A DNA stretch of 64,000 bases from Fimbriosthenelais zetlandica (Eukaryota). Each line of letters begins with the position of its first letter. The first letter of the stretch is position 1. This document shows positions 1-64,000 of the stretch, piece by piece. The translations under genes and the position numbers were made by a program. The notes beneath the pieces were generated by a model that was not told the DNA's origin, ran no database searches, and saw nothing but the letters and a program-made list of their open reading frames with translations. The stretch spans positions 15,996,001-16,060,000 of the forward strand of contig OZ365112.1 in NCBI GenBank assembly GCA_977030845.1, read 5' to 3'.

Positions 1-3000
1 AGTGAACAAAAGCCTCTGATTTGTGGTGAAGCTCGAGGGCTGGCCTCTTGAAAGTTCTGATTCTGGATGTTACCCCTGATATAAAAATGATTTATCACTA
101 TGCACATAATCTGTTAAAATCTATTTGTTCACGTGCCTTAGCCCTGTCTCCAGCTTTAATCGAGTGAGTTTTCTCTCCCTCCCATCCACACCTGCCGAAT
201 CTGGCGATTATCTGTCGTGGGCGCGTGGTGGGTGTACCAATCCTTGCTTCTATAAAGCAGATGGCCCCTACTCCCCCTATATACATGATCACGCCAACAA
301 CAAGGCGCACATTTTTCTCTTCAGACCAAATTCTGCCGAGCAAATGGACCGGTTGTGTGTGCCCGGGTCCAGGTGGGAAGGGGGAGCTAATGGGGCGTCC
401 CTTCAAATCACCCACCTCTCTCACTATATAGCCGGAGTCGTGCGCTTCAAGGTAAACACTTGGGGGATGTGTACTCGTCATCAGAACCCTAGTCTCTGTC
501 ATTCTACCACAGGACAGGTGTTCAGTGTGGAGGCAGTGGTGGCCAGCTAAGCAGAAGGCCATCGGACTTCTTCTTCATCACCCCCTACTACCCACCCACT
601 TCCCTTCCACACACTTTTTTCACCCCCTCCCCTTAACCCTTATAGTTGGCTTTAGAAGGGTTAACCAGAATCTGACCCCCATAGGCACAGGTCTCTTTGT
701 GCGGTGGAATTCTGCCAGAAATGTTCTTGGAGTTCGCAAGTTCATTTGGTCTGAGATGTTGGAGGACAAATGAGCTGGGGTACCATCGTTGTTGTGTTAT
801 CTACTGCATAATCTTCACGATATTAACCATTCAAAACTCGTACAAGGGTGAATTTAGAATGGATATTTTAACATTAGTAGAGGCTATGTACCTTTACATG
901 TTACTGATCCGTACTTAGATGCAGTCTCCTCATTATTATAGAGACTTTGTTAGTGCATCCTTTTGTATATTGTTTTGTAACCAAAGCTGGCTATCTCCCT
1001 AAGAGGGCAGTGCCCCGTAAATGAATGTGCAATCAGGCAAAACCTTTTGATGAACACCCAAGACCCTCTGAAACAAGAGTGTTGGTTGCCAAGGAACATA
1101 GGAAAGGTTCATTATTTTCTTGTGTGGAAATGGAAATGGACCAAGATTCGTCATCTGACGTATTATATACATTTGCGACTCCAAATGGAGCTAGATGGGC
1201 ATTGTTTTCTTTCTGAAAAACACGCGGGGAGGGGTGTTTTTAGGTTGTTCGGTTTACCTGCTTCATATTTAAAGGCAATCTGAAGACAAATTGTTATATT
1301 GCCGAACTTTCAACCGAACCCTCCAAAATCTTTATAGCTATAGGCCTATAAATTAACCGAAATTATGCTGTTGTCTTCACTTATGTTCACAGCTCATAAA
1401 TCCTTTTTCATGTGAAACGGATTGCCACCTTTGGTGCATTGTTGATGGTTTGTCATAATTCCTATAAGGATGAACTGTCTGATTGTCTGTCTCGCTTACT
1501 AGTATTCTATCCTGTATTCTATCCTGAATGCTGACCAATGAAGGTGTCGGCTGAAACTATAAATATCTCGGGTAAGCTCTTGTCGACTAGGCCTATTTTT
1601 AACTCCTTTATTGTCTCTTCCATTTAAATAGCCCCAAACAATGCAGTCTGCCATCCTTGTGAGTGCGTCCTTGCAGGGAATGCATTTAAATGCTGACCAG
1701 TGAGCTTAATGGAAAGCTCTGACGTAACAACTCCAAACTTACATCCTTAATGGGCCCCAACAATAAATGCTATTTTAATTAGGTCAAGTGCGGAAAATAG
1801 GAAGATTTTCCTGGTCCCCTTAACTTGACTTTTATCCCACGGTGAATTTATTATTTGTCCAGGCTTACATAAAAGTTGAAACATTGGGCAAATACAATAA
1901 AGTTTATTGAAAGTATACCAATGATTTCTAAAATATGGATCTGTAATCATGACCATTTTGGCTATTTTTTTATTATGCAATATTATATATATTGTATTAG
2001 CCTGTCTACCGTATATTAAAGATCCTGTTTACCTTAATATGGATGGCCTACTGGACGAGATGCAGGACTATGGGTTGATCGTAAATATGACTCACAGAAT
2101 CGCAAATAGATATGTTAAATATATCTTACCCATACCTAGAATCCTGGCAATAGTTTATATAGCAATGCGAGGTCCATTTCAAATACATGTATACTGGCCC
2201 ATTTTGTATTATCTTATTTCATTCAAAAGGTCCTTACTTAAGTCTGTTTGTTCGCAAAACGTACCTTGGGGTTAGGTACATAAACTTAAAACAAAACAAT
2301 GCCTTCCTACTAGAAACTGTTTTGCTGGATTCCAAGATAAACCTTTCTGTTGCCTACCCAGGTTAGAAAACTGCAGTCGAAAGCTTTCTTTCAATGAAAG
2401 AAAATTCATTAGATATACATGCATTATTCTGCAACTGCGGTCCACTTGAATATATTAATGATATTAATTGTGTAATGGATTGTATAAATTTAAGTTTTTT
2501 CTCTTCCGATTCTTGAGAAAAGCATGGCAATGCCTGAAAAGACTGACCCGTGGCGTTGGGAGACAAAGAGATCGTGTATATGGCCAGGTGTTCCTAGCAC
2601 GAGGATTGCCCATGACCCACTTTTATCTGTGTGTTTTTCTTGATGCTGTAAAAACTGTCAACATAGACAGAGTGCTTTACTGCACAACCTTCTTCTGCCC
2701 ACTTTGAATGGCTGTCAGCAGAAAGTAAAACACCACCACCTTATCAATATAGAAAGCAAAGGCTGTCATCCTGTTATAGGCGTGAGTCAAGGTGCACTTT
2801 GCTGATCTACAGCAGGAAATACTTCAGTTTCTGTGGGTTTCCTTGTTCTATGTTCCTCATGGTTATGAAAAGAAATTGATAGTCATAAATGTCTAAATCA
2901 CACAATTCATCACGGATTGCATGAAGGTATAGGTCTGTATTCAGGAGGTATAACTTTACTTTTAAACATTCCCCCAGCTTCATGGTTCCGATTATTGCTA

Positions 3001-6000
3001 TATCATGAATCTCATGAGCCACTTCATATCAGATTTGCCGTAAGTGCATAAAGATTATGAGGTAGGCCATAACACACATGGCCTCCCACACACGTGGGTG
3101 TATGTGTAATCACTCCACTAAATGAAAATCAAAACAGTCCAATATGGGTCCTATGAATCACTATTCACTCAAGTTCCTGATCAGCAAGTGGCTGGTTGAA
3201 AGGCCTCTGTCTTTGCCCCTTCATAGTGCTGATCCTTTTCAGTGCATGTGCTATTGGCATATTATATAGGGAGGCTTGGCTGGTATCCAAACTAGCATTG
3301 TAATATCCTAAACTGATGTATGTATGTGCAATAACAAGCAGGTCACACACTCGATCTGAGAGGCCTTTGAGTAGATCCAACTTCTAGTGATTAGCTGAAA
3401 GGTGCAACAAGCTAATTACGCAATGCATCACCTACTCTTAACGGCTGATCGAAATGTACAGAACTGAATATAATGTTTATACTAATAGATTAATTGCCAT
3501 TTTCATGGTAAACTAAAAGAAACTTTAGAACAAGACGAAGGTTTTCTTACATTTTTTATAGGAGGGATCACGATTTGAAAAGCATTTCAAATTGTCGTGT
3601 CTTGTCTTGACTTTGAATCAGAAGAATGCCAAGGGCTGATGGCCAGGCTATTACACACGTGATTAGGTGGGCAGGAGCGGTGTGTATTGGGTCATCAGGC
3701 AGCCTCCAGGCACCCACTGGAGGAGTCCACTCGCGGTGCCTCCAGGCCACACCTGTCCAAAACTTACCTTGCCACCTCCAAACCCACACACGTCACAATG
3801 GACCCCCGCGTCTGAAAAGACCTCCTTCCTTACAAATAGTCCCAATCTCTTATTGCGCGTCTTTGATATGCTTTATAAATGATAATGGTCTTCTCAAACC
3901 GTCCACATTAACTCTTTGCTGCAGAGGCAAATTCCTTGTCAATGCTCCAATACTAAGGTAATCCTTCGAAATTGAAATTTAAAAAAAATGAAGTACGAAC
4001 ACGCGCCCGTGTCCATCATTTTGAAGGAAGATATATAATTATATGTTCTATTATTTCCCCATTTTGAAAAAAGTAAGTATAAATTTTGTGGAAAAAGAGT
4101 AGATGTGTCTGTTGCCTGAGGCTGGTGTAGTGTTTGTACCGCGGACGAGTTGTTACCTGTCTCTGTGCCGGGCCTCCAGGCTCGGGCTCTGGGACGTCAG
4201 GCCTGATCGGGCCTGTAGATAACTAAAGGCGGCCGACCAGGTAAAGCCTTTGATGTCTACCACTGATGTCCTCCTCCTCTATGCAGCTACCAATTCCTAC
4301 CCGAGTAATGGCAACTGTTAGGCTGAGTGGAATATCTACCACACAGATCCTTGTATAGTAACGTGTCATTAATCAGAGGTTGAGGCTTCATTGGTCACTT
4401 TGATTGATGTTCCTTTCGATCTTCAAAGAAAAGACATACTGAGGCATTTGTATCAGGCCTTAATTCACTGGCGCCCTAGACCGGCTTCTTATTTGGAGCT
4501 TCTTCCCTCCCTACATTTGTCATTGAATACAAATGTATTTATTCCTTGAGGTTTGAATGGCAGAGGGTTGACACAGCCATCATCTGTTACATCATCTCAT
4601 TTTACCTCTACGTTTTGTCCTCGGAATTTGGTCATTCAGTAATAGATAATTGAATTGGCCGTGAACAGTGCCATCACTGTTGCAATGGTATAAAAATTCC
4701 AAGATTATTATGGACTAGAGTTTTGAATTATAACAGTGTGATTGAAAAGGGACAGCTCAAAGTCACTCACTGAAATTTATAGCTCATCTGACAATAAGGA
4801 ATCACCTGAAATTTCCCTTCCAGGCTTATTGGAAAAGAATATCACCTAAACCCATCGCTTGAAGGGGACTGAAAAATATTATGGATTAGCTGTCAGCGAA
4901 GGTGCAATCGAGATGAAGGTATTTTATGGGAAAGAGGCAAAAATTTATGTCTAATCTGATTCGACTGATCCTCCTTGAACTTCATCATCCCTAAAATATC
5001 TCCTCCTCCTCCGGCTAAAAAATGAGTCAAAGGAGAAGGAGACCGGCCGAGGACCAGCGGCTATGTTTGCAATGTTTCATTATCACTGCAACATTAGTTC
5101 ATGACCTCACATATTGCTGTTACCCTAATCACGCAAAAGAAAATTATGTATGGCTTCAGACCGCCCATTCCCCATTAAAACACCCCTCAATGGAAGTTGT
5201 CTTCCTCCATTTCTTCACTGGCTTATATACAGGGATGGCCTCTCCAGGCTTGTCTGTCATATTGTGTCTCCTCAGGACATCATTATTAAGATCTATGTCC
5301 CCCTAAAAGTGCATGTACCTGTTATATGAAGGAGTGAGGGCCGCGGGAGGGGTGGGGTATTGGGAGAGGATGGATATATATACGACTAATAAGTATAGGT
5401 TTATGCCAGCTTAAGGCCTGGCAATAGGATGGTTCACGCTGGTACCATGGTGTTTTTCAAAGCCATGCATCAGTCTTCTTTTATCTCGCGATTCTTTTCA
5501 TTATGATTATCATTATTTTATTTAAAAACTCTTCTTGGCAGAAGTCACTTTCAAGTCCCTTACTGTGTGATTATGATTATCAAAGGTAAAATCAGCTCAT
5601 AAATTCTTGACGCAATATTAACTCCATGTGGTATGAAAATTGTTGAAATCTGCCAATTTTCGTACAACCCATGATTTCATTCCAAACCCTGGCCAAGTTT
5701 ATTCATTATGAGGTTAATAATTGGCTCTGATGAAATGAATCATGTACTTGCTAATTGTTAAAGCCCTTTGACATGCGTGTTCGGTGCATGTTGGCCTTGC
5801 TGCCTTGTTGGCCTATACATGTTTAATGTGAGTAATTATCCTCATTACACCCTGATCCCCTGCTTAGAACATTATCACAACCATACCTCATTTGCTTTTC
5901 CCATCAATCGCTGGCATTGGCAGGAACATATTGTTTTCATTGTCACCTCGCCTGTCTCTCATGAATAAGTGATTAAAGACCAGAAGCTGCCTATAGAAAT

Positions 6001-9000
6001 CTGGCCTGACTCCACCTCACCGTCAGTTGTTGCATGATGGTGGAGTCTGCACTGCTTATGCGAATTAAGTGGCACTTATGCTATAAATCCTTTGATTTCC
6101 GCTCTCATTATCTTTAATTTTAATTCTTCTGTAATGGGGATGATCTTCATTAATTTTCGGGTTAAAAATTATTAGGGGCCTGTATTTCAGAAATTTTAAA
6201 TACTTCTGGAATCACTAGAAGGGTTTGGGTATTATGTTACAGATTCGAAAATGTATTCCTATAGGTCGGAAATAAAACGGTTTACACATAGATTATGACA
6301 CTCTGGTTGTCCATCCCGTGCATACGTGATACTTGAATCCTTTGATTGGGATGTTAATGGATTTGTTATGATACCAGCACGCAGTGCATTGCTCTTATAG
6401 AGAGACAGTCTGCACGTGCACACGAGATGTCATCCCTCTGATGTGAGAGGCTGGTATGAATGGCTTATTATAGGCTACTGCTGAGCGTGTCCCGCTATGG
6501 CCAGGACCCAACATATGGAAGCACCCTCTACCTACCTATGTGATCATCCAGGTGTGTCCACCCCCGATCTCACCTTCTTCCATTATAGATGATCGCCCCT
6601 CCCTACACAGGAGGCCTCCCTGTAGAAGTGCTCCATCCCCCACCCCCCTTCCTCGCAACCATACACATTCTAACGTGGGCCTTATCTTCTCAAGCCAAAG
6701 CTTTGATGCCATATGCTCTAACGCTTTACCACAATGCTTCCTCTACTAGATAAAACAATACTGATCGTGTTTACCCCCGACTACAGGCCCTCAAACACGG
6801 GGCTCACACCCTCTTGTTATCTTTAATAAATGATCAAAGAGGTTCCTTGTTAATTGCCTCTTTATTAGCCCCCGCCCAAACATAACTTACCCTTAACAGA
6901 GATAAACACCCCTCCAACGCCCTACAAAATATACATGTGTCTACCTTTGCTGTTAGAAAACCTTTCATTTGAGGAATGAGGAAAATCCAATATGTCACAT
7001 AAAAATGAAGCAAAAGCATTTTAATTGCAAGCATTCGGTCATAAAATCTCACTACGAGTGAAAAGACCGAGTAAAGATAAATATCACTAAATATCTCTAG
7101 TCGAGAATGGCTATCTCATTACATTATGTATGTGCACTTATAAAACAAGGGTGTCTGTGACATAAGAGTTGGAGGTTTTCTTTACAATTTATAGATGCTG
7201 GGGGCATTGGTTTCCATGCTTCACCAGCTCCATTCATGTCAAATGATGCTCTAGAGACAGCCCATAAAGTTGGTATACCAAATTAGGGCTCTCCTCTTCA
7301 GACATCTGCAGTTGTTGCTTTAAGGAAAAAAAATGGGCTGCATCATTCAATGAATAACTAATGTGCCTATTATGAAACAAAATCATTTACAGGTGAATCA
7401 CAATGGCAGGTTTAGATATATACATCTTGGAAGAAGAGTCCATCCAACTGTCATAGACTTGGCACTCTTTTCACCCAACTATTTTCATCTATTTCATCTA
7501 ATTACGGCTTGGTGTGTGGGATAAAAGTAGGTTCCCATTGGTGACTGAGATAGAGAGATACTTTACAGTAATGTGCCCTCCGTTACTGTATAAGCATGTC
7601 ACGGTTTATGAATCTCTATATCCCTCCATCAAATAACCTCCAGGTCTCCAAACTTAATGAGAAGCCTTGTATAGTCGGAGGTCACAGTGGAAGAATGATC
7701 ACATAAAAAGACATTCTGTCACTGAAACGTAATGATGACAACTTTCACCATTCACCTCATTGAAACTAACCTCAAAGAAACAAATTTTAACCAATTAAAG
7801 GGAAACATTGCCCTCTCAAATGAAATTATGAACATTAAAGCATCTTTTGCCCCTTCCCCCGGTAACTGACATTATTTTCCCTCTGATTGAATTCCTTGAA
7901 TCCTATTGAGGATTCTTGTCATTGCTCTAAGTGGTGGTGACAGTAAATTACAGAGGCTCCTTTTTATCCCCAAATCGCCATTTATCAAACTTAACATGTG
8001 TAAAAAAAAGTGGTTATTGAGCAAGGGTGAAACTCAATGAATTTGCATTGAATTCTATACGGACATGACACTGATATATGTGGATGTACAATGTTAATCG
8101 TATCCCATAAGATTAACTGATTAATGCCCTATTGTGCGTGGAATGGACTAGAAAGGCTGCCCAGGTTACCCGCCAGTGCCATTCAGATGCAACAACCCTG
8201 TTGCGATTCTTAAAGCCTGACAATTGGCAGCACTTGGCATCAAGCTGGAGTTCAAAGGCGTTGTAAGCAGGCGGCGTGGTTCCTCACAAAGGGTGCCACA
8301 TCCATCAGGCTCTGCAATGACGTTACACATTCACCTCCCATTCACCACTCTCAAAACAATATTAATCCCCCAGACACTGCTACCTGCCATAAAGAAACAT
8401 CCCCATTTAAAACCATACCACTGCTTCTCCTCAGCTCTTTCTATAGATTGCTGTTTTCATCTGCTGAAGTGATCATCTTGGAATTGTCACCTTGTGACGG
8501 ATGTCGCAAACGGGCGGATCAATTACCTGAGTCCCTGGGACTTTCTCTTCCTTTGATGCTATCGCTGATAGATGGCGCAGCGGTGACCGTTGAGCCTGGT
8601 CCCTGCAAAGAATGTAGCAGTTGCATGTTTTACCACTACGTGACGTAGATACGAAATTGGAGAAGGGTAAAAAATGATATACCTTCACATTTATCAGAGT
8701 GGAGCGCTATAAACATTTGAACGTGTTGGGCCTCTTTTCATTTCGTTTTTTTTAATTTTTTTTAAAATTAAGGGAGAATACAGTCTATACGATCACTTTC
8801 CCGATGAAATTGTCTCGTGTGTTAGAATGAATTGAGGAATACAGGTGTAAGAGGGGGCATTAAAGCATGGAGGCAGTGAGGGCATTAAAGTCAAACTGCT
8901 TTCTGTATTTACAAGGGGAAAGGTCCAATAATCCAGGATGACCCGGCTAGTACCAATCGGCCAGTCAATTTTATTTATAACCCGGTCCTAAGAGTGGGCT

Positions 9001-9964
9001 TTAAATGGTTTAGGGGGTGAATAGGCCAGGGTGCCTTGTATTGTGTGCCGCTGGCACCCAGGGGACCGGGGTGACAGTGGCATTGGGAGGACTGTAGCTA
9101 CCTGGTCGTTCATCTGACAAAGAAACCGCCACTAAGGTCGTGGTCCTCGCTTTTGTGGGCTCAGCCTTTAACAGTAGAAGCTCGGAGTAGAGGCCAAAAC
9201 CAGACAGGCAGACTGAATGAAAACAGGGTCACTGAATCCAATATTCTGCACCCCAGCCGAGAAAGATATATATGCATAATTCAGGCTCAGATCTGGATGC
9301 AAGATCGAGAAAATAGTTAATGGAATTGGGCAAAATGGATACTTTGAGAATGCTGATAACTCTTGGCCAATTAATGGAAATATCTTCCTGAAAATTCATA
9401 TACAATTTCTTTTACAAATATTCTTAAATGTAACGTGAAAATTGAGGAATTTTTGGATAAATTCCGAACTGTGTATTTGCAATGAGCATGGGGATTAGTT
9501 CTGCTATTTCCCGTCATTTATTGACATTTTAATATTAGCATAATGTCATGTATTGACAGCTTTATATAAGTGTCAGATATAGATGCTATGTTGAGTCACA
9601 ACCTCTTTATTAGACAACAATGGAGGACTGACCAAAAGCGGCCTACCTCCTTCACCCGGAAGTTTACTTTCCTAGTGACCATGATGATTATCCTCTGATG
9701 TTACCATAGTTACAAAGACCCCGTGAATAGAACTGTCAACAGTTACCTCACTTTGTGTAATGACCATTGAAATCCACCTCCCGTGGGATAGTATTATGCA
9801 CTCACCCCTCGACCACCAAACCACCCCCTCCTACGGCCAGGTTAGGAATTACTGAATGTATACGACAGCTCACCCCCTACATTCCACTATACTGCAGAGA
9901 TCGCAGTTTCCAAGGTAACTGGGGTTACCTACAAAGTATGGGGTGGAAGGTGGGTGGGGTTGGA

Positions 9965-9978
9965 GGGGGGGGGGGGGG
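9965..9978 (+). repeat. Poly-G run (14 nt) within a G-rich tract
   Basis: Direct reading; further G-runs lie just upstream (ggggtggaaggtgggtgggg). Confidence 0.85.
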
Positions 9979-10451
9979 TGTGGTATACATCTGCTAAGAG
10001 GGGTGTGGTTGTGAAGATTAAGCACCCCTTTCCTTTTCGTGTGATGGAATTAGTCTTTACTTCTGGGGACAAGTAAAGTGGTCCAACTCCCTTCTAATTA
10101 GCGACAACTGTTACCCATTAGCTACATCATTTTTTATATCTTTATTTAGGACAGAACTAATTTCGGAGTGGAGGTTCTGTTTCAATCGGATCTCGCAATT
10201 AATTACAAAATGTTCTGTTAATTTTATTTTGATAATTTTCTTTCGATAATTAACCTTTTCATTTTATGATTGTTGTTTTTAAATGTTTTTCTTTGATACT
10301 TTAGATTTCTCTCAGTATTTTTAATATGTTACCTGACTAGAGGTGTATCCTTTGCTATTACATGAGGTACTACAGTATGTCATGTCTAGCTGTGTATGCC
10401 CCTGTAGTCGACCAGCCCCAACCCTAGAATACACACTACTTCCCCCTTTAT

Positions 10452-10465
10452 TCACCAGGTGGCAG
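10452..10465 (+). promoter_or_regulatory. CTCF-like site TCACCAGGTGGCAG
   Basis: 13/14 match to the CCRSYAGRKGGCRS core, about 7 kb upstream of exon 1a. Confidence 0.3.
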
Positions 10466-13400
10466 CAGTGAGTCAGAGAGCGGCCGCCCGTCCACCTTGG
10501 TGTTCGTGGCCAACCTGGCCAATGACCAAGGTACGTAATGTTCTGTATAGGCAAGCCTAAGTTCTCCCCAAGTCTCTATGCATGTCTAGAATTAAGATTC
10601 ACTCCTTCTATCCTTGCCACCTTTTGTCCTGTGATGTTTCCCTGGTGCGGTGGTATGTTCCCTGACTCTACTTGTACACTACACAAATGTCAGCATGAAA
10701 TGATCTTTATTTGTGAAACATTCTTTTATGTTGTATGCAACCCTTTTCCGTGTGGTCTTAGGATATTTTAGGTGATGTTTGTGGGTTTTAGGTATTGCAT
10801 GTTTATTCTCCAGTGACGGTTATGCACTCACTATATATGATCCGCATGATTCGTCAAGCTGGGCATTGATGTTCGGAAATTTGATGGTTGCCACTTTTTC
10901 ATATTGTTGATGGTAGAAATTTGTTCACTCTGGACATGCATCAATGAATGCCGCCTCAATTTAGAGGTACTTTTTATTTGTTTTTGAAGCTCACCACATA
11001 ATTAATGGATAGCCCGAAGACCTCGATAGGTAATAAATCTCGCTTCCTCTGACAGGAAAATCAAACGCTAGCTCTGGATTTTCCGGGAATTTACTCGTCG
11101 AGGATGATGCATATTTCATAACGGCCTGATTCCAAAGCCACTTGTGAAATGGATCGTGCATACCCCCAATTCCCTTAGACGCTTTGGCCATGATGGCTGG
11201 AGTGTACATACTATCAACCTGCATTATGAATGCTATCCCTCATGCAGCATGTAAAGGTTTATGATTTAAAGCCCCTTACCTTGGCTCTCTTTCAACATCT
11301 GACTCTATGCTACCCATACATGCATGCAAAGCTTTGAATTGTCTATGGGTTCATAGCAATTTTCCGCGAATATTTATAAATGTATTTCTAGTTTAATCTT
11401 ATTTTTAAAGGCCTTCCAAAGAGAGTATATTGGGGAATAATTTCAAATAATTGCCTAAGTACCGTGGCAAGGCCTAAGGGATGATAACTTACAAGATATA
11501 AGTGAGTGCAGCGGTTGCCTCCTTTTCTCCACCCATCTTAGCCATACATTATTTAAGTTTTTTCCATCCTACTTTCTCCCCTGAGCTCTGGAGGTGTTCT
11601 AGGGCGGCGAGGTGTGTTGTGTTAGTGGCGGGCATGGCTCTTAGGCACCAGGTGAAACATGGCGCTGGGGGTGGGAGCAGAGAAGTCCGCCCGATTACCT
11701 GTGTAGCCAAGCTGAGAGCCTGGGCGGGCGTGGAGGAGGAGGCTGGCCTGGTGCAGGCAATGACAGGGACTGACAGATCCTCAAAGAGAAAGTGTGCGAA
11801 AGGAGGAGTAATCTCTGAATTTTGAAGAACTGAATTGGAACAGGTGGAGAACTGAGAGAAGGAGATGCGGAGAGCAGAAGGAAAGTAAGAGTAGAGGAGA
11901 TAGGGGGAAGACAGGACTCGCTCCCATCTCTTTCTCCGTGCACCTGGTTCGGTGTAAGATGGGTGGAGCTCGTTTTACCCCCGGCCATAAATATGTTGAA
12001 ATATTTACCATCCCCTATGTACAATCTTGTTCATCAAGCCCACATGAAAAAATAAACCCCTACATTACACAGACGAGTAAAATAAACAACCCACATCTTT
12101 CCCCTCAATTGCGAAAAAGGGTGCAACATCAATAGATGTTAGATAAGGCCTTGTGAGATGTGTATGAATGTAGAAACATATAAATCAGCGTGATAAGAGA
12201 GGGTGGTGTAGAGAGCGGAAGAGCTGGAGTCTCTCAGGTGTAGATTACACTTTGTTCCGCGATAAGACTTGTCTTATTCGGCCTCAGTTCACTGGGCGCT
12301 TGGACGGGGGCGCTACCGTCGCACCCTTCCCTCTTCTCTCCCTCTGAAAGCCTCAACTGCAGCCTGTCGGAAAAATGAGTAACTCGCCGGCTAAATCTGT
12401 CGGCGGTAAAAGTGCCGTCCGAGCTGCTCGCCGTCGCCCAATAATGTAATTTCGCAGCTCACTGGGCTGTCACTAAAGTTTATCAAGTTGAAATATGAAG
12501 ACGTGATTCCTATTGAACTGGCTATGGCAATTAAATCCCCCCATCGCTCAGAGCACATGGAAGCACAATTAGCTGGCCCAGGATTCATTAGCTCGTTTTC
12601 TCTATGCTAATTGCATTCAGGAAATGAAAGCTGGAATTCATACTTCAGTCCAATTAAAAGATCCGGCAGCTGTTTTGCAATGTGTTAAAGCCAGTATCAT
12701 GGGAGATGTGGGTGTGAGGGGGAGATGGGTGGAAGAGAATGGGGAGGTGTGGGGTGTAATGGCATGAAAATATATACATTTGTGTTATCCATACTCCTCC
12801 GCGTTATCTCCAGCGGAGTTTCTGCGAGTATTAACACCTGGAACAGACTTCAGTTTATAAATCTGAATGTTATTCTCACATACTATTACCTATTTGTAAT
12901 GAATGATGGCCTTCTCATTATGAACCTGTTCTGAGGATGTTTCCTATACAGAAAGGCTGTGAAGTGCCCGCACCATCCCTGTATAATTTACAAGGGTCCC
13001 CGTGGACCCCCGTCCGCTAGAGACTGATTAGAAAATCGTCTTATATCAAAGGGTCGTGTATATACATTTTGAGAGGTACACAATACCAGCTTGCCTACCT
13101 AATGCATATCCCAAGTGTGCCAGCTCAACTCGTACATAGCTAATGGAACCATATGTAAATACAGAAAAGCCCATTAAAACGTGGCGCGGCGCGGGATGGG
13201 GTTACGGGCCACCGTAGCTGCATCATGATTAAACAAGTCCGTACCTCCTGGTCCTCCTCCTGTAACCGGAGACCACTTCTAACACGCCCGCCATCCCGCT
13301 GTCATTAAATCAAAAGGCCAATTAAGAAAATTAAGATAAGTGGTCAGCCTAAGTGTACATCGGGGATGTGGATCAACAGGGGGTGAGAAGATGTGGCCAG

Positions 13401-15688
13401 CAAGTTGCTTTACCCTCACAGCAGGTTGTCCTTGTTGGTTCTCTTGTGTAAGTTCAATGATTAAGAGATAGAGGCTGTTGTGAATTTATTGTCCATTATT
13501 GTTTGTGGTCGCCTCAATGTGGTTTATACTATGTACATACTGTCTGTAGCATGACTATACATTCGTTGGGAAGTGCTGGTATGCGTGGTATGTTTATCCA
13601 AGCAATTGGTATCGATCATTGTATAAAGAAATTTAATATATTAATCCGTATGTACCTCTGATGATCATACAATTCCCTGGTGTTCATTCTAATTTGATAT
13701 TTCTAATTCCATATCTCTATTCAGCTCTGCGTCCATTTTGTGAAGTCTGATATATGGAAACTTGGTGCAAGAGTTAAGAATGGTTTTCAAGTCAATATAT
13801 GGATGGAAATGTATCACTAACTGAGGAAAGTGATTAGCAGTGATTGGGTTTATCTGATACATGTGGGTGAGCAAATCTCTTCTACTGATGGTTTGTTTGT
13901 TAAGGGGTTTGCACCATGAGGGCGGCTATTTTGTTAAGCTGAGTTAATATTCACTATACTTGGTTTATGTCCCCATGCGGGTAGAAGCCTGGGGAAATCT
14001 TCTTCACACGGTTTTTTAAAGATCAGCCATTATTGTCTGCTTCATACTAAAAGATCAAAAACAAGTGCATTTCCAACAACCGGTTGAGGAATATCCAGTG
14101 TAATTTGCTTTTGAATAATTGCGGTCAATAGTAATTCTAAAGGTTGAAATTCATGACCCATGACAGTTGTTACTGCAGGTTATTTAATACCGCTCTAACA
14201 AAATTGGAGGGAAACAGAAATTGTCTGGGACCCTTTATTCCAACGACTCACTTTTTTATTCGGTCTGCAGTGAAAAAAGGACCATAAAAGCTGTATACAA
14301 CAGATGCCATTTGCTTCGAGATATCGAGTACGGAAGCTTTATGCCGATTGGTCCAATTTGTGGTATATATACAGCCAATGAGAGAGCCTGGTGGAGGGGT
14401 AGCAGGAGTCGGGTTCAGTGTTCCAGAGAGTGCCTCCATTCTCCTCTCGTCCAGCCCACTGCAAACAACAATAAAACCTACCCACCAATGATGTCTCTAT
14501 ACATGTACAATAGTCTGCTCTTTAGCTACAATTGCTATCCTATCTCTATACACCCCCTCTCTCTATACTTGATGCCAGCGTCCCACAATATAAGGCCCAG
14601 CCTTGTCACACTCCCACCAACTTTCCATTTCATCACAGCGCTGCCTACACTTGTTTTTAACGTTTTTGCGGCAATGTTTTTCCCTGCTTCCCAATCCTTA
14701 TTCAGATCTTAACATATATATTCCTTCCCATTGTCTGTTTTTTGGTTGACTTTTGTAACTTGTCTCAGATTTTCTAAGACTTCTTTGCTTGGGTTATTTT
14801 TCTTTTTCCCCTTCTCTAACTTGGGAAAATAAGCTTGAAACTCGATTCAAGTGCAGAGAGGTGTTAGATGCAACATGAGCAGTCGTTCATGAACAACGCC
14901 GTAATAATAAAAAGAACGTGTATACTTGGGTCTTTTTATCCGCCGGAGGGAAACCTTTCCTTCATCTTTATTCTTCATTGCATAAAGCTTTCCATGTTTC
15001 ATTGAATATATGCTATATTTGTGTTGGATTTATCTGCATGGAATGTATTTCACCCGCGTCCATATGGGCAGGTGTATACATGTAGATCCATCACCAGGAA
15101 TAGAGAGAGGGGGCTTATATAGCTGACATTGAGAGGGGCTGTGTCTGGTAGGAGTGGTACCGCCCTGGATGCTATATACTATAGTCACCTGGAGGAGGAG
15201 AGAGAATGAGTGGATGGTGGGAGGGATGGACTGGAGGAGGATGTTAACTGGGGGAAGCGAGTATGTATACAACTAACGTTAAGGACAGACCTGTACATAT
15301 CTGAGGAGCAGGAGGAGGTGCTGGCTACATGTTACACATGCCCCGCCGGCCACCAACCCTGGAGGAATCAGTCTACAAATCATACACAGGAGACGCGCGT
15401 CGATAATTTACAGTTGTGGACGGAATTCATACACTTGGCTAAACATCGGTTTAATCGGACGTCCAATTCATGGTTTGATCATTAGTCAATAGAGAGGTGC
15501 GTTCTACTCATGGTCAGACCCAGGAGGAGAACCCAGGAGGAGTGTTTTGGTCTCCAAGTGTTGACACTATACCAGGAGGAGTGGTGAGGACACGGTGAGG
15601 GGTACAAGAAAGTTACTGGAGCAACTGTTACAGAACCATACACTTACTACACATCTGGATCCCTCTCTCATGCAGACCTGGAGTCCAG

Positions 15689-15743
15689 CCTCTCTCCCCT
15701 CTCCTTCCTCTCTCTCCCTCTCCTCTCTCTTTCTCTCTCTCTC
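15689..15743 (+). repeat. CT-rich microsatellite-like polypyrimidine tract
   Basis: 55 nt of C/T only, with (CT)n runs, followed directly by AG. Confidence 0.85.
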
Positions 15744-17730
15744 AGCATCACTACCCATAACAACACAAGCTTCAGCGGCTACCGACAGACTGTGACATCC
15801 ATCCACTGACACCCCCATCACCATAGAGACAGCCCTGGAGGAGGGGGTAGTTGTTGGAAGAGGAGGGTCAGCAGCACCAGACTGCCGTCCTCCTGACTCT
15901 ATGTACCAGATTGAACCATTCCACCTCTTATGGACACCGGAGGGAAACTATAAAAGACTGGAAGAAATATCTACACTCCCTCATCCCCGCACCTGAGCTC
16001 ACCTGCACTCAGTTGCAGTGAACCGCCAAGGGGTATTTTCTTTATATTTAAATACGGCCAAATACCGGTGCAAACTCCAACGCTCCACTGTGCGTGGTAA
16101 TAGCATATACATTGGAGACTATCTCTGGATTTATCTCAATTAAGATATATATATACAGGTAACATAAGGTGCTCGGTCGGGTGTGGATTTGATTCATTGA
16201 GTTGGAAAGTTGGCGAGAGCTAATAGGCGCGTGTTCCTCAGTGGAAGGGCATCAGGGCCAGGCATCTGTGACTTAATATGGTCCTACGCCACGAGTCTCA
16301 CTGATCACTCACTCAAGAGTGACTAGAGATCGTCATCAAGGTGGGTCGAAAGAAGAAGGATCCAAGGGAGTGTGTCAACAAAGAGGTTAGGATTCCAAGC
16401 ACGACTGGCACGCCTGGTTGATCTGAGTGGCACAGCAGTGTTTGCGTGTGTGAGTGTGACATGGGTGGCACTAGAAGAGGAGGTGGAGGAAGAAAGACGG
16501 GGGTAACTCTGAGTGGGGAGGAATTCTAGATACCACAACAATAGTTTACCCACGTGTCGCTCCTTGACAACCATAACCTGTAACCATAGCAACATGATGG
16601 TGCTCTAGGAGGAAGAGGGGAATACTTGTATCTAGACAAGCAAATGTTGGACAAATATTTCCAGAGGGAGGAGTCGGAGATGAGAAGGATTAACTTCCCG
16701 GGGAATTAATTATAATTACTCCCAGGGTAACTATCTCCAAGTTTATTTGATAATTTCCAGAGGCACTACCCAGGCATTGAGGGCAATTTCCACCTGGATG
16801 GGATTGCCAGTGAGAGAAACAATAAGAGGTGAATTGGGGGTGAACTTTGTGGTGAGAGGGGCACACGTGCTCACGGGACGCCAGCCACGGACACCTAGAG
16901 ATATCAGCACCCTGTCATTACCATTATCACCATTACCTGGTCACCCCATAACGGGCCCCTACCCCACCCCACCCCCCTCCCACCATAACTCCATGACCGT
17001 GTCGGCTACTATCGCCACACCTTCGTAAGCACGGGAGGGGCGGGCTTTAGTATCAATACAAGTGAGGCAGTGAGATGTGCCACAACACTGCTTCTCTCCT
17101 CGAGACACCAGTCAATGCCTCCTGTCTACATTGGTTCCACTCTGAGTGATCATTTCTTGGGGAGGACTCTATTTGTCAGGTATATATATAACACCTGAGC
17201 GACCATTGATACCCCACTCATTCACTTACTCAATACCCCAAGGCCAAAGGGACATAGACCTGTGTGTGTGTGAGTGTTGTTGGACCTTCTTGGCATTCTC
17301 TGAAGCCATGCACTTTATGCATATATATGTATGAATACAAAAGGCCCTGGAGTCAGATTACCTTTACCGGGGCACTGGAGGAGAAGGTGTGAATGTTGTA
17401 CTGGAGGCGGCGGCTTTAGAGACACGAGTTGATAGCCGGCGGTCACTTCCTACACTGGTGTTTGGCACCTGTATTAATTAGCATAGCTCATTGTATCCAC
17501 TTGTGGATGGGGAGTAGGAGGTGGAGGAGGAGGGGAGAGCCACGAGCCGAGTTCAACGACCGGTGACGCGCATATTAAACACCATACACTCTCTCCAGCA
17601 TCTCTTACTACATCCATCCCCCCTGGAGGAGTTAGAAGAACAAGAGTGGGAGGTACCTGTGAAGTTGCTGGTGTGGAGGTAGAGTAGTAGTTGTAGTACT
17701 TGTTACTGTTATCGCGACCACACGAGGGGA

Positions 17731-18058
17731 ATGATGTACCTGCCAAGCGAGGCTTACCCATCCCCCTATGGCCCGACCCCGGCCGCCCATCACCCGGGCC
17801 CGGGCTACCCTCATCACCCGGCCGCCGCCGACCACTATCAGGCGGCCGCCTATGCTGCCAAGTGTGCCGCCCAGGAGGCAGCTTACCACCATGGAGGACA
17901 TGCTCATCATAAGATGGAGTATCCTGGAAGGTCGGCATGTAGCTATGATCAGGCTGTCAACTTTGCGGCCACCATGGGAGCCCATTTTGACTATGATAGC
18001 TTAGGGCCTTTGGCTCGGATGGACCCTTATGGACGTGGCAAGACTGGACGGGCGAAAG
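17731..18058 (+). CDS. Pax2/5/8: Candidate alternative first coding exon 1a: 109-aa His/Pro/Ala/Tyr-rich N-terminus ([15 protein letters not shown]...[14 protein letters not shown])
   Basis: ATGATG at 17731 opens a GC-rich frame with transcription-factor-like composition. It ends at AAG|GTAGGC (GT at 18059) in phase 1, and G+GT restores Gly before HGGVNQ in exon 2. Confidence 0.75.
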
Positions 18059-21000
18059 GTAGGCTAACTGTGGCAAATTATATCCCATTTCTTTATTTTA
18101 TATCAGGACAACATGTTTCAGATTCTTTCAGGTACTTATCACGTTATTGCCCTTTTTGAACCTCAACAATTGAGAGGCACCTTTATGGATATAAAGGCAT
18201 GAAGAGTTTAATTTAATTTGATCATTTTTGAAGTCCAATTTTGTATGCTTTCCCACCAGACTTGGCTTCACAAACCTTGGTTGTCATTGCCAATTTTCCC
18301 CCCACTTTTTGACTTCCATTCTTCCACTCTCTTAGTTCTCACCGACCTAGTGCGCCCCCTACACCCCTCGCTCCGTACTAGTCACATTGGTTTGGGACGC
18401 TGAAATATTAACAACATGAATCAGCGTGAATCTACAGAGAAACACATGTCCCTTAGCGACCCTAGCAGGGCCTGACATGGCCCTCCAGGAGGCCAGATAT
18501 CTGCTGGAGCTCCCCTGGAGTGGAGGGGGACACGGGTAGCTAACGTTCTGTATGGACCATTCAGCTCCCTTCCCCCTGCTCCTGGGCACCTCCCGGGGAG
18601 AGGGCGGGAGAGACTCCGGGAGGCGCCGGGGGTGGAGGCCCAGTCTCCTGCTGGAGGAGGCGGGCGGTGAGAGTAAATCCCCGTATAATGCTATCTATTG
18701 GTGGGGACAGATCCCAGCAGTGGGTCAGATAGACTGAGATTATCCACTACTGGAGGTAACTGGTACGGAACAGCGAGATAAGCGAGTTATCCAATGGATT
18801 AAAGCAGGCGCTGCAGCCAGCCCAATGTACTGAGGCTTTGGGCGTTGATGTAAAGCTCAAAAAGCACCAGCCCAATGGGGATAGCTGTAGAGACGGCAGC
18901 TTTGCTTTCTTGGTTCAGTGATTGGGTTATCTTAATTCAATATTAATTAACTATAAAATGATGCTTCCAATTATCAAATCTAATCTAGTCAAAAACTGCC
19001 CAATCTTCTTCGTCTTAGGAAGACGTCTACCCAGCGTGGTTCTAAATTATTCATTAATAAATCCCAGTCTGCTATTATCTTTCATGTGTATAATTGGGGT
19101 TTTTTCACACCCCCTTCTTATCCGCATTTCCCTTGAATTTACCCATGGGAATTGCTAAGGGTTTTAAGCAAGAACGCCTGAAAATCTAAATTTAGATGAT
19201 AGATTTAGATCTATCGGTATTCTTGGACTGAGAGGCATGGGAGAAATGGCCAGGAAATATAGTGATCAGATGTGTATCAGCTGAACAGCTTTATAGCTTG
19301 ATAATTTGTACCTAACGACACAACCTTAGCTTGGGGGCTAATTACACGTCTCCTTATGAAACAAAGACACCTCATGTGAAATTAGACTTCACGGAGCCCT
19401 GCTTATTTGATTCATGATATTTTATAATTAGCTATGTAAAATAATCAGTGTCACTTTTGCCCGCATTTTCCTAGGGTGATTATATCAATAAGCCCGGGGG
19501 TATCTGTTTCCTAGGACATTACTACATGTGTACCTGTACAGGTTACATGTATACAATGACAGGGGTCTCATGGACGCTGTATACTCAATGCTTTCTGTCA
19601 CTTCCCCTGGTTGTGTCCGTGTATCATTAAAAGGTCACCAAATTGCAACTATATCTCTCTTTCTGATTATTACATATCGTAGCTCCTAGCGGTTGACACC
19701 ACCTTAGGGCATCTGATTGGAGTGGTTGCACGGGGAGAACAGGGCCTAAGGAGGGGGTAGAGGTCAGCCTTCCCTTTGTTGTTCCCCTGACCTTGGAATT
19801 CCTGTTCAGGGTCAGTGGCGCACTTTACTGATCATAGCGGTAAAGCAGTGCGACTCCCACGCCCTCTACTCCCACAACCTTTGTTTTACCAAATTAGCGC
19901 ACCTGACAAGTCCAGGGCGAGGGGTCCCAATCATCTTCCCATAGAACATATTTTAAACAGTTTTAATTGCAGTCTGGGATATTTCATTTCCCGGGGTCAT
20001 TGACATACCTATAGGGACTTGTGGGGAAGGTTGAGAGAAGGGATATATATAGAGAGATAGAGATCTAGTAGCCTGCCAAACATCCACCGCCATTAAATAA
20101 CCAAAGCACTAGCACGGCCAGTGATAGATGGGCACAAACATGCGACCTATGGTTGGACCATCTGAGGCTATGGGGTGCAATGCCTAACGGAAGATGGGCC
20201 ATTTTTTATGATGGAGGACCCGCCCCGTCCAGTCCCGGTTCTATGGCGTGGAATAATCTCGCCACAATTCAAGACACCTCGCTTAAAAGAATCAATTAAT
20301 CTATCGACCTAGCTGTAATGGATCCCCTTCAAAGGATGTATTTCTACTGTCGTTCTAGCTCTAAAAGAATGTTCGTAGATCTCTGGGTTGCATTCAAAAC
20401 CTGAGAGTAGACATTCAGGATATCTATTGCAGCGTGGAAATTGACACACAGTGAAGACACAATTCAGGGTATAGATCTGTCTCCACTTGCCTGAGGCTTT
20501 TACCTCAGTGGTCTGCCCTTTAGGAGTAAAGTCGGTATAAAGCCTTTAGCAAATAGAAAATTTCTCCTCTTACCCTAGCTCCTGGCTCTCTGATTCTCTG
20601 TATCAGTAATAATATTTGTAAACTTCTTATAGATGTAAACTTCTAGTGCTCTGTCTAAATGTGGTCTTATTTTACACTCGATCGGGACCATTAAGTGGCG
20701 TGAAGATAATAATGCTATAGGTTAAAACAATATGAAGCTACTGGGGTGCAGAGTTTCCGAGTACACTAGTTCTGCCATAATTTCATGAGTGTACACCATA
20801 CGTGCATTTCGCAGATATACAGATTAACCTCCCTTTACGATGTTATCTCTCGGGAAGATTGAAAATCATGATTTCAACAATCATTCTGAAATTTTCCCAC
20901 GGAAAATGAGTCCCTTCATTAATGCATACATGCATATAATGCATGGTCATATGGGGGGTGAATCCCATATAAATTAAGTTAATGTTCAGATTTATTTTTC

Positions 21001-24000
21001 TTCAAAGGGAAAATCTGGAGATTTATCCAGCTTTCCTCCATGAACCATCTTTTCGTCAGTTAGGGATAAATCCCCGTGTCTGATCAGATCCTTCTCAGGG
21101 GATCTCTGCACACACCATCAGCTCATGAAGCTGAAAGATGAGTGTGTGCCTGGCATTGAGGAGGAAGATGAGCAGCTCTGCATCTGCTCACATCTTCTCC
21201 CCAAAATGAGCATGTCGCCGAAATGAGCCCCGATGTCTGAGCCATGTCCGAGGTCTGTAAGGAACGCAGCCAGGGGCGATAACAGGAGCAAATGAGGTGT
21301 CTGATGGGGGAAGGTTGGCCTTCCTTATCAGCCTCATGGAGATATGCTCCTGATTGGAATCGTGCCTTATCTCCTGGCTAAGACGAGCGAGTACAGTGGA
21401 AGCGATTGGTCTCGCCTGATCCAGTCCTTCACGAGGATTACTCACTCAGTCAATCCTCCTCCAGGCTTCCCGCCTCTCCCCTCTCTGGAGGAAGATGGGG
21501 AGAAGGTGGAGGCTGCTCAGGGGCTCGGGTTTGGGGTTTAACTGAAAGTGATCTCTCAGTGATCTCTTAATTAAGCCAACTGTTGCTTTCGCTCTTGGTT
21601 TTTCAAAATGTATGCATACATCTGAATGCCTTATAATGCTAATTGCAGTCTAATGCTATTCCAGGGATTGACCTAAACAACATCATCAATGTTGTTTTGA
21701 TGCACTGACATGCGATTCCCAAGCATCGATGTTCTTTTATTTGGTCTTTTATGTCCACTAATGTGCGCCAATAGAAACCTGATGGTCAGGGGTAAGACGA
21801 CAAATCCCCGCGTGTTTCAGCCAAGATTGTCTATGTACCCAGGAGGAATGAACCCCTATATACATTCCTGGTATTGAGGCAGGCCTTGTCTTCATACATA
21901 AACATGAGAGGCACAATTTATAGCTTCGCCTTCCAAAGCCTCGTGGATCAATGTGCTCTTTCTCCTTTCACAATAACATGATCCTGGCTAGGATCCAGTT
22001 ACAAATGATCCCCGAAATACACTAAAGCTTGCGTTGCGCGTGGTCGCCGAGTCAGGGCCGTATCGCGACCCACATCTGGCATTTTTCTGAGCAGCCCAAA
22101 ACTAGAAGTGTCGCGACAGCGTTGAGGAAGTTTTCAATTGGATTTTCCATGTTCCCTCCGCTCCCAAGGTTCGCACAGCCCCCTATTCCACCCCTCCCGC
22201 ACAAAATTCATGTCTGTGCTCCTCCCGTCCCCCTCCCCCATTCTCCTCCTCCAGCACGTTGGCGGAGGGCTGGGTGGGGTACCTGGGGAATAGGGCGCTG
22301 ACACTGATAAGGCCTCACAAACAGATGTGTGGCCGGCGATAGGCCGTCAGTTCCAACAAGCACAGGGGGCTGAATCGTGGAAAAAGTCCATCACCTCCAA
22401 ATGGAACAAAACACGAGGACCATGGCGGCCTCCTGTAGAAATTCCAATCAGACTGATTATAAAACAGGGGACGCCCAGACATCCAGGCCCCAGTCCAACT
22501 GTTCAAAGCACTTGCTTGAGACGGCACAAAAAGCTTGTTTCTTTAAGCAGAAATGAAGAAAACCAGTATTTTTTCAAGCGAGATCTTGCATTTAATTCAA
22601 TTTCTGAGTCGTATATACATATATACAAGTCAAGTACCTTGGGTGTAACCAATTTTTTTCTGGTAAAACTATTCATATTTTTTCATCAGGGAGCTAGGGA
22701 AATTTGTATTTTAATATCCCACTGTTTCTGTACTGCAAGAGAGATGCCGTTAAAGAATAGGGTAATGATAGTTAACGGGTCTTTACAGCGCAGACAAGAA
22801 GGGAGATGGTTATACTGTAGTAGGATAATGACTGGTGTTTGAAGTATCCGACAAAGGAGATTCGTGTCATGTGGCAATGATATTCGCCCACACTCAGGTC
22901 GCGACACGTTTGAGTGAACAAGGCAGAGGCTAATAAAGAAGATGTAGCTATATGTATCGGCATCGCTTTGACACAAAATCAAACCATGTTTATACGATAC
23001 GTTGACTTATTACCTCTCTGGATGCGGAGGCAGGACCTTTCTCCGTGATGGACATTTATCCTATTGTAGGATGAACCATGAACATAGAGGAAACCCAGAG
23101 AGAGAACTGGCTTAATCAACATATTTGTCATTATGTTGTAAACCACAGAACATCGTTGGCCTACATTCTGAAATCAAGGTGTAAGCACTGGGATGGTCCC
23201 TATCCAATTACACTAAACATGTATGTATAATGCTGCATAACCTATAGTGTTACCAGGTTAATATGTATTGATCTGACAAATCCCCGTTATTCACACATTT
23301 AAATATCGATAACAGGTAAACAAGCCTGTATTGCCATCCCCGACGGACCCTGCTCACACCTCCCTCTATAATCCTGCCTGTGATGAAGTTTGATTGCATT
23401 ATAATGAGAATCAGACGAGCTTAGCGCTACTTTGATGTCCCCTTCATTTGATTAATCGCATCAAATTCTCAGAATTCCGCTGCTGGAACAGGTTGTCGCG
23501 GTCCACGCATGCGTGGTAGGCATTTTGACGTGAGTTGTAATAACATTGACCTGTAGACCTCGGGGTCTGGGCCCTCCATGTCAACTCCCACTAAACCACA
23601 GCTCCCACACCCCTCTCTTGGATCCTCAGCCAGGCCTTTGGTGGGCAGAAGGCGGAAAACAAGCCTCAGTTTAAGGACAGACTCCAATGAGGCTTGCTTA
23701 CCAACCTTCATTGATCTGGTGCACTGAGGATGGCAGGAAGAATATGAATGTTGTTAAATCCATATCCCAAATCTCATCAGATCAAATTCATGTATACATA
23801 CATCGATGGTCGCCAATCACTATTCTCGGACCTGGTTGGGATTCCCTTTTAAAAATCTACAGATTTTTTGAGCCAAAAAATATTAAAATTTGAAATATCC
23901 AGGCTATATTTTGCATGCATGAAACCTTTCTATGCAAGGTCAATGTGGATATTATTGTAAGCATATGTGGAGTATGGTGCATGTGGTTATGATATTAGTG

Positions 24001-27000
24001 ACCGTTCCCCACCCGGTCACGCCCGCTGATCATACTAACGGTCATTGATTGACCACTGTCATGTGCCATACATGCCTCCCCAGTCAGCTGTGGTCAGTAG
24101 GGTGTGAGCAGTGTAAGAAAATGGGGGCAAATCGCTGGCAAATATTACCCTGCTTCATCTCTCCCGATCTGACTCTCTCTCAACCATTTTGTCGCAATTG
24201 TTCTTTTGTATTTGAGAAATATCAGAATGCTTAATATGCAGAGCAATAAAATACGTTTTTAACATTTTTTTTGCCATGAATATTTCCCTTACACTGCAGA
24301 AGTATTAAATCATTAGCTTTCGTTTAATGCACAAGCTAATGGGGCCATTTTATTAAGGCCAATGTAGCATGGTTCATATGCTGTATCCTCTGCATTTCAT
24401 TAACCCACATAAACACAGGAATCAATAAATAGTGAGGGCTGAGGTCGTGTAGCGCACCCACTGCCTGCTTCTCTTAAAGCATGCAGTAAGTAGCTGTGAA
24501 GGCGACCGACCGAGTCAATGTAGGCTTAGATATAGAGAAGCCAGCGTGAGAAGCCACACGCTGAAGCCACATAGAGAAGCCCTATCTAACGGAAGGTCTC
24601 TTCTATGGCTGGTTGCCTGCGCACCTCCTCACTGCCCCAACACGAGCCCTCACCTCCCTCTACAACTCCCTCAACGTCAATTCACCACCGGAAGAGGAAG
24701 TGCTCTGCTGGCCCGGGCCAGGCTGCAGCCAGGGGGCGCTGCAGGTAACTGAGGGCGCCCACTGGCGGGCCTTTTTATTTTTATCAGCGCTAAAAGCCCT
24801 GGTCGTGGATGATAGCGAGTCCCGCGGTCCTTGACCCGAGCTTGGCCTCGGAGGCTTGTCCTTCTGATGTGGTCACTTCTGTGGTCACTTCTAAGACGGT
24901 GGTTGGTGACCGATGGCTGGTAGTCGTGGCCACTGGTCAGTACATCTCTGCTCAGTGATGAAGCGCTGCCGTCTTTTGCCATTCACAGTGTGCACAACAC
25001 CTTTTGTGGGTGTCTGCTTTAGTAGCAATGACCTGGTACGAGCAGGCCCGAGCCTGACTCAATTATTCCCCTTCTAGATCATGGCTTTCTCCCCAGTCGT
25101 ACCGACGGTACATGTTGTACGAACCATAGAATTCAATCCAAGCCCCAAACATTTCAAATCTAAACCATAATAACAATTATTGAATCCAGAATTTTGACCC
25201 AAACTTCTCAAATATAACTTAGTTTCTTGGGTCCTGGAATATACAAAAAAAACGGCTCATATTATGCTCTCATATACATATATATGTATACATGGTGTGG
25301 TTAGGATGGTAGTATGGGTAGTATGAAGAGTGAGGTGCTCCTGAGAGGAGGCGACCTGCAGAGTGACTCCCCCCTATGATTGATCCCCCCTTCTGACGTT
25401 GTATATGAATTAGCCCCAGACCACGATGATGGAGCCTGTGGTCTGACCGTCGCCAGTACGCATGCGCACAGGAAGTGCTGCCATTTTTGTGGTTGTGTGA
25501 GAACGATCCATCTCGGGGGAATGTCGAGTGAGAGCGGACGGTGTGCATCTCAATGAGGTGGTTGGCCCCGGAAAAAAACCACCACCCCATCAACGTACAC
25601 TACACCAGAATCTCCACAAGTCTCTCATACGACCACCACTAAAGTAAAGCCACCCCCTCCTCCCCTCTTATGTCAGTTACCTGCCTCTATAAAAGGGTCA
25701 GGAGAAATGACTTATCTCTGCAATTGTTAGGACTTAAATGACAGCTGCGCTCTGCAGTCTGATGAGATTTTTTTTTCAAATATTGTGAAGTAGTCAACTT
25801 CAGGATTGCTTATAAGAGCGGAAAAACCCTGGTCATAAAACTGCCATGTATCATAATATACCTCTCCCGCCCCCACATCACTAGAAAGCCTGGAGTGAAC
25901 AAACAATGAACAAAAAGATTTATTGTGACTAAAAACAATATTGCTCAATATGTAATGCATCTCTCCAGTGGTTATTGAAAATGTCTTCCAAATAAGGCTA
26001 AATTACTCCCAGTCCTCTACTACCTTTCTGAAAAAGTTGATTATTCTATTTAAGTGTCAACATGAACAAAGCCATGAGAGTGACACCAGACATTGTCAGG
26101 TCACCAAGTCGCATTCACGTCAAACTTCTCTTCCTACCTGAATAATTCAACTGTGATGAATTATAGAAATTAATTATTTTAATTGCTCCCTGCTGTCCAT
26201 GGCCATATCGGGCTGGGGTAGGGGTAGAAGGGGTGTTACAGGAGAGGAAGAGTGGGTGCATGGAGAGGTAGAAGGATGGAGGCAACTTGAGAATGAGAGG
26301 CACACCTAGCCATATTGGCACCGCATCATAATGGTTTAAGTGGCAAGCCACCGATCGATCCCTCCCCCGACTGAAAAGTGTCACACTCTAGCCCCCAGGG
26401 TGGCGCTGACTAACCCAGCGGGAGACCTATTAGTAGGCAGCCTGTCTCGCCCCCTAGCTGCCCGCCTGCCCACTATTTGTCTTCCTGTTTCCACATCAAA
26501 CCCATCTCCAACCAATCCAGTTAATTCATCCACAATGGCCGGCTAACAACAATGAGTTTATGAGTGGAGAAGTGGCGTGAGTGTGAAGAGAAGGGGGCGG
26601 GGTGGCCAATTGCATCAGCATGTGAGATGTTTGCTCCAAAAAAAGTCCCGTGTAGTCCAACATTCAATACTGAAGTTTCAAATCAGTTGAAAGACAATAC
26701 AACTTGTGGCTGCTTTAATATTCAATTCCTTTATCCGTCAAGGAGCGCACAGAGTGAATTGCCTGAGTGCAAACATGAGCCATGTTTGCTGACATTGTTA
26801 GACCAAGACTCTGAACACGCTGCTTGTTTGACCAAGTGAAGTTCATTGCTCCGCCCTTGATCTGTTGCACACTGGGGCAAATATTTGCAGATTATCCACG
26901 AGAGCCTTTACAAGAGCTTACTGTTCCAGTACAATGTGGCGTAAATGCCAATGCTTCCAGCTTGTTTCCAATTGAATTGAGTTATAAAAGCTTGATGAAT

Positions 27001-30000
27001 ATGAAACTTATTACTAATTTCACCTTTGCGAAGTTTGGACATACTGCTTATGAAAAATTACCCTAATTTAGGATGTGAAATCTATGGAAATCACTCCTTG
27101 TCATTGAGTCAATCAGTGGTTGACATTACCACACCTAGGTGGGGTTACTGGTGCAGTGCCATTGTTACCCTTTACCGTCTCAGTGCAACATTGTGTGTAC
27201 GACTACACACTGACTGGACGCTAATCGTTACATGATGCTTAACCAGCTCTGAACATGCAGGTGTCATTAATGATTAACCTGATGCACTCCTGCTCAATCA
27301 ATCCAACATTATGCCAGAGAGGAAAACACTCTAATGGTCTATAAAGTATAATGGTAATAGACACTTATACATACATATAATAGTACATGTTTACGATGAT
27401 TATCGGTATTAGGTGTGCATTTGAAATTTTAATTTTATCAGTAGATCTATATGACTTTTTACGTTTTGGGATATAGTCCAATAGAATGATAGTAAGATAT
27501 AAACATGACTTTGGTCAACTGACAATATTATAGCTTTGTATGGGGGGTCAGCTTATGAGAACAATGGTTAATGATGTTATCATTGTGTCAATAGGTCGGC
27601 AACTGATAACATGCAAAGTCAAGGTTAGAGTACTAATCAGACCGCGTGTGGAAATTGGGGACAGAGTCTAAAAAACAGACAACGCCATATGTTGAAGCGA
27701 CTTGTGCTACAACTCGGGGAGTGATTACGCCTGTAATTATAGTAATTTCTGACTAGGAATTACAAATTGGACAAGTGTAGTATAAATAGCGTGACATGGG
27801 GAAAAAACAATGTTGACCATTGTGGGTGATGCCTGTGTCTAAGCACTATTTCCATGTACTACTGACAGACAAACCAACGTTAAAACCATGGTAGCAATGT
27901 GTTAAACCCTGGCAGTCAGAAATGACATGGACAGGAAGGTTTAGGAGTGATGAATGGTTTAATATGAGTGTGGGTATATAAGTTAAGGCCTGCTCTATGA
28001 CCTGGAGGGGCGGGCCGAGCCCTGGAGTGGAACCATGGAGCACTCTGAGCAGGGGTAAGGTCCCATAAATTACCCCTTCCTCCAGGCGCCCTCCGCCCGG
28101 CCAATTCTCGTGGGAAATTCTCTCCAAAATGACAATCATCGCCAACTTATGGTATTGTCGTACCACCGTGCGGTGCCAATTTTCCCACCCGTGGCTTTCG
28201 GTTTTATTGCCTTGCTAGTTTGTATTGCGCTCTAAAAGCCCTTTTGAAAAAAGGTATCAAAAGGGCCTGGAGCTGTATTCAGAAACATCTGCTTCAGTCG
28301 GAGGGGAAGGTTTGCTGGTGCGGAACCTACATGCTGTAGGGTGGTTTGTTGATTGGATAAGTGTTACTGGTGTTACAATATGGCGGAGAGCCATCACAGA
28401 CATTCTTGCATACAGTACTGTAATACAGTTTCTTTCTATACGGGGGAAATAATATCAAGAAAAAATAACCTCAACAAAAATAACTCACTTACTATGACTG
28501 CGTACATAAATCTTGTACCCAAAAACTAGTAATATTTTTGCGTTCTTCCACGTAGAGAAACACACACTTACTTATGGAAGCTCATCAATTCTTCACGGCT
28601 TTGCACTGGTTCCTGTCCAACTCAAAACGAGCTAATGTTTATTTGATTACTTGTCTTTGAATTGCACATGGGTTTTTATGATAAATTTTAGAAAAAAAGA
28701 TTAATAACTTGGGCTTCATATTTTGTTCCCTTTCTCCCCTTGGTCTGATGGCCGCTGGGATCCTGGCCTAGTTCAAGTGAAGCGTGGAAGTCATTACACG
28801 ATTCCCTGACCAAGCATGAGTCGGGGCCGTCTAATTAATCTTTAATTGGAAGCGGGACTTGGACAGGTAATTTCCTAAAGAAAAAACAGGAAATTCTATG
28901 AACACGTGTAATATCAAGTCTATAGCCACATGAACGTTTGTCCTACATGGCCTATATCCAGGAAATGGATCGTTCTGCTACAAGCCACACTGATCGTTTA
29001 ACTATACTCTGTTGGCATTTTATTCATAAAAAGCCTCAATTACAGGGATGCATCTGAGCTTTATGAGGCCGGGACATTGCCATGACCAGCTGATAAGGTG
29101 ATAAATGATAGTATTTGACTTTGCTATCTGTGTGAACTCTACCACTGCATGCCATGTCCGAACAGCAACAGCAGCACCACAACCTATGCAGTGGTGGTGA
29201 AATAGTGGTGCTGGTGTTTGGGGATGGTGGTACTGGTGGTGGTCGCAGCACCATTTCCTCCATATTGCCATGTGATTCATACAACACATGGCAATGTATA
29301 GATACCTGATATATAAAGCCAAATATCATGCAGTTGAAGTCTGGAAAGGTCAGTTACCTGAATGTCCCATACCAGATGGAGAGACCTGAAATACATGGAT
29401 TATTAATTCCAGATTTCTTCCTATATATATGATGAATTTCTACTGACTTTTATTGTCAGTAGAAATTGTCAGTGACAATTCATATATGGATCGAATACTC
29501 AGTTTGAGGACGTGTATATAGGCATCAGAGTATATCGAGTGGACAGCAGGGAGTGGGTCGGAGTAGGGGTTGCTTGTCGCATTCTGCAATTGGACGCGAG
29601 GTGATAAAGGGTTATTTTTGAAACCCTTCTGCCTTGAGAGTCATTCCACCCCTTTCCCCCATCTCACTCCACCCCCAGCATCAGGAACCCTCATCAGTGA
29701 AGGGAGGGGAGAGGGAGGGGGGTTGGGAGAATAGGCCCCGCCCACCACACCGCCCTGTGGTGGTGGTTGTGTGAGGCTGGATGGTGGTGGTGGAGGGGGG
29801 TGATGGAGGGTGCCAGTCAGTCAGTCCGCCGCGTTAGCCACCAGACCGTAGACATGCCTTGCTGCCATTGCCTCGTGCTGCCGGACTCAGACCAACGAGC
29901 GTGAAAACTACTCCCACTACAACAGCTCTCACACCCCACTGGTGCTGGACTAGAAATCCCTCCATCCAAACACTGCATCATCTTCCTCCCACTTCTATCA

Positions 30001-33000
30001 TCTCCTCTACCTACCATCACCACCACCAGCCGCTGGCTTTCTTCCTCTTGTTGTTAAGGGCACCTGCTGTGTAGCCACTGTCTTCTCCAGTGCACGGCGA
30101 CCCCCTGGAGGATAAACCCCAGAAATGTACGACCCATCAAGGTAGGACCTTCAGAACAGAAGAAACCCCCGAACTCTTGATCAGGGTACTGTAGGGCCCT
30201 AAAGCCCTCAGGACGGGTCAGTGACCTTTGATTGTATAACGCACTAAAACGTACCACTCCAAACCTCCAGGGTGTTCTTCTAGTAACACGTTTAACAGGA
30301 GGAGGAAAGACTTTGTTTCTTCCTGATATCTACTGTTCCTCCACGGCCGTCAATATGATGACCAGTTTGGCTCACCACCCTGCCCACCAGTACGCCGGGA
30401 TGGGAGGGGGTGCGGGCGGGCCCGTGTCCTCCATGGGACCCGGGCCGGGACCCTGGAGTCACCCGGGAGGAGGACCGGGAGGAGGGCCTCATCATCCCGG
30501 CGTCCATCACCCCGACCCGGCAATGGACTTGACCACTTCATACAGATATCATCACAACAGGACTATGATGGAATATTTTCATTCATGTAAGAGTAAGTAA
30601 TGTACCTCTATGTAGCGGTTAGTCAGCCCCTTTGGTTCCAATACCCACCCGCATGCAAGATCTTCAGATTTTCAATTTGCCTGCCATAGTAATTCCCCTT
30701 TTTGTGAAACAGATTTATATTTCATTACAATCTGAAAATTATTTCGTTTGGTTTGATAAACCATAAATCGCCTATAAATAGATCTCGGGGAGTCGCCTAC
30801 CTACACGCTGCATGTCAAGGCCTTGTGAAATGAAAATTATGAAAAGTAATTATTAATCTGATAGAGCAATGTCCTTTCCTTTGTGGGGGTGAGTGTGGTA
30901 TAAATAGAATACTATGCACTATGGTAGAGTATTGGGTCGCTCCCGGCCGTGCATTATTTCCATGGTAACCATGTATTATGCAGGGGTTGTTTTGATACGC
31001 GACCTTACTTTATCGGCCGTCACCAGCGCCCGCCATGACCATAACTTACCTGCTGAACCCAGCTCCATATTAGAGAAGTATACTGCTTCCTCTGTCTTAT
31101 AATCTCCACTGAGCTCACACTTCCTGCTACAATCATAGACGCGAAAAGCCCTTTTGTTACTTTCCAAAGGTCCTTATATGATGTAGAGGACCTTTGTGAA
31201 TGGGGACACCTCACAGGAGGAGAGAAGTGACCGTAGTGTTACTCATATCCCCTGTAATAAGTCACCCCTCCCCACCCCGCGCTAACACCTCCCCACCACA
31301 AACACCAACCAATTTCCTCCACTCTCTGCCTCCTGGGCGTCCACTGGAGCAATCCTCTGAAGACAATTACCAGTGGGGCCTTGTGGATCTAACGCAATCA
31401 TCTAGTGATGGTGGACCTCCCACTGACCTAGGCGTTTGCCTGTGTATCTGCTGGGTGAAACAACTGGAGGCGCCGGGAGCCTGGCTTTTAAGTTATTTAG
31501 AGGTGGGCGAGGTGAGGGCTAACTAGATTTCCTCGTGGGGAATATGAAGGGCCTGCACCCGCCTCCGCCACCATACGTTGCTGGGGTCTCCTGGAGGAGG
31601 AAGATCTGGCTGTTTGTGGTGTTTGTATATATACCTTCCCTTACAGCGGACATACATAGAGCATTGGTTTTATTTGCTTGCCATGTGCTGACTATTTTAT
31701 ACATTGAAAACAGTTCTTGGAACGAGAACTGACTTGCCACTTTCTGAGGAGAATAAGTAACCATTTAAAATGAGTTCAAACGCGACCGAACGGAGGACAG
31801 AGTTGGGCGGTCATTATTTTTCCGACGTTCAACAAATCTTGACGTTCATTTCGAAGTTAGGTATGTATGCCATTTGTATCTGCGAACGTGACAAGATAAC
31901 TATTAATATGTTGTCTGGTAATCTGGAATGTACCAGGGTCTGAGAACGAATCGCCTGGGATTGCACCGCTAGGTGACAGTCGCGCTACATCTGGACGGTG
32001 TAACGCTATTTGCCAAAAGCCGCTACTGTGAGTAGTATAGAATCTGTTCATTTTCTCAGGTTCTCTTTACGAATATCTTTTGAATTGTCAGAGAAATTTG
32101 TATATATAAAATGTTGAGGTTTAGCCATTTGATAGCAGAATCGGCTTAATGTGCTCATATCCCTGTTAATCCATATTTGGGTCAAGTCTCGTTGGGATTA
32201 GTGGTTCTCGCGGAACCATGGATTAGCTGAGGTGGTTTCCTCTGGGATGATGGTCTCTGTAGCCTGTAATACATCCTGTATCCTCCTCATCCTGTGTGAA
32301 GATCCAGTCTTTACGGCTGCTCTGTGTTTTACATGCTGGTCACGGACCCTCTCTTTGCCCCTCATCAGGTCCCACGAGTCTATCTCCTTAATATTTATTT
32401 TTCTTTTTTTCGATCGCCTTTTCAATTGTCTCTCTTGTTGGCTCAACTGCTCTTCTCTTCCATTTCTGTATCGTATACATGCTTGTCTTCTCATCTTGCT
32501 GCTCTTCCTCCATCTCCCGTCTCCATCACCTCCTTTCACCCCTATTCCTGCCCCCGGCTCATGTCCCGCGTCCCTCCAGGGATGCTCCAGGCTTTGATCC
32601 TGCCTGGAGGTCCGCCTGGAGGACACCTGATACAGCCTGCCTGTCAGGCTGACCTACTTACACACATCCAGCTGATCTCCCGCTCTCCAGCCAGGTATAA
32701 TCCGTATATACCATCTTGCTCACCACTTCTATAGAGCTATTTTCCAACCCATATATCTCTCAGTACACACACGTACCCTAATCATATTTATTGGGCTCTC
32801 CCATTGCACTCGGCTGCTGCCGGGAGACCCAAATCTCCAGTCATGTGGAGGTGCTATGATCATATGATCATTAAATGGCTAGTTGGTCATAGCCTTCATC
32901 TCTCCATCTCTCTCCCCTACATCTATATACCCCCTCCCTGCCCTGCTTCGCACCCTGCCAGCCTCCCCCCGCCTGCCGCCCAGGCTGCCCGTCCGCCCGC

Positions 33001-36000
33001 GTCATCGCCCCACTGGACTGAAATCATGTGCGTTCTTCCAGTTGGTCATGCTCGTGTTGTTAAACATGGTGTTTTTGTCAGCCCAGACTCTAATAAGCTG
33101 CTCCAGTATTATACGACCTGGAACACTGACTCGGTCACTGCTAGTTCTAGATGCTATATCTGTATACACTGAAGGATAGAGTGACTAATGTCTTATTTCC
33201 TGATTTTTGATTATACGTTAAATGGTTAAACATGTACATTTTATCAGCATAAAAATCCCTCCCGTGCCAAATCTTCCCATGCCATTACCTTAGATTGTTC
33301 ATTGGCCATTTATTATAAAAGCCGGCATGTGAAATAACATTTAGAAATCGTTAAAGCTTAAATAGACCTGAGCTATAGATCTTGATTAAAGGTGCTTGGC
33401 TCAAGGTCATAAGGGCAGGTTTGTGGTGTGATCCTATGATATATGTATAGACTCTGTCAGAGGTTTATAACTATAGAGCTATAAGCTCTCTAAGATATGA
33501 GTTGTTCTCATGCGCTGACGCTTCACATGTTTTAAAGGTCCTTGTGACGACCAAGCCCACACAGAGGCGGGCATAACTCATCATGTCAATGTGTGCATGT
33601 CTGTATTATACACCACTGTTGTGACAGATACAATACAAGCCTATAACAGCATATGGGATCACTCCTCGACTTTAATTATTAAAGCTCATCATTCATAAAC
33701 AGTTGGGCTCTCTATTCCACCCACCCCTGGCACTGTGGTAGAACCCATGTATACCCATATGGCTGGCCAGATTGTCCCGTGTGACTATGACAATGTTATC
33801 TTAATAATGTCGACATGCTCTGCTGATTACCATTCGTGATTGGATCCATGAGAACTTTAAGGATTCCAGGACCCCCTCCTCGGACTCACCAGAGAAGTCC
33901 AATAAATATGGTGATAATATATTATGTATTGGCCATATATACATAATTTAATCATGTATATAATAATAGGTAATTAATCTTTTGCCTGCAATGTTATACA
34001 TGTACATTAAAAATAGAATTACAGTTGGAATTGCCTCAAATATTCCAGGCAAATTGTACCATGGTTTGGGGTGGGTGCTTGTTGCTAATAATATGAGTCA
34101 AACAAAGAATATATATTTTGTCATATAATAAGACCCTGGTAGTTGTCACCCACCGCCAATATACCTTGAATTATCTCTCTTATATTGCCCCTAATGGCAA
34201 CATAAGAGGTCCCGTTTTCTCTCAGCTATCATCATCTCCCCGGCACCCACCCCCTCTCCTTCTACCTTAGCGTAGACCAACCCTGTGGTCCTTCATTGAC
34301 ACCAGTAGACTCACATTGAGTGGGGAGGTATAGTTCGCAGCGCATCAGTTAACAGCCTAATTGCTCTGGCCGTGTTGCCTGCAACAAACCAACCAAGACG
34401 ACTTGGCGAAGTCCCTGTGTTAAAGTTGCATTCAGTGCTTGGCCAGCCAACAGAGAGAAAGTCAGTACACAGTACCTCCCCAGAGAGCTAGCGAGCAAAA
34501 GCTGGGCGCGCATGGTTTGCTATCACTTTAGATATCACTGGGAGTTTAGTTGAGGCCAAATTCCATTCATCCACCACTGGACGGGAAAGGGTTAACAAAA
34601 CAGAAGTCAAGTAGCATAATAGATTCACGTGAATTGTTGTTACCTGATACCCGCCGAGAACTTTGAGTTGATGGAGTTGGATCTTTACTGAAGACATCTA
34701 GTCGCTGAATCTTCCCTGGCGAAGATTTAAAGAAATATTCATCAGAAAATGAGTTGGATTTCTCTAAATTTTGACATGGGTATTCTTATGAGATTTTTAT
34801 CTTGATATCCATCCGGACATTTAAAAAACACTATTTATCACATAATTATTTCCATCCTGTATTTGGAGGAAATGAATTAAAGCTGGATTTACACGAAAAG
34901 CAAGGAAAGGACACTTAACGCGCCCACGGTGAGAGAGGCCGCGCGCGGCACTTAAAGTTTGCCCGATGTTCGGCGGACAGGTCCCGCCGGCACCAGCAAG
35001 CATGTGGTCCGTGTCCACGACCGACCGCTACTATGGGTCTGGGGACGGCAGAGGTGGGTGACGCGTTCACTTATAATATTTTTTATATTAGTAGATCTAA
35101 GGCATAATAATATATCTATTTCGCAAATGCACTGGGATGAAATTTCCTGCATTTATTGGAAACATTTTCCGCACCTCGAGGTATGAATATAGTGGAAAAA
35201 GTCCATGGAAATTCAAGAAATTGCATGTGCATTATCAGTGAGCATCATAAACTCTCTTTTTCAGGCTAATATTAATTGATACAATCCCTTGCGTGCATAT
35301 ATTGTGCCAAGTTGCCCAATAAGCAAAGTTATTCAATTTCCTCACGAATTTGATAACTGATGGTTTCTCTATACATGGCATGCCAATGGCTATTGTAAAG
35401 CCTCACATTTTGTTCATGTCACTTTTTATGTCCCTTTCCATACACATGTGCCGTGATTTGGCAGGAGGCTATAGCGTGGACATGGTTGTGATTGGTTTTA
35501 GCATTATCCGCCTACATGGGGGTAATTGTAAGCGGGCACGCAATGACATAGCTCCCCTCAAATACCAAGGATATTCCTCCAAACCAAGACACGCACTCCG
35601 CATATTAAAACCCTCTATTTTTCTCCCAGCTTGACTTCCTCTCCTTTTTGTTGGCACTGGAATAATTGGCAAACAGCAGGACAAACAGACACATGACATA
35701 ATGGTGCTTACTCCTGCGCACCGTATGGATGCTGTGACGAGATGAAATTTGTATAGAAAGCGATTAGTATGATAGTTATTGATGAGGTCAAATCGCTGGT
35801 GATATTTTGTTGGGCGGTTGAAGAGAGGGAGGCACCATGGAAGCTTTTGTGATGAGATATGAAAAGGCTGGAGGTTATACCATGTATAGGGATGTAACTA
35901 GTTAGGGGTTAGAAGCTCGAGGGGTCGGATGACCTGTGGCCTGTTTTTAGGAGTCAGGTTGAGGTCAATCGTTCGAGTCAGCCTCAAATTGTTCTGTGGT

Positions 36001-39000
36001 TGAACCATTAGATGGTGGCGGACCCATACCCCGGGGTCCTTCTACCCCACCCTAGTCACGAGACCATCATTATTATTCCACCCTTAACTATTCACTTGAA
36101 GAATACACACCCAATCCTACCTACATTTAAACGCCCTTAACTTACTTGATCTGCACCAACGCACCTTCACGATTCCTCCCACTATCCATATCATAGAAAC
36201 TCACTCCGCCAGCGTCGCTCCTATTTTTTACCTGCTTTTTGTTTGCCTGATGGGCGTGTGCCTCTTATAATAAACCCTGAGAAAGATACACCCGCCCAAT
36301 AACGCCCTGTTATTCCCATTATCTACTCACTATATCCTTCTTGAATCAAGTTCTTCCACTTGGCGCCATTCCCCATCCAAATGTCGTCTGCTCCTACAAA
36401 TTGGTTAATGAAATTGGAATAAATTAGCAAGCCATTAAACTTTAGGTGGAGTGTTAAAAGTTTCCATCTTGATGTGTATAAGGGATATATTATTCCGTCC
36501 TCCATTTGATTCTGTTTTCATTTTGCCCTCATTATTCATCGGCCGCCATATTTGCTTTTAAGGCAGCCTTTGGGAGGAGTTGGAACTAGAAAGAACGGTA
36601 ATTATATTACTCTGAGAGCGCTTCCAACAATTAATCTAAGCCAATCAAGCCTTGTTTGGGACGTCCGAGGCACTCGATAATCCACCCATCAAACGACAGT
36701 TGTTTTAATTCAATAACCTCTCATTAAAACCCCCTCCTGGAAATGCCAGAGGGTCTGTGCGAACCTCGAGTGGTTCGAGTATTCTCAAGCCCCTGCATGG
36801 AGAGAGAATGTGTTCCCTTTTCATTTTCGAGTGTGGGAGTGAAGAACAAGCATATTTAGCCGGGTGCTGGGTGACAAGGGTGTCGGGCGCGTGCCATGTG
36901 TGCCTTCATGGTGGGGAATGTCAAATGTCAGTGAGTGCCATTGTCATCCTATACTCTCTCACTGCTTGTTGGTACTGAAGTTGTGGTGATAGGGTCGAGC
37001 ACCCAATGAAAACCAACCAAAAAGTATCTAAGCCAGAAATGACACATACAGGGAAAAAGGGCAACAGGGATGAGGTCCCGCGTCCTAATCGCTCCCAGAA
37101 GTTTGCGTCATTTCAGATTCAAGCCTGGCATCTGCTATTGCTATATCTACATGACATGTTCAACTCTAGACTTGAACACATGATAATTCTGACTAAAAAA
37201 AGGCAAATTGTTTAAAGAACGACCGTTATTATTTTGTGGGGCAATTGGAGCGGATATAGGTTTTTAAAATCCCATTGAACTGATTTTCATGTCTGACGCG
37301 ATTAAAAATTAGTGTTTGAATTTGAATTGGGACGAGGAAATTTGTGCTTCATTTCACTCTGGGATCTGATGTGGGGACTGATTGGGGAGGATGGAGGGGG
37401 CTGGGAGGCTGTGAGAGATATAGAAGCAGGTTGGTGGTGGGCGCTCGGCGGGCCGCCCCGTCTACACCTGCCGGGGGAGGAGGCTGGTGATGGGAGGAGG
37501 AGCAGGAGGAGGGCGGCCAACTCCCCGGGCGTGGGTCTGCAACGGCGAGATAAGCCCAACAAGCGGCCGGGGAACAGTGGGCCCGGAGATCCAAGCAGAG
37601 ATCCCGAACCGATGACAGTGGAAGGCCCCAGCCTCTAGCCTCCCAACCACCTCACTGGCTTTTGTGAGTTTTTGTCTGAAACCCAGACCCCCCTTGGGGG
37701 TGTGTGATGATGGGTGTTGATCTATCCCCACCCCCCTCCCACCCACCCTATCCCAGCACCAGTATCACCATCAGGGATACTATCTCACAACCAGAGCTCC
37801 ATATTAAATCACCAGCCTCGGCTATTATTATAAGAGAGTCTACCTGACCCAGATCTACTCCTGCTACATCCCCATCACATTATACACCAGCTGAAACAGG
37901 GCGCGCCCGACCCGAGTAGAAAGAGAGAGAAAGGTGTGGAATGATGCATTACCATTCATTCAAACACTCATTCCATCCACGACCTCACCGCGCGTCAGAG
38001 CCTCCAACCATCCCATAGATGCATGGAAATCAATAACCCTCATAGTGGAACACTAGCAATGGGACTAAAATTGCCACTATTTATTACACAGCACACCCAT
38101 TTGAATCCTTTTTTTCTACAATCCCAAAATGGCTGCCCTTTTCCAAAATGTTACACAACTGAATGCTTTCGAAGATTCATCGTCGATAAAAAATTTAAAT
38201 CCCATTGACTGTTCCTTTATACATTTCCACATACCATGTGCAAATTATTTGGTTATCGCTCTAATATTTAACGCCAGAATTGGTTTGTATACAAAGTACG
38301 TATCCATCCTTTCATATCTGTGTCTGGCCGAGGACGCAACCCTTAAATACCAAAGGATTTGCTCCGGCTACCCTAAATTACCCATGCCGCTATGTTTATA
38401 CATGGTCTGACGGATTCCTTTGATAGGAGACACCGTGAACCAAAATAGAGTCTATATATTCGTTGCGACTGCATACTGTGTTGGCAACTGAGTATCTCTG
38501 CCGTTTTCCTTCTATATTGCACCTTTTGCCATTGCAGACCGCAGGTGACATTCCGGGTCTTTGTGATGGCCACTTGGTCCAGATTGATAGCGTTTTACAC
38601 CCCACCGTTTCCACCTGCTAAACTCCTGGTGTCCAACACCTTTGGGTATTTGGGTGGGATGGGCATTAGGGGCGGAGGAACGACTGGGGATTTTATGGCT
38701 CACGCCAGCAAACGACCTCCTCCCCAACCTCTGCCCTTCACCTGTCTATCTCGACTTGTCCTATTATTTATTATTTTTTAAAGCATAATACAAATATCCC
38801 TTTTCCCGTTTTCCTTATTTCCTTAATGACTAGAAAATATATGCCATTTTCAAGTGACTGATGTCTATCACTAATAGTATCCTTTGTGAGGATGGAAGTA
38901 AAGGGAAGAGCAATCGCAGAATGCCCAGAAGCTGAGGCAAGTCTACAATTGATATAAACCACCAGGACCCCTTATTTGAAAAGTCAGAACAACCCCTACT

Positions 39001-42000
39001 CATCCCTGGGCCCTCAAGGCAAAACAGGCCCTGCATTATGGACCAGTAGACTTTTTACTGTTAATTCTATGGGTCCTCAGGGCAATGGACACCTGAAGTG
39101 TGGTATTTAGTAAACAAGAGGCCCTCAGGCCAAAATGACACACAGTTAACTGCCAAGAGGTCCTTCAGTTTGCTAAAAGGCAGTACTCACTATTTAATGG
39201 GCAGTTTGTATCAATATAAACTTAGTGTGCAGTGTGCTTTCCCCATTACAAAGTACAGAAAGTGTCTTAAGGGAAAGCAAGTGCATGGTGGGGATGTGGA
39301 TGTAGAAGTGAAAGTGTCCTGAATGACCTTTCCTCCTTGGGAACAAGGTTATAAAATGTGGATGTATGAGGTGGGATCCATCAAACACAAGCCTAGCGTG
39401 TACTGATCTTGATGATAAGAACAGTTATGTGACTTCAAACTCACAATGGCATTCTAAACAATATGCCTCATGACAAAATAAGCTATTTATGACTTTCTTG
39501 GCGCGTAACATTATTCATATTTTTTTAAGCGGCACATACATTTGAGCCAGATTAATAATTAAGGCCATAGTTGGCAGTTGTGTCCTTTAATGATGCAGGT
39601 ATTTCCAGCAATTAGCGGTAATAAGTGCATTATTTTAGAAAAAAAAGTCTTTGTTATATTCGAAGGAAAAACATCACTTGTATTGTATTCATCTTGGTGA
39701 CTTACTTTGCTCGAGATATGTTGTCTTTTTGAATGATTGAAGTGACTGGATGAACTGAATCAGAGCTTTACGTTATACATAATCTTTCTCCCATGGCAAA
39801 CAGGTCACTTATGCCGAAGGTTACTCAAGGATAAAACTCGCTATACGTTTCACAAGTTGTTTCACAACGATTATATCTATACCTTCCTGTTTATGAGTAA
39901 AACATTGCCGTACCCCATACTCAAGGTTTGCAATTAATCCTAATATGACCCATTGATCACCTGTGAGGCTTGTTGATATCTAATTAACAGGAGCTTTGAT
40001 CTACATCATCTTCTAGAGCTTGTTAGGTTGAGTACATTGACGGTCTAAGGTCACAGTTGTATGTCGCTTTGAGGCCTATGACAGCAATTCCATTGCAATA
40101 TTCTGTTATTGGATACTAGGTGTTGAGACAACAGCTGGGTTTCATCTACTGCCTGCCTCAACCTATGAACCTGTCTTGACGGTTCTGTGTTGTGGGAAGT
40201 CTGAAGGGCAGCCTTGCTTGTGTTAACGTTTCACTCTCACATCCTCCTCATCCTTCTCCCCTTTACTCTTCCCCTTTTTCCTTCCCTTCCATCCCGTCCT
40301 CCAATTTCTTACTTGTCCCTCAACACCTCATACTTTCTTTTTAGATTTCCGTTAGCCAGAGCAGTTCCCTTTCATTGTCGGCCCTGTTTTTACCGAACCA
40401 CTATTTTTGTCTCGCATGCCTCCTTAACTCATTTCTTATCGCCTTTATCTATTCTATCACCGAATTTTGCTTGTCTTTCAGCACACCATACTATATTTTT
40501 GTCACATTTCATCTGTCTACTAAATTATTCCTTCCTCTTTTATTGCCCTTCAAATGTCTCCTCCAGTAGACTACATTATCCACTATATCAGTGCTTTCTC
40601 ATACCTCGGCCACCCTATGCTATCGTCCTTACACACTTGTATACATCAATCCTGGGGGTTAATGATCTTCACACCAGTACCTAACCCACAACAAACTGGA
40701 GGTGCCTCGGAGGGGACATGGTCAAGCGATTTGTTGGTCGCCAACGAGCCCACATTCCATATTATGTTACCATCTGAGGCCTTTGTTTATGGACGCTTGA
40801 GAGTCCCCCAAACCCACAGCCTAACTAGGGGCTGGCAACCTGAACTGACTTCAAACAGTTGGAGCAATAACTGGTCCACTCTCATCTACAAAGTGGCCGG
40901 CAAGTGCAGCTCGTCCTGTCTCCCCACCCCGCCACTCCATCACCGTCAAGACTGAGGGAGGCTGGCGTGCAACTATAGGGATCTGACTTTGGTCTGTGGG
41001 TCCTAATGTTTTCCTCAGCCCTTCCATGCCCCTCAGTGTAATACAACGAATTATGACGAATTTATTTCTAAAAGGAAATGCCCTGGTGAGAAAAGTGCAT
41101 AGAGAAACCACACTGGAATGCAGTTTGAAATTGATATGTTCTGCATTGATCACTGAATTCATGAAAGTATTTTTTTCAATCGGACCTTGATCATAGTAAT
41201 AATAATTAGATTAGAATCCCCCCAATAGGGGACCAGTCTAAGGGCGTGGGAAAATAAACTGACCCATATATAACAAATAGTGATGTGCTGCACTAAGGTT
41301 GTGATTCTATATGAGCACTGATATAATAGTGTGTTGTTGCACCTGCCCTTTCCCTCAACAGTTGGTGCTCCGAATTCATAAAGGAAAATCCCATTATGGG
41401 GAACATATTCTCCCAGATATTGTTACAAAGTAATTCTATTTTGGGTTAAAAAACATCTATGCATTAAAAGCTGTCAGAATAGCACTTTATTAATGTGATT
41501 GAAATAAATCCATATTTATCTGCAGCAGTGAAGATTACAATGGATGCTAACATCCATTTCTCTCCTCAGTATTTTATAATGAAAAAGTTGGGAGTGCTAT
41601 GGGACACACCTGGTAGCAAAGGTCATGTTCTTAGAATGAATAATTCCACTAAGATTGGTAATAAATTTGTCTGTAAAGAGGCGTATGAATACACATTACA
41701 GTGCTACACCGCCACCACTACACAATCAAGCCACATTCTTGTCAGTCTTGGCTGTCATCCTCATTCACATCGTATCCTAGCAACAGAGAATATGTTTACA
41801 GCCCTGTTTTCATATTGCCCAGCCCCTTCCTCCATGGCATTTGCGAGGGGTGGGTGGGGGTGTATGATGGATTCTACCCGCCCTCCCCTGGAGAAGCTCG
41901 CAATATATGACCTTGCAATCCCTCCCCCTTTCTCCTGTGTGCCTCCAGTGCATGAGGGATGGCTGTGTATAGGCCTCAGTCAAGCATACAAGTGATGAAG

Positions 42001-45000
42001 GAGGAGGCTGATGGAGGAGGGGGCTTCCCTCCCTCACTCACACCGCCCTACATAACACACTGACTATGACTTGCACCCTTTCTATCCCAGTACCCAGGCC
42101 TCCTTACAGCCTTCCCTACACTGCATTAATCCATAAATTAAGCAGAGGGCAGAGAGTGAGGGGAGACAGAGAGAGAGAGAGGAGGAAGAGTATGTGTGTG
42201 GTCTAGACCTGGACAAAGACGGAACGCTCATTAAACATACATCATGTCACAATAATTGGGTTCCTCCATATATGTCTACAGCACATCTGCTTTTAATTAA
42301 AAAGATATAGGTGTAATCTTGTATCATATTTCTTCTCAATTTATATCCATACCTCTGCTCTCTAGAAAAAAAACTTGTCTCAATTTTATGGTGATTGAGA
42401 TGGGGTATTCTTCAGCATCAAATAAATATCAGGTTTTCTTTTTAATTAACTCCCGTAGAATGAGAATATCGGAAACAATTTCATGAACTGCTCGTTCATT
42501 GATGTCAGATGATGACCATGGTAATGCTGGTTGTTGGAAGAAAGGTAAAAAAAGAAGTTCCTTCAGTTGAGTGCTACACTTTATAATTGTCCCAACATTG
42601 CAATTGCCTCTTGTGCCCCAGGACTTAGTCCCATACCGTTGCATGCATTCCTGTCCTTAAAGCAATATAAATCTCGTCCTTTACTGTTAAATGCTGCCCA
42701 AGGACACGACCAAAACTCTGCCGTGTCACGAGATTACAGTCATGTACATCTCAGGAGCTATGCTGCCCTGATTTCGTTTCCTTTTCTCTTCCCTCTCTAT
42801 CTTCACCCTCTGGACGTGAATTGTCGGGGGTTCGTGCTAGCGTCTTGTTAGGGCGTCGCGAACTCTCCACTCGGACCCTCAATGCGTCACGCAGTTCCGA
42901 GAGGTCCTTTTTATATCAAACCCATAACACAGGGATAAATAGATAGTAAATGTGGACCCTGGCATACCCACGTGTCAGCTATAGCATATGGACCGATTTC
43001 AAACAATGGGAAAAAGGTACTTTTCTTTCCATCTCTATGAAAGCGGACATAAAAAAATCAAGGGTATCTTTATAACACGTTCATGTCTTTTCCAAGTGAT
43101 TCTCCTTTACAAGACTGTTTTGGAGGATTGTTTTCCTATAGTGCATAGCAGAAAGCCCTCGAGCTGCCTATATTGAGGGAGTGAGCTCGCATACTGGGAC
43201 CAATCAAAGACCCTGCCATTTGGGAATTTAATACCTAGAGATGCCCTGAGGGGTGTGGTCAGTGATCCGTAGCCGGCCCACCCTTCCTCCTCCTCCCTCC
43301 CCCACCCTACCCTCCATACCCAGCCATGTTCCCCTCAGTCTGGGGAGCCCTATAGCACAACCCCTGAGGGCATTTGAGCTCTAGGTTCACCCCAGGCACA
43401 TATGGTGAACATATTCTCCATATCATGAACCTTATTTCCCCCTCCATACATCGACCCCCTCTGTAGTTCATGAATACTTTCATGATATCCTCGTGTAAGG
43501 CTGTTGTATATTGGTATTAGCTGCATGGTGTTCCGGTGGTGCTATTCTTCCTTATGTAAACCTGAAACTTCATGCTGATAGGTCCCATCTAAATGTATCG
43601 TTCTTATCAACAATCTAAGTTACCATTTGTCTTTGGCTTCCAACATAAAAGGCTTTTGTTAAAGCCTAAGCCTAACTTCAGAAACAAGATATATGACCCC
43701 AGCTAATACATTATGTATTTGCAGCCTATGCTTTGATAACGATCAAGCAGATCATTAGGGTTTAACCTATGTATAAATTTCCCGAGGTGTGTGTCTGTTC
43801 CACGCTGGCTCACGTGTTGATATAAATGGCTCTAACGTTATTTCTCCAGAGGTAACACAGTCAAAGCCTAGACCAGAAGCCTGTCAGGCCTTGTTATGAT
43901 ATGAGAACTGGCACAATAAGATTTACGAGGTCAATTTACCGTGGAGTAGCTCGCCTGATGAATATGAATGACGATTGACTCACAGAGCTGCGTGGAGCGC
44001 CCTGCATTGGCTATGATATATCGACACCCTACTGTTACAAGGCTAGAAATCAATAAGAGAGAGATGAGGTGTGTTGGATCCCTCCCTATCATGGCCTTTA
44101 CTCTATACTACATGCTGTAAAGAGTATAAGCCAATATATCTCTTGTATGTGAACGTTTCTTGCTTCTCTGAGATTGTGTGATAAAAGTCCAATAATTAAT
44201 CTGCCATCAGATACCTCAGTGTCTGCTTGATACGATCTAAGAGGACTGGCTTGAAGGGAGATCATTACCTACGTTATTACCAGTCTGTAAGATCACTCTG
44301 ACATGGTAGAGACAGTGTTACATTTTATATACAAGTTACTCCATGTTTATCTATGGAAATTCTGTCATATAATACTCCCTTTACTTCTACGGAGTTAGAT
44401 GAATTCGATCCCTATAGTTGTGAATTATATTCTTCCCACATTGTGGTGGAGAAATAAGGATTGTATGCCTTTTGGATGCCTTACTCTCTGGGAAGGAAGT
44501 TTTGTTCAAGTTAGTGTGCCTATAAATCCAATGTACTGTGTCACAAAAAGATAAACACACTTTAGGCAAATTGTTCCCATTCCGCAACACCCTCTCGTTT
44601 CCTGGCTGTTTTGTCTGCTCGTTTATAATGACATATATGACGTTCTCAAAGACTGGCTTTTTCATCCATTCAGTTCATCACAATTGTAACATATTATATA
44701 CATCATTTTAATAGATTTTCCGGCTCCCTGGCAAAGTCCCATTGATTGGTGTTGTATAAATTATCGTACAGTTTATTATGTCTTCAACATAATTTCACAC
44801 TTAACCTTCCTGAGCACATCCTCGAGGAAATCGATGTTTTGTGAAATTATTGTCAAACTTAAGTTATATAGAAATGCACCTGGTTTTATTGTGGGGAGTT
44901 AATATAGAGTGGAACCCACAGAAGATAATCACAGTCTACAATAGAGTATTTGTGTAAGGTACCATTATGATGTGCTCATTCACGTACTACTGTTAGACTG

Positions 45001-48000
45001 TAGTGAAGATGAACACTAAATATTCGGAGTGCAAAATCATTGCACTTCTTGGTGATCTTTAACAAATTGTTAAAAATAGCCATCATAATTATTTTGATAT
45101 TGTTGCTTCTGGTGCTGCATGCATTAGCTATTTCTTAATATCTGTCACATAAACTAGAATAACAAATAAAGTAATGTATGTTACCTTTTGTGTTTTGCAG
45201 GTCATGGGGGAGTGAATCAGCTAGGTGGCGTGTTTGTGAATGGGCGCCCCCTGCCTGATGTAGTTCGCCAGAGGATTGTGGAACTGGCACATCAAGGCGT
45301 CAGGCCTTGTGATATCAGCAGACAACTTCGGGTTTCACACGGCTGTGTTTCAAAAATACTTGGAAGGTGGGTACATGAGTCCATCCCAGACGCCTAAATA
45401 TCCCATATGAATGTTTTATCAAGAGTAATATTACCATAATTTCACATGATAATGCAATTGATTCTCCATAATTGCAAATATTTAAACTGCATTTTAGTAT
45501 ATCGATCAAGGATATAATTTTCTATGAGTTTAACATAAATTACACTTTTTAATTTATAATATACAGTCACGCAAATACACGCAGGCACGGTCTAATAATT
45601 AAAGAGTGTGAAATCTAATTATGCGTATTGCTTTAGGGAATTACACAAAATAATAGAAAAAGTAATTTTTCATCTGGAAATAGATAAACAATTAAATATT
45701 ATGCGCATTGCACTTGCTTTATATGATGTTAACAATGTTACATGTCTATTGGTAAAGAGGTAACAGGCTGGTTCACACAAAAGAATAACGCTTTTACTCA
45801 CAATATGAAAACTTTTTTGTTCCATATCACTGAATTATATTGCATGCATGCTTTCATGTTTAATATTGTTTATGTAATTTCACTAGGCTTGATTGTATAA
45901 ACAGTTTATTTTAGCCATAGGTAAAAAAGGTGCCGGGACGCTTGAAAGAAACCAGTGCTTCCTATTTGATAGGGTCAGGGTGTTTGAAGCTGGAGATATA
46001 ATGTGTGTTTTCAGTTGTAGGTGCTCGCGATGTATCCCTATAAACCACAGTTGATTAAGCTCCCACTTTGATGAATATTTCATTCCATTTAGTCCTCTAT
46101 GAATGGCGCTGATTCACATGCATGGGACCCATTCACCGGCAAGTGAACGCAGCGCGAACTCTGTTTATGTTTTCGCAAGAGTTGAATCCAATAACTCGCA
46201 TAGAAATTCCCCCAAGTGCCCAACAAAAATGCTTGACAAAAGACCTGACATGCGTTGGGGGTTGTGTGTGTTAGGCCTGCTATAGAGTAGTGAGGGTTTT
46301 GTCCAGGTGGAAAATGAGGTTAGTCTTACTGGTTTTGGTCGAGGCTTTACTTGTGAAATGAAGCAGGGAATAAAGCAGAGGGTAACAGGTGTATTATGAG
46401 GTTGAGCGTTCCATCACGTCAAACCCCAGGGACAACATGACGGAAGGCGTGAAAGGATCAGGTTTAATCTGCAAAAAGAAGTCGTGCATTATTCATATCA
46501 AACAAATGTACCATGCATGTTTAGCTTGTGTGCGGTGGCCATGCATTTAGAACCCATCTCAGCTATATATAACATATTTGTAACAGATTTATATGGTTTG
46601 TTTGCTTGTTAGCAACATATCCCACTTAGTATCCGAGCCTGGAGGATTTTATGACTACTTGTATCCATCCCTGTATACAACAAGTAAATAAGTTGTCAGC
46701 CAGGCTACTCAGTTGTTTATTCCCGTGAGTCAACCCACCGAATTCCTGAGCAGCTCCCAGCACTGAGATCTAATAGACCGCTGGCCGGTACTATAGAGGC
46801 AGACGAGTAGCTCTTACTGCAGCCCCTCCTCCCGCCGGTCACAAGCCATTACAGCATGGGACCTGCTCCTTCGATCTAGGCCACTAGCATGGAGCAGCTC
46901 TTTCAACATCAAAGCCTGCCGACGCTTAGAGCTACTCACAAGACACAAGTGTTTGTAAATGAGAACCAATCATGGCCACCACATCAAAGGCCTCCAGGTC
47001 TAATCCAGAAGATCCCCCTCTAAAACCGTCCGGATCGTCCTCCCTTGTAAGGGTTGGGGGTCAACGGGTATATATTTGTTAGTAGTGACAGGATTGGAAA
47101 TGGAGAAGCCCCACCACCCCCTGCATCCCCCGCCATCCCACGGCATACTTAGAATGTATCTGCATCCTTTGACGATGGCATGAAAAGAATCCTTACTTTC
47201 ACATCCTTTGATCTCCCGCATTTATTCCTTGCTTTATGACAGACTTCGGGCAACATTCTTGGAATTCATGATGAAATTGCCAACGGCTCTTTCTTTAAAG
47301 CTCCTTTATATCTAACTTTGTAAAGCTGTGAATTATCAGATCCATTTCCCTCACTATTATACATTTCTATTGATTTCAAAGTCAGAACAGTTCTAGAACA
47401 AGGTTGAAAAATCCCGAGTTTGTCGTCATCATAATTGTTCATGATTTCAAAGAAAGCAAGTCATTTTCAAGCCAGATCTCCATCCGAGCAGATCCCCAGA
47501 TTAGATCCTCTATGGCATTGCCAGCCCTAACTTTCTATTGATAGAGATGCGTGAAAAGCAGTCATTTGCTGGTGATTATTTAGCGCCCGATCTAACGAAC
47601 ATTGATCGTCAAAGCATTAACTCATTTGTACACTCGTGTCGATCAGCCCTCCCCCTAATTAGATTATTTCCTATTCATCAATGGGAGGCGCATAAATGAT
47701 GCAATTAATTACTGGCCTTGGCAAGTGTGGAGGATGGAGGGGGAGGGACGGGGGGCTCTATTACAGGCCTGGCACTCTGACAGACAAAGGCTCACAGAAG
47801 GTGGCGTTAACTTGCTCTGTCATTATTTGGGGATCAAGCCATGTCATCAAAAACACCAAATACTCACTTGAGAGCTACTCGAGCTGACTAGTCTAATAGT
47901 GTGATAGGAGGCGGTGGGAAAAACAGGGTGAAGTGGGTGCTGGGTGAGGGTCAAGAGGTTAGAGGAGGGTGAAGACAGGGCTGCCATTGAAGGGGTGAAA

Positions 48001-51000
48001 GTTAGCTGGTATTGCATGTGAGGTTTGCGCCAGTCAGATGAGCTGAATGCTGCCTGCCATGCTTGTAATTTGCACTAAATTTGAATGAATACGATCAGAT
48101 AACAGTCTACATGCTCGGGTAGCAGAAAACAACTCCCATTTTCATGTCTAATTCAGTGCCCCCTCAAATGAGAGATTAAGTACCGTGAGAGATGTCAATT
48201 AGTCCGAATATTTGACAATGGATTGTGTATTCCTCTCATTATTGCATGCAGTTGGAGTTCCAGGATTGGTGGGGATTGCTCTTTCCCCTTTTTAACAGGC
48301 AGGGTTACTTGATATGGCGGGGGATGGGCAAATAATTGGGTCTTGGAGGCTATTTTCACCCACCCAACTCATTGTGTCCTGACTCGGGGGAGTTGCTCAC
48401 GACATTCCGTGATTAACTCAATTATCAACCTCCTGTATCAACACATTTGACAGTTATCCCGCTTATAGAATGGCCTGAGAAAAGCAGGAAATATCACGCC
48501 CTGCAACCATTTCCAATTAATTCATTAAAATTACTAAATTTAAAAAGGCCACATCTTTTCGGAGAAAAATCCATTCAGTTGAACTGAATTTTTAATTTCT
48601 TTGGGAAATAATTCAAGCTTCGCCAGATTGTTTTGTAAAAGGGGACGCGTTTTGGGGAAGGTTTAAGTCAATCAAGCCCCGGGCGATCCCTGGATTTGGG
48701 AGACATTGATGGCCTGCGACTGGGCGATAATCTGGTTAAAGCTCACGACATTAAGGCCTCGTCCTAATGGAGCATCGCCGATAACACGACCTTATCGCCA
48801 CCCGCCGATTTTGCCTGCCTTCCTCAGGGACAACGTGAGCCAGATTCTTAAGATGTTCAATAGGATTTTATTGGAAATGATCACTGAGGCGAAAGTACCT
48901 TGTTCTGAGAATTCTTCAGAAGAATTGTGTCCCATCTGTGTAATTAATATTTGAAGATCCCTTAAGGAATACAGAATGTGCCATTAGCATGTAAACATTA
49001 GACCTATACCAGATATTGGCCAGTTCAAATTGCTGTTTAACTAGTGCCTGGTCTACTTCCAACATTGTGTGAAGAGATGAGTGACTGCTATCCCACCATA
49101 TCAGCTGGGGTGGAAAGTATAATACAGTGTAAAATGGGTAGCCAAAGTGTGGTAGCAATGACAGTAGTGGTGGAGAGGGGGCGGGTGCTAGGCAGGCCAT
49201 ATTGGCCGTTACTGCCGGCATGCCTAGTGATCCATTGCCGAACAAGATCCGATATTCATGACCCTAGAGGCTCGGCGATACAGGCTGGTCGAAAACCGGT
49301 GGCAGGCTCAGGGGAATTAATGTTCCGAGCCTGGTTTTGATTTTTATTAGCCAAGCTTGTATACTGGATCACCAAATCTTTATTCCTCCCTTGCTCATAT
49401 TCTTCACCCACGTCCTTCCTTCTTTTGTGTTTTGTTATATCTTTGGGTTGGCTTAGTCTTTAGCCGTCATTTACAACTATATAAACCAATATGACCATAG
49501 TGAATAGTTGGAGTTTGCTAGACAGGCTGAGAACTGGTTCAGTGTCAGAAATAAATTAGTTCTTCTCCCTGAGTCAGGTGATGCATTAAAGATGATAATA
49601 CGCCATGTGCCACCCATGGCACTTTGTTCACCACTTGCTTTTCTCTCTCCCATTCTGTCTAAATCGCCTGAAGGGCCCAGGAAGAAAAAATATGGCACGA
49701 CTGGTGTGATGGTGACATGGCGCACCGAATGGCAGCGGCCGATAATCGGTGCTCCGCCGATAAGAGGCGCGCGCACCATCCTGTACTCACCCGATTATCG
49801 CCCACTGCCGCCATGTTTATTTACACACGATCATGTGACTAAGAACATGATGAAGACGTCACACGATTCAAAGGAAACTATGTGGAAGTGTATATAGGCG
49901 ATCCAAACCCTCTAAAAGCAACTCCTTCATGGCTCAATATATTGACTGCCAATTGCTATACGGAAAAGTCCATAGTAAACACTGCCAATTGAATCTTGTT
50001 TTCCGCATATTTTTCAATGTGAGGAGCATGGTCAGGGCATAGGCTTCTGCCTATACACTTCCGGTCTGAAATATTGGAGATATTTGTGCCTGTTAATGGC
50101 CTGCACGAATGGCGGCCTCTCCCAGAGGACCTGTGTTGGTTTATGATAACCGTTTTCAGGAAGCCAGATCTATATAATGATAGAACGATAGCAAACACAC
50201 ACAGAGACACACCAGGCTTATTATCTTTCGGTCATTTTGCCTGGCCTGACATGTTATCTCTCTGCGAGTATGGCTTCAATCAGGACCAGCGTCGCTATGT
50301 AAATTTAATTAGACAATCAGCACCAACTCTAATACAAGCTCTAGCCCCGGGAATGATTAAATATAGATCCACACACAGATAGGGACGGGTGTTTCTCAGT
50401 AGTAATGTTCAATTTAATATCAAAGTCAGTCTGCCATGACGGAATTCTATGGAGAAATTTTCAGGAAAGTGAGAGCACATGTGGTGCCTTGTATACCACT
50501 CATTGGCTTATAACCTTTAAGGTTCTAGTTCCATTAAGTTGACCCTGGGTTCGGCGTCAGCAGAACTATAACTAATTTACAGTTGCTCAATACTTAAGAC
50601 CTCTAACTTTGTGGTAGAAACAGGGTTTCGACCCAGCTCTAACCTCATCAGCGCCATCTTGAAATTTAACAAAGGGCAGTTTCGAGAAAGTCAGGATACG
50701 TAATAAATATACCTGCCCGATGGAAAGCATTGCTATACCACTTTTTGTCAGTTTACTAATGAAAACTGGGCAATCTGGCGCCTGATTTTTTAGGCCATCA
50801 TTTATTCTATAATGGAACCTTTCTCCAATTTCATTATCCAATTTCTATATGCTATCTTTCATGGAAAAGAAGACGGTTGCCCATTTATCAAGAAGGCAAA
50901 AACGGTCTCAGGCTACGGAGTGGAATAGGGACGGATAGATGTAAAATTTGCATTGGGACTGCAGGAAAGCATTAACTTGCGTCCTGGAATAACAATTGGG

Positions 51001-54000
51001 TCACGTGTTTTGTTTGGAGGTCATGTGACTATAGGTAGACCTGTCTCTGGGTAGGCCTCCATGTTGACAGTGAACACCCAGAGGGCCTGAGGTCTTTAGA
51101 TAAGACACTGTCTCAATGATACGCTGCCAGGTCCCTCAGGTCCCAGTGATGTGATTGGAACGGGTACAGGGCTCTATTCCACTTAGTTCCGATTTCGTTT
51201 CCCAAGTTATTCCATTCCATACAGTCCTTTAAATCCCGTGAGACAAAGCACCATGCCGGGCACCATGGTGAATATCTCTTGTAGCTCTAGACATGCTTTT
51301 AACTCATTTCACTTTGCATTTATGTAATTTTGCCAGATGATTATTGGAAATGGCTCATAATGTACTAATACTTAAGTAGAAATTAACTTCACTTTCTCAC
51401 AGGAATTGGCGAGGGAAACTGCTTGCAGAAATCACGCTATGGCAGGTGGTGGAAGACAGGAAATGACCTCACGGTGGCGGAAGGGAAAAGCGGAAGTGGC
51501 AACATACACTAATGTCCTTGGGGATTCCCCTTTTCTATCCTTTTCCAGATATTATGAGACCGGGTCGATCAAACCAGGTGTGATCGGAGGGTCCAAACCC
51601 AAAGTAGCGACCCCCAAAGTTGTAGATGCCATAACCAAATACAAACAGGAAAACCCAACCATGTTTGCTTGGGAGATCCGTGATCGCCTCTTGGCTGAAC
51701 AAGTGTGTACATCCGACAATATACCGAGCGTCAGCTCAATCAATAGGTAAGCCGCGTTATGATCTGTTCACTTACACCTTGACATACTAATCCAGTGGGG
51801 TGTTTCCCGTCCCGCTCTCCCTATTGCAGGTACTATGAGACAGGGTCTATAAAACCCGGAGTTATCGGGGGATCGAAGCCAAAGGTAGCCACACCCAAAG
51901 TTGTAGATGCGATCTGCAAATATAAGAGAGAAAATCCCACTATGTTCGCTTGGGAAATCCGTGACCGGTTATTGGCAGAAAATGTCTGTGATCAAGAAAA
52001 TGTTCCGTCTGTCAGCTCGATCAACAGGTAAGGTTCAATAAGCGTGTAGATTTTGTGCCGTGACACCCTGCTAGTGCTTTAAGTGTGTACTTCCTATACG
52101 CATGCGCACAGCCGGCATGATGAGTGAAATTGAGAGATAACGTGCACCAAGGAGCATGACTTGAACCACCTAAGTATTTTTGCATTATTTTAAAACCCTT
52201 GATTTTTTATTTTGAATTAACATAGTTGAAATATGATTGAAAAAATCTTGTTGATCTCCCCCCACTGCTATATTTTAGTCTAAAATATTCGGGTATGTAT
52301 TTTATTACCATTTGTAAGGAATAATGGGATATATATCTTACCTTAACTGCCTTTGGTCAATCATCAATCATATTTCAAGATGTTATCAAGTTGTGTCCCA
52401 ACGATTGTATTAGAGGCTGTCAATGTTATCAGCGCCATAGCATTGGCAGCCATACCACATCTAAAGTGCATGTATTGGCTCTAGTGGATAGGCTTGCATG
52501 CCGATAACCCCGCCACCTTTAAGGCTGAAGGGTCAATCTGTCAATGTCAGAATGTACATCTCTTGCGGCAGGCACATAATGTGGCAGTAACATGAAACTA
52601 GGCCTGTCAAGGTAAGCCCGCCCCCTGACGTTGGGCCTGCTATTCTTGCCGCGAGGTCTACCTGCTCGTGGTGCATACCCCAGACGAAATGATTAAATCC
52701 CTGCTCAGACAGGTGCTAAAAGTTGTAAGAAAAACATGCATTGTTACCAAATCAAACCACCCTGTACAGGATGTCTTATCATGTTGGGATCTGACTGGAA
52801 GTCGGTCGGTTAAATCATTTAACGAATTCAACAATGTTCTGTAGGTATTAATGTGTGCAATTTGAAACTTTTGGGAGGGGAAAGACATGACAATATCAGA
52901 AAATACATCTGCGGGTGACTAATGAAAAGATATCTAAGTACATGGGGTGTTTTCCATATCTACATGGTCAGTCGAGGGGCTGGGGTAAAGATAACGGAGT
53001 CCAATACGGGTATATTGTTAAAGGAGGCTAAAGACATACTGGACAACGGTGGTGGGAAGGTGACTTCTCTGGACCTTTTAACAACTGAATGTCTGGGATT
53101 GATTTGGAAGCAATGGGCCTAACGGTTGTTTTTGAGTTAAAGCTGTTGTGCACGCACACCTCTATGGGCGGTAGGGCCTTTGATGTAGGACGACACCTCA
53201 GCTTAATGATGATGGCGGGGTAGGGCCATATTAGACCCAGCCTTTACCTGAGAAGAACTCATCATGGCGGGCCTGGAGTTGGGCCTTATTGTCCTCGAGT
53301 CAAGAGGTGTCATACAAACTGACAGCGAGTCCACATCATACACATCCTATGGGAACTGGCGAAACAAGACCTAAACCCATTGAGGCCCTATATAGCGTGA
53401 CGCTGCTGTGATTTGGACCCTTCTAACTCACGTCCTGATAGAGCCCCATTCTTGTAGTCATGACGTTGGTACCTTGTCGTGACGAGGCAACTGCTACAGC
53501 ACGCCAAGTCGCTACATCACGTGCCTATTGTCTCAGTTGGTTTTAGCGTGTCTGTGGGCCCCTATAATACTATATCATTTCCCCGCCTACTTACCTGAAA
53601 CAGGCTGGTCTTCCACTAATAGTTTTCTCCCTTCTCATTGCCATGGTCTTTGATTGCCAAAGCTGTTTCCTCCGACACCTTTCAATTAGCACTCAATAGG
53701 GCTTTAAACCATTCCTTCTATAGGCCTACATCAAAGGCCTTAGCTTATTCCGACCGATACAATGTGATCTATTCATTATTCTATTAGTTGCTACTGCTAC
53801 GTGCCCATGAACGGAACCCAGCGTTTAGATGGAGATCATATTGTAACGATCTACACTAATGCATAAAGGGAACTTAGACAGTATAGAACAAATGTGAATA
53901 TTCTTAACCATTGCATGAGTGCATATTGCATGAGCACGTCAGCCATGGTAACATAGCAAATTGATGGCAATTACCATTTATCAGTTAGCCTGCTTGGTTG

Positions 54001-57000
54001 ATAAGTGACAACAAATTTCCAATCAATGAAATATTTATCTAAATTCTATTTTATAAAAAAAATAAGAGTGCATTTTGAGTGATAAGAGTCCCCCTTTGAA
54101 ATATCCCTTTTGGAAAAGCAACTTTTGAAAACAAGCCCAAGCCTCAATGTATTCTACCAATGCCTATTAAACGTCCTACCAAAAAAGAGGAGCTTTGATG
54201 ATGTGATTAGTTTTAAGGACTTCTAACCGGAATGATAATGGAAATGTCTTTAGTGAATGACTAAGTGACAGCAGGAAGACGGATATGCATGTCATCTTCA
54301 ACCTGACCTTGTACTGAGAATGAAAACTTGGGCCTTTGTGAAAACAGAAAAGCTCAGACCAGTTGGCAACATTTACTAATCCATGTATACAACTACCAAA
54401 AGTTTCTTTTACACGCAGCTGATAAAAATGTGTCAAGTTATGGTCCACAATGACTCCGGATATGAACTATCTATGGGATTTTTCATATCATTATTTTGTT
54501 GGTATAAGTTGTATACCTTTAGGTCCTGATGGATCACGTTATAACCCTAAACCATATATATGTTTCTAATCATTTTGGCTCCAGCCACCAATTTCATCAC
54601 TGAATTGCAAAACTCATGATTATTTTCCAAATTTGCATGCACCAATCAATAAAGAAAATGCATGTTAGGAAAAAAATTACTGAAACTATTTGAAAATGGA
54701 TCGATGGAGAAGATTTGAGCAAAGAGTTTTTGGTGACGGAAAGTTTATGTTTTTCAGAATTTCGCGCAATCTGGTCTGGGCGTCCCAATCGAGGGATGGT
54801 GGGAACCAACAAAGTCCTAACCAAGCAGGCTCACCATCCGAATGGCAAGTGTCCTTATCAATATATCATCCTACAGATATCGTTCTGATTGACCCAGACA
54901 CTTTGACCTAAAAGAGAACACACCCCGAGAGGAAAACAACCCCATCATGCCATCATTTACAATGAATATCTTAAGCAGTTCACAGGACATCTATTAGTCG
55001 AGCAATATAAAAGATGTTAGCTAGACTGATTCGCAACAGATTTTTGGACATTGGGACAATGCAATTTATAGCATAGTGCTACATAGCCGGGGAAATCTAG
55101 TAAAGAGTCGAGAAGTGATATGTGTATTCGTATCGAGGGTACATCTGACGGGACTACATCATTTTTTCCCTACTAATTAAGGGTTTTTTTTATTGGCCCA
55201 GAATTTAAAAATGGTTTTGGGGCAACATGGCCATTATTGACAGCTGACCTAGTGAAGGGTTGATATTTCATGTGGGACGTTTTCCCTTCTGCTTATCAGA
55301 GCGCAGCCAGGCCTCCTGCTTTATCACAGCAATTGGCGCTACCGCCAGTGGATGTCCTGCATGGATTCAAAATATCAAAACTGAATCCCACTCATCTTCC
55401 TTTTAGTCTACATGACCCATCCTTTTTTATCTTCTATACAGCTACCTCTTTTCTCTTTCCATTGACATTGTCGTGTAGACAGATTTTATATTATAGATGT
55501 GGTCTGATATTGTGCTATTTTCTGAAGTATATTGAGATCTTTGTTCGCGTCCCCTGACTTGGATTTTCTATGTAGGAAGGCCCTGTGTTTTTATTCTGGT
55601 CAGTAGTCTGGCTCACGGTTACTGGCCGTTAGTAGTATATGGAAAAAAATATATTCAGCTCCGGTTCATCTTTCATCATCGCCATTAACATTACAATGTA
55701 AGCTAGACAGAAATAGTATGTCATTAACGTAAATCAATTTTAAGTATCTGGCTCTGAATGATGGTTTTTAATGAATAATGTATTGGTTGCTTCAGGATTG
55801 TGAGGAATAAAGCCGCTGAGAAGGTGAAGACACCAGGTCCTAACAGTCCTGTCGGGGCTGGTAATGCCACACCTGTAATAACACAGGCTCCAGCGGCACA
55901 CACCAGCCCCCATCAGCCTTATACTATCTCAACCATCCTGGGCATGCCCACCACAGCCACCGACGTCAACGGTAACAAGAGGCGGCATGACGAAACAGGT
56001 AGGGTATATTAAAGAAACTACTACTATTAGCTTTATTTCCCTATCATACTTCCACAAACATGGATCAATTTTAGATTTTTTTTTATTTCTGTAAAGTAGT
56101 AAATGATGTATAAGGAGATTGGTTTTTATGGTCGTGCTGCCTGTGTCTCCTGTCGAGAATGACAGACGACAATGTTAATAATACATGGATCAATGTATCA
56201 TGTATTGTTCCTCCATCATTCCAACTCGGGGCCCGTGCCAAGAAATGCATATCTCCAGCCTTACTGAGCATGCTTTATCTGGACATAAAAACGGCCTCAT
56301 GAAAATAACCACAGTTTTTGTTCCAAGTTGTCCATAAAATATTGATGGGATGTCTCGTAAATGCGACTACAATGTACATGGAATGTTCTTCATCCTTGGC
56401 TCAAAGTGTGCCTCTACATTCTGACAGAATCTATATGTTCTGGCGTCTGTTATTTGGCTCTGCCCTTGGTCGTCTTAATGTGCGGCTTGCATCAACACGC
56501 ACTCTCTTTCGCTCTTTCTCTAACTCCTACCTCATCTCCACGAATCCCATTCCTATTTTGTCAAGCACTTCGCCTTTTTTCCCCACCCAGTCTCCCATTT
56601 TGTCTCCCAGTAGTAATAGTAGCAGACCTAGTACTAGTGTTCATCTGCCCTATCTCAAGGTTGGTAGCGCGTGAAAACAACAACACGGAAATGGGCACAC
56701 TACAGCTGTGGGCTGTGAGCGCATGGGGGCGCAGTGATCAGACAAGTGTGTCCAGACACAACCAGCTCTGATATCAACACTGTCGATTTATTTCACCGCC
56801 CATGACTGCCGCTCACCTCCATAACACACATATACTATTTATAGACTGAATTATGTCTATATAAGGGCCAATCTGTGTATATATAGCACATTCTATTCAT
56901 TATATTCACACCTTCTCCCATTCGTCTCGACTACATTCGAAATTGACCGATATTTTACGGTCTGTCTCTGTTGAGCAATTTCTTGGATCAGTCCATAGAC

Positions 57001-60000
57001 CACATGATGTTCTTTCACGGCATTTTCTCGTACATTAATTTTTTGGGCCGTTAGCTCTATTCGACAATTCATGTGTCGCAGTCTGAAAATGGACACCTCG
57101 TTAATTTCATATTTGATGCAATTGATTGGCTGCCTATGGTTGTCCGGAAATAAGACAAATATCCATCCAATTTAGTCTTGCATTATTATGATGATTATGT
57201 TGTTGTGGGGCGATCAGTTAAATGACTTTGTCATTAAGTCAGCCAGTGACAGCCATGTCACACAATGCGCCTGCACGCGGCCCGCCTGCGCTATGAGCAT
57301 GCGCTCCCCCGCTGACAGTTTGGCCTGTAATAGATCACGGATAGGCTGAAAACCTCTGAGGTGCTCATCTATAGACCCCGTGAATTTCTTTTCAAAAGAA
57401 GTTACCTTATTGTCAAAGGTGTTAGGGTATGGATTTACCAAATAGAAAATTGTGGCTTTATTGGTGGTTTCTTTCCTATATTTTACCCTTTTAACTTGAC
57501 ATCGACAATGGCCCATGCCATCCGCGACGTATTCAGGTCAGGACATGACGTATCGGGGAGGCAGAGTGCTTGGAAGAATGGCACTAATGTAAATGAAGAC
57601 GATCGGCTGTTCCACTTGATGGAGTACCTCCCGCTGAGGCATGCATCAGCCCAAGCCTTCTAGCACCAATTCAATTTATCGAGGCCACTTCCCCACCGGA
57701 AGTGGAGTCCATTTGGGCATGTGCATTCGTCGTATCCATCTCACAGCGCCCTTTCGCCCACACCCCATCTAGGCGGAGCACCTTTATTGCCCCTGGGCTG
57801 AAATCTGACTGGCCTGGACCCCTGCTCACTGCGACCATGCTGAGCCCGGGGAAATATGGCACTACCCCACAACCACTACCATAATGACGGTACACGCTAA
57901 TTTATCGCTGTGTCAAAAGGTTGGGGAATTAATAAATCAGTCGGCAGGGTGCAGGCCGCGAGCTGGGCAAGGCTTAGAGGTTGGAGGCAGTGCCACCTGG
58001 GCCAGCCTGATAAAACTAGCCCTGATAGATGGCACTGTATGGTGGGCGGCGGCGGCAGGAGGTGGGAGAATATGGAGGAAGGCACTTAGCGATTGTCTAC
58101 AGGATGGGCTTAGGTTGTATAAGGTGTAAACGACACACCATGTAGTGATGCCACTCTACACAGTGATAGCCAAAGAGAATCTTTGGTTGTTTGGATCTGA
58201 TCTGCCCTTGAGAGGGTTTATCCCAAGGTTGAGTGTCTTACAAGAAGCGTGTGCCAGAGGTCAGGGCGGATGCTGTGACGCAGGTTTTTGCCCTTCAGGG
58301 TCAGTTTTTTCTCAATGGGCCTGAAGCTGGTACCATTCACCAGCTCGCGGATGCCCTGCTGCTGATAAGCGCCCTCAATGATAGGAGCTTGAATTACTGG
58401 AGAACAATCCGGGGGTGTGAAGTGCCCGTAACCCAATCGGCGGGTATTGTGTGCTTGTTTGTCGCCTAGATAGCTTTAATCAATGGGTCTCTTGGGCTGG
58501 CCCGCCTTCACATGTCAATGTTTATAAGCACTGAAGTCCCACCCGAACAATCAGGTCCTAATAGAATTAGACCTCACTGAGTGGCCCACCCGGTACAGAA
58601 TGGACCGCCCATGGGCCTTTCTGATGTCACTCCCCCAATGACGCCATGCAGCCCTATGACACTCTCCTCGCTCCTCTACCCCGCCCTTCCATGAACATCG
58701 GCAGACTTTTCAAGGAGTGCTTCCTGGCACTCTCCCCCATTCCTCTATACTGCTTACAGTGAACTGACCAGTCCTTTAACAAGGTTATCGACTTTGTTGT
58801 ATTACTCTTCCAGTGAAAGGAGAATGAATGTATCCAGACGAGAATTTGAAACTGTTTTTAAAGCAAATTCTCAGACATCTTAGCAATCTCCATACAGCCA
58901 TACAAATGTAGGCCAAGTCCCATAGATTCTCAATGGAGATGTGCTGTATAATTGTTCTGATATAGTCTAATTATTTACCAAAAGAAATCATTCAACTGGG
59001 GAGGATTGTCCCCTGACTGGTAACAGCATTCCGTATATAATTCAGATGCTAACTTAAAAAATGGGTTAACGTTGACCTAATGTTTATCCAATGCCAGTGG
59101 GTTTTGCCAGTTAATGTTTCTCATTTCCATGTGCTACTGGGGTCGAATATGGTTGCGCTTTATTGGGTAAAAAACTTGCAACACTTTAAGGCATAGAACA
59201 TATTTTTATTTGACATTACCCGATACACACAATGTATGGATTATTGGAGCACGATTATTGCATGGTAGAGGCAAACAAAAATCAATCTAAAGTCTGGTTA
59301 CTGAGAGTTGGTATTAGATTTATTATCCCCCTGCTTTTTAATCATGTTTTCATATACTTAAACAGCGCTAAAAGAGCCTTAATATGATGTATTTTTACCG
59401 AAGCGTGAATATATAGGCTTATACACACGCCATCAAGATTATGGGCTCAATAACCGTGCTATCATCATATGTTAACTGCTCAAGAGTCTTTAGCCAAGGG
59501 AAGGATCAGGGATAAGTGAATTAGGGAGATAATCTCCATACCATTGCACCTCAATGATATCCTTGACCGACCGACCAGACAACTGCCTGCTCCTAGGCGC
59601 GCTATAGGTTTTGTAACCGTTGACTATTTTTTCCCATGTTGGTGGCGTGGTTACAACGCTGCGATGCGGGGGCAACTAGGCTTGTCTAATGAGATACCGC
59701 TTGAAGCGGACTGGCTTCATGAGTCACTCCATACTGGGCCCTTCAGCTCACAAATGCTCACAAACAAAAGGCTCGGGGATATGAGTAATATGATTATGGA
59801 CAGGCTTTATAGCTCTCCCAATACTTACTCATTCCCCAGCCCGGTCTACTTCATCAAAAAAGTTAACATTTAAATGGAAGTTGTGATAATCTCCCCGAGG
59901 GATCAAAATTAACCTATTTCTCCGAACTACATCAATACATGTATCTAAGTAGCTTTGTGAATCCGTTATTGAAAGAAGTTTGTTGGAGTGAGAAACTTGA

Positions 60001-63000
60001 GCTGAGACATTAAAATACTTTAAAGTATTTTGTAAGGTCGAAGCCATTGTCAAATTAAGCAATATAATTATGGCACAGATTGTATAAGAGAGGGCATTAA
60101 AACTCCTATCAGATGTATATAGGAGATGTAGGAATTTTGTCTTGCCCTATTAGCCCTACTTTATTACATCAGATTGGAGCACCAGGTCCCGGTGCGACAG
60201 TGGAACTAACCTGGCGGCCTACATACAATGAGCAGCTCACCGAGCGTACAATTTAAGTCAGTCACCCGGCACGGCCTGCAGAGCTGCTCCCCACTCCAGC
60301 GCCAAGCTCCCACTGCCTTCTCCCAGGATCCACGCCTGCTAAATGGACTCTAAAATTTGCCCGTCTCTGCCTGTTCAAAGTGAACCATATAGCTGGCACG
60401 AGGCTCTCTTTTATATAGAGACAATCTTCAGAGGAGTGGGTCTGTATGAATGGGCAATGTTGGCATGAGGGAGGTGGGCAGGAGAGGTGGGGAGCATGGG
60501 AAGGCCCTCCCCCCTCCCTTTACCCCCACGAGGGAGATGCCAATAAATCCACCTTGCTACGCACCGTGGCGGATCAAAAGAGGCTCCCCGTTTGGGGCAA
60601 TAGTCCGAGTCATATGTGGACAGAGCTGGATCGTCTACCAGCTAAATTGGCCACGAAATGAGAGCTAGTGAATGTGATTGCCTGTCCGGTCGGGCAGAGA
60701 TTGTTTGTGACAAATTAAAAAGCGAAGCTCGATCCGGTGGTCCGTTGAGGTCAGGGGTCTCGGCGTTTGTTCTTAGCCGAGCAACTCAGCAGAGCTGACA
60801 CAGGAGCATTAGAGTCAAGTCACTTGTGAGATCGGCGTGGACGTTCTGCTCTTTTGGTCAGTTGTGAAGCATGAAATGGCAGTGAGGTTGAGGAGTCCAT
60901 AGAGTTTTCTTATACTACATTGACCCCAGCCTAAAGGGTATAGAGGAATTATGCTGCCCTCTAATACGAGCACTGGGCAATGGTCACAGGAGCATATGGC
61001 TTTGAATTGCCTATATTTACGCAATTGGTTTCCATCTGCCCCAGTTAAAGGATTACATAGTTTAATATGAGACGAGGAAAACTTTAAGAATTTCCTTCTG
61101 CAAAATAATATTAATGCATGCCCATACAGCTTATTTTGGCTCACACAGTCTTCCCCCATCTCCTCTTCCTGTTGCATAGATAACCTAATGGTTCTGGATT
61201 GTCAAAAGAAAACAGTCATAAAGAATCACATAGCGCCATCACATCACCAACGCCATCTTTGCCATATCGATGATATCACTCTCAACATGACTTCGGCTAT
61301 CATTTTTGAGCTTCGCCTTCTCTCATCCAAACCGTTAAGTCAGGCGCGCTGTCACTTAAGGTTTCAACGAGCGATAATAAGGGCCAAAGTCCATATCAGT
61401 AACAGGCAGAAGCTTAGCGTGGTACACTACATACAGAACAAGATGCCCTCTCACGTATGCCGACAAAGGCATGTATAACAAGGTCACTGTTCCCACCCTG
61501 AGGGCTCGCCTCTGAAGTCTCGCGGGAACGTGGCCCGCGACAATGGTCTTGTCCGTCAAAGAAATTAAGCGCCTTATGATAAACGCACACCACGTGATCT
61601 CTCGCGACCTCGCGAGATCGCGGCGTCCAGAGGAGTGCGCCTGGCGGAAGGAGCGAAAAGTTTTGGCTTAATTCTGTTGGGTTCAGGTTACAGTGCTATA
61701 GGTCGGGCATCATGTGCAAGGCATGTCGCTCGTTAAAAAATATGGCATATGCCTCCCATATGTGCTATCATACACATGTGTTGTTCATACATGATATGGG
61801 AAATATCATTACCCAGAGGCACTGCATTTTATAGAGGTCTATACATCTGTTCTTATGTTACCATGTCTTAGATCTATATCGACCTGCACCTTTTTAGTTG
61901 ATGTATTCTTTTTATAGAATGGTATAATAGACTCTGGTGTATTACATGCTCCCGTACACATTTCATGAAGGGATCTGCGACTTAAATTATCCCATGAAAG
62001 AGGCTGATAGATCTGATGATAAACTCATGGCCATGGAAAAGCCTTCTGTTTTACATAAAATGTTTAAATCGTTCCTTTCTTTTACAGTTAACGGGCACGG
62101 CGAGGGCACAGAAAATAACACAACAAATGGGGAACCCCGAACAGATGTAAGTCCACATTGATACATTTCATGTTTACCGACAAATAAAAATGTATACCCG
62201 CTAAAAATGCCCCTTTTACCAGCTCATTTATTTCCTTGTCAGATTTTCAAATTTTCAAAAAGAATTGTCATTTTGTTTGCAATTTAACACACCATTTAAC
62301 CTAAGTTTTTCTTTTAAACAAAGACTTTTAACTACTGTCAGTGACTGTTTATTAACTTGTATAAGTGCAAGGCACATGTCGTAACGAGAAAAAAAACTGA
62401 AGACACTTGAGGGCATTAGCTCACAGGCGTGGCCAACAAATTTCTGAAACACATTATACCTCCATACCTTTTGAACATATGTCATTAGAAGCAAAATGAG
62501 GTCATATCGATCATTTTCATACTTGGCACAGCTCCAACGATTCACTTTCTTTAAAGTATTTGAACTGACGGTAATTTCACCGACCTCATTTGATGACAGT
62601 TTAAATGAATTAATTAGTATATTAGAACTTATTTTATAACCGGCCCTCATGATTTATGTGATCTAATGTGTCTTTCTTAGCATGTGTAAAATATGCACTC
62701 ACTGACGTCTGAAAGGATACAAAGACCCACATAATGAAATGTATTGAACAATTACCACTGTAACGTTTCTTTGATCTTTTTTCCCCACAGATACCACAGT
62801 TACCACAGATTTGGTTTGAACCAAGCACCAAAATCATCAAGCGTGACGACAGTACGCCCGAACTGCAACCGGCGCCCCCCACTAACATCTACGCCCAGTT
62901 CCCTTATACGCCTACGTCCCAAGCAGACAACGATCCTATCAAGACAGCCAGCCATCCCCAACAACAACCCAGTACGGTGGACTATAACGCCCTCAGTAAT

Positions 63001-63082
63001 CTTACTACCACCATGGCTAACCCAACCCATAACGTGTCTGACGTCCACACAAGCTCAGCTCCTACATTCACCCCTTCATTAG
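17731..63082 (+). CDS. Pax2/5/8: Pax2/5/8 paired-box transcription factor gene, multi-exon and 3'-incomplete. Model: [exon 1a, 1b or 1c] + 45201-45366 + [51549-51746 or 51830-52027] + 55796-55998 + 62088-62146 + 62791-63082
   Basis: Spliced translation gives [80 protein letters not shown]...[10 protein letters not shown]...[13 protein letters not shown], a Pax2/5/8-type paired domain, followed by an octapeptide and a KRRHDE basic motif. All junctions are GT-AG with matching phases (1,2,2,1,0,1). Confidence 0.97.
24726..24739 (+). promoter_or_regulatory. CTCF-like site CAGCCAGGGGGCGC
   Basis: 13/14 match to the CCRSYAGRKGGCRS core, in a CpG-rich patch. Confidence 0.35.
24868..24891 (+). repeat. 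Tandem 12-bp direct repeat TGTGGTCACTTC x2
   Basis: Exact copies at 24868-24879 and 24880-24891, each containing the Runx core TGTGGT. Confidence 0.8.
25458..25503 (+). promoter_or_regulatory. Dense motif cluster: NRF1-like, ETS, YY1-like, Runx and Su(H)/CSL sites
   Basis: ACGCATGCGCA 25458-25468, CAGGAAGT 25469-25476, GCCATTTT 25480-25487, TGTGGTT 25488-25494 and TGTGAGAA 25496-25503, almost abutting. Confidence 0.4.
29435..29480. repeat. Perfect 13-bp inverted repeat (7-nt loop) overlapping an 8-bp inverted repeat (1-nt spacer)
   Basis: AATTTCTACTGAC (29435-29447) pairs with GTCAGTAGAAATT (29455-29467); AATTGTCA-G-TGACAATT spans 29464-29480. Confidence 0.85.
29700..29830 (+). promoter_or_regulatory. 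Candidate promoter for the exon-1b transcript (G-tracts, GC box, tandem Inr-like TCAGTC)
   Basis: Four or more G-runs at 29702-29727 (G-quadruplex-compatible), GGCCCCGCCC at 29734-29743, and TCAGTC at 29817 and 29821, about 530 nt upstream of ATG 30355. Motif-only evidence. Confidence 0.4.
30355..30592 (+). CDS. Pax2/5/8: Alternative first coding exon 1b: [13 protein letters not shown]...[26 protein letters not shown] (79 aa, or 23 aa from ATG 30523)
   Basis: Consensus donor A|GTAAGT at 30593 in phase 1, with an in-frame stop two codons past the donor. Splicing gives [12 protein letters not shown]. The [21 protein letters not shown] stretch resembles spiralian Pax2/5/8 N-termini as I recall them (not searched). 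Confidence 0.88.
34966..35053 (+). CDS. Pax2/5/8: Candidate alternative first coding exon 1c: [30 protein letters not shown] (29 aa; too short for the ORF track)
   Basis: Isolated CpG-rich patch. ATG 34966 is the first in its frame (in-frame TGA at 34930). Donor GAG|GTGGGT at 35054 is in phase 1 and has the same intronic hexamer as the exon-2 donor. The frame closes (TGA) two codons after the donor. Splicing gives [15 protein letters not shown]. Confidence 0.65.
42168..42181 (+). repeat. (AG)7 microsatellite in a purine-rich tract
   Basis: Direct reading of the sequence. Confidence 0.8.
45201..45366 (+). CDS. Pax2/5/8: Exon 2, paired domain N-terminal (PAI) subdomain, 166 nt
   Basis: Acceptor ttttgtgttttgcag|GT CAT GGG and donor GGA AG|gtgggt. 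Translation (G/S)HGGVNQLGG...VSKILGR. Phase 1 in and phase 2 out, matching the conserved Pax2/5/8 intron positions. Confidence 0.98.
51549..51746 (+). CDS. Pax2/5/8: Exon 3a, paired domain linker + RED subdomain, copy A (198 nt): RYYETG...[41 protein letters not shown]
   Basis: Branch-like CACTAAT at 51507-51513, pyrimidine tract ccttttctatccttttccag, donor AG|gtaagc, phase 2/2, no stops. Confidence 0.95.
51785..51791 (+). promoter_or_regulatory. Putative branch point (TACTAAT) of the 83-nt intron between exons 3a and 3b
   Basis: 6/7 match to TACTAAC. The branch A at 51790 is intron position 44 and lies 39 nt from the acceptor. Confidence 0.6.
51830..52027 (+). CDS. Pax2/5/8: Exon 3b, paired domain linker + RED subdomain, copy B (198 nt): RYYETG...[41 protein letters not shown]
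   Basis: Branch-like TACTAAT at 51785-51791, acceptor ctccctattgcag, donor AG|gtaagg, phase 2/2, no stops. Same length as exon 3a. Confidence 0.96.
55796..55998 (+). CDS. Pax2/5/8: Exon 4: end of paired domain (IVRNKAAEK), octapeptide and basic KRRHDE motif
   Basis: Acceptor ttgcttcag|G ATT GTG completes SINR-IVRNK. Donor ACA G|gtaggg in phase 1. Confidence 0.95.
55920..55943 (+). other. Octapeptide (eh1-like Groucho/TLE-binding motif) YTISTILG
   Basis: Matches the Pax2/5/8 octapeptide pattern (Y-S/T-I-x-x-I-L-G) at the expected position after the paired domain. Confidence 0.9.
62088..62146 (+). CDS. Pax2/5/8: Exon 5 (59 nt): [20 protein letters not shown]
   Basis: Acceptor ttcctttcttttacag and consensus donor GAT|gtaagt. 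Phase 1 in fits exon 4 and phase 0 out fits exon 6. The NGH motif parallels the one following KRKRDEG in vertebrate Pax5. Confidence 0.75.
62791..63082 (+). CDS. Pax2/5/8: Exon 6 (292 nt): [39 protein letters not shown]...DPIKT...[15 protein letters not shown]...TFTPSL-G
   Basis: Strong acceptor tcttttttccccacag. The phase-0 frame is open for 97 codons and is P/S/T/Q-rich. Donor TTA G|gtcagt. [15 protein letters not shown] is reminiscent of Pax5 EPIKPEQTTEYSAMASL. The ORF track shows a different frame here. Confidence 0.8.
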
Positions 63083-63875
63083 GTCAGTATTACCACATTT
63101 TACATAATTAAATTGGTTAAAGGACGCGGCCGACACAGGCTGGGGGGTAATAAAAATCTTCACCATAATCATGTTGTGAATGGAATGATTATGCAAGTAT
63201 GTTCGGTGGTATAGGGGATAATGGCCACCATAGTATTGACACTAACGATGATCTGGTAGCCCCCCTCACGCTTGGAGGCCTCAGTCTCAAGGTCAGACAA
63301 AATCAACAGCAAAGTGAAATACTACTTCCTGTCCCGCCCGCTCACAGTGCCACCTATAGGGCGCATCCAGACTAATGACCCATCGTGTCAAGTACTGACC
63401 CAGGTCTGCTTTTAAAACATCATAGAAAGTGAAAACTTAGATGTAATCCATCCGCCATAGTCTATACATAGGTTGGCGAGGTATATAGACCATTCCTATT
63501 TTATTTCAGACTATGCTATGTTCTTCATAGGTATTCCTTTGATGCTCTGCCGCACGCATTCCCACATGGAGGTGTGGGCGGCTATCTGAGCCGGGAGTTG
63601 GGTGGATCACTCTCAGTTGGGATCTGTTTTGAAATTCGAAGCAAGGTCCAATGAATGTCAATCCACCATTGACCTGTGGTCCCATTATACCAGGTGTGGA
63701 AATGGTAGTCGCTTGACACCCAGCTGGTGATAGGGTGACCTGTATATACTCTGTCTATGGAGGTTAGTATGAATTCAACTGAATGTGGACGTGCTAGAGA
63801 CCTGAGCTGGCATGGAATGAGATGAGATCCTAATGTGATACTCATGATTGTTTTGAAGTCATGCTACTCAAATAC

Positions 63876-63888
63876 GGGGGGGGGGGGG
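63876..63888 (+). repeat. Poly-G run (13 nt)
   Basis: Direct reading of the sequence. Confidence 0.85.
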
Positions 63889-64000
63889 CATTTGACTCCC
63901 TACACCCCCTCCCTCCTCATGTCCCCCTTCAAAGTAGAACGTGAGCGGGCACCATTTCACCCTTTCTAAACAAGTGGAGTGGATACTTCAAAGTGACCAC

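What the first reader, a model, noticed from the sequence alone, without database searches (positions are those of the whole stretch)
51549..52027. Tandemly duplicated, probably mutually exclusive exons swap the C-terminal half of the Pax2/5/8 paired domain
Seen: two 198-nt, phase-2/2 exons 83 nt apart, each with intact splice sites and each encoding linker + RED subdomain, while only one PAI exon and one octapeptide exon are present. By my hand count of 65 full codons, 26 are identical, 32 differ synonymously and 7 differ in amino acid (T/C, Q/R, Q/N, T/D, S/Q, D/E, I/V). Inference: heavy silent divergence with near-identical protein means the duplication is old and both copies are under purifying selection, so one gene likely makes two paired domains. 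Known: the recognition helix (SVSSINRIVR) is unchanged and the differences fall in helix 4 and the helix 5-6 turn, so partner binding, backbone contacts or redox sensitivity (3b gains a Cys) are more likely to differ than base readout. I do not recall a duplicated RED exon described for Pax2/5/8, but I could not check the literature.
Basis: partly seen in the sequence, partly recalled or inferred. Interest (0 to 1): 0.9.

Follow-up and report, generated by a model that had tools for sequence, protein, structure and literature searches.

The report
Twin alternative exons in Pax2/5/8
A key developmental regulator gene (Pax2/5/8) in this probably annelid genome carries two side-by-side, anciently diverged and still-selected versions of the exon for the second half of its DNA-binding domain. 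It therefore very probably makes two slightly different DNA-binding proteins, an arrangement also present in a ribbon worm and in crustaceans and not found in the literature I could search.

Summary
Two 198-nt exons (51549-51746 and 51830-52027) lie 83 nt apart, each with an AG/GT-flanked open frame. Each encodes the linker plus RED half of a Pax2/5/8 paired domain. Of 65 full codons, 26 are identical, 32 differ silently and 7 change the amino acid.

Both copies are functional. A related genome (L008) has the same a-then-b pair, 99 nt apart, with unalignable introns. Orthologous copies show pN about 0.02 against pS 0.6-0.8.

The nemertean Tubulanus has the same a-then-b pair, 58 nt apart. Its RefSeq isoforms X1 and X2 differ only in this exon.

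Malacostracan crustaceans have a comparable pair, 47 nt apart in Petrolisthes. Lingula instead has a tandem pair of PAI exons, used alternatively in RefSeq isoforms. Lamellibrachia keeps only b. Lingula keeps only a, and all mollusc proteins sampled carry a.

An AU test rejects a duplication confined to the window's lineage (p = 1e-4).

No sequencing run was listed, so splicing in this species is inferred, not shown. Including both exons keeps the reading frame, so frame does not enforce exclusivity; a steric block by the tiny intron is plausible but unproven.

This is a new member of a known kind (tandem-duplicated alternative exons). No paper describing it was found.

This scan's earlier notes record comparable tandem exon pairs in other genes of this genome (Vsx, AP-2, PDPR).

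The parts
45201..45367 (+). PAI-subdomain exon of Pax2/5/8 (single copy). It ends in AG, which is completed to an Arg codon by the first base of 3a (A) or 3b (G).
   Evidence: It is the only PAI-like match in the window (tblastn E = 9e-33) and is flanked by ttttgcag / GTGGGT.
51549..51746 (+). Exon 3a: linker plus RED subdomain, 'a-type' (..[21 protein letters not shown]..).
   Evidence: It matches the ortholog in L008 at 63/66 residues (pN 0.023) and is closest to the single RED exons of brachiopods and molluscs.
51747..51829 (+). 83-nt intron between the two alternative exons. It has a GTAAGC donor, a TACTAAT branch-point-like motif with its A at +44, a 30-nt pyrimidine-rich tract and a CAG acceptor.
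   Evidence: The equivalent introns are 99 nt (L008), 58 nt (Tubulanus) and 47 nt (Petrolisthes).
51830..52027 (+). Exon 3b: linker plus RED subdomain, 'b-type' (..[21 protein letters not shown]..).
   Evidence: It matches the ortholog in L008 at 65/66 residues (pN 0.020) and Tubulanus exon B / isoform X1 at 62/66. It is also b-type in Lamellibrachia.
55796..55998 (+). Shared exon 4. It completes the RED recognition helix ([10 protein letters not shown]) and carries an octapeptide-like YTISTILG and a basic NKRR motif.
   Evidence: It is 69% identical to the L008 exon 4. The motif fits the lophotrochozoan octapeptide pattern Y[TS]IxxILG given in PMC5333810.

Best explanation
Exons 3a and 3b are a tandem-duplicated pair of alternative exons in a single Pax2/5/8 gene. 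A transcript takes one or the other between the PAI exon and exon 4. The gene therefore makes two paired domains that share the PAI half and the recognition helix. They differ at seven RED positions: paired-domain residues 85 and 89 in helix 4, and 107, 110, 111, 112 and 114 in the helix 5-6 loop.

Shown: the anatomy; purifying selection on both copies; the same a-then-b pair in a related genome and in a nemertean whose annotated isoforms swap exactly this exon; and that the a/b split predates the window's lineage.

Inferred: that this species splices them alternatively, one per mRNA. Also inferred is the means of exclusion, most likely interference between the 3a donor and the 3b branch point/acceptor across a very short intron, helped by cell-type-specific factors. 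The functional consequence is also inferred: altered DNA-backbone or partner contacts, or redox behaviour, rather than base readout.
For: - Exact anatomy and codon counts.
- Orthologous pair in L008 (a at 8069-8266, b at 8366-8563, 99-nt intron), with unalignable introns. pN/pS is 0.023/0.84 for a and 0.020/0.62 for b, against a-versus-b pN of about 0.10-0.11.
- Tubulanus polymorphus locus L003: a-like exon, 58-nt intron, b-type exon. RefSeq isoforms X1 and X2 are both 574 aa and differ at 12 residues, all within 213-263.
- Tree: a-clade with support 89/84 and b-clade with 84/78. Holding the window and L008 copies together as one clade is rejected, p-AU 1e-4.
- Double inclusion would leave the first RED copy without the part of its recognition helix that exon 4 supplies. 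The model helix starts at exon residue 61 and runs off the exon end, and exon 4 starts IVRNKAAEK.
- Malacostracans show the same design. Petrolisthes has a pair 47 nt apart. The krill model uses only type 1, while the crayfish and mantis-shrimp RefSeq isoforms use only type 2.
- Precedent for a half-domain swap in a transcription factor: FoxP, PMC3002244.
Against: - No RNA evidence exists for this species; no sequencing run could be listed.
- At 198 nt (66 codons), including both exons or neither keeps the reading frame, so frame and NMD do not enforce exclusivity.
- The 83-nt intron looks like a competent intron on its own, with a consensus donor, a TACTAAT motif, a pyrimidine tract and CAG. 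In L008 the best branch-like motif is 62 nt from the donor, so a purely steric block is not assured.
- RefSeq isoforms are model-based predictions, and I could not inspect their supporting reads.
- No full-length transcript-derived protein from a close relative with either exon was among the hits retrieved.
Confidence: 0.8

Rival explanations
1. Both exons are included together, giving a Pax protein with one PAI and two RED subdomains in tandem. The 83-nt intron would be removed like any other.
For: Inclusion of both keeps the frame, since 198 nt is 66 codons. The 83-nt intron has all the consensus signals. Several deposited crustacean gene models contain both copies: Petrolisthes, Procambarus, Portunus and Idotea. 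COE genes show that a duplicated exon can become constitutively included (PMC2394523).
Against: The crustacean double models are automatic or low-quality predictions; one is flagged LOW QUALITY and one UNVERIFIED_CONTAM. Evidence-based isoforms in Tubulanus carry exactly one copy each. The first RED copy would lose the exon-4-encoded part of its recognition helix. Introns of 47-58 nt in the other taxa are near or below usual minimum sizes (general knowledge).
Confidence: 0.07
2. Only one copy is used in this species. The other is a conserved-looking relic, or serves a non-coding role such as a decoy exon regulating splicing.
For: Many lineages manage with one copy. Lamellibrachia has b only. 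Lingula has a only at the DNA level, and all mollusc proteins sampled are a-type. No b-type full-length transcript from a close relative was retrieved.
Against: Both copies have intact frames and splice sites in two species whose introns no longer align. Amino-acid change is about 30-40 times rarer than silent change in each copy. A non-coding role would not preserve the protein sequence this way.
Confidence: 0.08
3. The two exons are alternative, but the choice is set by competing RNA structures (docking/selector type) or by coupling to the alternative first exons and promoters, not by the short intron.
For: In L008 the best branch-like motif lies 62 nt from the donor, which is long enough for splicing in most animals. 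Silent sites in the first 27 codons of 3b are unusually conserved between the two species: 19 of 27 codons identical, against 9 of 26 in 3a, Fisher p = 0.013, a post hoc test. That would fit an exonic regulatory element. The gene has several alternative first coding exons (scan note s1-223655).
Against: Inverted-repeat searches around the pair in the window, L008 and Tubulanus found only short, weak pairings of the number expected in 2-kb stretches. None was conserved in position. Tiny inter-exon introns recur in every taxon examined (47-99 nt), which points to distance as the common factor.
Confidence: 0.3

Closest known systems
Tubulanus polymorphus (Nemertea) LOC141903911, RefSeq isoforms X1 (XP_074648388.1) and X2 (XP_074648389.1)
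   Same: It has the same gene family, the same exon (198 nt, phase 2/2) and the same order, with the a-like copy first and the b-type second. The intervening intron is tiny (58 nt). The two annotated isoforms differ only within this exon. Window 3b and Tubulanus exon B share the diagnostic C85, R89 and D110-Q-E (62/66 identical).
   Different: The Tubulanus a-like copy is more divergent (pN 0.13 against window 3a). An independent duplication in Tubulanus is not statistically excluded (p-AU 0.25). It exists only as an automatic annotation; I found no publication.
FoxP forkhead-domain alternative exons (Santos et al. 2011, PMC3002244)
   Same: [quoted passage not shown]
   Different: It involves a different fold and gene family. 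The FoxP case is documented with transcripts in many phyla, whereas the Pax2/5/8 case rests here on genomic and annotation evidence.
Pax6(5a), the Pax3/Pax7 Q+/Q- forms and other paired-domain splice variants (reviewed for chordates in PMC4488758)
   Same: Alternative splicing changes the paired domain and thereby the balance of PAI versus RED DNA recognition.
   Different: Those are insertions, alternative splice sites or cassette exons, mostly affecting PAI or the linker. None replaces the whole RED subdomain with a paralogous exon. That review of chordate Pax2/5/8 splicing reports no duplicated RED exon, and RT-PCR showed a single PAI-RED isoform in amphioxus.
Alpha-tropomyosin exons 2/3 type of steric mutual exclusion (general knowledge, not checked in a paper here)
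   Same: Two adjacent alternative exons whose intervening intron places the branch point too close to the upstream donor for the intron to be spliced.
   Different: In the window the candidate branch A is 44 nt from the donor, in an organism whose minimum is unknown. In L008 it is 62 nt. The steric mechanism is therefore a hypothesis here, not a demonstrated membership.
Lingula anatina Pax2/5/8 tandem PAI exons
   Same: The same gene family uses the same design: a tandem, same-length pair of exons 52 nt apart, used alternatively in RefSeq isoforms.
   Different: The N-terminal (PAI) half of the paired domain is duplicated instead of the RED half. Lingula has a single, a-type RED exon.

Membership tests
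Pax2/5/8 subfamily gene | Bipartite paired domain (PAI plus RED) most similar to Pax2/5/8 | tested here: met
   The best solved relatives of exon 3b are Pax5 (1k78, E = 2e-34) and Pax8 (2k27, E = 3e-33), ahead of Pax6 and Prd. The PAI exon is 96-98% identical to Lingula and Tubulanus Pax2/5/8.
Pax2/5/8 subfamily gene | Octapeptide followed by a basic (KR-rich) signal downstream of the paired domain | tested here: met
   Exon 4 encodes YTISTILG and then NKRR. This fits Y[TS]IxxILG plus a basic signal, as described for lophotrochozoan Pax2/5/8 in PMC5333810.
Pax2/5/8 subfamily gene | Partial homeodomain | not tested
   The downstream exons were not mapped. PMC5333810 states that lophotrochozoan Pax2/5/8 lack it.
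Mutually exclusive exons arisen by tandem exon duplication | Adjacent exons of equal length, equal phase and clear sequence homology, each with its own splice sites | tested here: met
   Both are 198 nt and phase 2/2, with 74% nucleotide and 89% amino-acid identity and AG/GT on both.
Mutually exclusive exons arisen by tandem exon duplication | Both copies maintained by purifying selection | tested here: met
   Orthologous comparisons with L008 give pN 0.023 and 0.020 against pS 0.84 and 0.62. The introns are not alignable.
Mutually exclusive exons arisen by tandem exon duplication | Exactly one of the copies present in each mature mRNA | not testable with these tools
   No sequencing run was listed for this genome. 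Indirect support only: Tubulanus isoforms X1 and X2 carry one copy each.
Frame/NMD-enforced mutually exclusive exons | Including both or neither exon shifts the reading frame | tested here: not met
   Each exon is 198 nt (66 codons), and the 3a-3b junction reads AG+G = Arg in frame. Joining exon 2 directly to exon 4 is also in frame.
Sterically enforced mutually exclusive exons (short donor-to-branch-point distance) | The branch point of the inter-exon intron is closer to the upstream donor than the spliceosome allows | tested here: inconclusive
   The best branch-like motifs lie at +44 (window), +62 (L008) and +33 (Tubulanus). The Petrolisthes intron is only 47 nt in total. The minimum for these animals is unknown.
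RNA-structure (docking/selector) controlled mutually exclusive exons | Conserved competing intronic base-pairings around the variable exons | tested here: inconclusive
   Only weak inverted repeats of 12-21 nt were found, none shared in position between the window, L008 and Tubulanus. The search was limited to about 1 kb on either side of the pair.

The most novel reading that the evidence does not exclude
The RED-exon switch is an ancient feature of spiralian, and possibly protostome, Pax2/5/8. An a/b pair would have existed before annelids, nemerteans, molluscs and brachiopods diverged, and was then lost reciprocally. Molluscs and brachiopods kept a, some annelids kept b, and this annelid lineage and Tubulanus kept both. 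Malacostracans carry a comparable type-1/type-2 pair, whose halves match the single exons of chelicerates and insects respectively, and Lingula evolved the same trick for the PAI half. If so, the 'single' Pax2/5/8 genes compared across protostome evo-devo studies carry non-equivalent DNA-binding halves. The two RED versions could have distinct target preferences or cofactor use.
Probability: 0.45. Interest if true: 0.72.

Novelty: new member of a known kind. Interest (0 to 1): 0.58.

Why it matters
Pax2/5/8 is a core regulator of sensory organs, excretory organs and brain boundaries, and it is widely used as a marker in comparative developmental biology. A conserved switch that replaces half of its DNA-binding domain means that one gene can supply two regulators. 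In-situ probes and knock-downs that ignore the exon choice would merge these two.

It also means that the 'orthologous' RED subdomains compared between phyla may in fact be paralogous exons.

The pair gives a natural, minimal seven-residue contrast for asking what the RED subdomain contributes to target choice. The recurrence of tiny introns (47-99 nt) between such pairs in four phyla offers a testable case for steric control of exon choice outside vertebrates and flies.

Tried and rejected
1. Direct RNA evidence. Two run searches, one over an 801-bp stretch (RNA runs) and one over a 10-kb stretch (any kind), listed no run, so read laying could not be used.

2. Transcript-derived proteins from close relatives. 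None with a junction to PAI or exon 4 and a window-like a or b exon was among the proteins retrieved in four protein searches (scan).

3. More relatives. Three contig look-ups returned no DNA because the sample files were too large. In one of them (SRR22297272), an uncharacterised 54-residue ORF abuts the b-type ORF just upstream, which could be an a exon but could not be read.

4. Frame-based exclusivity. Rejected, because 198 nt is a multiple of three.

5. Docking/selector RNA structures. Inverted-repeat scans gave only weak, non-conserved pairs.

6. Recent duplication or gene conversion. Rejected, because silent sites are saturated (pS 0.81) and a lineage-specific clade is rejected.

7. Literature. 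Seven full-text searches and four papers read (PMC4488758, PMC5333810, PMC3002244, PMC2394523) gave no description of a duplicated RED exon in Pax2/5/8. Subscription-only papers are not covered.

8. Organism identity. Exon 4 is only 39% identical to Lingula and 69% to L008. Earlier scan notes call the genome annelid; I did not verify this independently.

Full report
**Observation**

The sequence is as described. Exon 3a (51549-51746) and exon 3b (51830-52027) are each 198 nt. Each is preceded by a pyrimidine tract plus AG and followed by GTAAG, and they are separated by an 83-nt intron.

Both translate without stops to 66 residues of linker plus RED subdomain. Nei-Gojobori gives pS = 0.81 (saturated) and pN = 0.10.

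The window holds one PAI exon (45201-45367) and no third RED-like exon. It holds one exon 4 (55796-55998), which continues the recognition helix (IVRNKAAEK) and carries an octapeptide-like YTISTILG.

Exon residue i corresponds to paired-domain residue i + 56, judged by alignment with 6PAX and 1PDN. An AlphaFold2 model of 3b (mean pLDDT 76, and above 85 over the helical part) has helices at exon residues 22-34, 40-49 and 61 onward.

**Are both copies functional?**

A protein search with 3b found an a-type fragment (P0293) on a 452-kb ENA contig. That locus, L008, has the same arrangement: an a exon at 8069-8266, a 99-nt intron, and a b exon at 8366-8563. Its exon 4 is 69% identical to the window's.

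Outside the exons, the two species align only at splice signals. Within the exons, a versus a gives pN 0.023 and pS 0.84, and b versus b gives pN 0.020 and pS 0.62. Every a-versus-b comparison gives pN of about 0.10-0.11.

Both copies have therefore been kept as protein-coding sequence, as two distinct orthology groups, over a divergence that saturates silent sites.

**Wider distribution**

An exhaustive HMMER search with 3b returned gene models that contain two RED copies in a row. These come from the crustaceans Petrolisthes cinctipes, Procambarus clarkii and Idotea baltica, and later from Portunus.

*Crustaceans.* At the Petrolisthes locus the two 198-nt exons are only 47 nt apart. The krill model uses only the first type, while the crayfish and mantis-shrimp RefSeq isoforms use only the second.

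*Nemertean.* In Tubulanus polymorphus an a-like exon and a b-type exon are 58 nt apart, in the same order as in the window. RefSeq isoforms X1 and X2, both 574 aa, differ at 12 positions, all within residues 213-263, which is exactly this exon.

*Brachiopod.* Lingula anatina has a single, a-type RED exon across its 55-kb gene, but two tandem PAI exons 52 nt apart. Its RefSeq isoforms use one or the other, and they differ at 7 residues, all within 30-81.

*Other annelid.* Lamellibrachia satsuma has only a b-type exon, with no a-type within 7.4 kb upstream or 8.5 kb downstream.

*Molluscs and a second brachiopod.* Full-length Pax2/5/8 proteins from molluscs (oysters, mussels, abalone, limpet, chiton, squid) and from Terebratalia all carry a-type RED. 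I did not inspect mollusc genomic DNA.

*Unnamed loci.* Locus L002 has only a-type, while L001 and L004/L005 show only b-type within their short contigs.

**Age of the duplication**

A maximum-likelihood tree of 30 RED sequences has only 65 columns, so resolution is low. It gives an a-clade (89/84) holding window a, L008 a, Tubulanus a, brachiopods and molluscs. It gives a b-clade (84/78) holding window b, L008 b, Tubulanus b, Lamellibrachia and two unnamed taxa.

Forcing the four window and L008 copies into one clade is rejected (p-AU 1e-4). Forcing the two Petrolisthes copies together is also rejected. Forcing the two Tubulanus copies together is not rejected (p = 0.25).

The groups were named after a first look at the data, and convergence under constraint cannot be excluded with so few variable sites. 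The safe statement is that the a/b split is older than the window's lineage and that b-type orthology with Tubulanus is clear. A single origin before the annelid-nemertean-mollusc-brachiopod divergence, followed by reciprocal loss, is the most economical reading but is not proven.

**Mechanism**

Frame does not enforce exclusivity. The 3a-3b junction (AG+G) and the junction of exon 2 directly to exon 4 are both in frame.

Double inclusion would leave the first RED copy without the exon-4-encoded part of helix 6. That argues against a useful PAI-RED-RED product.

The recurrent feature is the tiny inter-exon intron: 83, 99, 58 and 47 nt for the RED pairs and 52 nt for the Lingula PAI pair. In the window, the best branch-like motif (TACTAAT) has its A 44 nt from the donor. 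In Tubulanus it is at 33 nt and in L008 at 62 nt.

By general knowledge of alpha-tropomyosin-type steric exclusion, such distances can prevent the donor of the first exon and the branch site of the second from being used together. The limits for these animals are unknown, however, and the L008 spacing is not obviously prohibitive. I therefore rate steric interference as the leading but unproven mechanism.

Scans for competing RNA pairings found nothing conserved. One hint of an additional exonic signal appeared in a post hoc test. Silent sites in the first 27 codons of 3b are more conserved between the window and L008 than in 3a, with 19 of 27 codons identical against 9 of 26 (p = 0.013).

**Function**

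The b-type residues Arg89 and Asp110 match deuterostome Pax2/5/8, while a-type has Gln/His and Thr/Ser at these positions. Cys85 is b-specific and is present in every b-type exon seen.

The part of the recognition helix encoded in the exon is identical in the two copies, and the rest is shared. A difference in base readout is therefore unlikely. Changes in charge near the backbone, in partner surfaces or in redox sensitivity are plausible, but these are inferences only.

**Comparison with what is known**

Tandem exon duplication giving alternative exons is a classical mechanism. FoxP offers a direct parallel, with a duplicated exon for the second part of its forkhead domain (PMC3002244). COE shows the alternative fate of constitutive double inclusion (PMC2394523).

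Reviews of Pax2/5/8 splicing in chordates (PMC4488758) and of Pax genes in lophotrochozoans (PMC5333810) do not mention a duplicated RED exon. Seven full-text searches found none.

The arrangement is, however, already visible in RefSeq isoform annotation for Tubulanus, and for the PAI half in Lingula. I class it as a new member of a known kind.

Earlier notes of this scan report several other tandem exon pairs in this same genome and call it an annelid. I used these only as leads.

**Limits**

- There is no RNA evidence for this species.
- The species identity is unverified.
- The RefSeq isoforms are computational models whose read support I could not inspect.
- The exon tree rests on 65 columns.
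- Three relatives' contigs could not be read.

Noticed in passing
L007:23737-24119 (Lingula anatina, GCA_001039355.2 LFEI02000028.1): Lingula Pax2/5/8 has two tandem PAI-subdomain exons (165 coding nt each, 71% nucleotide identity, 7 amino-acid differences) separated by a 52-nt intron. RefSeq isoforms use one or the other (..KILSR versus ..KILGR). This is the same design as the RED pair but applied to the other half of the paired domain.
   Followed up: partly
L006:38754-39196 (Petrolisthes cinctipes, GCA_033782935.1): Malacostracan Pax2/5/8 has two tandem RED exons only 47 nt apart. The first matches the chelicerate/myriapod type and the second the insect type. Deposited gene models for Petrolisthes, Portunus, Procambarus (flagged LOW QUALITY) and Idotea wrongly splice or read both into one protein.
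   Followed up: partly
window:51831-51911 compared with L008:8367-8447: The first 27 codons of exon 3b keep 19 of 27 codons identical to the related species, against 9 of 26 in exon 3a (Fisher p = 0.013, post hoc). This is possibly an exonic splicing signal.
   Followed up: partly
window:17731-17802 and window:30520-30594: Short tblastn matches to the N-termini of Lingula isoform X1 ([10 protein letters not shown]..) and of a b-type transcript-derived protein and crustacean models (..MDLT..YRY.HN..MEY..).
   Followed up: partly
L003:20211-20241 and L003:20410-20440 (Tubulanus polymorphus): A 31-nt inverted repeat with 81% complementarity pairs the middle of RED exon B with the intron about 120 nt downstream. 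It is the longest pairing seen near any of the pairs. It has no counterpart in the window or in L008.
   Followed up: no
L009:4001-12238 (Lamellibrachia satsuma LSAT2_004510): The deposited gene model has the b-type RED exon and exon 4 but no PAI exon, and it has a long, low-complexity, probably spurious N-terminus. The PAI exon must lie more than 7.4 kb upstream.
   Followed up: no
P0231 (Rhagoletis zephyria 'Pax-2-like'): This fly record carries a RED sequence of the mite/chelicerate type (..ADYKKSNP..ADGICDADNIP) rather than the insect type. It is possibly contaminant DNA in that assembly.
   Followed up: no
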